This document shows positions 1 through 64,000 of a stretch of 64,000 bases of DNA, one piece after another (the stretch's first letter is position 1; each line of letters begins with the position of its first letter). The DNA is taken from positions 496,001 to 560,000 of the forward strand of contig MCFH01000029.1 of assembly GCA_002104945.1 (NCBI GenBank), in the 5' to 3' direction. The translations under genes were made by a program, and so were the position numbers. This DNA comes from Piromyces finnis finn (taxonomy: Eukaryota > Fungi > Neocallimastigomycota). The notes under the pieces are model-generated. The model did no database searches. It saw only the letters and a list, made by a program, of their open reading frames with translations, and had not been told where the DNA came from.

Positions 1-3000
1 TATCAGCTTGGAAGAAATGATATAATTATCGTTTATGTACATGCTTTTTTTTTTATTATTACATTTATATTACAATTTAATTCTTAGCTATCGTAGTATT
101 AAATTATTATTAATAAGAAAATTAATTTTGTTTCCTTAAAAAATACGAATAAATAAGAATGTGAAAATAATAATTCTTTTTTTATTTTTTTTATTAATTT
201 ATATAGAAGGGAAAATAAGTTAATATGTAAAAAAAAAAAAAAAAAAAAATTCCTTAATTTGTTATTAATTTTATTAACGGACAATTGAAAATCCATATAT
301 CCTTATATCCATTAAAAAGACTGATTTGTAATAATTATCAATTAATTATAGGAAATATAAGTATTTTTATCATACTCTTACTCATACTTGTAATAGCATT
401 AAAAAAGAATAAAAATGGCTTGCCGTTTTTCACTGTTTTTTTTTTTCTATGAATATAATTTTTATTTATTAATACATTTTTTTATTCTCATATAATATAC
501 CTAAATGTAAGAACAATATATTTTTTAATTTCAATTTTTCATATAGTTATGTTAATATAATACAAATTATTGTAAATATTAATATAATTTTTTTTTTTAC
601 TTGATATATACATTCACATTTTATAATTATAAAAGAAAGTTTATGAAATTTTTTAAAACCGCTCTAATATTCATTTTACAATATTACTTTAAATATAATT
701 AATGGAATTTATTGCATAGCAAAGTGAAATGTTTAATAAAACAATGAACTTTTTTCTTATCCTTTTAATAATAAAAATGTAAACATTATGTATTACAATA
801 TTAAGTATATATTACTAATTTTGAAATAGATAAACAGAAATAGTCATTTAATTAAATGTAACATTTTTTAAGTTGACATCATTATTAATTTACAGCCGCA
901 ATTTCTTTTCTTTTTTTTTACTAAATTAATATAAAACGGCAATTTTAATTTTTTTATAAAATAAATTAACATAAAAAAATGGATAAATTTATTTTTATAT
1001 ATAAAAATGTTATATTATTTAGCCAATGAACTTATTTCCTTAACATCTATTTTTGGTGTAACTTTCATAAATAGAAAACTTTTAATTTATTTCTTAATAA
1101 TTTACGGTAATAGAAAAAGTGAATTTATTATTAAATAAATTATTAATTTTTATATATAATAAATATATATAATATAATTATTTAAGTAATAATTAAAGAA
1201 AAATAAAAACTTAAAATTTTTGGTAATACATTTAATAAACTTTTTAAACTTTATAGAAATAAACCAATAATATTCTTTTAATTATTTCTTAATAAAGGAA
1301 CAAAATGTTATGACACATCTTTTTTTTTCTTCTTTTATTATAATGGATGATGGTGAATGAAAGAAAGAAAGAAAAAGAAAATTATAAAAAAGAACAAATA
1401 ATAGTTATTAAAGTAAAATCATAATATGAGTTTTTTAGTAACCTTTTTTAATGTTTAAATGATAGTTAGTAATACAAAACATTTATATTATAATAAATGA
1501 TGATATAAAAAATTATTAATATATAACTTTTTGGTGAAATAAGAAAATTGTCCATTTTAAAAGACAACAATTTTATTACTATTATCATCAAGTAGGATAA
1601 ATTTAAAGTTGACTATTTTCCCATTTAACATCTATTTTTGCTATTCTTAAAATCTTACATGTAATTGTTTAGGGTTTGGTATTTTGATAGTAATTATAAA
1701 TCTCTCAACTTTTTTTTTTTTTGTTATTAAAACAATTTCATAAATAATTTTTAATTTTAATTAATATATATTATAAAAACAACGGCAATTTTATATATAA
1801 AGATAATTAAATAAAAATTAAATTAATGGTAAATATAGTAAATGAATTTAGTATTGTTAAATATTTTTTTTTAATTCAAGTAAAACAAAAAATCAAACTA
1901 TGATCAACATTTTCCCCAAATACATAGTACAAAATAACTTATCTCGACCAGAATATTTTTAAATAAATAAATAGATAGAATAATAATAAAATCATGAAGA
2001 AAATCATTCTTTTTTTTTTTTTTTTTTATTCTTTATTTAATAACCTTTATTTTCTTCATAATTAGTAAATTAGTTTTTCAATACAATGAAATTTTTATTG
2101 TACAATCCAGAATCTATTTTTAAATTTAAATATTTTATTTCTATATATCTCATTATATTATAATATATAATATATATTTAAAATAAATATATTTTTATAT
2201 TTTTTTAATTAATTCATTAATATTTAATTTATTTTTAATAATTAATTTATTTACCGTTTTTTAAAGATTTCTTTTTTGATTTAATCAACATTTTTAATTA
2301 TTAATAAACTTTATTAATAGGTGCCATTATTTAATGATAATATTAAAATAGAAATTGTTGCATATTATTAAATAATAAAATATTAATTAATTCTTTATTA
2401 ATTAATATTGAAATTATTAATCTTAATATTCTATTTCATAAAAACAAATTCAAAATATTAGTATTCTAATTAATTTTTAACAATACTATTTCTAATTTTC
2501 TTTTTATTATTTTAATATATTTGTACAATTTAAATACAATATATTATTAGTATATTCCTTTAATTTCAATAGGTACTCTTATCCTTTTTTTTTTTAATGA
2601 ATACTATTTTTTTTTTTTTTTAATTTCGATTAGATATATTTAATTCATATTTCAATAATGTATTTATATATATCTATATATAAAATATATAAAATATCCC
2701 ATTTATTATAATTCCTATTGACCTGCTTTTTTTACTTTATTTATATAATATGAAATAAAATATTTATATATTGATAAACTAATTTTTTTAATCATTTCAA
2801 TTTTCATCCTATTTTTTTTTTTTTTTACTTTTATTTTATACTAATTAAAAGTTTATTAAATAATAATTAAATTTTTATTAAATTTAATGTATCAAAAATA
2901 TAGGATTTAAAAAAAATTTATATATATAAATACTATTATTTTTCTTTTAATTTTTTAATTTTTTTTTTTTTTTTACAATTTAATCAAAAGTATATAAGTT

Positions 3001-3423
3001 TAAAAAAAAATAATTTTTATTTGTAAATAATTATTTGTATATTTATAATTTTTATTAAAATATATTTAATTAGTATTTATTAGTTATACTAATATAATAA
3101 TAACAACAGAACATTGTAATATTTTAAAATAAATCAATACAATTAAATATAAACTTTAAAGCAAATTAATTGATACAAAAATTTTATTTATAATTTATTC
3201 ATTTTGTTTATTCCTTAATTGAATTTTCCTTTTTAATTAGGGATAAGAATATTTATAAATTAAATTATTAATTTGCTTTTCATACAAAAATAATACCTTT
3301 TAATATATTTTGAATATATTTGTATATATATCTAACAATATTCAAGATAAATAGAAATAAACGACATAAATTTTAAAATTTTATAAATTCTTTTTTAGTT
3401 AAAAAAAAAAAATTAGAGTCATA

Positions 3424-5245
3424 ATGCAATTATTTAATTTATTTATATTATTTTTATTTGTAGCTTTTACATATGCTACAAATTCAGGTAAATATCATCA
3501 TTATTATTAATGTATATATAGAGATGAATATAGACTAATTTATTAATTTATGGGAAAAATAATATAATAAATAGAAATTGAATTTCATGGTTTAGAAGAA
3601 TTAATTGAAATTGATAAAGAAAGATTACAAGCTTATACTAATGACCTTGATGTAGAAGGTACTATGTTACTTCAACTTAATCTTGATAATGGTCAAGTAT
3701 ACAAACTTAATTCTATTGTTTGTCGTGTTGGAAAAGGTCAATTCAATTGGAAACCACCAGTTTCTATTCCAAATGGTAGTCATGGTGTTTTCAGTTATAC
3801 TGTTTTTGTTGGTGAAGAACAATTTAGTGGTGAAACCTCTAGTATGAAGTTTGGTAAGTATTTTAGAAGAAAAAATTAAGAATAAATATAATGAATAATA
3901 TTCTAATAATGCTTATTTAATTATATATTATATAGTTACTTCAAAAAGCTCAAGTTCTTCAAAGTCATCATCTTCCTCTTCTTCTAGTTCATCATCTTCA
4001 TCTTCTAATTCATCATCTGCTGCTGAAAGTGAAAATGTCTCATCGAACACTCAAACCTCAAATCAAGTTACTGCTCCAGCTAAATCATTAGCTGATGATA
4101 AATCAACTGGTATTATTAATGGAAATAATACTGTTATTGAATCTCAAAATAACTCAACAATTAATCAACAACCAAATCAACAAGTTAATCAACAAAATAT
4201 TTCTAATAATACAAATGCTCCATTACCTACTAATCTTCAAAAAGATTCAAATAATCAAAATGATGACAAAAATAATCAAAATAAAACAATGTATATGTAT
4301 ATTGGAGGAGGTAGTGGTGTCGTTTTTGTTGCCGTTACTGGTTTATTAATCTTTTACAAAGTAAGATCTAAGAGAAGTCTTAACGATTATGAATTTGATT
4401 CAAGACCATACAATAATACTTCTATGGATATTTCTCAAGTTCCAAACTTATTAAACGGTAACTTAACTCCAGTAGTCAATGTTCTCGGATCTCCATCATT
4501 TAATGATACTTCTAAAGGTAGTCAATTTGGTTTATACAATAATAACAATAATCCAAAGTCTTACCGTGTTCCAAATATTGAATCTAATGGTAGTGCTCTT
4601 TTATTATCACCAGCTATTTCTAACTTTAGTAATATGAATAATAGTTACTTCAACGATTCTCAACAAAAGGATAGATCAAAGCGTAATACCTATGAAATGA
4701 TTAGTCCATATGATCCAAGAGAAACTAGTTACCAAAACTTTAGTGGTAACTTTGACGAAAGTTTAGTCTTAGATAATAATGGTATTATTAATCTTAACAG
4801 TAATAAAAATATGAATTTAGGTGTAGATGTTGGTAGAAAGAGAGAACTTCCAAAATCTGAAAACTATTCTGCTAATCCAAGAAATGGTAGTTTACCACGT
4901 AACAGAATTCCAAATGATATTCAAGTACCATTAGTAAGTGATGGTGATGAAGAAGAAAACAAAAAGAACTACCGTTCTTCAATTTTAAGTTATATATCTT
5001 CTAACCGTGGTTCATACTATGGTGCTGCTCAAGCTGAACATTCCATTAGTCATATTTTATTAAACCAAGTATGTACTGTTGCTTATGCTTCACAACCAGA
5101 AAATGATGATGAATTATATGTATGTGTTGGTGATAAAGTTAAAATTTTAGAAGTTTACGATGATGGATGGGCTTATTCATTACACATTTCTTCTGGTTTA
5201 GAAGGAATGATTCCAATAAATTGTACTGCCGAATACTATCAATAA
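3424..5245 (+). CDS. Type I membrane protein: signal peptide, Ser/Asn-rich stalk, single TM helix, C-terminal SH3 domain (Fus1-like architecture); 3 exons
   Basis: Exons 3424-3487 (MQLFNLFILFLFVAFTYATNS, signal peptide), 3575-3853 and 3936-5245 join in frame through GT..AG introns. TM segment GVVFVAVTGLLIFY. SH3 motif AYASQPENDDELYVCVGDKVKILEVYDDGW...GMIP at the C-terminus. Confidence 0.85.
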
Positions 5246-5903
5246 GTTTAAAAACCGTTAATTTAATAAGTAATAATAATAATACCCTAATCGATAAAAT
5301 TATTATTATTACAATTATATTTTTTTCTTTATTTTATTATCAATAAGACAATTATTTTGAAAAAGAATAAATATATATTATTTTACAATATAATATATAA
5401 TTTTATATTTTCAATAATAAAAACAAATAGCAATTAAAATAATTATTATTAACTTATAGGTTATTAATAATAATAAATCACGCAGTATTTTAATTGTATA
5501 TATTATTATACACATCACATCCATTCATTTTAGAAATTTTTTTTATTTATATATCTTTTTTTTTTTTATTTATACTTAAAAAATTTAATATGTGTTGTAC
5601 AATTGATAAAAAAAAAAAGTTTTATTTTTTATATTTATTATTTTTTTTATATTAAAGAATATTTAATGGTATTCCTTTTAATCATGTAAAATAAAAAACG
5701 ACTCAAAATCTTTTTAAATAAATATATAGTGAAACAAAGTACATAAAATAGAATAAAAAACAAAACTACAAAAAATATTCTTGTTATGTTGATGATATTT
5801 ATTACACTTTTTTTTTTTTTTTCATATTAATATATCAAAAGGCACGACTTTTAATATATATATGTATAATTAATTTTAGTACATAGTAATAAAAAGTTAG
5901 GGT

Positions 5904-5927
5904 ATAAAGTTTAAAATATTTAATGCC

Positions 5928-5982
<55 letters not shown>
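5904..5982 (+). mobile_element. Extremely 5'-truncated LINE copy (27 nt of 3' end plus A52 tail)
   Basis: 5904-5930 ATAAAGTTTAAAATATTTAATGCCGTT matches the 3' end of the full LINE (11645-11671) at 26/27 nt and is followed by poly-A. GTTAGGGT is duplicated at 5896-5903 and 5983-5990 (up to 13 bp if the upstream AAAAA is included). Confidence 0.85.
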
Positions 5983-5985
<3 letters not shown>

Positions 5986-6016
5986 AGGGTGGAGATAGCG
6001 GTTAGGTTAGAAAGAT

Positions 6017-6263
6017 CCCTCTTGGGAACGTGCCTTCATTTATTTAATAAATGTAGTTTCTCAAGGGGGTCTACTCATGCTCATGGTACTGAGAGAGTAG
6101 AAAGAATTAAATCCAAGTATTGCGCAATGGATGCTTGGTGCCCTCTTAGGAATGTGCCTTCATTTATTTAATAAATGTAATTTCTCAAGGGGGTCTACTC
6201 ATGCTCATGGTACTGAGAGAGTAGAAAGAATTAAATCCAAGCATTGCGCAATGGATGCTTGGT
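6017..6263 (+). repeat. Two tandem ~124-bp hairpin-rich monomers at the LINE 5' end, plus a partial third motif at 6294-6308
   Basis: 6017-6140 and 6141-6263 differ at 4 internal positions. GCTCATGGTACTGAG recurs a third time at 6294-6308. Confidence 0.95.
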
Positions 6264-6906
6264 TAGTCTTCAAGGGAAAATTATTAGGACTAAGCTCATG
6301 GTACTGAGCGATTAAAAAACATTTTATTCATCAAATTTAAGTATTTGATGAATAAGTGAATGTTTGATTTTTCAGGTAAGTTTGTATAGTATTTAATTAG
6401 AAGAGTAATACATTTTGTTGCTGTATTTTTTCTTTTATTCATGTATTCATGTAGTACTACTCTTCTCTTGTAAGAATCCAATGTAGTCAACTTTAGCATT
6501 TGCATTGTACTTTTATATTCATGTAGCTATTGTTGTATTGTTTCTTGTAAGAGACTGATTCACTCTACATCATGTAAAAATACTATTCACAAGCTTTCTG
6601 GTGTCGACATTCTTGATTCAAATTTTTTACCAATTTAAATATTTAATGAAAAGTAAAGTCAAACAAGTTTAGTGTCAAAAAGCGAATCGAATTTACTAAC
6701 AACAAACCAAAACTAGAATTTTTAAAGAAAATTTACAACTAGAATTCAAAAAAAGAAACTTTAAACAAAGCATCGTAACAATTTTTGTACTATCCAGTAC
6801 TTTTAAGAAGAGAGAGAGAGACAGATTTTTTTCCATATACGTTATATTTGTAATTTTTATTAGTATTTATTTTATATTCAATATTTTTTAATTAGAATTT
6901 ATTATC

Positions 6907-9900
6907 ATGTCAGTCCTTTATATTAAAGATAAGAATTATATCAGACGTGGTACCCGGTCTTATGGTATCCCCTTAGATGATATTCGCTCCTTCTTTATCC
7001 GTGGTATTCGATCATGGTCAGTAAATATGCTATGGGAAAAACTCGAGGTTATTCTAGAAGATAAACTTAATTCAGTTATTAGTGTTAAATATTTTCAAAC
7101 TTTCAATGATCACTTTTTCTTAGTCAAGGTTCATGGTTCATCAAAAGATTGTATTAAAATCTTACACATGTTAAAGAAGAAACTTTCAGTTACCTCAATT
7201 TCCTTTTCAGCTCGTAGTAGAAGGAATCACAAATACACTTTTTCCACTCTCAAACGTAAAATTTTAGTTTCTAATAAACATCAACATTCTATTCAACAAT
7301 CATTTCAACAATCAGTTCAACAATCAGTTCAACAATCTCATCAACAATCCGATCTTCAACAAGATCTTCAACAGGATCTTCAACAAGTTTCCCATCATGA
7401 AAATATTCCAGATCTACAGCAAACACAATTTCAATCTCAACATTCAACAATTAATTCTAATAGTTCTATCAACTCTGATAACAGTTCAATAGTTGATAGT
7501 TCTTCAGTTTCACAGCCATCTAGTAATAGTTCTACTTATTCCTCTGATGCATCATCCATTAATAACGATGACTTTAATAATAATAATAATAGCAACGATT
7601 CTTCCTCATCCAACAAGCCTGATAACTTTTCTTTTTGTCTTAGTTGGAACACCAATGGGTGGAATCATGAAAAGAGAGATAGTATTAGCTATTTCACAGC
7701 TATTTTCAAACCATTATTCTTATGTTTCCAAGAAACTGGTAATGGTTCTGGATCGAATACAGATTATCCTTGTCGTGTTACTTTGCGAAACTATAGACAC
7801 TTTTTCAAGAAAGCTGACGAATCAGTTCCGGGAATGAGAGGTTTATATTTAGGTTTTCACAATTCGTGTCAAGCCTCACTTGAAAACTTCTCTGGAAAGT
7901 ATATTATTTCTATTTATACTTTTAGTCTCTGGAATAGATTCAAATGCTCGATTGGAAATGTTTATATGCCTCATAGTCATCACAACATCTATGTTGATCA
8001 TGCAAAGTTAGAAGTTCGCTTGTGGTTACAAACTCATTCATCCCATCCATCGATTCTTGTTGGTGATTTTAATATGTCTAAAGTAAAATTATCCAACTGG
8101 TTATCAACTAATGGATTAGGAGATTGGGAAATTCTTCCGCTTAGAGGGTCTACTATCTCTTGGACTCGAGGTGATCAATCTTCCGACATTGACCATGCTC
8201 TTATCAATTCGAAGATGAAAGATCTTATTCACTCAGGATCATTTATAAATAATTTTTATCCTGTATCAGACCATAAGCCACTTCTTATTAATGGTAAAAT
8301 TATTCCTATGGAAGATTTTTCTAATGACTTTAATGTTCCTAAGAAAATTCTGAAATGGAATAGATTAAAATGTATTGAGGAAAAGGAATCTATTCTCAGT
8401 CATAATAAATTCCAAATACTTTCAGCAAAATTCAACGATCCTAATGTTTCTACAGATGAACTTTCCAAAGAGTTTACTTCAACTGCTTTTTCAATTGCAG
8501 ACGAGCTCAGTATTACCTCAGCAAATAATGTTATAAAGTCTTCATTTCATATTTCACAACAAATTTTTAATCTCCAAAAAATCAAAATGAAGTTGTATAA
8601 GAGATTTAAAAAAGAAAGAATTTATGATATAGATGAATTTATTAAAAGAATTAAAATCTACCGTAAGCTCATTGATTACATCCACAAAAGATGTAATGAA
8701 TTTAGGAAACAAGAATATCTTCATTGGATTAAAACAGGATGTGAGTATATGAAGAGTCATAATCCTAAGAAGGCCTGGAAATGGATCAAGAAAACTGCAA
8801 AAATTGGAAAAGATTCTTTCTTTATTGCTCAACCAATTAAAAACAAAAATGGAGAATTAGTTGTTGCTACGGAAGAACAACTAGATGTGTGGCATGATCA
8901 TTTCGAAAAGCTTGCATCAGATCCAAGTGGTGTAAGTCTTGATTTGGAGCATTGGTATGAAGAACCAACGAATAAACGTTTTTCACTCCCTATGCTTGAT
9001 GAATGGGATATCAACCAAGATATTAGTATTGATGAAGTCAAGTCAGCTATCCTCTCTACTCCGAATTATAAAGCATCAGGTCCGGATGGTATTCCAATTG
9101 AATTTTACAAAGCATTAATTCCATCAAGTAATGATTCTAATAATGCTACAGATAATAATTCTTCCGGTAATACCACTTCAGATAATGATGCTTATGGTTT
9201 AAATTTTATTCTTAAATTATTCAACCGTATTTGGGATGGAGACTTCCCCAACTCATGGAATGAATCCAGTATTGTTTCTATTCCTAAGAAGGGAGATTTG
9301 ACAGATTGTGATAACTATCGAGGTATATCACTTATCAATAATGGTATTAAGTTGATTTCCAAAATTGTCACCACTAGAATCTCAGAATATGGTCTAAAGA
9401 ATAATTTCATTAGACCTGAACAATTTGGTTTTCGAAAAAAGGAAGAAAGTATCAGTCTTTTCATTTCAATCCAAGAAATATGCCGTAGACGTCAATTAGA
9501 TAATAAAGAGACATATTTGGCCTTTTTAGATCTCAGGAAAGCATACGATTCAGTCCCAATCGGTAATATTCTCCATAAATTAGATTGTTTAGGAATCCGA
9601 GGTAAGAGTTTACAATTCATCAAAAATTTATATTTAACATCTAAGGCTAATGTCAAATTAGATGGACAATTCTCGAAATCTTTTGATGTGAAGAAAGGAG
9701 TCCGTCAAGGATGCCCTCTTTCTCCTATTCTCTTTAATCTCTTTATTAATGATATATTTAAAGAGTGTGAAGATCTCGGAGTCAGTTTAGGTGACACTCG
9801 ATGCTGTGGTGGACTTTTTGCAGATGATATAGTTATTTGTGCTCCAACAAGAGGATGCTTAAAAAAGATGCTTAGAAGAGTTAATGAATGGGCCTTGTAT

Positions 9901-11433
9901 AATGAAATGGAATTTGGTATCCAGAAGTGTTCAACGATGGTGATTCGTCCTGAATCAATAGAAAATCAGAACAAGAGAGATCCAACATTTTACTTAGCAG
10001 GACAACCCATTCCAACTACTGATTGTTATACTTATCTTGGTGTTCCATTTGATAAGAATCTGTCCCTTAAACCAGTTATTAAAGCTCTTAATAACAAGGT
10101 TTTGAAAGGGCTTTTTTCAGTCAGTAAATTCTTAAGAAATCCTAATATTCCTATTCCCTTCAAAAAGCTAGTACTTAACTCACAAGTGATTAGCAGAGTT
10201 TCATACTTTGCACCATTACTTGGATCCAACAAAGCCAGGTCTAGAATTGCACAGAAGCATGTTAACAAAGGAATACGATGGGTTGCCGGAGTTCATAAAG
10301 CTGTATCGTTTATATCTTTATACTCTATTTCAAAAGATTTGAATATTCCTCCATTGTCAGCCAAATGTGCATTAGCTCAGGTTAGATGTTTTAACAAATG
10401 GAAAAACTCAAATTGTATTATCTCATACCTTGTCAATTACATTCCTAAATTTAGAAAATACACGTGGTGCAAATCAAGTAGGACACTTGATAAAAAACTA
10501 AAGAAACATGGAGATGTTAAAGCAGTTAAAAACTTTTATTGGAAAGATCTCAAAGGGAATTCAATCAAAGCGCAATATTATGATGATAATAAGTTTATTG
10601 ATACTAAAGATTTTATTAAATTATGTTATGAGTACCCAGAGTTTGCCTATGGCTTCTACTGGCTATTGAAAGCAAGAAGCGGATACAAGTTGGATGCTAG
10701 AGTTGCCAAAGCTGCCAAATTTGTTGATCCAGTTTGTCCTAACTACTGTCCATGTTGCAAGTGTGGAGATCAAAGTATTAAACATTGGTTATTAGATTGT
10801 CCAACATTTAGAGATATCCGTATTAAACATTATGATTCCATAGTCCAGCTATTAAATTTTTTCAGTCAACGTAATTCCAATAGTCCTATCAATAATAATG
10901 AAATTGATAATATCAGTAGAGATAGTAATAATATTAATAGTAATAGTAACAATAGTAATAATAACAATAGTAATAGTAACAATAGTAATAATAACAATAG
11001 TAGTAATAGAAATAATAATATTAGTAATGATAGCAATAGTGAAGATAATAATTCTAATTTAGATAGTAATTTAGTTAATGATAGTAATAGTTCTAATAAT
11101 CCGGTGAATATTAATGTGTATGATTATTCTAGTGTGTGCAGTAAAATATTTAAATTCCTTCTTGGGGGAAGAAGTTTTAACAATATCAATTACAATTCAA
11201 GGGAATGGAAAGAACTTTGTAAGCGTCAGATTCAATCTGGTACTAATGAAGGAACACCATTCTTGACGGTAACCGCGGAACTTCTAACCAAAATCATGCC
11301 TTTTGCTATTGGCCAGCAATGGTCAATGTTCAAAAGGTTTGAAGCAACATCCAAGAGCGTCAATGCTGAAGAAACAGTAAGACAGGCCAGGAGGGCCAGC
11401 GCAACCAATGGAGATCATAATTTTGTCCCATGA
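6907..11433 (+). CDS. LINE polyprotein: N-terminal extension, APE endonuclease, reverse transcriptase, C-terminal CCHC zinc motif
   Basis: APE motifs SWNTNG, CFQET, GDFN, DIDH and SDH. RT motifs NYRGISL, FLDLRKAYDSV, GVRQGCPLSPILF, LFADD and YTYLG. CPCCKC..HWLLDC zinc finger. 1508 aa, uninterrupted. Confidence 0.97.
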   Translation: MSVLYIKDKNYIRRGTRSYGIPLDDIRSFFIRGIRSWSVNMLWEKLEVILEDKLNSVISVKYFQTFNDHFFLVKVHGSSKDCIKILHMLKKKLSVTSISFSARSRRNHKYTFSTLKRKILVSNKHQHSIQQSFQQSVQQSVQQSHQQSDLQQDLQQDLQQVSHHENIPDLQQTQFQSQHSTINSNSSINSDNSSIVDSSSVSQPSSNSSTYSSDASSINNDDFNNNNNSNDSSSSNKPDNFSFCLSWNTNGWNHEKRDSISYFTAIFKPLFLCFQETGNGSGSNTDYPCRVTLRNYRHFFKKADESVPGMRGLYLGFHNSCQASLENFSGKYIISIYTFSLWNRFKCSIGNVYMPHSHHNIYVDHAKLEVRLWLQTHSSHPSILVGDFNMSKVKLSNWLSTNGLGDWEILPLRGSTISWTRGDQSSDIDHALINSKMKDLIHSGSFINNFYPVSDHKPLLINGKIIPMEDFSNDFNVPKKILKWNRLKCIEEKESILSHNKFQILSAKFNDPNVSTDELSKEFTSTAFSIADELSITSANNVIKSSFHISQQIFNLQKIKMKLYKRFKKERIYDIDEFIKRIKIYRKLIDYIHKRCNEFRKQEYLHWIKTGCEYMKSHNPKKAWKWIKKTAKIGKDSFFIAQPIKNKNGELVVATEEQLDVWHDHFEKLASDPSGVSLDLEHWYEEPTNKRFSLPMLDEWDINQDISIDEVKSAILSTPNYKASGPDGIPIEFYKALIPSSNDSNNATDNNSSGNTTSDNDAYGLNFILKLFNRIWDGDFPNSWNESSIVSIPKKGDLTDCDNYRGISLINNGIKLISKIVTTRISEYGLKNNFIRPEQFGFRKKEESISLFISIQEICRRRQLDNKETYLAFLDLRKAYDSVPIGNILHKLDCLGIRGKSLQFIKNLYLTSKANVKLDGQFSKSFDVKKGVRQGCPLSPILFNLFINDIFKECEDLGVSLGDTRCCGGLFADDIVICAPTRGCLKKMLRRVNEWALYNEMEFGIQKCSTMVIRPESIENQNKRDPTFYLAGQPIPTTDCYTYLGVPFDKNLSLKPVIKALNNKVLKGLFSVSKFLRNPNIPIPFKKLVLNSQVISRVSYFAPLLGSNKARSRIAQKHVNKGIRWVAGVHKAVSFISLYSISKDLNIPPLSAKCALAQVRCFNKWKNSNCIISYLVNYIPKFRKYTWCKSSRTLDKKLKKHGDVKAVKNFYWKDLKGNSIKAQYYDDNKFIDTKDFIKLCYEYPEFAYGFYWLLKARSGYKLDARVAKAAKFVDPVCPNYCPCCKCGDQSIKHWLLDCPTFRDIRIKHYDSIVQLLNFFSQRNSNSPINNNEIDNISRDSNNINSNSNNSNNNNSNSNNSNNNNSSNRNNNISNDSNSEDNNSNLDSNLVNDSNSSNNPVNINVYDYSSVCSKIFKFLLGGRSFNNINYNSREWKELCKRQIQSGTNEGTPFLTVTAELLTKIMPFAIGQQWSMFKRFEATSKSVNAEETVRQARRASATNGDHNFVP

Positions 11434-11668
11434 TAAAATTTTGATCTTTGGCTCGGTGTCCCATTGGAAGTCAAATACAATTATTATACTTTAGTATGAT
11501 AGTGGCTTTCTTACTTTAATTAAAATTACTAGAATACATTATACCCAATTTTTATTCATTTGTGTTTATTTAAACATATTTTTTTTATTTTTATTTTATT
11601 TTAATTTTTATATTTCATGTATTATAATTTTAATTAAATTAATAATAAAGTTTAAAATATTTGATGCC

Positions 11669-11720
<52 letters not shown>

Positions 11721-11728
11721 TTAGAAAG

Positions 11729-11819
11729 AGTATGTATAATTATTATTTAGTTTGTTCAAAAAATAATGAAAGATTAGTATGTATAATTATTATTTAGTTT
11801 GTTCAAAAAATAATGAAAG
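11729..11819. repeat. 44-bp direct duplication (47-bp period) adjoining the LINE 3' TSD
   Basis: AGTATGTATAATTATTATTTAGTTTGTTCAAAAAATAATGAAAG at 11729-11772 and 11776-11819. Confidence 0.9.
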
Positions 11820-12121
11820 TTGAATACAATGTTGTATTCATTTTTCTGTTAAATTCATTATTATTTTAAAATTATGATATATATTATATTTAAAAATAAA
11901 AATTTTAAAAAATAGTACTATCATTAGAAAAAAAGAGAATAACATATTTTAAAAAATAACACAACAACAAGACGAACAGATTAACACAACAACAAGACGA
12001 ATTTGTTTTTTTTACTGTATAATTTTTTATTATATATATATATATTTTTAAATAGTAATTATTATAAAATTAAATTTTTTTATCTAAATGTTTAAATATA
12101 CATATTTTTTTTTTTTTTTTC

Positions 12122-12487
12122 TTAGAGATTACATTTTAATTTTGAAAGAGCTGAATTAACAACTCTAATTTCAATATTAGTATTATCATTAATATTAGTT
12201 TCGAAAAGCATAGTTTGTGGAGAATAAACGCGATTAATTACTTCATGAGTAGTTGAATTTATTAATATAATTTCTTCAAATTCTGGAATATTTAAATAGT
12301 GACGTATAGTATTTGTTAAGTATTGAATGGTAGCAAAACTTTCAACTTCATATGGGAATGAAGTAGAAGATGGATATCCATAATAACTAAATTGAAGTTG
12401 AAAATAAACTGGTGTATTTTCTGGAAGTTCATTTAAATTTTCACTAATACCAGTAGAATGACGTAAACCATAAACGTGACCGATCAT
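12122..12487 (-). CDS. Small protein with a probable ubiquitin-like (beta-grasp) domain; boundaries uncertain
   Basis: FPYEVESFATIQYLTNTIRHYLNIP...QTMLFETNINDNTNIEIRVV follows the ubiquitin pattern ([24 protein letters not shown]...RTLSDYNIQKESTLHLV), aligned by eye. Composition is coding-like relative to the flanks. Confidence 0.55.
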   Translation of the reverse strand: MIGHVYGLRHSTGISENLNELPENTPVYFQLQFSYYGYPSSTSFPYEVESFATIQYLTNTIRHYLNIPEFEEIILINSTTHEVINRVYSPQTMLFETNINDNTNIEIRVVNSALSKLKCNL

Positions 12488-12682
12488 TTTTGTCTATTTT
12501 TTTTTTTTATTTTTGTTTATGATATTGGTATAGAGATTTAAAGAAATAATACAATGATATTTTTCTAAAAATTAAATTTAAGAGTAATTGTTTAAATCCT
12601 TTTTTTTTATTATAATAAAAAAAATTGTATTCTTAAATATTATCTTTAACAATAATAGGTTTTTATAATTTATTGTTATTTT

Positions 12683-12910
12683 TTAAGAAGCTATTGTTGC
12701 TGATTTACTTTTAATAGATATGATTTTGGAACGAATAGATGTATTAATATAAATACTTATTAATGAAAATATATTTGAAAATGTATTTATAAAAGTATTT
12801 ATTAATGTAAATATATTTGAAAATAAATCTTCTAGAAATGTTACTGTACTACCAATAAATAATAGTAAGCCGACTATACTAAAGTTTGTAAATATAGTGT
12901 TATTAGACAT
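12683..12910 (-). CDS. Possible small hydrophobic protein
   Basis: 75-aa ORF with a hydrophobic N-terminus and an FSNIF repeat; no recognisable family. Confidence 0.25.
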   Translation of the reverse strand: MSNNTIFTNFSIVGLLLFIGSTVTFLEDLFSNIFTLINTFINTFSNIFSLISIYINTSIRSKIISIKSKSATIAS

Positions 12911-13063
12911 ATAAGAACTGACTTTTTTTTTTTTAAAAAATATTTAAGAATCTAGATATATTATATATATATCTCCAATAGTAACATAATAATAATAGAG
13001 ATATTTTTTAGTTTAAATTATGCCTTTTATTAGAGATATATATTAAGAATATGGATTATGCTT

Positions 13064-13127
13064 TTCACTGTTTATTATTAATGATAAAGTCTTTATTCAC
13101 TGTTTATTATTAATGATAAAGTCTTTA
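13064..13127. repeat. Perfect 32-bp tandem duplication
   Basis: TTCACTGTTTATTATTAATGATAAAGTCTTTA x2. Confidence 0.9.
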
Positions 13128-14162
13128 TTATTTTCCTTTTTAATTACTATATAATTTTGAATAATTATTAAAGGAATAAAACTTTAATATTTATCTTTAG
13201 ACTTTCTAATTAAGAGTTTTTTTTTTTTTGATTTTAATAATATTTTATAAAATAAATACTGACAGTTTAAAATATTTATATGTTTTTTTTTTCTTTTATT
13301 ATTTTCTTTCCTTAATCTAATTAAAATAAAATAAATTAAATATAAATTATGGTAATGGTTACACAATTCTTTAATTTAAAAATTATTGGGTATTATTAAA
13401 GTAAATGATGTAGGACAATAAAAATATTTAAATAAAAATGATAAATTGAGAATATTGAAAAAATGCTTGATTTTTTGGTATGTCTTTTTTTTTTATTCTA
13501 TTGGAAATTATATAAATAATATGTTATTTATAGTAAAAGAAATATAATATATAATATAAATATATTAATAAATTATAATAATAGATATATAAAGTAGTAA
13601 AAAAAAAATAAAAATATTATTTATTTACAATAGATAATATATTCATAACTATTTTTAAACATTTATTATCTATATATTATATAAATTAAACTAGCCTATT
13701 TAATTTAAATAATTTATAAAAAATTTTTTATTTTTAGATAAATTATTTGGTGTGACTAGATTTTTATTTTTTTATAATTATAATTGAATTGGTGATAGGG
13801 ACTATTTATCTTTTTGAAGCCTGGTCATATTCAATCCAACTTTTTCAAATAAAAAACATTATTAAACTATAATTTATTTATATTTTAAAATATAATATAG
13901 TTTATAAATATATTAATATATTTAATATTGATAACTCTTATAATATATATATATATATATAAAAAAGGTATTTAATTTTTTTATTTTAATTTATTATTTA
14001 TTTGTTTGTTTTAACAAGCATTTTATCATTATTATCATTATTTATATTTTAAAAATATAAATTAAAAAAAAAATATCTATATTATATAAAAATCTTGGTT
14101 AAAAAAAAAAAAGATCGTATATATTTATTCTTCCTTTTTTTTTTTATTGTTGATTCAATTAA

Positions 14163-14739
14163 TTATTGGAAGTCTTTATTATCATAATTAAATAAAACGT
14201 GTTTTAAAAGCATAGCAACAACATGAACATTTAAACTATTTCCAAGAGCTTTATATCTTTGAATTTGTGTCATTGTTTCTGGAAATGAAAAAGTATGTTT
14301 TGAAATAGTAGAATAGTCAGGTGCTCTTGAATCTTTGCTTTTATTTAAAAATTCATATTTAATTGGGAAAGCATGTAATAATGCTACTTCTACATTAATA
14401 TTTGTTTATAATTAATAAATAAAAATAAATAAAAAAAAAAGTTTTTTTTTTTAAATACTTTTGTTACATTTCTTTTATTAAAAATTTACTTTTATATATT
14501 TACCATTTGGTGAAAAGAATCTTAATCCTAAATCTAATAAAGTTTCTGGATTATCAAAATCATATTTTTTCTATTATTATAATATATAAATAAATTTATT
14601 AATTAGTTATTATTATAATGGATTTATTATAACTATTTAATATATATTACATCAAATTTTTCAGTTTGTAAAAATGAGCCAGTTCCAATAACATGATGAC
14701 TATAAAAGTAAAGTTTGATTTATTCCATTAATAATGAAA

Positions 14740-14807
<68 letters not shown>

Positions 14808-15797
14808 AATTGATAAACAAAATTTTATTATACCTTCCATAAGCTTTTGTGAAGCATGAACATTTATTTTCATCTGGTTTTACTATATCTATTTAATTAC
14901 ATACATAATATATAATTATTGAATATGTTATTAATATGTTATATTACAGTTTATATATATATATATATTTTTTTTTTTTAAATTAATAATTTAATATTAT
15001 ATGTAAGATTTATTATTCTTATTACCAAAACGGAATTTATATCTTTTTAAAATGTATTCATCTGGAACACTATATTTAGATTCTTCTTCTTTTGTAAGAT
15101 CTTCTCTATAATCTGAAAGAGGTGGTAACTCTGATTCTTCTATTTTATTTATGAAATTTGGTTCACGATAGAATCTTTCGCTTTCTAAATATTTTCCTCT
15201 TACAGCTTTTTCTTTTAATGGTAAACGTGCCTATAATATTTCAATTTCAATTATAAAAAGAAAAAATATATATAATACATAAGTAATTTTTTTTTTCAAC
15301 TTTTATTATGAAGCTTAAGGCTAATAATTTTTCTTTTCTTTATTGATTTTATTATATATATATAAATTTAAATACTTACGCTTAAATAATATCTTGCTCT
15401 ATCGTTTGGTATACCAAATTGAGTTGGGGTAACTAAATGTTCATTCATTTCATAACCCATTTCATCTAATTGTTTAATTAATTTTTCACGACTTCTTGAT
15501 ACCTATATAAAATAATAATAATAATAATAATAAATAAATAAAAATTAATTAAATTTTAAAAAGGATAACAGTATTTTAATAAATAATTTTTAGGAATTAT
15601 ACAAAATATTAAATTTATTATCAAGAATTCTCAAAATACCTCGAAATTAACAACATTTTCTACGAAAATATATTTTGGTGGATTATCTAATTTTGGTAAA
15701 ATGTTTATTAAATTTAATAATCCTGCGGCTCTACGATCTTCATCATCTAATTTTTTACCACCTTTTAAAAAAAGAGATTTCATAAATTAATTTTCAG

Positions 15798-15829
<32 letters not shown>

Positions 15830-16540
15830 AAGAAAAATAGAATTCTTTTTCAAACCTCTTGTGTATGGTTGGCATGGTGGACTCATAAGCCAACAATTAG
15901 CTTTATATGATTGAATTTTTTCAACTTTTAAACTATCAATTATAGTCTTTAATATTTATTTCATTTATTATTATTATTATTGTTATTTAAAAAAATAAAG
16001 ATAATATTAATCAATTTTTTTTAAATTAAATTTTCAATTTATATATCTATCCATTGAATTATCTACCGTAACAGGCTTAATATTAAAATTGTGTTGGTAA
16101 CTTTTATATATATATATATTAATATATTTTAAATTATTATAAAAGAATTATATCAAAAGAAAAAGTTCAAATTTTAAAATGTATATTTATAAAAAATCAT
16201 ACCATGAATTTGTATTAACATTAATATCAAAACTTGCAACGACAGTTCCTTTCATTCCACTTTGTTCAAATGCATAATGCTATTTATATAAATAAAATAA
16301 AAGTTTTACATAATAGAAATGTCAATATTAGCATTATTAATTTCAAAATTTATTTTGAAATTTAAAATGAAATTTCCTTTTTTTTTTTTTTACCATTCCT
16401 CCAATACCACAGAAAAATTCTAATATTCTTAATTCTTCTTTAGTTTCTTCATTATTATCAGATTTTGATTTCTTTTGTTTATTACTATCAAGTTCACTTG
16501 AACTATCTTTACTATTTTTTCTTTTAATTCCTTTCTCCAT
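14163..16540 (-). CDS. DNMT2: DNMT2/TRDMT1 (Pmt1-like) tRNA C38 cytosine-5 methyltransferase, multi-exon
   Basis: Spliced translation gives motif I LEFFCGIGGM, catalytic MSPPCQPYTRG, FVENV, PNDRARYY, the DNMT2 signature CFTKAYG and motif X YKALGNSLNVHVV. Stop at 14163-14165. Confidence 0.93.
14737..14804. repeat. (AAAT)17 microsatellite in a DNMT2 intron
   Basis: Read directly from the sequence. Confidence 0.9.
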
Positions 16541-17839
16541 ATTTTTAATTATTAAAAAAGTAAAAATATTAAAAAAAAAAAAAAAAAAAATTAATTATCC
16601 AATAATAAATCTATTTAATAAGAATATTTCAACAAAATTTAATATATCAAAAAAAATTTTAATTATTATTATTATTATTATTAGCTTTTTCATTTTTCAT
16701 AATATATTAAAAATTGAGTTTATATTATTTTTATAAAACATTAAAGGCAGAATTATGTTCAGACAATTAACAATTAGCTAATAGAAATAAAATTCATATA
16801 CAAAACAATTAATATATAATACAATATACCAGGTTGCAACTTGGGTATTGTGCGTTCATGTAAAACCAAGAGGAGAAGTAACAATGAATGCCAAAATGAA
16901 TAATTTTAAAAAAGTGTCAACTTATTTACTATAACTATGCCATCTTTAGAACTTTTCTATAACTTGTACTTCAATTATTAATATATATTCTCAAAAAAAA
17001 AAAAAAAAAAACATCATTTTTGACATATCTTTAAATTATTATATATTCATTCGATTACTAGAATTATTAAAGAATTAAGTTTTAAAAAATTTAAAGCATT
17101 GATTACTTTGAAGAATTATATCTTTTATTATTATTACCAGTATAATCATTCTACTCTTTTTTTTGAAGAATAAAAATTTTACTTAAAGCCTTTATAATGA
17201 TTATATTTTAATTATAATAATTTTTCAATGCTATTAATTCTATTAGAATAAAAAGTTCTAGAGAATTAGATAATCATTTTTTTATACTTATGTACTATTA
17301 GTTTTCAATTCCAATAAATAATTTATAAAGTTTATAAGAATTTTTTTTTTTCAACAATTTAAATAATTAGTATCATATATATATATTATTATTCTTTTTG
17401 TATTTAATGTTAATTCTTAAAAAAAAAATGATAAACTTGGAATATAAGTGGGATTTATATTTATTATGAATAAAAATATAAAATATAATTCTTTTATATA
17501 TATAATATTTTCATTTCTTTTTTTTTTTTTTGGTTTAAAACATTATCATTCATTCCATAATTAAAACCATATTCACTGATTTAATATAATAAAAATATCA
17601 TTATTTTTTAATTTTAATATTATACTAAAATTTTTTAATTTTCTTTTTGTATTTATTATTGTTTAATTTTTGATTAATAATATTATAGATAAAATTATGA
17701 ATTAAATATTTAATAATTGCTATTATATTAATAGATAAATTTAATATAAAAAAAAAAAGAATGAAGATGACTTGGAAAGTCATTATGACAAAGAGATTAT
17801 TTAAAATAAATATTCAAATTATAAAATACAACTTACAAC

Positions 17840-18109
<270 letters not shown>

Positions 18110-18284
18110 GTCTATATAACTAGTACTAATACGTATTAATATTAATACTATCAGTACGTACTGGTAGCTACTATATTTTCATAAAAATATTTTCAATAAT
18201 TAATAAACTTTTATTTATAAAGTTTAAAAATTTTTTTGATCAACTTCTTTATATAACTATTGGTAAATGGATATTATAAATAAT

Positions 18285-18558
18285 TATTAATTACAAAACG
18301 TTTTATAATATGTTTTTAATAATAAACTTTATTTAATAATAAAATATATTTTATATTTTGGTAATTACAAAGTATTACAAAAATGGAAAATTACAATCAT
18401 ATTTATACTAATTGTGGCTTGTTAATAATACATGTCAAAATAATACAATGAGATGTAAAAATATACTTTAATATATTTTAACAACGATCTTAATTTAATT
18501 TAAATTCATTATATATATTCAAAAAGAAATATTTCTTTGTTTTTCAATATTTCTAACA
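18285..18558 (-). repeat. 3' LTR of Copia 1
   Basis: Identical to 24010-24283; preceded in sense by the PPT AGGGGAA. Confidence 0.95.
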
Positions 18559-18565
18559 TTCCCCT
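18559..18565 (-). promoter_or_regulatory. Polypurine tract of Copia 1
   Basis: AGGGGAA immediately before the 3' LTR TG. Confidence 0.8.
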
Positions 18566-18572
18566 GTCAAAC

Positions 18573-21500
18573 TTAATTTTCTGCATGTTTGAAAATTATG
18601 TTTGAGAATTTCTTCATTTTTGGTCCATTAACATTTTTAGTTAGAACATCAGCCAACATGTCTTCTGTATTGATGTATTCTAAAATTATTCTTTTATTTT
18701 TAATGTGGTCTTGATTGAAATAAAATTTTATATTTATATGTTTTAATTTTGAGTTTAATTGTCCATTTTCAATAGAAGTTTTACTTGATAAATTGTCTGT
18801 AAAGATTTTTATTGGTTTTTTAAAATTGAATAGTTCTTGTAATATGCTTCTTATCCATAATACCTTTTTTGAGCATTCCGTTGTGCTTATATATTCAGCC
18901 TCCATTGATGAAGTAGCTACTGTAGATTGTTTTCTTGAGGACCAACATATTGGATCATTTCCCATCAAAATTATGTGACCTGATGTTGATTTTTTATCTT
19001 TTGGGTCACCTCCTAAGTCTGAGTCTGAATAAGCTAAAATTTCCCCTGTTCCTGAATATTCGATTTTATAATTTTTAGTATAATTTAAATATTTTAAGAT
19101 ATTCATTACCTTATGCCAATCAGATATTGTTGGATTTTCCGCATTTCTGGCTGCTTTATTTACTGCATAGGCAATATCTGGGCGGCTACATTTTGATAAA
19201 TAAATCAAAGAACCTAAATGTAAAGATATAATATATATCTTTAGATTATTTAATAATTAATTATTAATTATTAAATAATAAATTAATATTTAGTAAAACT
19301 GATTATAAAATTTTTGAGTAAATTTTATGGAATAATTTAATAATAAATTATTTTATAATAATTCCGTTAAATTTAAATTAAGATAAATATTTAAGTTTAA
19401 GGAATAAAAGAATTTTAATTAAATTTAAATATTTCAAATATTTTAAATAATTAAAATATTTTTCAAATACTTTTTATTTAATTTTAGAATAGATTATACT
19501 TTTTTATTTAAATTTAGAATAGTTTAATAATTTTAACTTAGTTTTAAAAATAGATTTATTTATATTTCAATAGGAAATATATTAAGAATAGTATTGATAA
19601 TATTAAATTAATTTATAGAAAATACATGGGCTTTATTCAATTTTGAGTTTACTCAAATTGAATTAAAAGTATAATGAATTAGTTTAGTTTAGTTCTGTTA
19701 TTTTATTATTTAATTAAATTAGTTTTGTTTATTTTATATTAAATATATGTTTATTTAAATAGAATAATATATTAGAATATAATTATGAAAAAATATAAAT
19801 ACATGTAATTTTTATTTGTTAAATCGATGTAATTGTTATTTTCAATTTTTTAATTATTAACTATTATATAGTTAATAATCTTTTTAAGAGTTTTAAATAA
19901 AATGATTTTTAAAATAAAAATTTAATGTTTTATTTTTTTATTTTTGTGTTAATAAAAATTGTTTTGTTTTAAGTATGAAATCTGTTTTAAATTTTATACT
20001 TTTACACTAAAACACTTTTGTATGTGGTTTTTTCGAATGGTGTTTTATTTTCGTTTATATTATCTCCTGTGCATGGTGTTTTTGCTTTACGAGTATTTTT
20101 AATATTATATTTAGATAAAATGTTTTCAATATAATTTGTTTGTGATATTGAATATTTAAAACCATTATTTTCTATTTTTATTCCAAGTAAATAATTTATT
20201 TTTTCACAATTTGATATTTTAAAATTGTTTTTTATCAGTTTAATAGTTTTTTCAATTTCAAACGTTTTCCCAGTGATGATCATATCATCAACATATATAC
20301 CTATAATGCATGTTGTAATACCATTTCGTTCTCTTTTGAAAATGCATTGTTCAGAAATCAGTTGTTTGAAACCATTATTTTTAAGAAATAAAGTAATTGT
20401 TTCGTTCCATTGACGTCCAGACTGTTTTAAGCCATATAAAGCTTTGTTTAATTTCCAGTATCCTTTTCCATAATTTTTGTCTCCTTGTGGGATTGTAACA
20501 TATATGTCCTTATCTAATTTTGCATTAAGGTAAGCAGCTTTAATATCAAGTTGAAATATTTTCCAATGAAATTTTGCTGATAATGAAATAATAAGTTTAA
20601 TACTATCGATGCTAAGAGTAGGAGAAAATGTTAATTCATAGTCAATTCCTCTTATTTGACTATATCCTTTTGCTACTAATCTTGCTTTGAATTTTACAAT
20701 ATCATTATTACTGTCACGTTTTATTGTGAAAACCCATTTTGTTTTAATTGGATTTTTATTTTCAGGTAATTTTGAAACTAAATTCATAATATTGTTATCG
20801 TATAAATTTTTTAATTCATTTTTAATTGCTTCTATCCATTTATTTTTATATTTGCTTGTTATAGCATCATTAAATGTTAGTGGAGAATCCATGTTTATAT
20901 TTGCAATTTCCCTATCATAATTAATGTTTGTAGCACGTTTAACATTATTATTATCTATTTTACATCCAGGTCTTTTAACAGGTAAATTGTTAATTATTTC
21001 ATTAATTTTATATTTCTTATTACTTATTTTATAGTCGTTGTCATCTAATTTTCTTTTTGCTATTGAATTAAAATATTCTTGATATATTTTCTTCTTTTTG
21101 TTGTAAGATATATCATTAAAACTGTGTCTTCTTTTTAATTTTGTTTTATCTATATTAGCGTTTTTTGGATTAAAAGAATAATCATTTTCTGGTGAAATTT
21201 TGAAATTATCTAAAAGTTCTATGACATCTTCCATTGTATAACTTTGTTTGGAACAAGTGTTTGTATTGTTGATTCTATTATTGTTTTCAATAGCAACTTC
21301 ATTAATAGTTGTATTATTGCTATTATCTTGTATATTATTATCAGTTGTTATACTAATAATTTCTGAGTCTTCATCGAAAGAGTGTGTACTATCATTTATC
21401 TCATCATTAGTATTATTGTCATTTTTATGAGTTGATATAATATCATTATTATCTAAATTTTCATAAGTATTTTGAAAATTGATATCTGTAAAATTAATAT

Positions 21501-23964
21501 GATTATTGTTTGCATTTTGTATTTTTTCATCAGTGTCATTTGAAAATCTATCATCTGAGGGTAGTTTAAAATTATCATCTAGGTTTCTTTTCGATAAATT
21601 GAAATTGGATGGTTTATCTTCTTCAAATACGGCTTCACGGACAAGGTGTAATTTATAATCTTGATAATCCATTATAATGTAACAGTCATGTTTAAAACTA
21701 AGTCCTAAAAAAATACCTTCTTTACAGTTGTTATCAAATTTTCCTTTGTTTTGTGAATAATCCTTATAGTATGCTATACATCCAAATGTTTTTACATATT
21801 TTAGGTCAACTTTCTTGTTAAAAAATACTTCATTAGGGATAGAATTTCCAATACCTTTATGAGGGTTAATATTATATAAGAAATTTCCATAGTTGATAGC
21901 ATAATCCCAGAATCTTGTGTCTAATCTACTAGAAGCTAAAAGAGTTTTAGCACAATTGACTAACGTTTGGTTAAACCTTTCTGCTTTTCCATTAATTTCA
22001 GGAGTATATGGTGGCGAGTAAACCTTACTAATACCATTTCTTGAGCAGAAATTAATAATCTTTTTGTTCATGTATTCCTTTCCATTGTCAGTCTTAAAGT
22101 ACTTAACTTTGAGATCATATTTGTTTGTAATATATTTTATAAATTCTATAACATTTTTAGCAACTTCCTTTTTATTATTTAGTAAATATACCCATGATTT
22201 TCTAGAAAATTCATCAATAAAAGTTAAAATGAATCTTTTACCTGTACTAGAAATAAGATTCATTGGTCCCATCACATCGGAGTGTATTGTTTCAAGGATT
22301 CTTGATGCAACAGGTGTTTTACCTTTGTGAGGTAATCTTTTAAGTTTTGAAATTTTACATTGTAGACAATCTGGTTTTTTAATATTGTGAAGGCTTAAGT
22401 AATTTGTAAGATTGTCTTGGTAGAAATGTCCAAGGCGTTTATGCCAAAGACGATTACTGTATTCGTCTAGTTCATTTTTATTAGTAGATACATTAGAAAT
22501 TGAAGATTTTAAAACGTTTATTGGTATCTTAATGATGTTGGAAGGGTCAGCTATATATCTTCCAATTTCTTGTTTACATTTTTTGTTATTGTTATATTTC
22601 TTAAGAATTAATGTTGTTTTATTATTTATATAATCGATTTCACATGGATATCCTGTTTGTGTTAGTTTGATACCACTAATTAGGTTTTTGTTAATTTTGT
22701 CTGAATAGTATACATTATCTAAACGGATTGTTTCGTTGTTTATTTTACCAATAAATGTACCAATACCTTTGAATTCACATGTAGTATTGTTGGCACATTT
22801 CATATGTATATTTTCAAGGCGAAAATTTTGTAAAATATTTTTGTTATTTGTTATGTGTTCTGAACATCCTGTGTCATATGTCCACAATACTTCATTGTTG
22901 CAAGCATTATCTATGCTATTTATATTTTTGTAAAATTTATTATTTTCTGTTTGGCTAGTTGAAGTCTTGTTTGTTTTATCAATGCATTTTTCTTTTATTG
23001 AACATACCTCAATATGATCAACATGTTTTTCAAATAATGGTTGGAGTTCATCAAAGCAAATATTATCATTATCAATATCTTCATGTAAGTGATTATTGGT
23101 TCTTTCAACATTTCCAATGTGTTTTCCTTTTTTGTTCCATTTATTATAATGTTTTTTATTTTTAGATCTGTTTCTTCTTCTTTCTTCACGTACTTTTATA
23201 TTAAATCCACATTTATTAGTACTATGTCCTTTCATTTCACATATATAGCAATAATTTTCTTCTCTTTTAATTTTATTATCGAGTGGCTTAGTTGGTCTAA
23301 ATTTGGTTACATAATCAATATCCATTAAATCATCGATATTCTTAGGTTTATTTTCATTTTTTGATGTTTTTCCTAAATAATATTGTAAAACATTAACGAT
23401 TTTCTTGGCTTCTTCAATAAACTTATTTGGTTCAATATCTGGGTCAAGGGTTAATCTTGATTGAACTTCAATAGGCAATGCGGCATATATATACTTCGTT
23501 TTTTCCAAATTACCCAACTTATAATTCTTTTCGTCGAGTATATTAAAGATTTCAATTATCTTGTCAATTATATCAAGACTTACATCCAGATTTTTTGCAT
23601 TTAATGTATTTAACTCACGAAGATATTGAGTGACATCTTTTTTTCTTTTGGGGTCATATAATTCTTTGATTTTTGTTATAATTTCATAAGATGTTCTTTC
23701 TTTTCTGATTTTCCCTTTTACTTCTAAGGTAGTACTCATCAAGAGAAATACTTTAACTTTAGAATCTTCCTCTTCCAGTTTTTCTAATTCCTCGCTTCGC
23801 ATAGCTCCAGCTTTGACTTTATTTTGAGCGTCTGAAATGATGTCATTTTCAATGTATTTTAGAAGTCCTTTTGATTTTAAAACAGATTCAACAGTTGGAT
23901 ACCAGCAGTCAAAATTGGATTTGTCAAGACGTTCATCTGAGTAAAAATAATTAGCAGCATTCAT
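18573..23964 (-). pseudogene. Copia 1 gag-pol polyprotein, split inside RT by a 788-bp insertion
   Basis: CCHC knuckle CYICEMKGHSTNKC, protease YDTGCSEH, integrase WHKRLGH/HSDV/KTDNG/ERFN, RT YVDD and RNase H YSDSD. Removing 19219-20011 restores KTTYKSVLGSLIYLSKC. Confidence 0.92.
19219..20006. mobile_element. Nested solo LTR (unrelated family), 788 bp
   Basis: Begins TGTAAA and ends TTTACA (TG..CA, 6-bp inverted ends). 5-bp TSD CTAAA at 19214-19218 and 20007-20011. No coding capacity. Confidence 0.85.
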
Positions 23965-23995
23965 TTTGTTTTTTTTTTTTTTTTTTTTTTCAGTC

Positions 23996-24009
23996 TGAGA
24001 CTCTTAATC
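23996..24009 (-). promoter_or_regulatory. Primer-binding site of Copia 1 (complementary to the tRNA-Lys(CUU) anticodon arm)
   Basis: Sense GATTAAGAGTCTCA directly abuts the 5' LTR; identical in Copia 2. Confidence 0.8.
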
Positions 24010-24283
24010 TATTAATTACAAAACGTTTTATAATATGTTTTTAATAATAAACTTTATTTAATAATAAAATATATTTTATATTTTGGTAATTACAAAGTAT
24101 TACAAAAATGGAAAATTACAATCATATTTATACTAATTGTGGCTTGTTAATAATACATGTCAAAATAATACAATGAGATGTAAAAATATACTTTAATATA
24201 TTTTAACAACGATCTTAATTTAATTTAAATTCATTATATATATTCAAAAAGAAATATTTCTTTGTTTTTCAATATTTCTAACA
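24010..24283 (-). repeat. 5' LTR of Copia 1
   Basis: Sense reads TG...TA; identical to the 3' LTR. Confidence 0.95.
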
Positions 24284-25995
24284 ATAATAATGAATATTAA
24301 TAAATGGTAATAAAAATTATTTTTAAAATTATTATAAAAAAACAAAACTTTTTTTTTAGGAAAGGATTTTTAAGAAATAAAAGAAAAAAAAAGGTACCAT
24401 AACGAAATTTAATCTTTAAAATACTTTGAAACTTTACACTACAAAAAACGTTCGAAAAAATATTTTTATTGTAATAAAAATTATTTTATAATGGGAGAAA
24501 TTTTTTGATGGTATTTATTTTTATAAATATATTGAAATATAATAATAATATATACCAATATATTATAATATTCTATTTATATTAAATAATTTAAGTTTCG
24601 TATCACTCGTTTTATCGAAAAAACAAAACAAAACAAGTAAAAAAAAAAAGTAAATTTAATTTAAAATTAAACTTTGGTTTAGCCAAATAGAATTAAGAAA
24701 TTAATTAATTTTATATAAAATTAGGTTTGATTTTAATTAACAATTAAAGATAAACGGTATTGAACTTATTAAAAAAAATTATTATTAATGTTCCTTTTTT
24801 TTTTTTTTTATATTAATATAGTTAATAATAAAAAAAATTGTTTTAAAACAGTAAATGTTAATAATATTAATTTATAATTTCCTTTTTGGTGTGATGTATC
24901 AATATTATGCTTTATATGAAACATCTAAAACGAAAGAATAGTAAATAATAATAGTAATAATTATAATAATAAATAATAAAATGAACTCTTAAGACTATAA
25001 TTGAAAGATGTATAAAAACAAAAAAAAATAAAATTAAAAAAATAATTCAATTTGATTGTATTCCTATATTTTTAACTTTTAACATGTTGTTTTTATTCCA
25101 TATTCCATAATACTTTTAAAAAATATTCCAATTAATTTACTTTACTTTTTATTATATACAACAATTTAAAACGTGATTTATTCTTAATAAATTTTAATTT
25201 TTAGTAATAATAATTCATTTATTAATTAATAAAGTTATTTAATTCTTTTTTTTTTTTTTTTTTTTTAATTTATTTGTATTTATGTTTTGTTGTACATCTT
25301 TCATTTATCCTGTATAACCTCGTACAAAACAAAAAAGAAATTCTATTAAATTTAATTTTTTATTTTTTTTATTTTATAATTTGTGTTTAAATTTACATGG
25401 TATTAATGAAAAAGTGATACTATATAATACTATATCTTTTATACATAATAATAATAATAATAATAACTATATATATATTTAATTTTATATTTTATTTTTT
25501 TATTTTTAAATTTGCTTTTTTTTTTTTTAATATTTCACTTTTAAATACATAAAGTTGTTAAAAAAAAAAAAAAAGGTAAAATCATATAATTACCATTAAA
25601 TTATATAATTTATATTATAATAATATATATATATGTAAATATAAAGACTTTTTGAATTGTGTTTTTAAAAACTTGGTAATATAACGTAATTTTAAATTAT
25701 TTTTAAAAGTGTTTCTTATTCTTATAAACATAAGTGTTATATTTATAAAAGAATATTAAAAAAAAAAAAAGCATCAAAAACTATATTTGATTCTATTGAT
25801 TTACTGTTTGTATTTTTTTTTTTGTATAAATGAAAACTATTAATATATAGAATGTGATGTTTATTTACGTTTCTATAATAATTAATAGAATCTATTTATA
25901 TTCATTATAAAAAAAAATCAGTATATATCGATTATATATTTCTTTTTACTTTTGTTAAAAAAAATAATGTATTTCAATTATTATAATTTCTTGAA

Positions 25996-27267
25996 TTAAT
26001 ATTTCATTTGCATTTGATTATCTTTAAATATTAATTCATTGTATTCTCCATGATGTAAAAAACCAAATTGCTCTGATGGGCATGGTCTAATATCTATCTC
26101 ATTTGGACTTTCACTATTTAATGGCATTCTTGAATTATTTAAATTTTCTATGGATTCTCTAGAGTTTGAAGTCTGAGAATAGATATCATTACTTGGATTA
26201 TAACCAAATGCTGACATGCTAACTACTTTTGGACTTCTTATGGTGGAAGAATTTAAATGACCTATAGAACTTTCATTTGGCTTATAGGTTGAAATACGTG
26301 ATTTATTAGTATTTCTAAAACTACTTTCATTTATATTATTGGTAGTAACGTTTTCACTTGAATTTCTAAGTGATGTATTATTACTAGCTCCATATTTAAA
26401 TAAAAGTGCATCAGTTGCTAAAATTAAAAGAAATACTGATTTAAGACAATGGAATGGTAAAACCGAATCATTCGAAAATAGACCTCCTAGCTTCTTTTCG
26501 TCATTTTTCGTGTTAAAGAATGTAACAAAAATATATAATACAGATAACAATAAACTAACGACATCAACTGTTATTAAAATAGTATAACTTGATTGCTGAA
26601 TATGGTCAGTTAAGTCATTTCCATGAGTAGATGATCTATCATTGTATTTATTAATAAAGATAATAATAAATACAGTACATATAAGATCGGCTACACCCAT
26701 AATCAAGAATGCAAATCCATGTAATACTTGAATTGTGTCATCATCTAAATATCTCTTTTTCATACGACTATAACCAATACATAATCTAGCAATTGCAAAA
26801 GGTATAAAAAGAGCATATATAACATATGTAATGGTTTTTGCTACTTTACTTTTGGCAATAGCTTTCATTTTAATTAAATTTAAATATGGAATAGAGTATT
26901 CAGTTAAAATCCAGAATACTTCAACTATTAAATAAGTAGGCGCTGAATTATCAATCAATGAGATATACTTTTCTGAACATTCGTAGGCTAAAGTAAAATT
27001 TTCAATAACCGAAGCAATTAATCCAAATAATGATGCGTAAAACAAAACTTTCCAATAATGTCCATTTCCTACATTCATATACATCAAATATACAAGAATG
27101 AATTGTATGATGTATGAAAAGAAGAAAGTATCTTTGAATCTTTTATATATACCGATCAATACAGTGGCATATGTTGTACTGCATGTACCAGTTTCATCAT
27201 TTGTTTTATTATATTCACTACCACTAATAGAATTTCTTTGTTTATTTATTAAATCAAAATTTCCCAT
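25996..27267 (-). CDS. Intronless seven-transmembrane (GPCR-like) protein with a Ser/Asn-rich cytoplasmic tail
   Basis: 423-aa ORF with seven hydrophobic segments (from FFFSYIIQFILVYLMY to VLPFHCLKSVFLLILATDALLF), a short N-terminus and a long polar C-tail. Confidence 0.75.
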   Translation of the reverse strand: MGNFDLINKQRNSISGSEYNKTNDETGTCSTTYATVLIGIYKRFKDTFFFSYIIQFILVYLMYMNVGNGHYWKVLFYASLFGLIASVIENFTLAYECSEKYISLIDNSAPTYLIVEVFWILTEYSIPYLNLIKMKAIAKSKVAKTITYVIYALFIPFAIARLCIGYSRMKKRYLDDDTIQVLHGFAFLIMGVADLICTVFIIIFINKYNDRSSTHGNDLTDHIQQSSYTILITVDVVSLLLSVLYIFVTFFNTKNDEKKLGGLFSNDSVLPFHCLKSVFLLILATDALLFKYGASNNTSLRNSSENVTTNNINESSFRNTNKSRISTYKPNESSIGHLNSSTIRSPKVVSMSAFGYNPSNDIYSQTSNSRESIENLNNSRMPLNSESPNEIDIRPCPSEQFGFLHHGEYNELIFKDNQMQMKY

Positions 27268-28412
27268 TTTTATTTTATCTTAAATTATTAATGAATTTGT
27301 GTTATATGTTTTATTGTATATTTTTTATGTTAATGTATATTTTTGTATATTTATTTTTTTTTTTTTTTTTACTTTAAATTAGCTGTTTGTTTGTTTGTTT
27401 ATTTATTTTTTTTTTTCAAAAATTATAATAATAATTTTAGGATTTATTTGATTATAATTTTACTATTATAGATTCCAATATTAAATCAATATTTTAATAA
27501 TAATGGTTATAAGATTATAATCTTACACCTCTTTTTTTTTTAATAGTATTTTGTAAAAAAAAAAAAAAGGATATTTATTAAAAACTGAGAAATGCTTATT
27601 TTTATATAAAATTTTCTGTAATAAATGGGAGTAATAATATTAACATATTAATAATATTATTCATCCCATTTTAATAAATATATTATGTTATATAATCTAA
27701 TTTAATAATAAATAAATTAACTAATGTATTTAATTTAATATAATTTGTAATATATTATTTAATTTATTTAATGAAACGTTGTACACAACACAAAATCTTA
27801 TATTTTATATTTACCCCATTTTCTATTATTTTATTTGTCTCTAAATCAAGCTAATATGTATAATAATACAAATGAATTAAATTTCTATAGATAATATATG
27901 AAACAAATAGAAACATATACACAATTATAATATATATAAAGATAATATGTAAATGTATATAAAAATTATGTATGTATACAATGTGTTGATATATTATTAA
28001 AAAAATGTAAAACTATACATAAATCTTTTATTCTAAATATGTCATCAAAACTTTTTTTTTTTAATAATATATATAATATATATAATAATATAAATTATAA
28101 TATGTATTTAATAGCATTTATTCAAGGTTTAAGAATAAACATTCATAACAAATATTATAAAATATATTCTAGACTTGGATTTTAAAAAAGTTTTACTAAT
28201 ACAAATTAAGATAAAATACAATAACAATAATAATAATAATAAATTTTAAAGTTTTTTTTTTATATGGAAATATAGAAATCTAGTTTTAATATAATATATT
28301 TAAATTTAAAATTGAATGAATCATATGTAAAATTATTTATAAAAAAACAACCAAGATAAATTAAAAAAATATATAAATATTAATTGTTAAAGTTTATTTA
28401 AAAATATTTGAA

Positions 28413-28443
<31 letters not shown>

Positions 28444-30340
28444 TTCATAGCAAGGATTAAATAGTAAAGTATTTTTTTTTTTGAGTATTAAAGATACGAT
28501 GACATATTAACATATAAAAACAAAAACATAACAAAAATATATCTTTATATATTTTAAATTAACTATAATTTTGTTGAAAAAAAGTTTATTTAAGAGCTTT
28601 GGTTTTTATTTATTTATATTGATTAAAATAGAGTATTTAAATTTAAATTAAATATTATTAACAGAGTAACTCCTTGAATACTTTACAACAATGATTAAAT
28701 ATAATATAATATTTTTTTTATAACATACGGAGTAGGTTTTCCAACGAATAGTAATAAAATTATTTATAATTAATAGTTATAATAAATAAATAATAATTGA
28801 TTATTAATAATTAATTTTAAAGTCATTGATTATAATAATAATAACAGTATTATTAATAATTGACATAATTATATAATTATGCTGAATAATGCTATCATGA
28901 CATTATTATATTTAAAATATCAATATAATATCGTCTATATTCATCTAATTTTAGATGATACTATATTTATATTTTAAATTGAGTGAATGAAAAAAAAGAT
29001 TTAAATATTTATATATTTTTCTCAATTAATTTCACATAATATCAGAAAGAAGAAAGCTATTTTTTTTTTTTTATTTTAAAAATATTTGATAATTATTATA
29101 ATGAATAGATGATGGTTAATTAATTAATTAATTAATTATTTATTTATTTATTATCACTATTTTGTATTTATAATTAGTAATTGTTATTTAGTTATTTTTA
29201 TTAAATAATAAAGTGTTTTTTATTAATTTATAATTAAAATATAACACTTTAATATTTCATTATTACACATTTATAAAAATTTTTCAAATGTAGATTCAAC
29301 CCATAAAGAATGTCATCAAGCATATTATTAATTATTTTATTTGAGAAAATTAATTCTTTAAATATAAGTATTATATTAAAATTTATATAGGTAATAATTT
29401 AAATTATTAAAAGGAAAAATGGAATGAGTCATTCCTTTTTTTTATTTTTACTATTATTACATATTTAGTTTAAATTAATAATATGAATTAGGATAATATT
29501 TTAAATAAGGTGATAAGTATATATAATACCTCATTCTTTAATAAAAAAAATAGTATACCTAATTAATAGTATTTATCTTTTATGACTTAGACTTCTTTAA
29601 TTAAAATTGCATATTAAAAATGTTAAATGTTTAAAATTAATAGTTTATAAACTTATAGTTAATATATAAACTAAACAAAAGCAAGAAACAAACAAACAAA
29701 ATGTTTATAAATATACAATATTTTAATTTAATGTAAAAATAAATGTATACGTTAAATTGTAAATTTTATGTAATTATGGCACACAAGGTGCCAAAATTTT
29801 AATTTCAAACTTATAAACATATTTAATATTGAGTAGTCAAAATAAAATGAAATTTAATTTCTAACAAGGACCAGATTGTGACATTAAATATATAATACCT
29901 AAAAATAAATAAATTGGTTATACAATACATAATACAAATTATTAATAAAAAATAAAAGTTATTTTTCTCTATCATTTAATTTTTTTAAAACTTCTTTAAA
30001 TTCTTTTAGTTTAAAACAAAATTTTTTCATTAGAAATTTAAATTCACATTTTAATACATTATTTAAAGAACTTATATATTTTTAATAGATTTTAAATTTA
30101 TTAAAATTAAAGTAATAAAATATATATTTTTAGAAAAAGAAATATATATAAATATTAAAATATTAAAGTATCACAATGAATAGAGAAAACAACTGAAATC
30201 TAATTTAAGATTAACAACAACAACAATAGTAATAGTAGTGGTAATAATAACAATCACAATTAAAATTGTTAAAATTTGTTATTTATATCCTATTTTCAAA
30301 GGCATTTAAAAATTAAATTCATTAAATATACAAGAGCAAA

Positions 30341-31421
30341 ATGATAATTGAAATTGATATTATTGAGAAATTTTCAAAAGAAATTGATGCTTTATATTCT
30401 GAGCTTGCAAAAGATCAAAAGGAATATCAAGGTATATAAAAAAGGATATATCTAGTATTTATTTAATATTTATTTTAGTTTTTATTAAATAAATATATAA
30501 AATTTGTTATTTTTATCATATTTATTTTAGTCGAAATCTCGACTCTTAGAGCAAAAATTATAAATTTATTGAAAAATCATATAGCAACATTAAGAACAAA
30601 TAAGCAGTATATATTACAAAAGATTATGGATATACAAGCTGAAACTCAAAGGTATATAGGCTTGATGGGTGGAGAAGATGATGAAGAAAATAAGCAAGAT
30701 GAAGTATTTTTAGAATTAAGGCAAATACAATACTCTTTAAATTCTTCAGACAGTAAGTTTTTTTTTTTTTTTTTTAATAAAATAAATTTAAATTTATGTT
30801 AAAATGTAAAGGAATAATAAGAATATCCATATTTTTATAGATATAGGCTTAATACCTAAATTAAAACGTTTAAAGACTATAAATGAATATGTATTAGAGG
30901 TAAGTATAAAATGTAAAATTATTTCGTTTTAAATAGGAATTAATTTCTTTAAATTTTAAATCATTGTTTTATTATATCAATGTCAAGAAATATCAACTAC
31001 GAGTTAATACAATTAAAGATATATATGAAAAAATAGAAGAATGTAAAAAGCATTTAGGAAATAAAATTATTAATATTGAATCATTTAACGAAAATGGAGA
31101 GGAAATCATTTCTATCAAAAGAATCCAAAAATTAACATTATATATTAAAAAATTTATAGATATAAAAGTAAATTTTATTATTCATGTTATGTTTATATAT
31201 TTCTATTTCATGTTTGTTCAATATTTAACAATTTTTTTATATGAAACAGGAAAACAGATTAATTATTGCTTGTGAATTAAGAAATAAAATATTGAATTTA
31301 TGGAATGAACTTGGTATAGAGCCTCAAGATGAATTTGATAAATTAATAGAAAATTTCAATAAAAATAAGTTTTATGTTACTGAAGAAAATATGGAAACTA
31401 TAAGATTAAAATGTGAAAAGG

Positions 31422-31455
<34 letters not shown>

Positions 31456-34400
31456 GAAAATATTATTAAAGAATATTAATAATATTTGATTATAATAAAT
31501 AAGTTACTTTTGAATTGACATATAAAATATTTTTTATAACAAATATGATTCTTACAAAATTTTTAATATAAAATATGTTATACCTCTTTTCATATAAATA
31601 TATAAACATTCTACAGTTAGAAGAGGAAAAAAGCAATAGAAAATTAAAGGTTGAATTACTATTAAAAATGATTAATGTATTGTGGGATAAAATGCAAATT
31701 GGTATTGAAGAAAGAAAAGAAATTGAAAACTTAACAGGTTATCACTGTGATACAATAAAAAAGGTAATAAATTATTATTTTGTTAATTTGTAATTCTTTA
31801 GAATTTTATTTTAATCATCATCATATTATTAATTATTTTATATGGGTATATTCAAAATAGTATGAAAATGAATTAATACGTTTAAATAAAATGAAAAAGA
31901 AATACATGAAATCTTTCATCTTAAAATGTAAATTAGAATTGGAAACTTATTGGAAAAAATTATATTTTTCAAAAGAACAACAACAACAATTTTATAATCA
32001 ATATCCCTTTATTGATTTTGATGAATCAAATGCAAATTCCATTGAAAGTGAAGAATATATTAATAATGGAGAAAATACCCATGATAATGATAATAATAAA
32101 ATTGAAGAAATTATTTCAACAATGGAAATAAATCAAAATCCACATTTAAACGAAACTTTTAATAGTCAAGAAAACAAATATCATCCACAAAATGAAGAAA
32201 AATGTGAAGTTGAGGAATCAAAGAATGAAAATTATGTATCTTCAAAAAGCTATTCTGATGAAGCTGTATTATCAGCATATGAAAAAGAAATTCTAAAAAT
32301 GGAAAAATTATATGACGAGGCTAAAGATGTATTAGAGTTAGTAGGAAAGCACATAAAATTGGTAGAGGAAGTTAAGAATTTTGAGGTATAAATAAATAAA
32401 TAAAAAGAATATATATAATAATAAATGAAAAAAGACAAATTAATATTTAACAATAAAAAAATTTCTTTATACGAAAAATTATAAAAGATTTCATGTGCTG
32501 ATCAAACACGCTTATTTCAAAAAGGAAAAAGAGATCCTGGTAGATTGTTAAGGGAAGAGAAATTTAGAAAAAGATTTACTAGAGAAAGACCAAAAGTAAA
32601 TAAATATATATATATATATAAATAGAAAGATCTATTAATAAAACATAAAACCTCTATAAATTTTTAAATATTAATAACAATTTTACTTTTTTATATACCA
32701 TTTTATAAAATACTTGATGATATATTTTTTAGCTGGAGAAAGAATTAATAAAAATTTTATCGGATTGGGAAATTCAAAATAGTAATTATAAATATTTAAG
32801 TTATATATATATTTTATTAAAATATATTAATATATATATTATGTTTTTTTTTTTTTTTTCCTTTTTTTAATATTATTATAAAGATAAACCATTTACGATA
32901 TATGGAAAAAGATATTTAGATTCAATTAAAACGCTAGATGATGAAGTATCAAAATTAGTTATGAATGAAAAGGAAAAACATAAATCTGTAAGCCACAATA
33001 TAAATTCAAAAATATATTTTCTTATATATTAAATAATTTTTTTTTCTTTTTAATCCTATCTTAATTATATCAATAATAAAAGAAATCAAATTCTAAGAAT
33101 ATATCTGATAAAACCATAAATTCAGAATTAAATACTCCTTTAAAAAGAATTGTTCAAAAATCTCAAAATAAAATAAAAAGACAAAGAACCAATAATCATG
33201 AAGAAAGAAATGAAAAAAGACAAATTCAAAAAAATGAAAATAATGACTTTATAGCAAAAACACCAAGAAAAAATATACCCTCACCAAACAATTGGAAAAA
33301 TACTAATGAAACACCAAAAACTGACAGAACTCTTATCGATACTCAAAAATTATTATATACAACTTCAAAAATTCCAAATACACCGACCCAACCTCTTCTT
33401 TCTAAAAATTATCCAATGTCAGCAAGAACAACTTCACGTATTCCAATGCTTACATTAAAAAATACTTATAAGAAAACAAATTTATTCTCAGTAAAATTAC
33501 CACAAAAAAGACCATTTTATTTTTCAGATGACGATGATAACGAAGAAAAACGTGAAATTTTTGAAAATTTTGCAAAAAAGAGTAAAGATTTGAATGAAAT
33601 TTTACAAAAATTTAAAAAGACACCATCAATTGACTTTAATAATAAAACATCAACTACTAATTCTTCTGCTGTTGTTTCATCATCAACAACTTTAGCAGAT
33701 TCTAAAAATAGTAGTAATACCATATCGACAGATATAATACCTAATTCCAATAAGGATGTATGTAGTAATAGCAATCCTTTATCAACGATAGAAGAATTGT
33801 CATATATTCGTGGTAGTAGTAATTCTAATACTAAAATTGATAAACAAAATAATCATCAAAGTGATGCAACAATAATAACACCTTTTCGTGTTAATAATTC
33901 ATATAACAAACTCAAGAAGGATAGTATCCAAATAGAAATTGATGAACAACTTCAATCTATTCATAGTATTCAAAGTCCAACAAAATCGAAAATAAAACCA
34001 TCCAATACTATGGAACCATCTCCCCAAGAAGAAAAAGAGAATCTCTCTCGAGAGATTAATGTAAAAAAGGCAGCTCCTCCTCAAGAAAAGAAAGTCATGG
34101 ATAAGTCAGAGGGTGAAACATTTCAAAAATTTTCACATCCTCTAACAATGAATAATACACTTGTAAATATAAATACCAATACCCAAATAAATAATAAAGA
34201 ATATTCTAATAATTATGAAATTAAATCCAAGATTTTACCATCTTTTAGTACAACAAAAATTAGTATATCAAATTCTATAGCCAAAGAATCTAGTCCATTT
34301 TTATCACCAAAAAATCCATTAACATCTTCTGGTATGGTGGCATTACCATCTTCATTAAAATTAAATTCTACTACGACACCTCAAAAAAATGAAAAAGAAA

Positions 34401-34699
34401 GTGAAGAGGAGAAGAAAAAGACTGAAAATGGTCAAGAATCATTAGAATCTAAAAAAAAAATTAAAAATGAAAATAATGTTATCACCATAGCTACTCCAGT
34501 AGTCACTACCACCAAAGATGGTAAAGAAGTTATCGAAACCTATCAATATGAAAAAATTAATTTAGCAGAACCATCCGCACTTACTATTAAATTAAAAAAC
34601 TCAGATAGTCTTGGTATTGGAGATCTTGGAGATAAATCGTTATCTTCTATTAATGGTGAAGAAGATGTAGATTCATTTATTGATGATATCTATTTTTAA
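30341..34699 (+). CDS. ASE1: Ase1/PRC1/MAP65 microtubule-bundling protein, multi-exon (start uncertain)
   Basis: Coiled-coil exons, LETYWKKLYFS, hallmark RLFQKGKRDPGRLLREEKFRKR (about 32507-32575), KPFTIYGKRYL, and a long disordered last exon. Confidence 0.88.
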
Positions 34700-35044
34700 A
34701 AAGAAGAAAACTTTATACTTTTTATTTTATTATTAATTTTTTTTTAAAAGCTTTACTATAAAATTCTATTTTAATATAAATTTTAAAATATTTAAATTTT
34801 TTTAGACTATTATAACAACCTACCTATTAATAGAATCGTATTTTCATATAAAAATCCAATTTTTTTTTTTTTTTTTTTTTAAACCATTCTATATCTATTT
34901 TCATTTTACTTTTTACTTTTTACTTTAGGGGGGGGGAAATGTTTTCAAACTATTATTGTACTTTATAAAATTTTTTATTCTTATTTATTATATTATATAT
35001 ATATATATTTAGATTAAGTATTACAAAAAAAAAGTCATACCAAA

Positions 35045-35075
<31 letters not shown>

Positions 35076-35436
35076 CATCAAAAGTAATAAAATAAAAATT
35101 AAAAATTATTTAAAAAAAAAAATATATATATATATATTCTTTTTTTTCTAATATCATTTAAAGTACATAAACATTAAAAAAAAAAAAAAAAAAAAACTAG
35201 TTTCAAGTAAAACAAATCAATTTTTAAACAAAGACAAAAATGAATTTGGTTTAATATTCATAAAAAATTAATCAAGGATGAATGATTTTATTATATTAAA
35301 ACTTTTTATTGTAATTTTTTTTTTTTTTTTTAATAAAATATTTTAATAATTAAATTTTAGTTTATATATTATATAATATCTATGTATATATTTTAGTTTT
35401 TTTTTTTTTTTTTACTAATATATATACACTTTTTTG

Positions 35437-35467
<31 letters not shown>

Positions 35468-35560
35468 CCTAATATTTTTTTTTTTTTAATTTTACGATTT
35501 TTTTTATATATATATTAGATTAGTTTTCTTATTATTAATAATAATTCTGATCAAATTTTA

Positions 35561-36862
35561 TTAATTAGCTATGCTATTCATCAAATCCTTAAATTGATTA
35601 AACAATACAACACGTTGTTCACTATCTAAATTCATAATTTGGTTCATAATATAACTAACAGTAGTTTCAGGGGTTCTAATAAAGGTAACAAAGTAAATGG
35701 AAGAAAAGGCAGCCATTAAGAGCTGACAATCGAAACGATCAGTAACACCACCGTGACCTGGAATGGTATCACCAAAGTCCTTAATCTTGAAAGCACGTTT
35801 AAGTCCACTAGCAAAGAAACCACCAAATGGACCAATAAGAGAAGCAAAGACGGATAAAACAATACTGTGTAAAATAATTGGGTAAATAGTGACAGTGGAA
35901 AGCTTGACTCCGAAAATTGAGAAGATATCAACAATTAAAGTTGGAATGTTGTAGGCCTTTGGAATGAAGACTGAATTTGGATCACAAGTAACATTAGATA
36001 AGATATTAGTACTTAAATCAACAGCTGGGCAAATGAAATAGTTGAATTGAGATAAGAATAAGGAGAAGAAGATACCCCAAATGATAGTAAGGAAGAAAGC
36101 ACCAATGAAACCTTCCCAGGTCTTCTTTGGACTTAATTGAATCAATGGAGTACGTCCCCAGAAGAATCCACAAACATATGCAGCAATATCATTGACAATG
36201 ACAAGACTTGCTGGAAGGAAGAACCATATAATACCTTCTAAAACATTATTGATAAGGAAGTGAGCTTGGAAAACAACAAAGAGTAAAATTAAGTGAGTCC
36301 AGGCAAATTGAATAAATTGGAATTGATAGTAACCTTTTCTTAAACTCATAACAAATATAACAAAACCGAAGCAATATATACAGAAGGAAATGAATTTATG
36401 ATTATTAAGTAAAATTTGGAAGATATCATACTTGAATAATTTGAATTTGAAGTAACTCATAATTCCATCTCCGTACATATAGAAACATCCAGCGAATAAG
36501 AAATACCAGTTAATAACTCTAAACCAAGGTAGTTTTTTCTCTTGAGATGGGTAATGTGCGATATGAATAATTTCTTTGAAGATTAAAATTTGAAGAATGA
36601 GAACTAAAATAATTATACTAAGATGACCGGAGAAGATAACAAAGAAGAAACCGAGAATCATAACAATAGTCCAAATGAAACGAGTCCACCAATTCGTCCA
36701 TTTTTTTTCTTTTGGTTGTTCAGCTAATAAAACATTTTTTTCTTCCTTTTTTGGTGCTATTTCATTAGTTGGGAAAGCTTCAGTTTTTTCTTCAACTGAC
36801 TTGGTCTTTTCTTCAGAATTTTTTCTTTTTCTATTAGTGAGATTATTATTTTTCTTAGCCAT
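35561..36862 (-). CDS. CDS1: Phosphatidate cytidylyltransferase (CDP-diacylglycerol synthase)
   Basis: Motifs NDIAAYVCGFFWG, LSPKKTWEGF and KDFGDTIPGHGGVTDRFDCQ; multi-pass membrane protein. Confidence 0.96.
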   Translation of the reverse strand: MAKKNNNLTNRKRKNSEEKTKSVEEKTEAFPTNEIAPKKEEKNVLLAEQPKEKKWTNWWTRFIWTIVMILGFFFVIFSGHLSIIILVLILQILIFKEIIHIAHYPSQEKKLPWFRVINWYFLFAGCFYMYGDGIMSYFKFKLFKYDIFQILLNNHKFISFCIYCFGFVIFVMSLRKGYYQFQFIQFAWTHLILLFVVFQAHFLINNVLEGIIWFFLPASLVIVNDIAAYVCGFFWGRTPLIQLSPKKTWEGFIGAFFLTIIWGIFFSLFLSQFNYFICPAVDLSTNILSNVTCDPNSVFIPKAYNIPTLIVDIFSIFGVKLSTVTIYPIILHSIVLSVFASLIGPFGGFFASGLKRAFKIKDFGDTIPGHGGVTDRFDCQLLMAAFSSIYFVTFIRTPETTVSYIMNQIMNLDSEQRVVLFNQFKDLMNSIAN

Positions 36863-39800
36863 TGTGATTACGTTTATAAAATTCTATGATTTATTTATAT
36901 CTACTAATATATATTTAAAAATGAAAATTTATTAATGTTTTGATTTTAATCTTTTATGTATACATTTCATTTATTATAATGAAAGTAAAATTAAAAATAT
37001 TTTCAAATTTAATCGCACTTTCCCTTCCTATTTTGATTAAATTTTCAATTTATATTATTATTTAATAAATTATTGTATATATTAAATGAATATCTTTTTC
37101 AAGAATGATTACTATTTATATTTAATAATTTTATAGATGATTATAATATTATTATTTATTAATCAACTACTATTATCATTTCCATTTATTATTTTTTATA
37201 TCGATATTGAAATTATATTTACAATTGGTTATTTTTTTTTTAATTTATGTTATCATTTTACTCTTGTACTTTTACTTTATTTTTTTTTTTTAGAAAAAAA
37301 AAAAGACAATAATATATATTTTATTCAATTTCCTTACCTTTTATTATAATACAAAATTATCTAAATAATTATGGATAAGAATTATTAAATAAATAAATAA
37401 ATTAAAAATTATTACTGTTTTTATTTTATTTTATTTTTCTTTTAAAAAAGACTTTTTACTATTATAAATTATAAATTCTAATTGTATTAATATTATTTTT
37501 AAAGTTTTTTTATTTTTTTTTTTAATACTATTAGTTTAATATTTCTTTTCTTAATTTATTATTACTCTTTAATTCTCTTTTTTTAAATAGGAATAAAAAA
37601 AAGTTATAATAAAAAAAAAAGTTATTAATTTATAATTAAATATAATTTTCTTTATATATTATTAACAATTTATTTTTTTCTTATTCTTTTTTAACTTTTT
37701 TTTCTTTTTACTATTTTTTAGTTTTAGTTTTATTTTTTTTAAAAAAAGAAAAAAAAGAAAATTTAAAATTAAAAAGGTAAAGAAATATATATAAAAAAAA
37801 AAAATAAAACTAAATCAATTATTTACTATTAATATTTATTATAAAAAATTTTTTTAATAATTATTATTATTTGGTTATTCATTTTAAAGTTGTTTTTTTT
37901 TTTTTTTTGTTTTAGATAATTTAAATTAATATATTCATTATTTATGGATCAATTAATTCATTCCATACATTTCAATTACATCATCTAAATTAAATAGAAA
38001 AAAAGAAAAGATATTCTTTTATTATGTGATAAAATTAAAAATAAAAAAAAACACTTTTAAAAATAGGTATAAAGAAGGGATAAAGAAATAAATAGTAAAT
38101 AATAAATAGTATACTATTTATTATTTACTCTTTTTCTAACACCTCCTTTTACACCATTTCTTAATCATTAATGCCCATTTGAAGAGGTATAATATACCTC
38201 TAATGATGTATTAAATATTCACAAATACTATTGGAAAATATTATATAGAACATCCAAATAATATATGATTCAATATATTAAAATAAATTGATTATATTAT
38301 TTGTTCAATGATTATTGGTTAATGAGAAAAGTTAATCTGTAAGATACATAATAATAATAATAAAAATTATAAAAATTTAATGGATGGAAAAAAGCAAATT
38401 AATTTAATTCTATATATTAGTAATTAAATATAATATGTTGGAAAAATTAAATTAATTAATATTTTACTAATGATAACCTGTAGAGTGGCGATAGTATGGT
38501 ATTATGGTTGTAATGTGTGGTGGGTGGGTGGTAATGCTTTATGGTTATTATTATGATTGCATAGTAAAAGGTTTTTTAATTTTCTATTTTTATATTTTAG
38601 CATAAAAAAAAAAAAAGGATGGAAGTAAAAAAAAAAGTATATATAATATATACATCAACATAAGTTTGAAATTATGTTGGTGAATATATATAATTTTGAG
38701 ATTATTAATAATTATCATAAGAAAAAACAACAACAACTAATAATTAATTATATATAATGCTCAAATAAATAAATTGATACTTTTTTAAATTGTTCTTTAT
38801 TAGAAATATGACATTATATACTATTTATTTATTATTCAATATATTTTCTATTAAAATATTAGAATTAATTTATCTTTATAATTTGAGAATTAACCAACTT
38901 TTTTTCATTATGCTATTAATAAAACATAATAAAAAGATGTATATATTATGAATGAAATTTTTAAACAATGGTTTTTCAATAACTTATTAATAATAATAAA
39001 AAATTAAACTGCTAGAAAAGTGTAATTTCGATGATAATATATATATATATATTTAAAATCTTATTAGAAATTTTCTCAGTGAGTCCTACAGATACGATAA
39101 CTTCAATTTCATTACAAATATTTATATTTACATTTCCGTTAAACACTTTAGAAGTATTTCTTTTATCATAGGCAACAATAGAAATAACATCCTTATTCCC
39201 ATTTATTTCTACGAAAAAAATATTGGATTAAAAATTTATTTTATTTCATATGATTATTTGGTTTGGAATTGAAGAAAACGGGCTTTATCACAAATCTTTA
39301 TTATATTCATTGAAAATATAATTTATAATGCTTTTTCTTTATTTTCTTTTCTATTTTTATTTTTATTTATTATTTTTTCATAGTATTTTTAAATACGATA
39401 ATTATACATTCTAACTCTAAATGAAATTTTAAACACCTAGCTTCCCCCTTCTATTTATTTAATAAATATAAGTTATAAAGACTTTAGATTTTTTAAATTT
39501 TTATATTCAATACAAAAAAACTAATACTTTATATAACATTATCATCTATTTTTCTTTAAAAAATATCTATATAAACATAATAGTATATGTTATTCAGTTT
39601 TATATGATGGCTTTTGCATTACATAAAATATTAGCCATCGAATTTAATAAAAGTGATATAATTAAAATATTTCGTTTTCCTTTTTATCCAAAAAAATATA
39701 TATTATTTGGTTTTACTTCATATTATAATAATATTATATATTTATAGATTTTAAAATTATAAAATATAAAGTAAAATAAGTATAACAAAATTATAATTAT

Positions 39801-40833
39801 TTAATTTTTAAATTGAATTAAATACCTCACCTCTACTAATCCTAATGAATTTATTTTTTAAACTATTCTTTTTGTCCTCTTCTGAATTTTCCTATTTTTT
39901 TTTTTTTTTTTTTTTATTAAAAATTATAATATTTTAATATATCTAGAACTTTAAACTTAATTTAAAAATGGAGACAATTTTAATCTATAATTAAAAATAA
40001 AGTAGAATAAAAAATTTTTATTTAGATAAGACTTCTTTTTTAAAAGTGTAAAGACATAAAGACTTTATTTTGTTGATATTATTATGATGGAATTTTATAT
40101 TTTTCGAGTATTTCTTTTAATTACTTTACCTTTGTTTTATATTTATAATATATACAATTTTAAAATAGTATATATATTAATAATGAAATAATTATATTAC
40201 TATTTTATTTAAGGAAAAAAAAAATTTTTTTTTCCTATATATTTTAAATAAACTTTTTTGAATATAAAATGGTACTAAATACAAATATGCCTTTTATATA
40301 GAAAAAAGTTTAAATTTCTATTAAAAGATATAGAATGTTAAAAATATATTTTATAAGGTATTGTTAATAGAATTTAGTAAAAGTTGTCAAAAGTCATAAC
40401 TTTAATCATAGTATTACTTTTGTTTTTTCTTAAAATATAAGATATTTTATAAAATTAATCTATTTTTATGGTAAAACTTTATAAAGAATAATAAAATAAT
40501 AATATAGAAACAATAAAATAGTATAGAAATAATAAATCATTAATTCTATTTTATAAAAATAATAAACATTATTTTTAGATTACATCTTCCATTCCTAATT
40601 TTCTTTTTTTTCCTTTTTATTTTTCTATTCAATATTGAAATATTAGTTTATTATAGAAGATAATTATAATATTTTAAAAATAAAATAAAAAATATATTGA
40701 AAGTTGAAAAAAAAACAACGAAGCAACCTTTCTCCTATTTAATAAATTATAGAAAGAAAATAATAATAATAATAATAATTATAAAATAAATAAAATAAAA
40801 TAAAAATAATAATTAATATATTTAAATTTCAAC

Positions 40834-42458
40834 ATGTCCAGAAAATCAAGTCCAAACGATGAAAGCAAAAATTGCTGTAGGATATAAAGAATTTTATAAA
40901 AATAAATTAATAAATATACATTTATTTCAAATACTAAAATTTTAATGTCAACAATTTATTATTGTTATAATAATCATTATTTTGTAATACATCAAAAAAA
41001 AAAAAAAAAATGTTTATATAAAGTTTCAAGGAATGAAATTGAATATTTAGACAAAAATTTCTATCAATTAGCTGGATCAAATGAAAAAATAGATAGAACC
41101 AGATTTAGGGATTTATTAACAGATGATTTTGAAATTGATGATTCTTTACTTATGGATAGAGGTAATTATCTAAATTATTATTATTATTATTATTATTAAT
41201 ATTATTATTATTATTATATATATCTATTTATTAAAGAAAATTGAAATTTAGAAAAAATTTATTATCCTTTTAATTAATAATTCATATAATATATCACTTT
41301 AACTATTAGTATTTAGATGTTTAGATTTAGATTCTGATAATTATATTAATCATGATGAATTTATGAGAGGAATGTCAATTCTTCTGAAAGGAAGTATTGA
41401 TGAAAAAATGAAATGTACGAATTATACAAATTTTATATATAATTTTGATTTTATTTAAATATTTATTAACTCCAATTTCGATATATCATTCAATAATATT
41501 TATAAAAAAAAATAGTTTGTTTCAGAGTCTATGATTTAAATGGTGATAACTATATTTCAAAAGAAGAAATGTATCAAATGTTAAAAAATACACTTATTAG
41601 AGTAAATATTTAAATATATACTTAAAAAATATATAATAATTATTAGAATCTGTATATATGATTACAATTAGTTTTTTTTTTTTTTTTTTTCCTTTTTTCT
41701 TACTATAAATTGTTGTTTAATTAATTTTTAATAACTCTGGATTAGGTTGTCGAAGAGGATGAAGATGGTGTTAAAGAATTAGTTGAAATAATATTAAAAA
41801 AAATGGATATTGATCATGATGGAAGAGTTTCAGAGTTAGATTGGTACACAACTATTGAGAAAGATAATCTTTTACTAGAAGCTTTCGGTAAATGTCTTGC
41901 AAATGAAAAGGTATGAAACATTCATTGTATGAAATTACAAAAAAAAAAAAGTATTTTTTAACAACGACAACAAAAAAAAAAATTAATTAATATTACATAT
42001 TAAATTACATATTAAATATTCTTTAATTTTCTTTATAACCAAAATTACGAAAATTTAATTTTAAAAAAATATTCAACACTAATAAATGATGAACAATATT
42101 TTCAAAAATGAATACTTTCAATCTTTATTATAATAATATATAATTATAAAATACTAAAAAAAAAAAAAAGGCTGTTGAAAGATATTTATTACCAGCTTAT
42201 GATGAAAATGAAACAAAAGAATCACCTAAAAAATTATTAAGTTTCCCACACATTAATCTTAATCAATTTGATCCAAGAAATAAAAAACGTAAGGCTATTT
42301 ACGACACTTATAATAAAGGTCTTACATTACCTGTTGTTTCTCCTAATAAATCAAATATTGTAGAAAAGAAAACTGAAGAAAATACTGAAAATACTGAAGA
42401 AAATACTGACACAGCTGCTCAACCTGATTCTCCAGGTCAAGCAGCCATTGCACATTAA
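40834..42458 (+). CDS. EFCAB1: Calaxin/EFCAB1, EF-hand Ca2+ sensor of flagellar outer-arm dynein; multi-exon
   Basis: Spliced product ...DRTRFRDLLTDDFEIDDSLLMDRVFRCLDLDSDNYI...[35 protein letters not shown]...GVKELVEIILKKMDIDHDGRVS...LLLEAFGKCL parallels animal calaxin as recalled. Confidence 0.88.
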
Positions 42459-42885
42459 ATGATATAATTTATATAATAATTCATATAAAGATCAATATAT
42501 TTAAAACCGAATCTATTAACATTTTATAAATAATAATAATATTTTATTATATTTATAATTATATATTATATATTTAAATGATATTTTAAATATTATAGTG
42601 CTAGACACTTCAATCATTAAACATACTACAATAAATTATTCAATAGCTTATATTTGTATATATACACATATATATACTTTTTTTCATATTAACAACAATT
42701 TTTTTATTTTAACTTATATTCTTTAATTTGTTATTTATATTTTACTTTTGTTTTCGTTTTTTTTTTTTTTTTTTTTTTCCTTTTTATTTTTTATGTATTA
42801 TTTTCAAATATTAATCATTAAAAAAATATAAATAATTTAATTAATAAACTATAAAATTTAAAAAATACAGAAAAAATAGTTTATT

Positions 42886-42921
<36 letters not shown>

Positions 42922-43770
42922 TTTTTTTTTTTTTTTTTTTTTTTGATATAAAAAATGTTTAAATCTTTTTATATAATCAATTTTATTGGACATTTTTAAA
43001 AAAAAAAAAAAAGTTTAAAAATAAATTTCATTTTGATAATAATGACAAGGTAAAAAAAAAAAAAAAAAAAAAAGAAATAAAAGAAATAAAAAAGAAATAT
43101 ATAATTTCAAATAGTTTCAGTTCAAATATATATACTTATAACTCAAATTCCGAAAATTATTATTATAATTTTACATAAAAAGAAATTAAATTTATAAAGT
43201 AAGTGATTAGTAATTGATAATTTAAAGCTTAAAAACTGATTTAAGACAATAAACATTTATATTAATGAAGAGAAAAGTAATAAAAAATAAATGAGATTTA
43301 AAATTTCACAAATAGTTATATAATTGATATTTAAAATATTGGGATAAACAAGGCATGCTTTTTAGATTTTCTTTTTTTTTTATATTGACATATTGACAAT
43401 CTAAATTTAAATAATATAAAAGTTCAACCCGAGGAGGCCAGAAAAACTTGATTTTATTTAAAATGGAAATATAAAGTAATATATAAATTTAAATTCGTAA
43501 CCATTATATTGAGAATGAATATATTCATGTTTAAAAAAGAAAATATTAAGAAGTAGAACGAAAAATAAATATTAAACTTTGTATAATAATGATAAAAACT
43601 AATATTTATAAGAAATAATAATATATATAAATTAATTTATTAATAAATGTTTTTATTATTATAAGAATATATATATATAAAACATACATAAATACTAATT
43701 TATACACATATATATAAAATTATATTACTAGAAAAAATTAATTCTGTACTGAACTTTTATATTATTTAAA

Positions 43771-44790
43771 ATGGTAATAAAAGTCGAACATTCAAAAAAG
43801 TATAAACAATTAAAACAAGTATTGTTTAATACAATTAAGATTTCAGCTGCTGCAATTTTTGCAATCTTATTAGCACTTGTTATTAAATTAGATTTTGCAG
43901 TAGCAGCTGGTATTGTTGCTATACTTTCAGTTCAACCCACAAAAAAAGAAACTTTTAAAACAGCTATCGATAGATTTCTTGCTTTTGTAGTGGCACTTGT
44001 TATTTGTGGATTATGTTTTAATCTTTTAGGTTTTACAACAACTGTATTTTACCTTTATCTTGTTCTTTTTATTGTTGTATGCCAATGGAGAAAATGGTAT
44101 TCGGCAATGGCTATGGACTCGGTTCTTATTTCACATTTTTTAAATTTTGAAAAAATGGGATTCAAAGAAGTTTTAAACGAATCCCTTTTATTTATTATTG
44201 GTGTTGGATTTGGTATCTTAGTTAATATTTATCTTCATAAAAGAACAGATTATATTGAAGAATTAAGAAATAGTACGGATGAATTAATAAAACAAACACT
44301 TCATCGAATGTCCCTTAGAATTATGGATCCTGGACTTCCAAATTACGATGGAAGTTGTTTCAAAAAACTTAATGATTGTTTATTCACTGCTAAAAGACAA
44401 GCTGTAAAGAATTATAATAATCAATTTACCAAAAAAGATACCTATGATACCAATTACTTAAATATGCGTGAAAATCAAATAAAAGTATTACAAGAAATGT
44501 TTAAATGTGTATATAAAATAAAATCAGTGCCAAGTACAGCACTTGATATTGCTAGTATTATAGAAAAGGTATCTTGCGAATATCATAAAGATAATGATGT
44601 AAAAACTCTTTTAGAGGATCTTAACAAAGTTCATGAAGCTATGAAAACTGTACCTTTCCCAGTGACTCGTGAAGAATTTGAGGATCGTGCAAATTTATTT
44701 ATTCTTATGGAACGTCTTGAAGAATTTCTTTCCATTAAACAAGAATTTATGAAAGAAGAAGATGCTATTATAGAAGTAACAAATAACTAG
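43771..44790 (+). CDS. Bacterial-type aromatic acid exporter family protein (ArAE_1/DUF939, YgaE-like), probable HGT
   Basis: Intronless 339 aa. N-terminal TM hairpins (AAGIVAILSVQPTKKET, SVLISH, LFIIGVGFGILVNIY) and a helical C-terminus ending FEDRANLF..LEEFL, typical of the bacterial family. Confidence 0.8.
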   Translation: MVIKVEHSKKYKQLKQVLFNTIKISAAAIFAILLALVIKLDFAVAAGIVAILSVQPTKKETFKTAIDRFLAFVVALVICGLCFNLLGFTTTVFYLYLVLFIVVCQWRKWYSAMAMDSVLISHFLNFEKMGFKEVLNESLLFIIGVGFGILVNIYLHKRTDYIEELRNSTDELIKQTLHRMSLRIMDPGLPNYDGSCFKKLNDCLFTAKRQAVKNYNNQFTKKDTYDTNYLNMRENQIKVLQEMFKCVYKIKSVPSTALDIASIIEKVSCEYHKDNDVKTLLEDLNKVHEAMKTVPFPVTREEFEDRANLFILMERLEEFLSIKQEFMKEEDAIIEVTNN

Positions 44791-46506
44791 AAAAAAAAAA
44801 AAGAATTATGAAATTATTGGAAAATTTATCCATTTTTTATTCAAGTTACAATTTCTTTTTATCAAAAGGACTTTTCATTTGTAATAAATTCTGATGTGTC
44901 ATTGAAAAAAAAAAAAAAAAGGGAATTTAATATAATAATAATATTGACCTATTTATTAATAGGATAGTAATAGAAGGGTTAAATTGTTCAATATATATAT
45001 GTATATACAGCTCATGCATTTTTATAAAAAAAAAATAATTTTTTTAAATTATTCTTTTATTTTTTGCCAATAAATAAATCTATTCTGATTTTATTTTTTT
45101 TTTTTTTTTTAAGTAATGAAATAAAAAATAAATAAATACAGATCATACTTTTTAAATATTATAACTTTATTTTGTAAAATAATAATAATAATAGTAATAA
45201 AAAAAAAAATAAATAAAAAACTCGAGTATTAGAAAATAAGGTTAATTAAGAATTAATTTGTAATAGCCTTTTTAGTTAGTTTTAATTTATATAACGATTC
45301 CAAAATTTTAAATAGCTTTTCTGGTGACACAATTTTATGTTATAAAATTTTAAAATAAATAAAGTTATTTTCATACAAAGGAAAAGAAAAAAAAAAAAAA
45401 GTACTATTGTTATTATTACTTTTTTCCTGTAATATGGCTTAATTCATACACATATTCTATATGAAATAAATATAAAATAGAATAAAAATATGAAATAACA
45501 ATAGTAAAAATATAATAAATGTATAAGTAATGTAATAAACTTTTATGTAATGTATAATAAATTTAGACCCTAATTAAGTTTTATTATTATAGAAAAATGG
45601 ATAGGAAGAAGAGAGGAATTATTTTTAGATGGCATAGTTTTATAATATGAAATATATAGAATATATAAAATATTATTTGATGTAACAAAAATAATAAAAT
45701 ATTGATATGATATAATATGTAAATTGCCACACATCCGTATTAGTAATTTTAAGTTTATGTTAGTTATTTTTCCTAAAATTTATATAGTTTATTTTTAAAT
45801 AGAATATAACATAAATGTAATGTAAATATTGTATTATAATTGGATAATAGATTATTGAATTAGGATCCATTATGTAAACAATATAAAAAAAATATTTAGT
45901 ATTAAAAAGGATACTTGATTTATAAGACAAGCCTAGATGTTTGGATATTTAGAGAAAAGAAAAATCTTGAAAATAAAAATTTATATTATTTAAAGTTTTA
46001 ATTCCTTCTTTCTACAAAAAATTAACATAAACCCATATCAACATCTACTTCACATGTCTAAAAGTTAATATATCATTTATTTATATAATATAAATTTTAA
46101 TGTCAATTCTTAATAAAGTAAAATTTAAAGATGTAAATAATAATATCAATTTTGAACTTTAATATACGAAAAAAAATACCGTTAGACTTTTATCAAATAT
46201 AATAAATAATTAGTTTATCATAACAATGAATTATAACGATTAATGGCACACTTTTTTTTATTTTATTATTAATATATTTTTTTTTTATTTTTGAAATTTA
46301 ATAGTTTATCAATCAAATAGTTTAATAATTTATTAATTAGTAAAACGCCTCTTTTATTTTTAATATTAAAAAAAAACTATACAAATAAATTAATCCTTTT
46401 TTTTTTTTTCTTATTCATGTATTTTCAAAAAGAAAGGAATTTATATTTAAGGTTTTTACATTAACCATGAATTTATTTTAAATTAATTTTGTATTTCATT
46501 GTATCT

Positions 46507-46608
46507 TTGTATATTTTATGTGTTTCTCGGCCATACCACATTAATAATGTAAATTAATTGTATATTTTATGTGTTTCTCGGTCATACCACATTAATAATG
46601 TAAATTAA
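46507..46608. repeat. 51-bp tandem duplication (1 mismatch)
   Basis: TTGTATATTTTATGTGTTTCTCGG[C/T]CATACCACATTAATAATGTAAATTAA x2. Confidence 0.9.
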
Positions 46609-48702
46609 AGTAATAATAAACTTTTAAATATCATTGGGATGAAATAATTTAAAAGTGATAATTAACATAAATTTGTAAAAAATATTAATATAAATAAATA
46701 AATTAAAAAGAGATTTTATGTGCAACGTCATAATTTTATTGTTCATATTAAATTAAAAAAGTGATAATTTAATTTAAAAATTCAAATAATTCAGGAGAAG
46801 CAAATAGGACAGAAAAAAAAAAATAAATGAGTATCAAAGGGGATATAATAAATAAACAAAACATAACTGTAAATAAATAATAATTAATTCTCACTGTCTT
46901 ATTAACTTAAATATACATTACTCTTAAATTATAAACAATTGAAAAAAATACACAATTCATGACTATTATCTTTTAATGATGTAAATAAAATAAAAATAAA
47001 TATCATGTATTTTAATATTTAATAAATTATAAAGGTTATTAGAATACAATATGAAGATTATAACAAAGGTAAAGTTTTATATTTTTAAATATTTAAATTC
47101 AATAATAAACAGAAAAAAAAAAGATGATTTGTGTTATAGTTAAAATAAAGTGTATGACTATTACAACAGTATTGTAATAAAAATATTTAATAATAATCAA
47201 GGTAAAAATTAAAAAAAAAAAAAAAACTTTTTAATTAGAATAATTAAATAATTTAAACAGAATTTTTATCATAAAAAAATATATTACATAGCCATAATAT
47301 TTCTTTGTAAAAGAAATAAAATAATAAAAAAGGAGTAATATCAAAGTTCTTATTTTCATAGTGGGTTTTCCATCAAACTTTATAAAACACTTTTTATTTA
47401 TATTAATATTATAAAATTTTGATTAAAAGTTTTTTTAAAAATAAGAATAAATATTATTGAAAATGATAATTTTTAAATAAATAAAATAAAAAAATATAAA
47501 TAATAAATATAAAAAAAATAAACAAATACTTTTTCAATTATTTTAGTAAATATTTATGTGCTACAGGTAGGAATAAATATGTATGCGGTAAAGTGTAGAA
47601 ATTAATAGTCGACCATGATATTTAATAAAAAAAACTATTGTAATAAACAGTAATAATAATTTTAAGTAAATAAAAAAGAATGTTTATACATTGTTATACA
47701 TTGTAAACTTTATTTGGATGAAAAACTTTAAAATTATGTTGTTAAAAAAACAATATATTAATTATTTTTATATCGTGTTAATAAAATCAAGATTATATTA
47801 ATGATAAGAAATAAGATAATAAAAATAATAAAAATATTAATAAATTCCTATTTTTAAATATTCATATAAAATATATTAACAATTATTGTATATTAAAACT
47901 TTGTTCATCTTTAATACTATTCTGTATTAAAAAATGTAAACAAAATATAAATATAAATTAAAAAAGTAAAAACTATACATTTTTGTAAAAGTAAAAAAAA
48001 TACATTTTCATATTTTTTTTTTTTTATTTTTTTTTTATATGTTTGAGTATTTAAGTTAATTCATTAAATAGTTTTCATAGACAATAAAAATGTCTAAATT
48101 AAAATTAATCAAACTATTTATTAAATAACAATAAAAAATAATTACTTTTAATTAAGTCATATTAAATTAACAATGGGTTAAATATTCATTATGAACTTTT
48201 TCCAAAATAAAAATATGGTAATTTATAAAAATGTTTCAGATATTATTCTTTTAATATGTAAATTGGAAAGATATATTAAACTGTCATGGTAGTCATATTA
48301 AATCCCTTTTCTATCTAAATAAAAAAGAGGAGGTAATGATAAAGTAATTTATAGTATTAACGGAATTCTTTTGTAAATCTTATATCCCTTATATTATTCT
48401 TTATTTAGAAAATAGATGTATTATGTATTATGCATAATTATTAATATTTTAGTAATAAAAATTTAGGGTATAGTTTTCTAATATTTTTAATAATTATATA
48501 TATTTTGTATTACCATTTTTAAATATATAATTATAGTAAAAGCTTTAATATTAATTAAAATCAAATACTTTTTAAATTACTAAAATACATCTATATTAAT
48601 GATGTCTTTTGTCTTTTCCCCTTTTTCTGATAAATTACTTTATTAAGTAATAAAAAAGATGGCTTTTTCATTACAATAAATTATAATATTTATTTGTTGA
48701 TT

Positions 48703-48792
48703 AAATAAAAAAAAAGTGATAATTAAAAAATATAAAGAATAAATAAATAAAAAAAAAAAGTGATAATTAAAAAATATAAAGAATAAATAAAT
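48703..48792. repeat. ~45-bp tandem duplication
   Basis: AAAT(A)nGTGATAATTAAAAAATATAAAGAAT... x2, differing in A-run length. Confidence 0.8.
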
Positions 48793-50868
48793 ATAATGTA
48801 AACTTTTTTGTATCAAAAAAAACTTTAATTTTAATTATTTAAATTAAATAAAAATGGTTACATTAAATGAAAAAATTAAAGTATTTTTAGTTTTTGTTTT
48901 TTATAATCAAATCATAAATCCATGATGTATGGTTAATATTTCTGAATATTTTAAAAGTGAACAAAATTAGATTTAATTAGTATTATTTTTTTAATAATAC
49001 TAATAATAAATAATTTTCATTAATAATTAATATGTTACAACTACAATTACTTGTTACACTAATAATTTTTAAGATATATTCTATTAAAATAAAATGAGTA
49101 ATAATAAAAATACTATAGTAAAATTATATTATTACCTATTAAAAATTTTAATTAAGCCTTATATTTTAGTTTTTTTCTTTCTATTATCCTCCTTGATAAT
49201 ATTAATTTAAAAAACTTCCGTCTATACCTAATATTTAATATATTTCCTACTAACATTAATATCTTATTGCCACCTTTTTTTTTTTTTTTATTACTATTAC
49301 TATTATTGTAATATATATTGATCAGCAAATTAAAAAGTATATTTTTTCTTTTTGTTCCTAAATAAAAGTAATATAAAATTGAAATATTAATCTATTAAAA
49401 TAACTTATTTATTATCAAAAGCTTCTTTTTTGTTTATATTAAAATATGTAAACTTTTCGTGTTCATTGGTAATTCATATTAATTTCATGTAATAATAAAT
49501 TCAATGATTTAAATTTCAATCTATTAAACAAATTAAAGAAATTATAAAATAGATATATATTTTAAATATCTTTTTTTTTTTTTTTTAAAAAAACTATATA
49601 TATGAATCATTTAAATTAAAAATATATTATTTATTATTATCTTTTCAAATATAATTAAGAATGAATAAATGACTAACAGAATTTTTTAAAATTATATAGA
49701 ATTTAATTATATAAATTAAATAACGTTTTTGTATGGATATTCATTAATTATATTATCTTTAATTAAGCCTAATGTTCTATTTAATCTTTAGTTATTTATT
49801 AAAAAATAATCAAATTTTTGGTAAAGTTATTGAAAAGTTTAAATGATAATAAAATTAAAAAAAAAAAAAATAATAATAATAATAATCTATTGATTAATAA
49901 ATCTAATTTATAAATAATTGAATTTTTATAATAATAAAGATGGTTAAAATCTAATTTGACGACATTAGTTCTATGTAAACTATAGTAAATATAATTAATT
50001 ATTCTTAATTAACAAATTTATACCTTAAAAATTAGTTAAATTAATTTATTAAATGCAATAATTAAGTTAAATACATATATCAATTTAACTTGTCTATATA
50101 TATAACGGAATGACATTTTATTATTTAATCTTTCCTCGAATAATTAGAAAAATAATAATAAAAGAAAAACTAGTCAATACATAAATGAAGACCTCTATTC
50201 AAATATATAATACTAATAAATTTTTGAAAAATAAATATTAAATAGTTTTCCCTTTTTTCTTTTTTTTAATATAATAAATATACTATTTTTTAAGGTTTTA
50301 ATCCAAATCATATAAATTAAACTTTTTCAAGTTTATTTAATATATTTTTGTGGAATGATAAAAAAATTTTTTTTTCAATAAATTTACATCTTTTTTCTTT
50401 ATTTTTTTTTTTTTTCTTTAAATCTTCATTTTTTATTAAACAATTAAAAGAATACACCACTACACCACCCTTAATAAAAGAAATAAAAGATACATATAAT
50501 TATTTGGATAGATTTTAATAGAAACAATAAAAATAAATTATTATTATAAGTTAAAATGAAATAATAATATAAACATTTATTATAAAAAGAACAATAAATA
50601 ATTAAAACGATACTAAAAAAAATAATATAAACCACATAAACTACAACATATTTTATTTATTAGGTATAAATAGCTTTTATAGATACATATCTTTTTTTAT
50701 TTTATTCAGCTTTAAATAAGTTTTATATATAAAGATATTGATCGATATGGATTAAAAAATCGAAAATATTATTACAATAATCATATATTATTAATAAATT
50801 ATAATTGTATTAATTGTATGTATTTTTATATCTAAAATAACTTATTATCATAGATAAATTGTAACAAT

Positions 50869-53420
<2,552 letters not shown>

Positions 53421-54696
53421 AAACACTTTTTTAATACATATATAAATATAACACGAATATTACACAATACATGTAATGGGAAATGCTTTTTAAAAAAAAA
53501 TAATAGATTTATTTTAAAACATTGTTACTATCTCTTAATTATTATTTATATAATTCGTAATAATAAATTATAACCAAAAAAAAAAAAGAAAAAATAATTA
53601 ATTTTTAATTATTTTTCTTTTTTCTAATAATCACCTTTTTTTTTTTTATACTATTAATCAATTTTTTTTCTTTTTTCTTTATTTATTTTTATCTCTCTTA
53701 TTATATATTTGATTATATAATACTACTACTAATACTAATAATAATAAATTTTAACAATAAATTGTTAAACTATTAAATAAATTGTTATTTAAAATACAAA
53801 AGTGAATTATTAAAGTGTAAAAAAAATATCTATAAAAAAGATATAAGAAATGTAACAAAATACCAAGATACCATTAATATTTTTATAACCAAAATTTATC
53901 ATATTATTAATAAAAATGTAATATAAAAAAAAAAATAAACTTTTCTCATTGTAACTATTAAATTTTCCCATTTAATTTTTCCTATTTTTTTCAATTTATT
54001 AATAAAAATTTTAATTAAAAAATAATTTATATAATTATTAATTCATACTATTCTATTTATATTATTAAAAATTAAAAAAATGTGATACAAAAAATATTTA
54101 ATATAAAATCTATTTAAAAAAAAAAAACGTGTAAAATCTTCCACATTTTTAATGTTTTTTTTTTTTTTTTTTTTTTATTAGTATTTAATTCAACAAACAA
54201 AAACAATCATAAAAAAATGTAATTTGATTTTTAAAATGAAATAATCTATTCTTCAAAAAAAAAATAAAAGAAAGGATAAAAATAAGTATACAATAAATTA
54301 TTAACTACAAAAATCTATAATGTAATTATAAGTAAAAATATTAAGGATGAATCTAAATATTAGATCAACCTATTTAAATTTATTATTAATGTAAATTTTA
54401 TATTAATAATAAATGACTTATCATTAATAAAAAAAATATCAAGGGTTTTTTCATAACTGATTCATTAAATAATTTATAGTTCAATTATTTAATTAATATA
54501 TCTAATTTATTATTAAGTATTATAATGATAATACTACTATTATTATTATTACTACTATTACTATAATTATTATTGTAATTATTAAATATAATACTCTAAT
54601 TGATAATATTTTTAAAAAGTATAATAATTCTTTTAATCAATGATTAATATATATTATTATAGAATAACTTGTTTGTTATATGCATATTATTGCAAA

Positions 54697-54741
<45 letters not shown>
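54697..54741. repeat. (AAT)n tract, left half of the array split by Copia 2 (right half 60661-60695)
   Basis: AAT repeats abut both ends of the element. Confidence 0.95.
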
Positions 54742-55011
54742 TGTGAAATAAATTTAATTAATAAATAATTTTATTAATAAGGTTAACAAAGAGAAAAAGT
54801 TACATTGTAAATATTACAGTTATATAATGAGATGTAAGGTCATGTGACCATAAAAAATAAAATAAAATAAATAAAAAATAACTTTCTCTACAACACGTAG
54901 ACATTACGTTTACAACACTTTTAATACATGTTTATGTTTTTATAAAATAGTCACGTGTGTAATAAATATATGATATAGATAAATAAAATTATGTGTCCAT
55001 AAATGTTCACA
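54742..55011 (-). repeat. 3' LTR of Copia 2
   Basis: Matches 60391-60660. Confidence 0.95.
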
Positions 55012-55020
55012 CTCCCCCTC
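55012..55020 (-). promoter_or_regulatory. Polypurine tract of Copia 2
   Basis: GAGGGGGAG immediately before the 3' LTR. Confidence 0.88.
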
Positions 55021-55023
55021 AAA

Positions 55024-58000
55024 TTAGATTTTCTTTAAGAATATCTTATTTGTATAATCAAACATTCTTGGACCAGGTAGATCTTTAGTTAGAGGGTCAG
55101 CTAACATTTCTTTAGTATTTACATATTCGATTTTTATATTGTTCTTTTCTATGTTGTCAATAATGAAGTGGTAGTGTATATTTATGTGTTTTAACTTTGT
55201 GTTTATTTCACCGTTTTCTATTATTTTCTTGCTTGCTTTGTTGTCGGTGAATAAAGTTATATTTTTGTTGTAATTAAAAATTTCGTCCACCATGTTTTTG
55301 ATCCATAAGATTTTCTTCGTATTCATGGACGTACTAATGTACTCAGCCTCAGCGGTAGATGTTGCCACACAAGTTTGTTTCTTGGATAACCAGCATATTG
55401 GGCTATTTCCCATTAGGATTATCCCTCCAGAGGTAGATTTAAAGTCTTCTGCGCCTCCGTAGTCCGAATCAGTGTATCCTTGTATTTTTCCTTCTCCACT
55501 GTATTCGATTTTGTAATGTTTGGTAGTAGATATGTATCTGAAAATATTTACAATTGTATTCCAGTCAGATACTGTTGGATTTTCAGATTTTCTTGCAGCT
55601 TTGTTTACTGCAAACGCTATATCCGGTCTTGTACATTTTGACAGATATATTAATGCACCTATTGCACTTTTATATTTTGTTTTATCAAATTGGTTATTAT
55701 TTGAGGTGTTCTTGTCGGTTGTTGTACATGGCGTATTTCTTCTACGTACGTTTTCCATATGAAATCTTTGTAATACATTATTAATGTAATTCTCTTGGGA
55801 AATAATGTATTTGGATCCTTTCTTTTCAATCTTTATTCCTAGAATGTAACTAATAGGGCCGCTATTTGATATTTTAAATCTACTTTTAATTTTGCTTATT
55901 ACTCTCTCTATTGTATTTGTTTTTCCAATTATAACCATGTCGTCTACATATAGACCAATTATACATTTTACGTATTTATTTTCTTTTAACGTATAAATAC
56001 ATGGTTCGGATTTTAATGGTTTAAAGTTATTATTTTTCAGGAATTTATCTATTGTTTTATTCCATTGTCTTCCTGATTGTTTTAAACCATAGAGAGCTTT
56101 ATTCAGCTTCCAGTATCCTCCCCCAAAGTTGCTATCTCCAAGCGGAATTGTGGTATAAATATCTGTATCCAATGGAGCATTGAGGTAGGCAGCTTTTATA
56201 TCAAGCTGATATATATCCCACTTAAATTTTGCAGCAATAGCAATAATAAATTTTAGACTGTCAATATTTAATGTAGGGGAATAGGTTAAGTCAAAATCAA
56301 TACCTTGTTTTTGACGGAAACCTCTAGCGACAAGTCTAGCTTTAAAACGTACAATATTATTATTGCTGTCCCTTTTAACAGCAAAAACCCATTTGGTAGA
56401 TATAATATTCTTGTTTTTTGGGATATTTTTAACCAGGGACATAATTTTGTTAGAATATAAATTATTTAATTCATCTTGAATGGCTGCTTTCCAATATTTA
56501 GAATTCGTACAAGACATAGCTTCTTTGTACGTAGTGGGAGCATCAGTAAAAACGGTAGCTATAAATTTGTTTTTGTGCTTCTTAGGAGTACTGGAATTAT
56601 TCAGAGAGGTAGGACTGCAAGGCCTTTTTCTTTCAGGATGGTAGGAATCATCAGATTTATCGGCCATGATATCATCCATGATATCATTTTCATCTTCCAA
56701 GTTTGGATCAGGATCATCCATAGATTTATTGTCATCTGAAATATAAGAATGGGAATCACGTGTCATATCAGGAGAATCAGAAATTTTTGAATTTAAATTT
56801 TTAGTATCATTAATGTGAATATTATCAGAGTAGATAGAATTATCCTGTGTAACGTTAGAATTTTTGCTAGAATTATGACGTGGATTATTTGGTTTATCAT
56901 CCAATAGAATGTCTTCATTTTTAATTTGAATTTTTGAAAAATTTTTATTAATAAAATTTTTTTTTCACTATGATCAGTATTAGGATATTCAGTAGTATTT
57001 TCACCAGTATTTTTGGTATAGGAAATATTTTCGGTGGTAGAATATTCAGTAGGAGAATTTTTATAATATTCAGGATTTTTAATGATTTCATTTTTGTTTT
57101 TGTCGGCAAGAGTATTACCATAACAAACGTAATCAGGACCAGGAGTTACAGGATATTGGTATTTATTATTTTCGTCAATATTATTAGAAATTTTGTAATT
57201 TTTCTTTTCGAAATTGCAATTGTCATTTGCAATTTCTTCTAAAACTTTTAAAATGTCATTTGTAAATTTATTTTTATTAAATTTCGAATTTGAATTATTA
57301 TTTTTGTTATTGGTTTGAGTGTCGCTTTTTAAATTACTGTTTAAATTGTTTTTTGAATTTTCTTCCATTTTGGAATTAATATTAGTCCTTATATTAGTTT
57401 CTTCTTTTTCTTTGGTAGTTATCTCTTCGTCTTTATATTTGGTATTTTCATAAGCTGGGTCCTCGTCCATATTGTTGTTATTACCTTCTTCAACCATTTC
57501 TTCTTCTACTTTTTCTTTTTCTATTTCTTCTTTTTCTATTTCTTCTTCATCATTATTATTGGAGTGGATATTCACCATTTTCTTGGAAGTAGTCCTTTCT
57601 GTGTTATTATTTTCTTTATTTATGATTGAATTTGTATCCGTATTGTTGTTGTTCTTTGATGATTCTGAGGGGTCCTTTCTGTCGTAATTATTGATATTAT
57701 ATGAATCATTGAAAGAGAAATACGGATCGTTTATATTTTTATTTTTATAATTATAATGTGCCGGCTTATCTTCACAGCATTCTATTTCCCTAGAATAGTG
57801 GATTTTAAGTTTATCACCACATATCTCCATGACGATATATGAGTGGTGTGCTTCACTGAACCCAAGAAATATTCCTTCCTTCGAGTTAGGCGCAAATTTT
57901 GACTTTTTAAGAGAATAGTCCTTAAAGTAGCATATGCATCCAAATACCTTTAGGTATTTTAGATCGGCTTCCTCGTTCGTAAACACTTCATCAGGAATTA

Positions 58001-60326
58001 AGTTATCGTTTCCTTGGTGTGGTATTTTGTTGTAAATATAACAAGAATATTTAACAGCAAAACTCCAAAAGTCTTCAGATAATTTAGCCCAATATAAAAG
58101 CGTTTTAGCAGAATTTTGAATAGTTTGGTTTATTCTTTCTGCTTTACCATTTAATTCATGTATGTAAGGAGGTGAATTTATCTTAGATATACCGTTTTCC
58201 TTACAATATTTTATAACTTTACTACTATTATACTCTTTTGCACCATCTGTCTTGAATGTTTTGACTTTATATTTGTCAAAAGTATTATTGGCATTCTCTA
58301 GGAATTCAATAATAATGTCCGGTGCCTCAGACCTTGACTTGAGAGTATAAATCCAGAGTTTTCTTGAGTATTCATCCAGCATAGTCATAAAATACTTCTT
58401 ATTATTGACGGATGAATTAAACGGGCCTGAAATATCGGAGTGAATAGTCTCTAGAACTCTTCCGGCTTTGGGTACGGTTTTGTTATGTGGAGACTTCTTC
58501 ATTTTAGATATTTTACAGTCTAGGCAAGGAGTTACTTTAATTTTATGTTGTTTTAGGTATTTCTTCAGATCCTTCTGGTAGAAATGGCCTAATCTCTTAT
58601 GCCATATACCTAAATCATCTTCAAAGTTTGCAATAAATGGTTCATTTATCTTTTTATTAATGTTTATGAGCTTAATTTTAAATTGATTTAATTCATTTGA
58701 ATACGTTTGCATTATATTTTTATTTTCAGAGTCCTTGAAAATAAGCCTGACTTTTCCATCATCAGTAATATCTATAATGCTTCTTAAACCAACTTTAGCA
58801 AGTCCTACACCACTAATTAAATTCTTGCTAACTTTGTCTGAGTACAAAACTTTTTCTAACTTGTAAGTTTTGTCTTTTACCTTAAACTCATATGAACCAT
58901 AACCACTAAATTCACATGTAGTTCCATTTGCACATCTAAGTTGAATGTGCTCTTCTGTGAAGTTTTCTAGAATGTCCTTATTATTAACGATATGTTCGGC
59001 GGCACCAGTATCATAGAACCATTCGTCGTATTTATTTTCTCCATACACATAATCTATATCCTTTGTGTTAGGAGTGTCTTCCTCTGTAACTTCATCCTTT
59101 TCAATTAGGTAGATATTTCTTTCTGTCAGAGGTCTGATATCTTCGAATTCTACGTTAATTCCATAATTTTCATTATCGTCATAGTCTTCGACGAAATCTA
59201 CTTCTTGTTCGAATTTCTTTTGTTGTTTTTTCTTGTGAACTTGCCTCCCTTGTTGTGAATTTCTCTTTTGTTTACTTTGGTTAAAGGCCCTGTTGTTGTT
59301 TTTTCTTTGGTCCCTTTCCATTTTGGCCTTTTGGTTGTATTCACACATTTCGGTAGAGTGTCCATGTTCACAGCAGATATGGCAGTAGGTACGGTGGCTT
59401 CTGTTTATATTTCTTCTATTACCGTAGCTTTTATTCTTTGTTGATTTGTTTTCTCTACTAACAAAATCAACATCCATTGGATCATCAACTTCGTCATCTT
59501 CATCTTGGTCGTTGTTGGTCCAATCTTCGAAGTAGGATTTGGCGTTGATATAACTTTTGACCTTCTCATAGAGCTGATCATAAGTTTCATCTAAGGTTAC
59601 ACTTACTTGGTTCTTGACACTTCTTGGAAGGGAATTGTACATATATTTTAGTTTTTCCCTTTCACTTAAGGACATTTTTAATTCAGACATCTCAAGGAAG
59701 ATTTCCTTGATTTTATCGATTGTTTTACTGACTTTGCTTACATCTTCTGTATGTAATTTTCTTAACTTCTTTAGCCAGTATTCAATGTCTGCATTGGCGT
59801 TACCGTATTTTGTATTCAACTTTTTGAATACTTGGTAACTATTGGAACTATGACCAATCTCTCTGAGGATCTTCTCATCCACATTTTGAATGATCATAAG
59901 GTAAGTATCAGCATTTAGCTTTTCAGCCGCTGATATAATCTCGGCCTTATAAATTGACAAGTTTGCCAATTTATTGGCGGCTACAACATTGTTATTAATG
60001 TTGCTGCTTGTATTGGCGTCCTCCCCCGTAGTCTTAATGAGGGTTTTATAAACAGACGCAAGATTGCTGTTAGGACGGTAGTCCGCGGCTTCAGCAATAA
60101 TCCTCATAATAGCCATATTATATTCATCTTTGAGATTAAGGTTTATCTCAAAGTTGTTGTCTTTAATGTTTCCAACTATGTCTTGTTCAAGGTAGCTAGT
60201 TAGACCCTGTCTAGTAGCGGCTGCCTTGATTAAAAGACTCCAAGTATCAAAGTTGGACTTTCCATGAAGACGTTGGTCATTGGCTAAAATGAATTGTTGG
60301 GACATATTAAAATTTTTAATACACAA
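55024..60326 (-). CDS. Copia 2 gag-pol in two overlapping frames (gag-PR-IN 56793-60326; RT-RH 55024-56904), one frameshift at an A9 run near 56957-56965
   Basis: CHICCEHGHSTEMC knuckle, YDTGAAEH protease, WHKRLGH/HSDI/KTDG/ERIN integrase, YVDD RT and YTDSD RNase H. Confidence 0.9.
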
Positions 60327-60376
60327 AATTTTGTTTTAAATTTTTCTTAAGAAATTTTTTATTATTGATTAGAGTT

Positions 60377-60390
60377 TGAGACTCTTAATC
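60377..60390 (-). promoter_or_regulatory. Primer-binding site of Copia 2 (tRNA-Lys(CUU) anticodon-arm complement)
   Basis: Sense GATTAAGAGTCTCA abutting the 5' LTR; identical to the Copia 1 PBS. Confidence 0.8.
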
Positions 60391-60659
60391 TGTGAAATAA
60401 ATTTAATTAATAAATAATTTTATTAATAAGGTTAACAAAGAGAAAAAGTTACATTGTAAATATTACAGTTATATAATGAGATGTAAGGTCATGTGACCAT
60501 AAAAAATAAAATAAAATAAATAAAAAATAACTTTCTCTACAACACGTAGACATTACGTTTACAACACTTTTAATACATGTTTATGTTTTTATAAAATAGT
60601 CACGTGTGTAATAAATATATGATATAGATAAATAAAATTATGTGTCCATAAATGTTCAC

Positions 60660-60660
<1 letters not shown>
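60391..60660 (-). repeat. 5' LTR of Copia 2
   Basis: Matches 54742-55011. Confidence 0.95.
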
Positions 60661-60695
<35 letters not shown>

Positions 60696-61900
60696 TTGGG
60701 ACAGTTTTTTTTTTGTCATTTTCGGTGGTTTATCGTCTTATAAAAATAGGAAATCTATTATAAATTAATTTTAAAATATTTTATTTTTTACAATAGGAAT
60801 TTAATAAACATGCATAACACATTGTATTATTAAAGAGAAATATTAAAAAAAAAAAGTATTTTTTTTGTTTGTTTGTTTCTTAAAAAAAGTTTTGATTATT
60901 AAATATTATGACATTTAATAAAAAATACAATAGTAAATGAAGAGTATTTATGTTTTAGTGATTATTATCTATTTTATTAAATAGAAATATAAACAATGCA
61001 TTTTTTACGTTTTTTAAGATACTTTGATAGCTTTTATAATAGTATAATATTATATATAATAATAACCTAAAATTTTTTTTTTTTTTATACTAAACTCATA
61101 TTCTCTCAATTAGATTTTTCTAGATTTCCCAATCTACTAAGAGTTTACCAATTCGTAAGATTAATACTTATCTTATTTAATAAAGAACCAATATATATAT
61201 ATAAATAAAATACTAAAATATATAAAAAAAAAAGTATTCTTTTTTTTTTTTTTCCCATTATATATAATTTATTTCATAGCTTATTAATTAGAAATGACTT
61301 GTATTTCAAAATACTTTATTATTATGATACATTTAACAAACATTAAAAATTACAATAAATAAAATATTATGGCTGATATAAAAAAAAATAATTTATTTTA
61401 TCTATAATTTATATTTAATAAAAGTAAAGTATTTATCTTCAAATGATTTGTGGCTAAAAATTGATATTACTAAGTTAGAGTTGAAATGTATTGAAATAGA
61501 ATAAAAATAAGCCAATAGATTAATTCTTTTTATTACATAAATTAAGATAAGAGGAAAAAAACACAAATAAAAATATAATTTATTATATAATATTCTAAGA
61601 TATTTTAATTTTTTCCCTATCTATTATTAAAAAAAAAAAAAAAAAGAAAATTTATATTTTTTAATTGTAAGAATACATTTTAAAGACCATTTTAACAATT
61701 TTATATATATACATATATTTAATAATACATTATTATAATCTATGTTACAAAAATAATAAAATAATTTTTATATTTTTTAAATTTATATATAATAAATAAA
61801 CATCTTCACATTTACTTGTATACAAAAATATAATAGTATATAAAACAATAATAGAATTAGAATAAAACATTTATACTAATAAGAAATAACAATAATAAAA

Positions 61901-62540
61901 ATGGCTGAAGCCACAAGAGAACAAGATAATAAAACTCAAACTGTTACAGAAGTTATTGAGGAAGAAGAGGTATTACCACCAGCTAATGTTGCTCGCATTA
62001 CAGGAACTTTACATCTTCAAGGTAGAAATATAAATGGACCATCAGTCCATTGGACTGAAGATACCATTGATAATGAAGGTTTAGGAAGAAAGAAGTCTAA
62101 AAGTAATTTTTTTTTTTTTTTTTTTTTTTTAATTTTTAAATAAATGAAATACAAAATATAATTAATTTTAATTAAAAGATAATTTAAAATGAAATTTATA
62201 AATTTATAAATAAATGATAAATTTTGTTTATAGATTTATAATTTGTTATAAAATTAAAAATAATTTTTCATTCTTTCTTTTTTTTCACTTCATAAGCTAT
62301 TTAAATTATAAATTATAAATAGTTTAAAGATATAATATACTAAAATTTAAATTATTTTTATAATATATAAAAGTTTGTTGTATATATACTAGACCAAGAA
62401 ACTGGGATGATTCTTCATCAGATTCTTCTTCTTGTTCTTCATCAGACGATGATGATAAACCAAATGCTTACGAAATTCAACCAAAATATAAACCACGCAG
62501 CCATCATCATAGTCATAATGGTGGATGTAAACATAAGTAA
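61901..62540 (+). CDS. YPI1: PP1 regulatory subunit Ypi1/inhibitor-3 (PPP1R11), 2 exons
   Basis: Exons 61901-62102 and 62374-62540 give [25 protein letters not shown], an acidic Ser tract and PNAYEIQPKY, all family hallmarks. Confidence 0.93.
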
Positions 62541-63557
62541 ATTTAAAAATTTTGATATAAAACAAAGCATATATATACATACATATACATTTATACACTT
62601 ACAATAAACAAATAAAAGAAAATAAATTCAAGTATACCAAATAAATACAGCTTTTTTTTTTATCTTTTAGCATACCAATTCTTCTTTATATCCAATTTAT
62701 AGTATGAAAAAAAATATTTACAAATTAAAACACAAATAATGAATTGCTTCTATTAATATTAATTATTATTTTTTTATAAAAATAAAAAAATAAAATAAAA
62801 AAAAAACAATAATAAATTTTTAATAAATATAAACAAATCGTGTATATATATAATTCTACATAAATTCCAAAAAAAAAAGTTTTTTTGTAGAATCAGCAAT
62901 TACTTTAAATTCTAGATTTTCAATATTAATATTAATTAATTTTTATTTAGATTCGCCTATTTCTATTGCCTTCTAATTCCTTGTCATAATACTTTTTTAA
63001 AAAGAAATTAAACTTAAAATATAATTTATTATTCAAAAGTGTAACATTTTCATATATATTATAAGCTTTTATTTTTTTAAAATTTTACAAAAAGTATTGA
63101 TTTTTATATATCCCAAATTTTTAATTAAATATTTAATATATCTATATGAATTTTTTTCTCCATAAAAAAAAATTTTTTTTTTGAATCAATACCATAATGT
63201 ATTAAATAATTTTCATTAAAAAAAAAAAAAAAAGATATATACTAGAGAAATACTAAAGAAGGGATATATTTCTATCAAATATTAAAATATACATAATCAT
63301 AATTCTTTATTAACTTATTATTATCTTTTTTTTTTTTAAATAAAATATTTGATATAAATGTTACAATGAATATTTTAAACATTATATTTAAGTCACACTT
63401 TTAAATAATAATAATAATCTTGATATATATAAAATTTTATTACAATTATTTATATTTTTATTATTATTATTTTTTTTTTTTTTTTGAAAAATATTGACTT
63501 TTTTAATAATAATTTTTTTTTTTTTGTGTGTGTGTGTGTATTTTATAATATTTTGTT

Positions 63558-64000
63558 CTATTTTTCTGATTTGGTTTCGTTTTTAGAAGAAAATGCAGTG
63601 AAAGGAATAACAGTCTCCTTATCACGTCTTTCATCCTTGAAACCAAAATCTTCTTTTGGATTTGTAGTAGTGGTGGCAGAAGCATTGGAATGACGAGTGG
63701 TTCTTTCATGTTTAGATTCAGGATTTGGTGAATTTCTATGATTTCTACGATTTCTTCTTCTACGTTTATTGGCTGGATGAGCACGGCTTTCATCGTCTGA
63801 AGGATCTAATTCATTATCATAGGCTATATGGGTATCATGATATACTCTAGATTGACGATCATCTAAATCATCTTCTAATTCATCCTCTTCATCTGAAAAA
63901 TGATCCACTGGTACTTCTTGCATTTGAACACTTGGAGCATGACTAATATTTCTAAGATTTTCTAGTATATGTACGGTAGTTTTATCTAAATATTCTCTTG
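63558..64000 (-). CDS. RPD3: C-terminal part of class I histone deacetylase Rpd3/HDAC1 (runs off the window)
   Basis: REYLDKTTVHILENLRNISHAPSVQMQEVP followed by an acidic tail matches the Rpd3/HDAC1 post-catalytic motif. Confidence 0.85.
   Translation of the reverse strand, partial: REYLDKTTVHILENLRNISHAPSVQMQEVPVDHFSDEEDELEDDLDDRQSRVYHDTHIAYDNELDPSDDESRAHPANKRRRRNRRNHRNSPNPESKHERTTRHSNASATTTTNPKEDFGFKDERRDKETVIPFTAFSSKNETKSEK

Follow-up and report, generated by a model that had tools for sequence, protein, structure and literature searches.

Introduction

The primer of Drosophila copia is a 39-nt fragment of initiator methionine tRNA (tRNA-iMet), released by a cut within the 3′ strand of its anticodon stem. 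The copia primer-binding site (PBS) probably covers the positions of tRNA-iMet homologous to 27–40 of the lysine tRNA described below, and copia and Ty5 (genus Hemivirus) use homologous positions of tRNA-iMet.

Only Ty1/copia lineages use half-molecule tRNA primers, each lineage having its characteristic type of primer (PMC6317226). In plants, Bianca uses a half tRNA-Ile, and Osser, Bryco and Gymco-II use a half tRNA-Met; Lys is not among the half-tRNA primers listed for these plant-hosted lineages (PMC6317226). In Candida, copia-type elements have internal PBSs from tRNA-Arg(UCU) and tRNA-iMet (PMC4139406). The elements described here resemble them in being fungal and in using a non-Met tRNA through an internal region, and differ in the tRNA used and in the phylum of the host. 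Copia families of Puccinia, together with the Helenus TRIMs, carry PBSs complementary to anticodon-loop sequences of Tyr, Ile, Asp, Asn and iMet tRNAs; primer type has switched repeatedly among them, and non-autonomous partners share the PBS of their Copia helpers (Kojima 2024, PMC10886601). An internal tRNA-Lys PBS is already in print for the FunCo1 Copia clade of filamentous ascomycetes, a clade known almost exclusively from Pezizomycotina (Donnart et al. 2017, BMC Genomics 18:410, PMC5445492). Here we describe such a site in Copia elements of the gut fungus Piromyces finnis.

Results

Two Copia elements share a site directly after the 5′ LTR

The stretch analysed (the window, 64 kb) contains two complete Copia elements, both read from the minus strand. 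Their features are as follows.

Copia 1
18285–24283, minus strand: complete LTR retrotransposon of 5999 nt, delimited by its LTR pair, with ATTAT on both sides (18280–18284 and 24284–24288)
24010–24283, minus strand: 5′ LTR, 274 nt, TGTTAG...AATTAATA, ending in TA, not CA; 274/274 identical to the 3′ LTR
23996–24009, minus strand: PBS, GATTAAGAGTCTCA, complement of tRNA-Lys(CUU) positions 27–40
20002–23964, minus strand: gag-pol ORF, 1320 aa, with Pol_BBD, gag_pre-integrs, rve, SH3_retrovirus and RVT_2 in copia order
19219–20006, minus strand: foreign repeat of about 790 nt inside pol, between RT and RNase H; boundaries accurate to about 4 nt
18573–19208, minus strand: C-terminal pol segment (RNase H part) in another reading frame, 60–79% identical to the C-termini of P0002 and P0012
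18559–18568, minus strand: polypurine tract, GACAGGGGAA, abutting the 3′ LTR
18285–18558, minus strand: 3′ LTR, 274 nt, 100% identical to the 5′ LTR

Copia 2
54742–60660, minus strand: complete LTR retrotransposon of 5919 nt, with ATTAT flanks (54737–54741 and 60661–60665)
60391–60660, minus strand: 5′ LTR, 270 nt, TGTG...CACA; 270/270 identical to the 3′ LTR
60377–60390, minus strand: PBS, GATTAAGAGTCTCA, abutting the 5′ LTR
60370–60374, minus strand: CTCTA, a possible secondary contact, in register with tRNA positions 20–24 after two unpaired bases
56793–60326, minus strand: gag-PR-IN ORF, with Retrotran_gag_2, Pol_BBD, rve and SH3_retrovirus
55024–56904, minus strand: RT-RNase H ORF (RVT_2), in a different frame, overlapping the gag-PR-IN ORF by about 110 nt
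55012–55020, minus strand: polypurine tract, GAGGGGGAG, read beside the 3′ LTR
54742–55011, minus strand: 3′ LTR, 270 nt, 100% identical to the 5′ LTR

Both elements have the Copia domain order (Gag, protease, integrase, RT and RNase H, with an RVT_2-type RT, by Pfam-type domains) and are Ty1/copia LTR retrotransposons. Both are young elements, and each has a pair of 100% identical LTRs. The LTRs of Copia 2 have TG...CA ends and those of Copia 1 have TG...TA ends. The ATTAT flanks of the two elements lie in AT-rich, (TAA)n-like low-complexity sequence, so the duplication could be due to chance and is weak evidence for a target-site duplication of Copia 1.

The similarity between the LTRs of Copia 1 and those of Copia 2 does not exceed that of shuffled sequence (global identity 55.7%, against 57% for shuffles). 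Between the polyproteins, identity is 36% in Gag-PR-IN and 60% in RT. In each element the 14-mer GATTAAGAGTCTCA begins immediately behind the 5′ LTR, with a spacer of zero. These comparisons agree with a previous reading of the DNA made from the sequence alone, which had described divergent Copia elements with unrelated LTRs sharing a 14-mer directly after the 5′ LTR. That reading had also remarked on the absence of a TGG start; no TGG-type or other candidate PBS was seen next to the LTR of either element. Both copies of the 14-mer in the window are on the minus strand, a detail that the reading had left out, at the two PBS positions, and no further copy was found there even with one mismatch allowed. 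Shuffles of the window gave an expectation of 0 matches, again even with one mismatch.

The interruption of Copia 1 pol is marked by a gap in the tblastn alignment of homologues. It begins with GT and ends with AG, and was considered as an intron; this was ruled out, as it is a multi-copy repeat. At least 40 genomic copies were found with 98–100% identity, many of them in same-orientation pairs 5.3–6.1 kb apart. The interruption is therefore a solo LTR that belongs to a different family of LTR retrotransposons. The 14-mer sites listed include none that adjoins the LTRs of this family, which thus probably uses a different PBS.

Copia 2 has a two-frame layout (overlap at 56793–56904) despite its 100% identical LTRs, and this could reflect programmed frameshifting, or else a copy that is defective and was made in trans. 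The two 5′ LTRs in the window have in common an identical stretch of 15/16 nt on the minus strand, starting 172 nt (Copia 1) or 94 nt (Copia 2) upstream of the PBS and containing the 10-mer ACATCTCATT. In 12 other families whose LTRs were checked the 10-mer is missing; the stretch may be a promoter or start-site element, or may be due to chance. Elsewhere in the window, a long (TAA)n microsatellite (17742–18138) follows the 3′ LTR of Copia 1 at a distance of about 150 nt, and an ORF of 1508 aa (6907–11433, plus strand), in which RVT_1 reverse transcriptase was the only domain, is probably a non-LTR retrotransposon.

The site is complementary to the anticodon arm of a host lysine tRNA

No tRNA genes were found in the window with ARAGORN. 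A pattern search of the genome located a host tRNA-Lys(CUU) gene (G000:C227:117727-117800, locus L063/L064) with a standard 73-nt cloverleaf. Its standard positions 27–40 read TGAGACTCTTAATC, the exact complement of the PBS, and position 26 is G. The complementary segment consists of the 5′ strand of the anticodon stem (27–31), the loop with anticodon CTT (32–38) and two bases of the 3′ strand (39–40). The sequence-only reading had assigned the complement to exactly these positions, and the anticodon arm of the host gene does not differ from that assignment. The PBS is thus hemivirus-like: it adjoins the 5′ LTR and is complementary to the anticodon arm of a host tRNA, not to its 3′ end. The predicted ΔG of the 14-bp PBS–tRNA duplex is −19.8 kcal/mol.

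The DNA search and a search with an exact 20-mer that included the flanks of the tRNA's own sequence agree on a single tRNA-Lys(CUU) site in the genome. Between the gene and the end of contig C227 there are 35 nt, and the apparent 3′ end of another tRNA is found just upstream of the gene. With one gene found so close to a contig end, further copies may be unassembled, or the primer pool may be small. An Rfam tRNA search of the genome, in which 63 of about 2900 candidates were scored and 15 loci were typed by ARAGORN, gave tRNA-Arg(UCU) at the 15 typed loci, alone or with other tRNAs. This tRNA-Arg(UCU) is represented by at least 34 equally scoring copies (e.g. L031-L060), in some loci with tRNA-Glu(UUC) 10 nt upstream (e.g. 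L033:1419-1574).

The site is conserved among Copia families of the genome

In the 56.5-Mb genome we counted 166 occurrences of the 14-mer and 0 of a reversed control pattern. Exactly one of these occurrences is a tRNA gene, leaving 165 other sites. We surveyed families at 30 loci of 3 kb, the first 30 of the 166 sites, together with the two window copies. All 30 sampled sites were in primer-binding-site context and none was a tRNA-Lys gene. By LTR, leader and Gag, the loci and window copies fall into at least nine families, with many pairs below 40% identity in Gag. In every family examined A is the last base of the LTR, with the 14-mer immediately behind it; in seven families copia-type Gag and Pol_BBD start 0–216 nt after it. 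The motif is thus conserved in other copies, in at least nine families of this genome and in related elements from other assemblies (below), as the earlier proposal demanded.

One multi-copy LTR family, family E (L006, L022, L023, L026, L027, L028, L030), retains the 14-mer letter-perfect and has no gag. In L026 (L026:1-798:-) an ORF located about 700 nt downstream encodes a Phage_lysozyme domain (E 1e-20) behind an N-terminus that resembles a signal peptide. The N-terminus is shared by L028 and L030; the scanned part of the L030 ORF, which runs off the end of the locus, gave no Pfam match, and a protein-atlas search with the family-E ORF gave no match. Family E is presumably mobilised by the Copia families, and retention of the 14-mer in a family without gag is the behaviour expected of a cis-acting replication signal. 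A passenger sharing the PBS of its helper recalls the Puccinia Copia and Helenus elements, which differ in that their hosts are rust fungi and Lys(CUU) is not listed among their primers (PMC10886601).

The site is found in related elements from other samples

The nearest homologues of Copia 1 Pol are proteins on AT-rich contigs from metagenomes and assemblies, together with two Orpinomyces models. On four contigs from different samples (L065, L066, L068 and L069), with 38–62% Pol identity to Copia 1, the exact 14-mer stands directly after the LTR. One of these, a JGI metagenome contig (L066:245-9254), contains two tandem Copia elements that share an LTR, both with the Lys PBS. The matches in public runs were low-share Logan contigs, with two short pieces inside gag.

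Metagenome contigs were also scanned with the 16-mer CAGATTAAGAGTCTCA. The matches were mostly chance matches in apparently bacterial contigs, some labelled human-gut metagenome; Copia genes lay downstream of the 16-mer in ten records on nine contigs. On four contigs with Copia genes behind the Lys site (L092, L096, L129 and L140) the GC content is 40–52%, and these therefore cannot be anaerobic-fungal. In two further metagenome contigs of about 47% GC, L075 (12512-12527 and 12689-12704) and L091, the 14-mer is followed by GCGACCGGTTTGAAGCTA, which looks like a D-arm complement. L075 has two inverted copies of the 14-mer 160 nt apart, and no Copia gene was found within reach of the L075 and L091 sites.

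Some families have further complementarity to the D arm

The sequence-only reading had suggested that pairing extends beyond the 14-mer in both window elements, through TAGAG of the D arm in Copia 2 and TCAGTC of the D loop in Copia 1. For Copia 2 the in-register pairing of CTCTA with tRNA positions 20–24, after two mismatches, is real and is kept in all six sampled copies of the family; its support is marginal (shuffle P about 0.07). The extension proposed for Copia 1 had to be given up: the host D loop is CTCAATCGG, and nothing matches beyond 4 nt. In Copia 1 and most other families no pairing was found past 4–5 nt beyond the 14-mer.

Among all families examined, three have D-arm pairing beyond the 14-mer. 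CTACCGA of family F pairs with tRNA positions 16–22 in register (shuffle P 0.036). ACCGATT of L066 pairs with positions 14–20 in register (shuffle P 0.014) and, with three further in-register matches at positions 22–24, is the longest in-register D-arm extension found. In L068, GATTGAGCT pairs with positions 9–17, shifted by 7 nt (shuffle P <0.002). These family-specific contacts all point to the 5′ half of tRNA-Lys(CUU) and strengthen the identification of the tRNA, though most families lack them. Directly behind the 14-mer, the complement of G26 was never seen (0 of 14 families).

The AT-rich Lys-site elements form a well-supported RT clade

In an RT tree, the AT-rich elements with the Lys site, including Copia 1, Copia 2 and an Orpinomyces protein, form one clade with 99/98 support. 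The Lys-site element L140 falls in a separate clade with 100/100 support, which also holds L193, L194 and a Golovinomyces protein (P0160). The PBSs in this second clade differ: L193 has a TGG-type 3′-end PBS, and L194 (P0124), a close relative of L140, has the iMet half-tRNA PBS GGTTATGAGCCC. An iMet half-tRNA PBS, GGTTATG(G/A)GCCC, is found at the same place in more distant relatives of the Lys-site clade (P0083/L067, P0124/L194 and Pythium P0224/L195), and these iMet-half users are among its nearest non-Lys relatives in the tree. A plant-like relative, L071, has the PBS TGGTATCAGAGC. The tree was built from sequences other than the FunCo1, copia and Ty5 references, and its sole Pezizomycotina protein is P0160; the Golovinomyces contig (L192) ends short of the PBS.

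With one well-supported RT clade, and iMet half-tRNA PBSs at the same place in distant relatives, the sequence-only reading of a hemivirus-like lineage that switched to tRNA-Lys is a fair description of the gut-fungal clade, which would use Lys instead of iMet. The choice of a Lys half probably also arose elsewhere, independently, and exchanges of primer between iMet half and Lys half have probably taken place repeatedly.

That reading had named no precedent for a tRNA-Lys half primer, but there is one. The same PBS is in print for FunCo1, whose PBS 11-mer is contained in the window 14-mer (PMC5445492), and it is also present in copia elements on the contigs of 40–52% GC that are not from gut fungi. 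Like the window elements, FunCo1 elements are fungal members of the Copia superfamily with the same tRNA-Lys PBS. The window elements may differ in their place in the phylogeny: in the tree they belong to a separate AT-rich clade with Orpinomyces, the lone Pezizomycotina protein lying in the other, 100/100 clade. The FunCo1 paper calls the PBS 'classical', and half-tRNA priming, the 27–40 limits and the host tRNA are undiscussed there (PMC5445492). A full-text literature search for the PBS sequence gave no other relevant paper, and none on Neocallimastigomycota. What is new here is the host lineage and the clade for a known half-tRNA priming; there is no new mechanism.

Discussion

The 14-mer is complementary to the host tRNA, lies directly against the LTR and is conserved across families, non-autonomous elements and samples. 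We consider it likely, from the sequences, that Copia 1 and Copia 2 use a 5′ fragment of tRNA-Lys(CUU) as minus-strand primer, by the hemivirus mechanism. As in Drosophila copia and Ty5, the PBS abuts the LTR, is complementary to an anticodon stem-loop instead of a tRNA 3′ end, and has no TGG. The difference is in the tRNA, an iMet 5′ fragment there and Lys(CUU) here; in addition, the copia primer was shown biochemically, whereas the present one is predicted from sequence.

We infer the following scheme for where the tRNA is cut, which molecule primes and what part G26 plays. A 5′ fragment of tRNA-Lys(CUU) with its 3′-OH at C40 would anneal to the PBS inside the particle, and reverse transcriptase would extend it into U5, the first base added being the complement of the terminal A of the LTR. 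Later plus-strand synthesis would copy the primer back and so regenerate the PBS. The terminal A is found at both LTR ends and would thus be copied DNA, which in the standard scheme of reverse transcription would require the primer 3′-OH to be at C40. Since an internal tRNA sequence can prime only after cleavage, a 3′-OH at C40 implies a cut in the 3′ strand of the anticodon stem.

The length of the site would follow from the same scheme. G26 is normally N2,N2-dimethylated in eukaryotic tRNAs and cannot pair. The limit at position 27 may therefore be set by m2,2G26, blocking both pairing and copying. With both running from the cut after C40 as far as G26, the PBS would come to exactly 14 nt. 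A parallel is the retroviral PBS, which is 18 nt long and ends at m1A58. In the loop, t6A37 could weaken pairing, and the same applies to the iMet primer of copia. In some families the second contact with the D arm would probably help to select or anneal the primer.

Other roles for the 14-mer were considered. It might bind the anticodon arm of intact tRNA-Lys(CUU), as a signal for packaging, dimerisation or translation control, with reverse transcription starting from another primer. Secondary tRNA contacts outside the PBS are known in retroelements (the Ty1 boxes and the HIV A-rich loop), and the D-arm matches of a few families are contacts beyond the 14-mer that would suit such binding. We nevertheless regard this as unlikely: an intact tRNA has no 3′-OH at position 40, which would make a second primer site necessary, and neither a TGG-type site nor any other candidate was seen next to the LTR. 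Moreover, the 14-mer is exactly where a PBS is required, with zero spacer in every family, and relatives carry an established iMet half-tRNA PBS at the same place.

The fragment might instead be a stress-induced 5′ half of tRNA-Lys(CUU) cut in the anticodon loop, so that transposition would be coupled to the production of tRNA halves, as the sequence-only reading had proposed. The idea is appealing by analogy with tRF biology, and nothing in the sequence speaks for it. The first three bases of the PBS pair with C40, U39 and A38, and the primer must reach position 40. Halves cut in the loop end at about 33–38 with a cyclic phosphate that a polymerase cannot extend. Pairing through A38, U39 and C40 would place the primer end in the 3′ strand of the anticodon stem and not in the loop; we therefore set the coupling aside as quite improbable.

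Self-priming of the Tf1 type, with a primer cut from the transcript's own 5′ end after this has folded onto the site, is known in Tf1/Sushi and predicted for some plant copia lineages (PMC6317226). Here it has very little to recommend it and was excluded: neither window LTR has a complement of the PBS that reaches 6 nt, the window holds no other copy of the motif even with one mismatch, and the same 14-mer, equal to a host tRNA sequence, is carried by families with unrelated LTRs. Chance resemblance or neutral inheritance from a common ancestor was rejected as next to impossible, for although CAGATTAAGAGTCTCA also matches many unrelated, apparently bacterial metagenome contigs, shuffles of the window predict no match, the genome has 166 against none for the control, and the 14-mer has stayed letter-perfect across families while LTRs, leaders and Gag diverged beyond recognition.

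If priming by the half-tRNA is accepted, a wider proposal can be made, which we advance tentatively and regard as possible rather than probable. A conserved activity would cut tRNAs between positions 40 and 41, and this cut and the stop at m2,2G26 would fix the 14-nt PBS; at least two distant Copia clades, the anaerobic-fungal one and that of the metagenome element L140, with its close relative on the iMet half, would have settled on exactly positions 27–40 of tRNA-Lys(CUU), and every sampled family, with the lysozyme passenger, would depend on an apparently single-gene tRNA. The use of these positions by at least two distant Copia clades, and of the homologous iMet positions by copia and Ty5, would point to such a conserved cutting activity. 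If this is true, the host would have one point of control over the whole Copia superfamily.

Standard PBS finders test tRNA 3′ ends only and would call these abundant young elements PBS-less, whereas a half-tRNA-aware search with the 14-mer finds 165 sites in the genome at once. Work on copia in the 1980s left open how half-tRNA primers are made and copied, and this step has stayed so since. The 27–40 limits give a concrete, testable model that bears on both parts of it, with a cut after C40 and a stop at m2,2G26. In this early-diverging fungal lineage, every sampled Copia family, and a non-autonomous element that spreads lysozyme genes, carries the complement of the same internal piece of one rare-codon tRNA.
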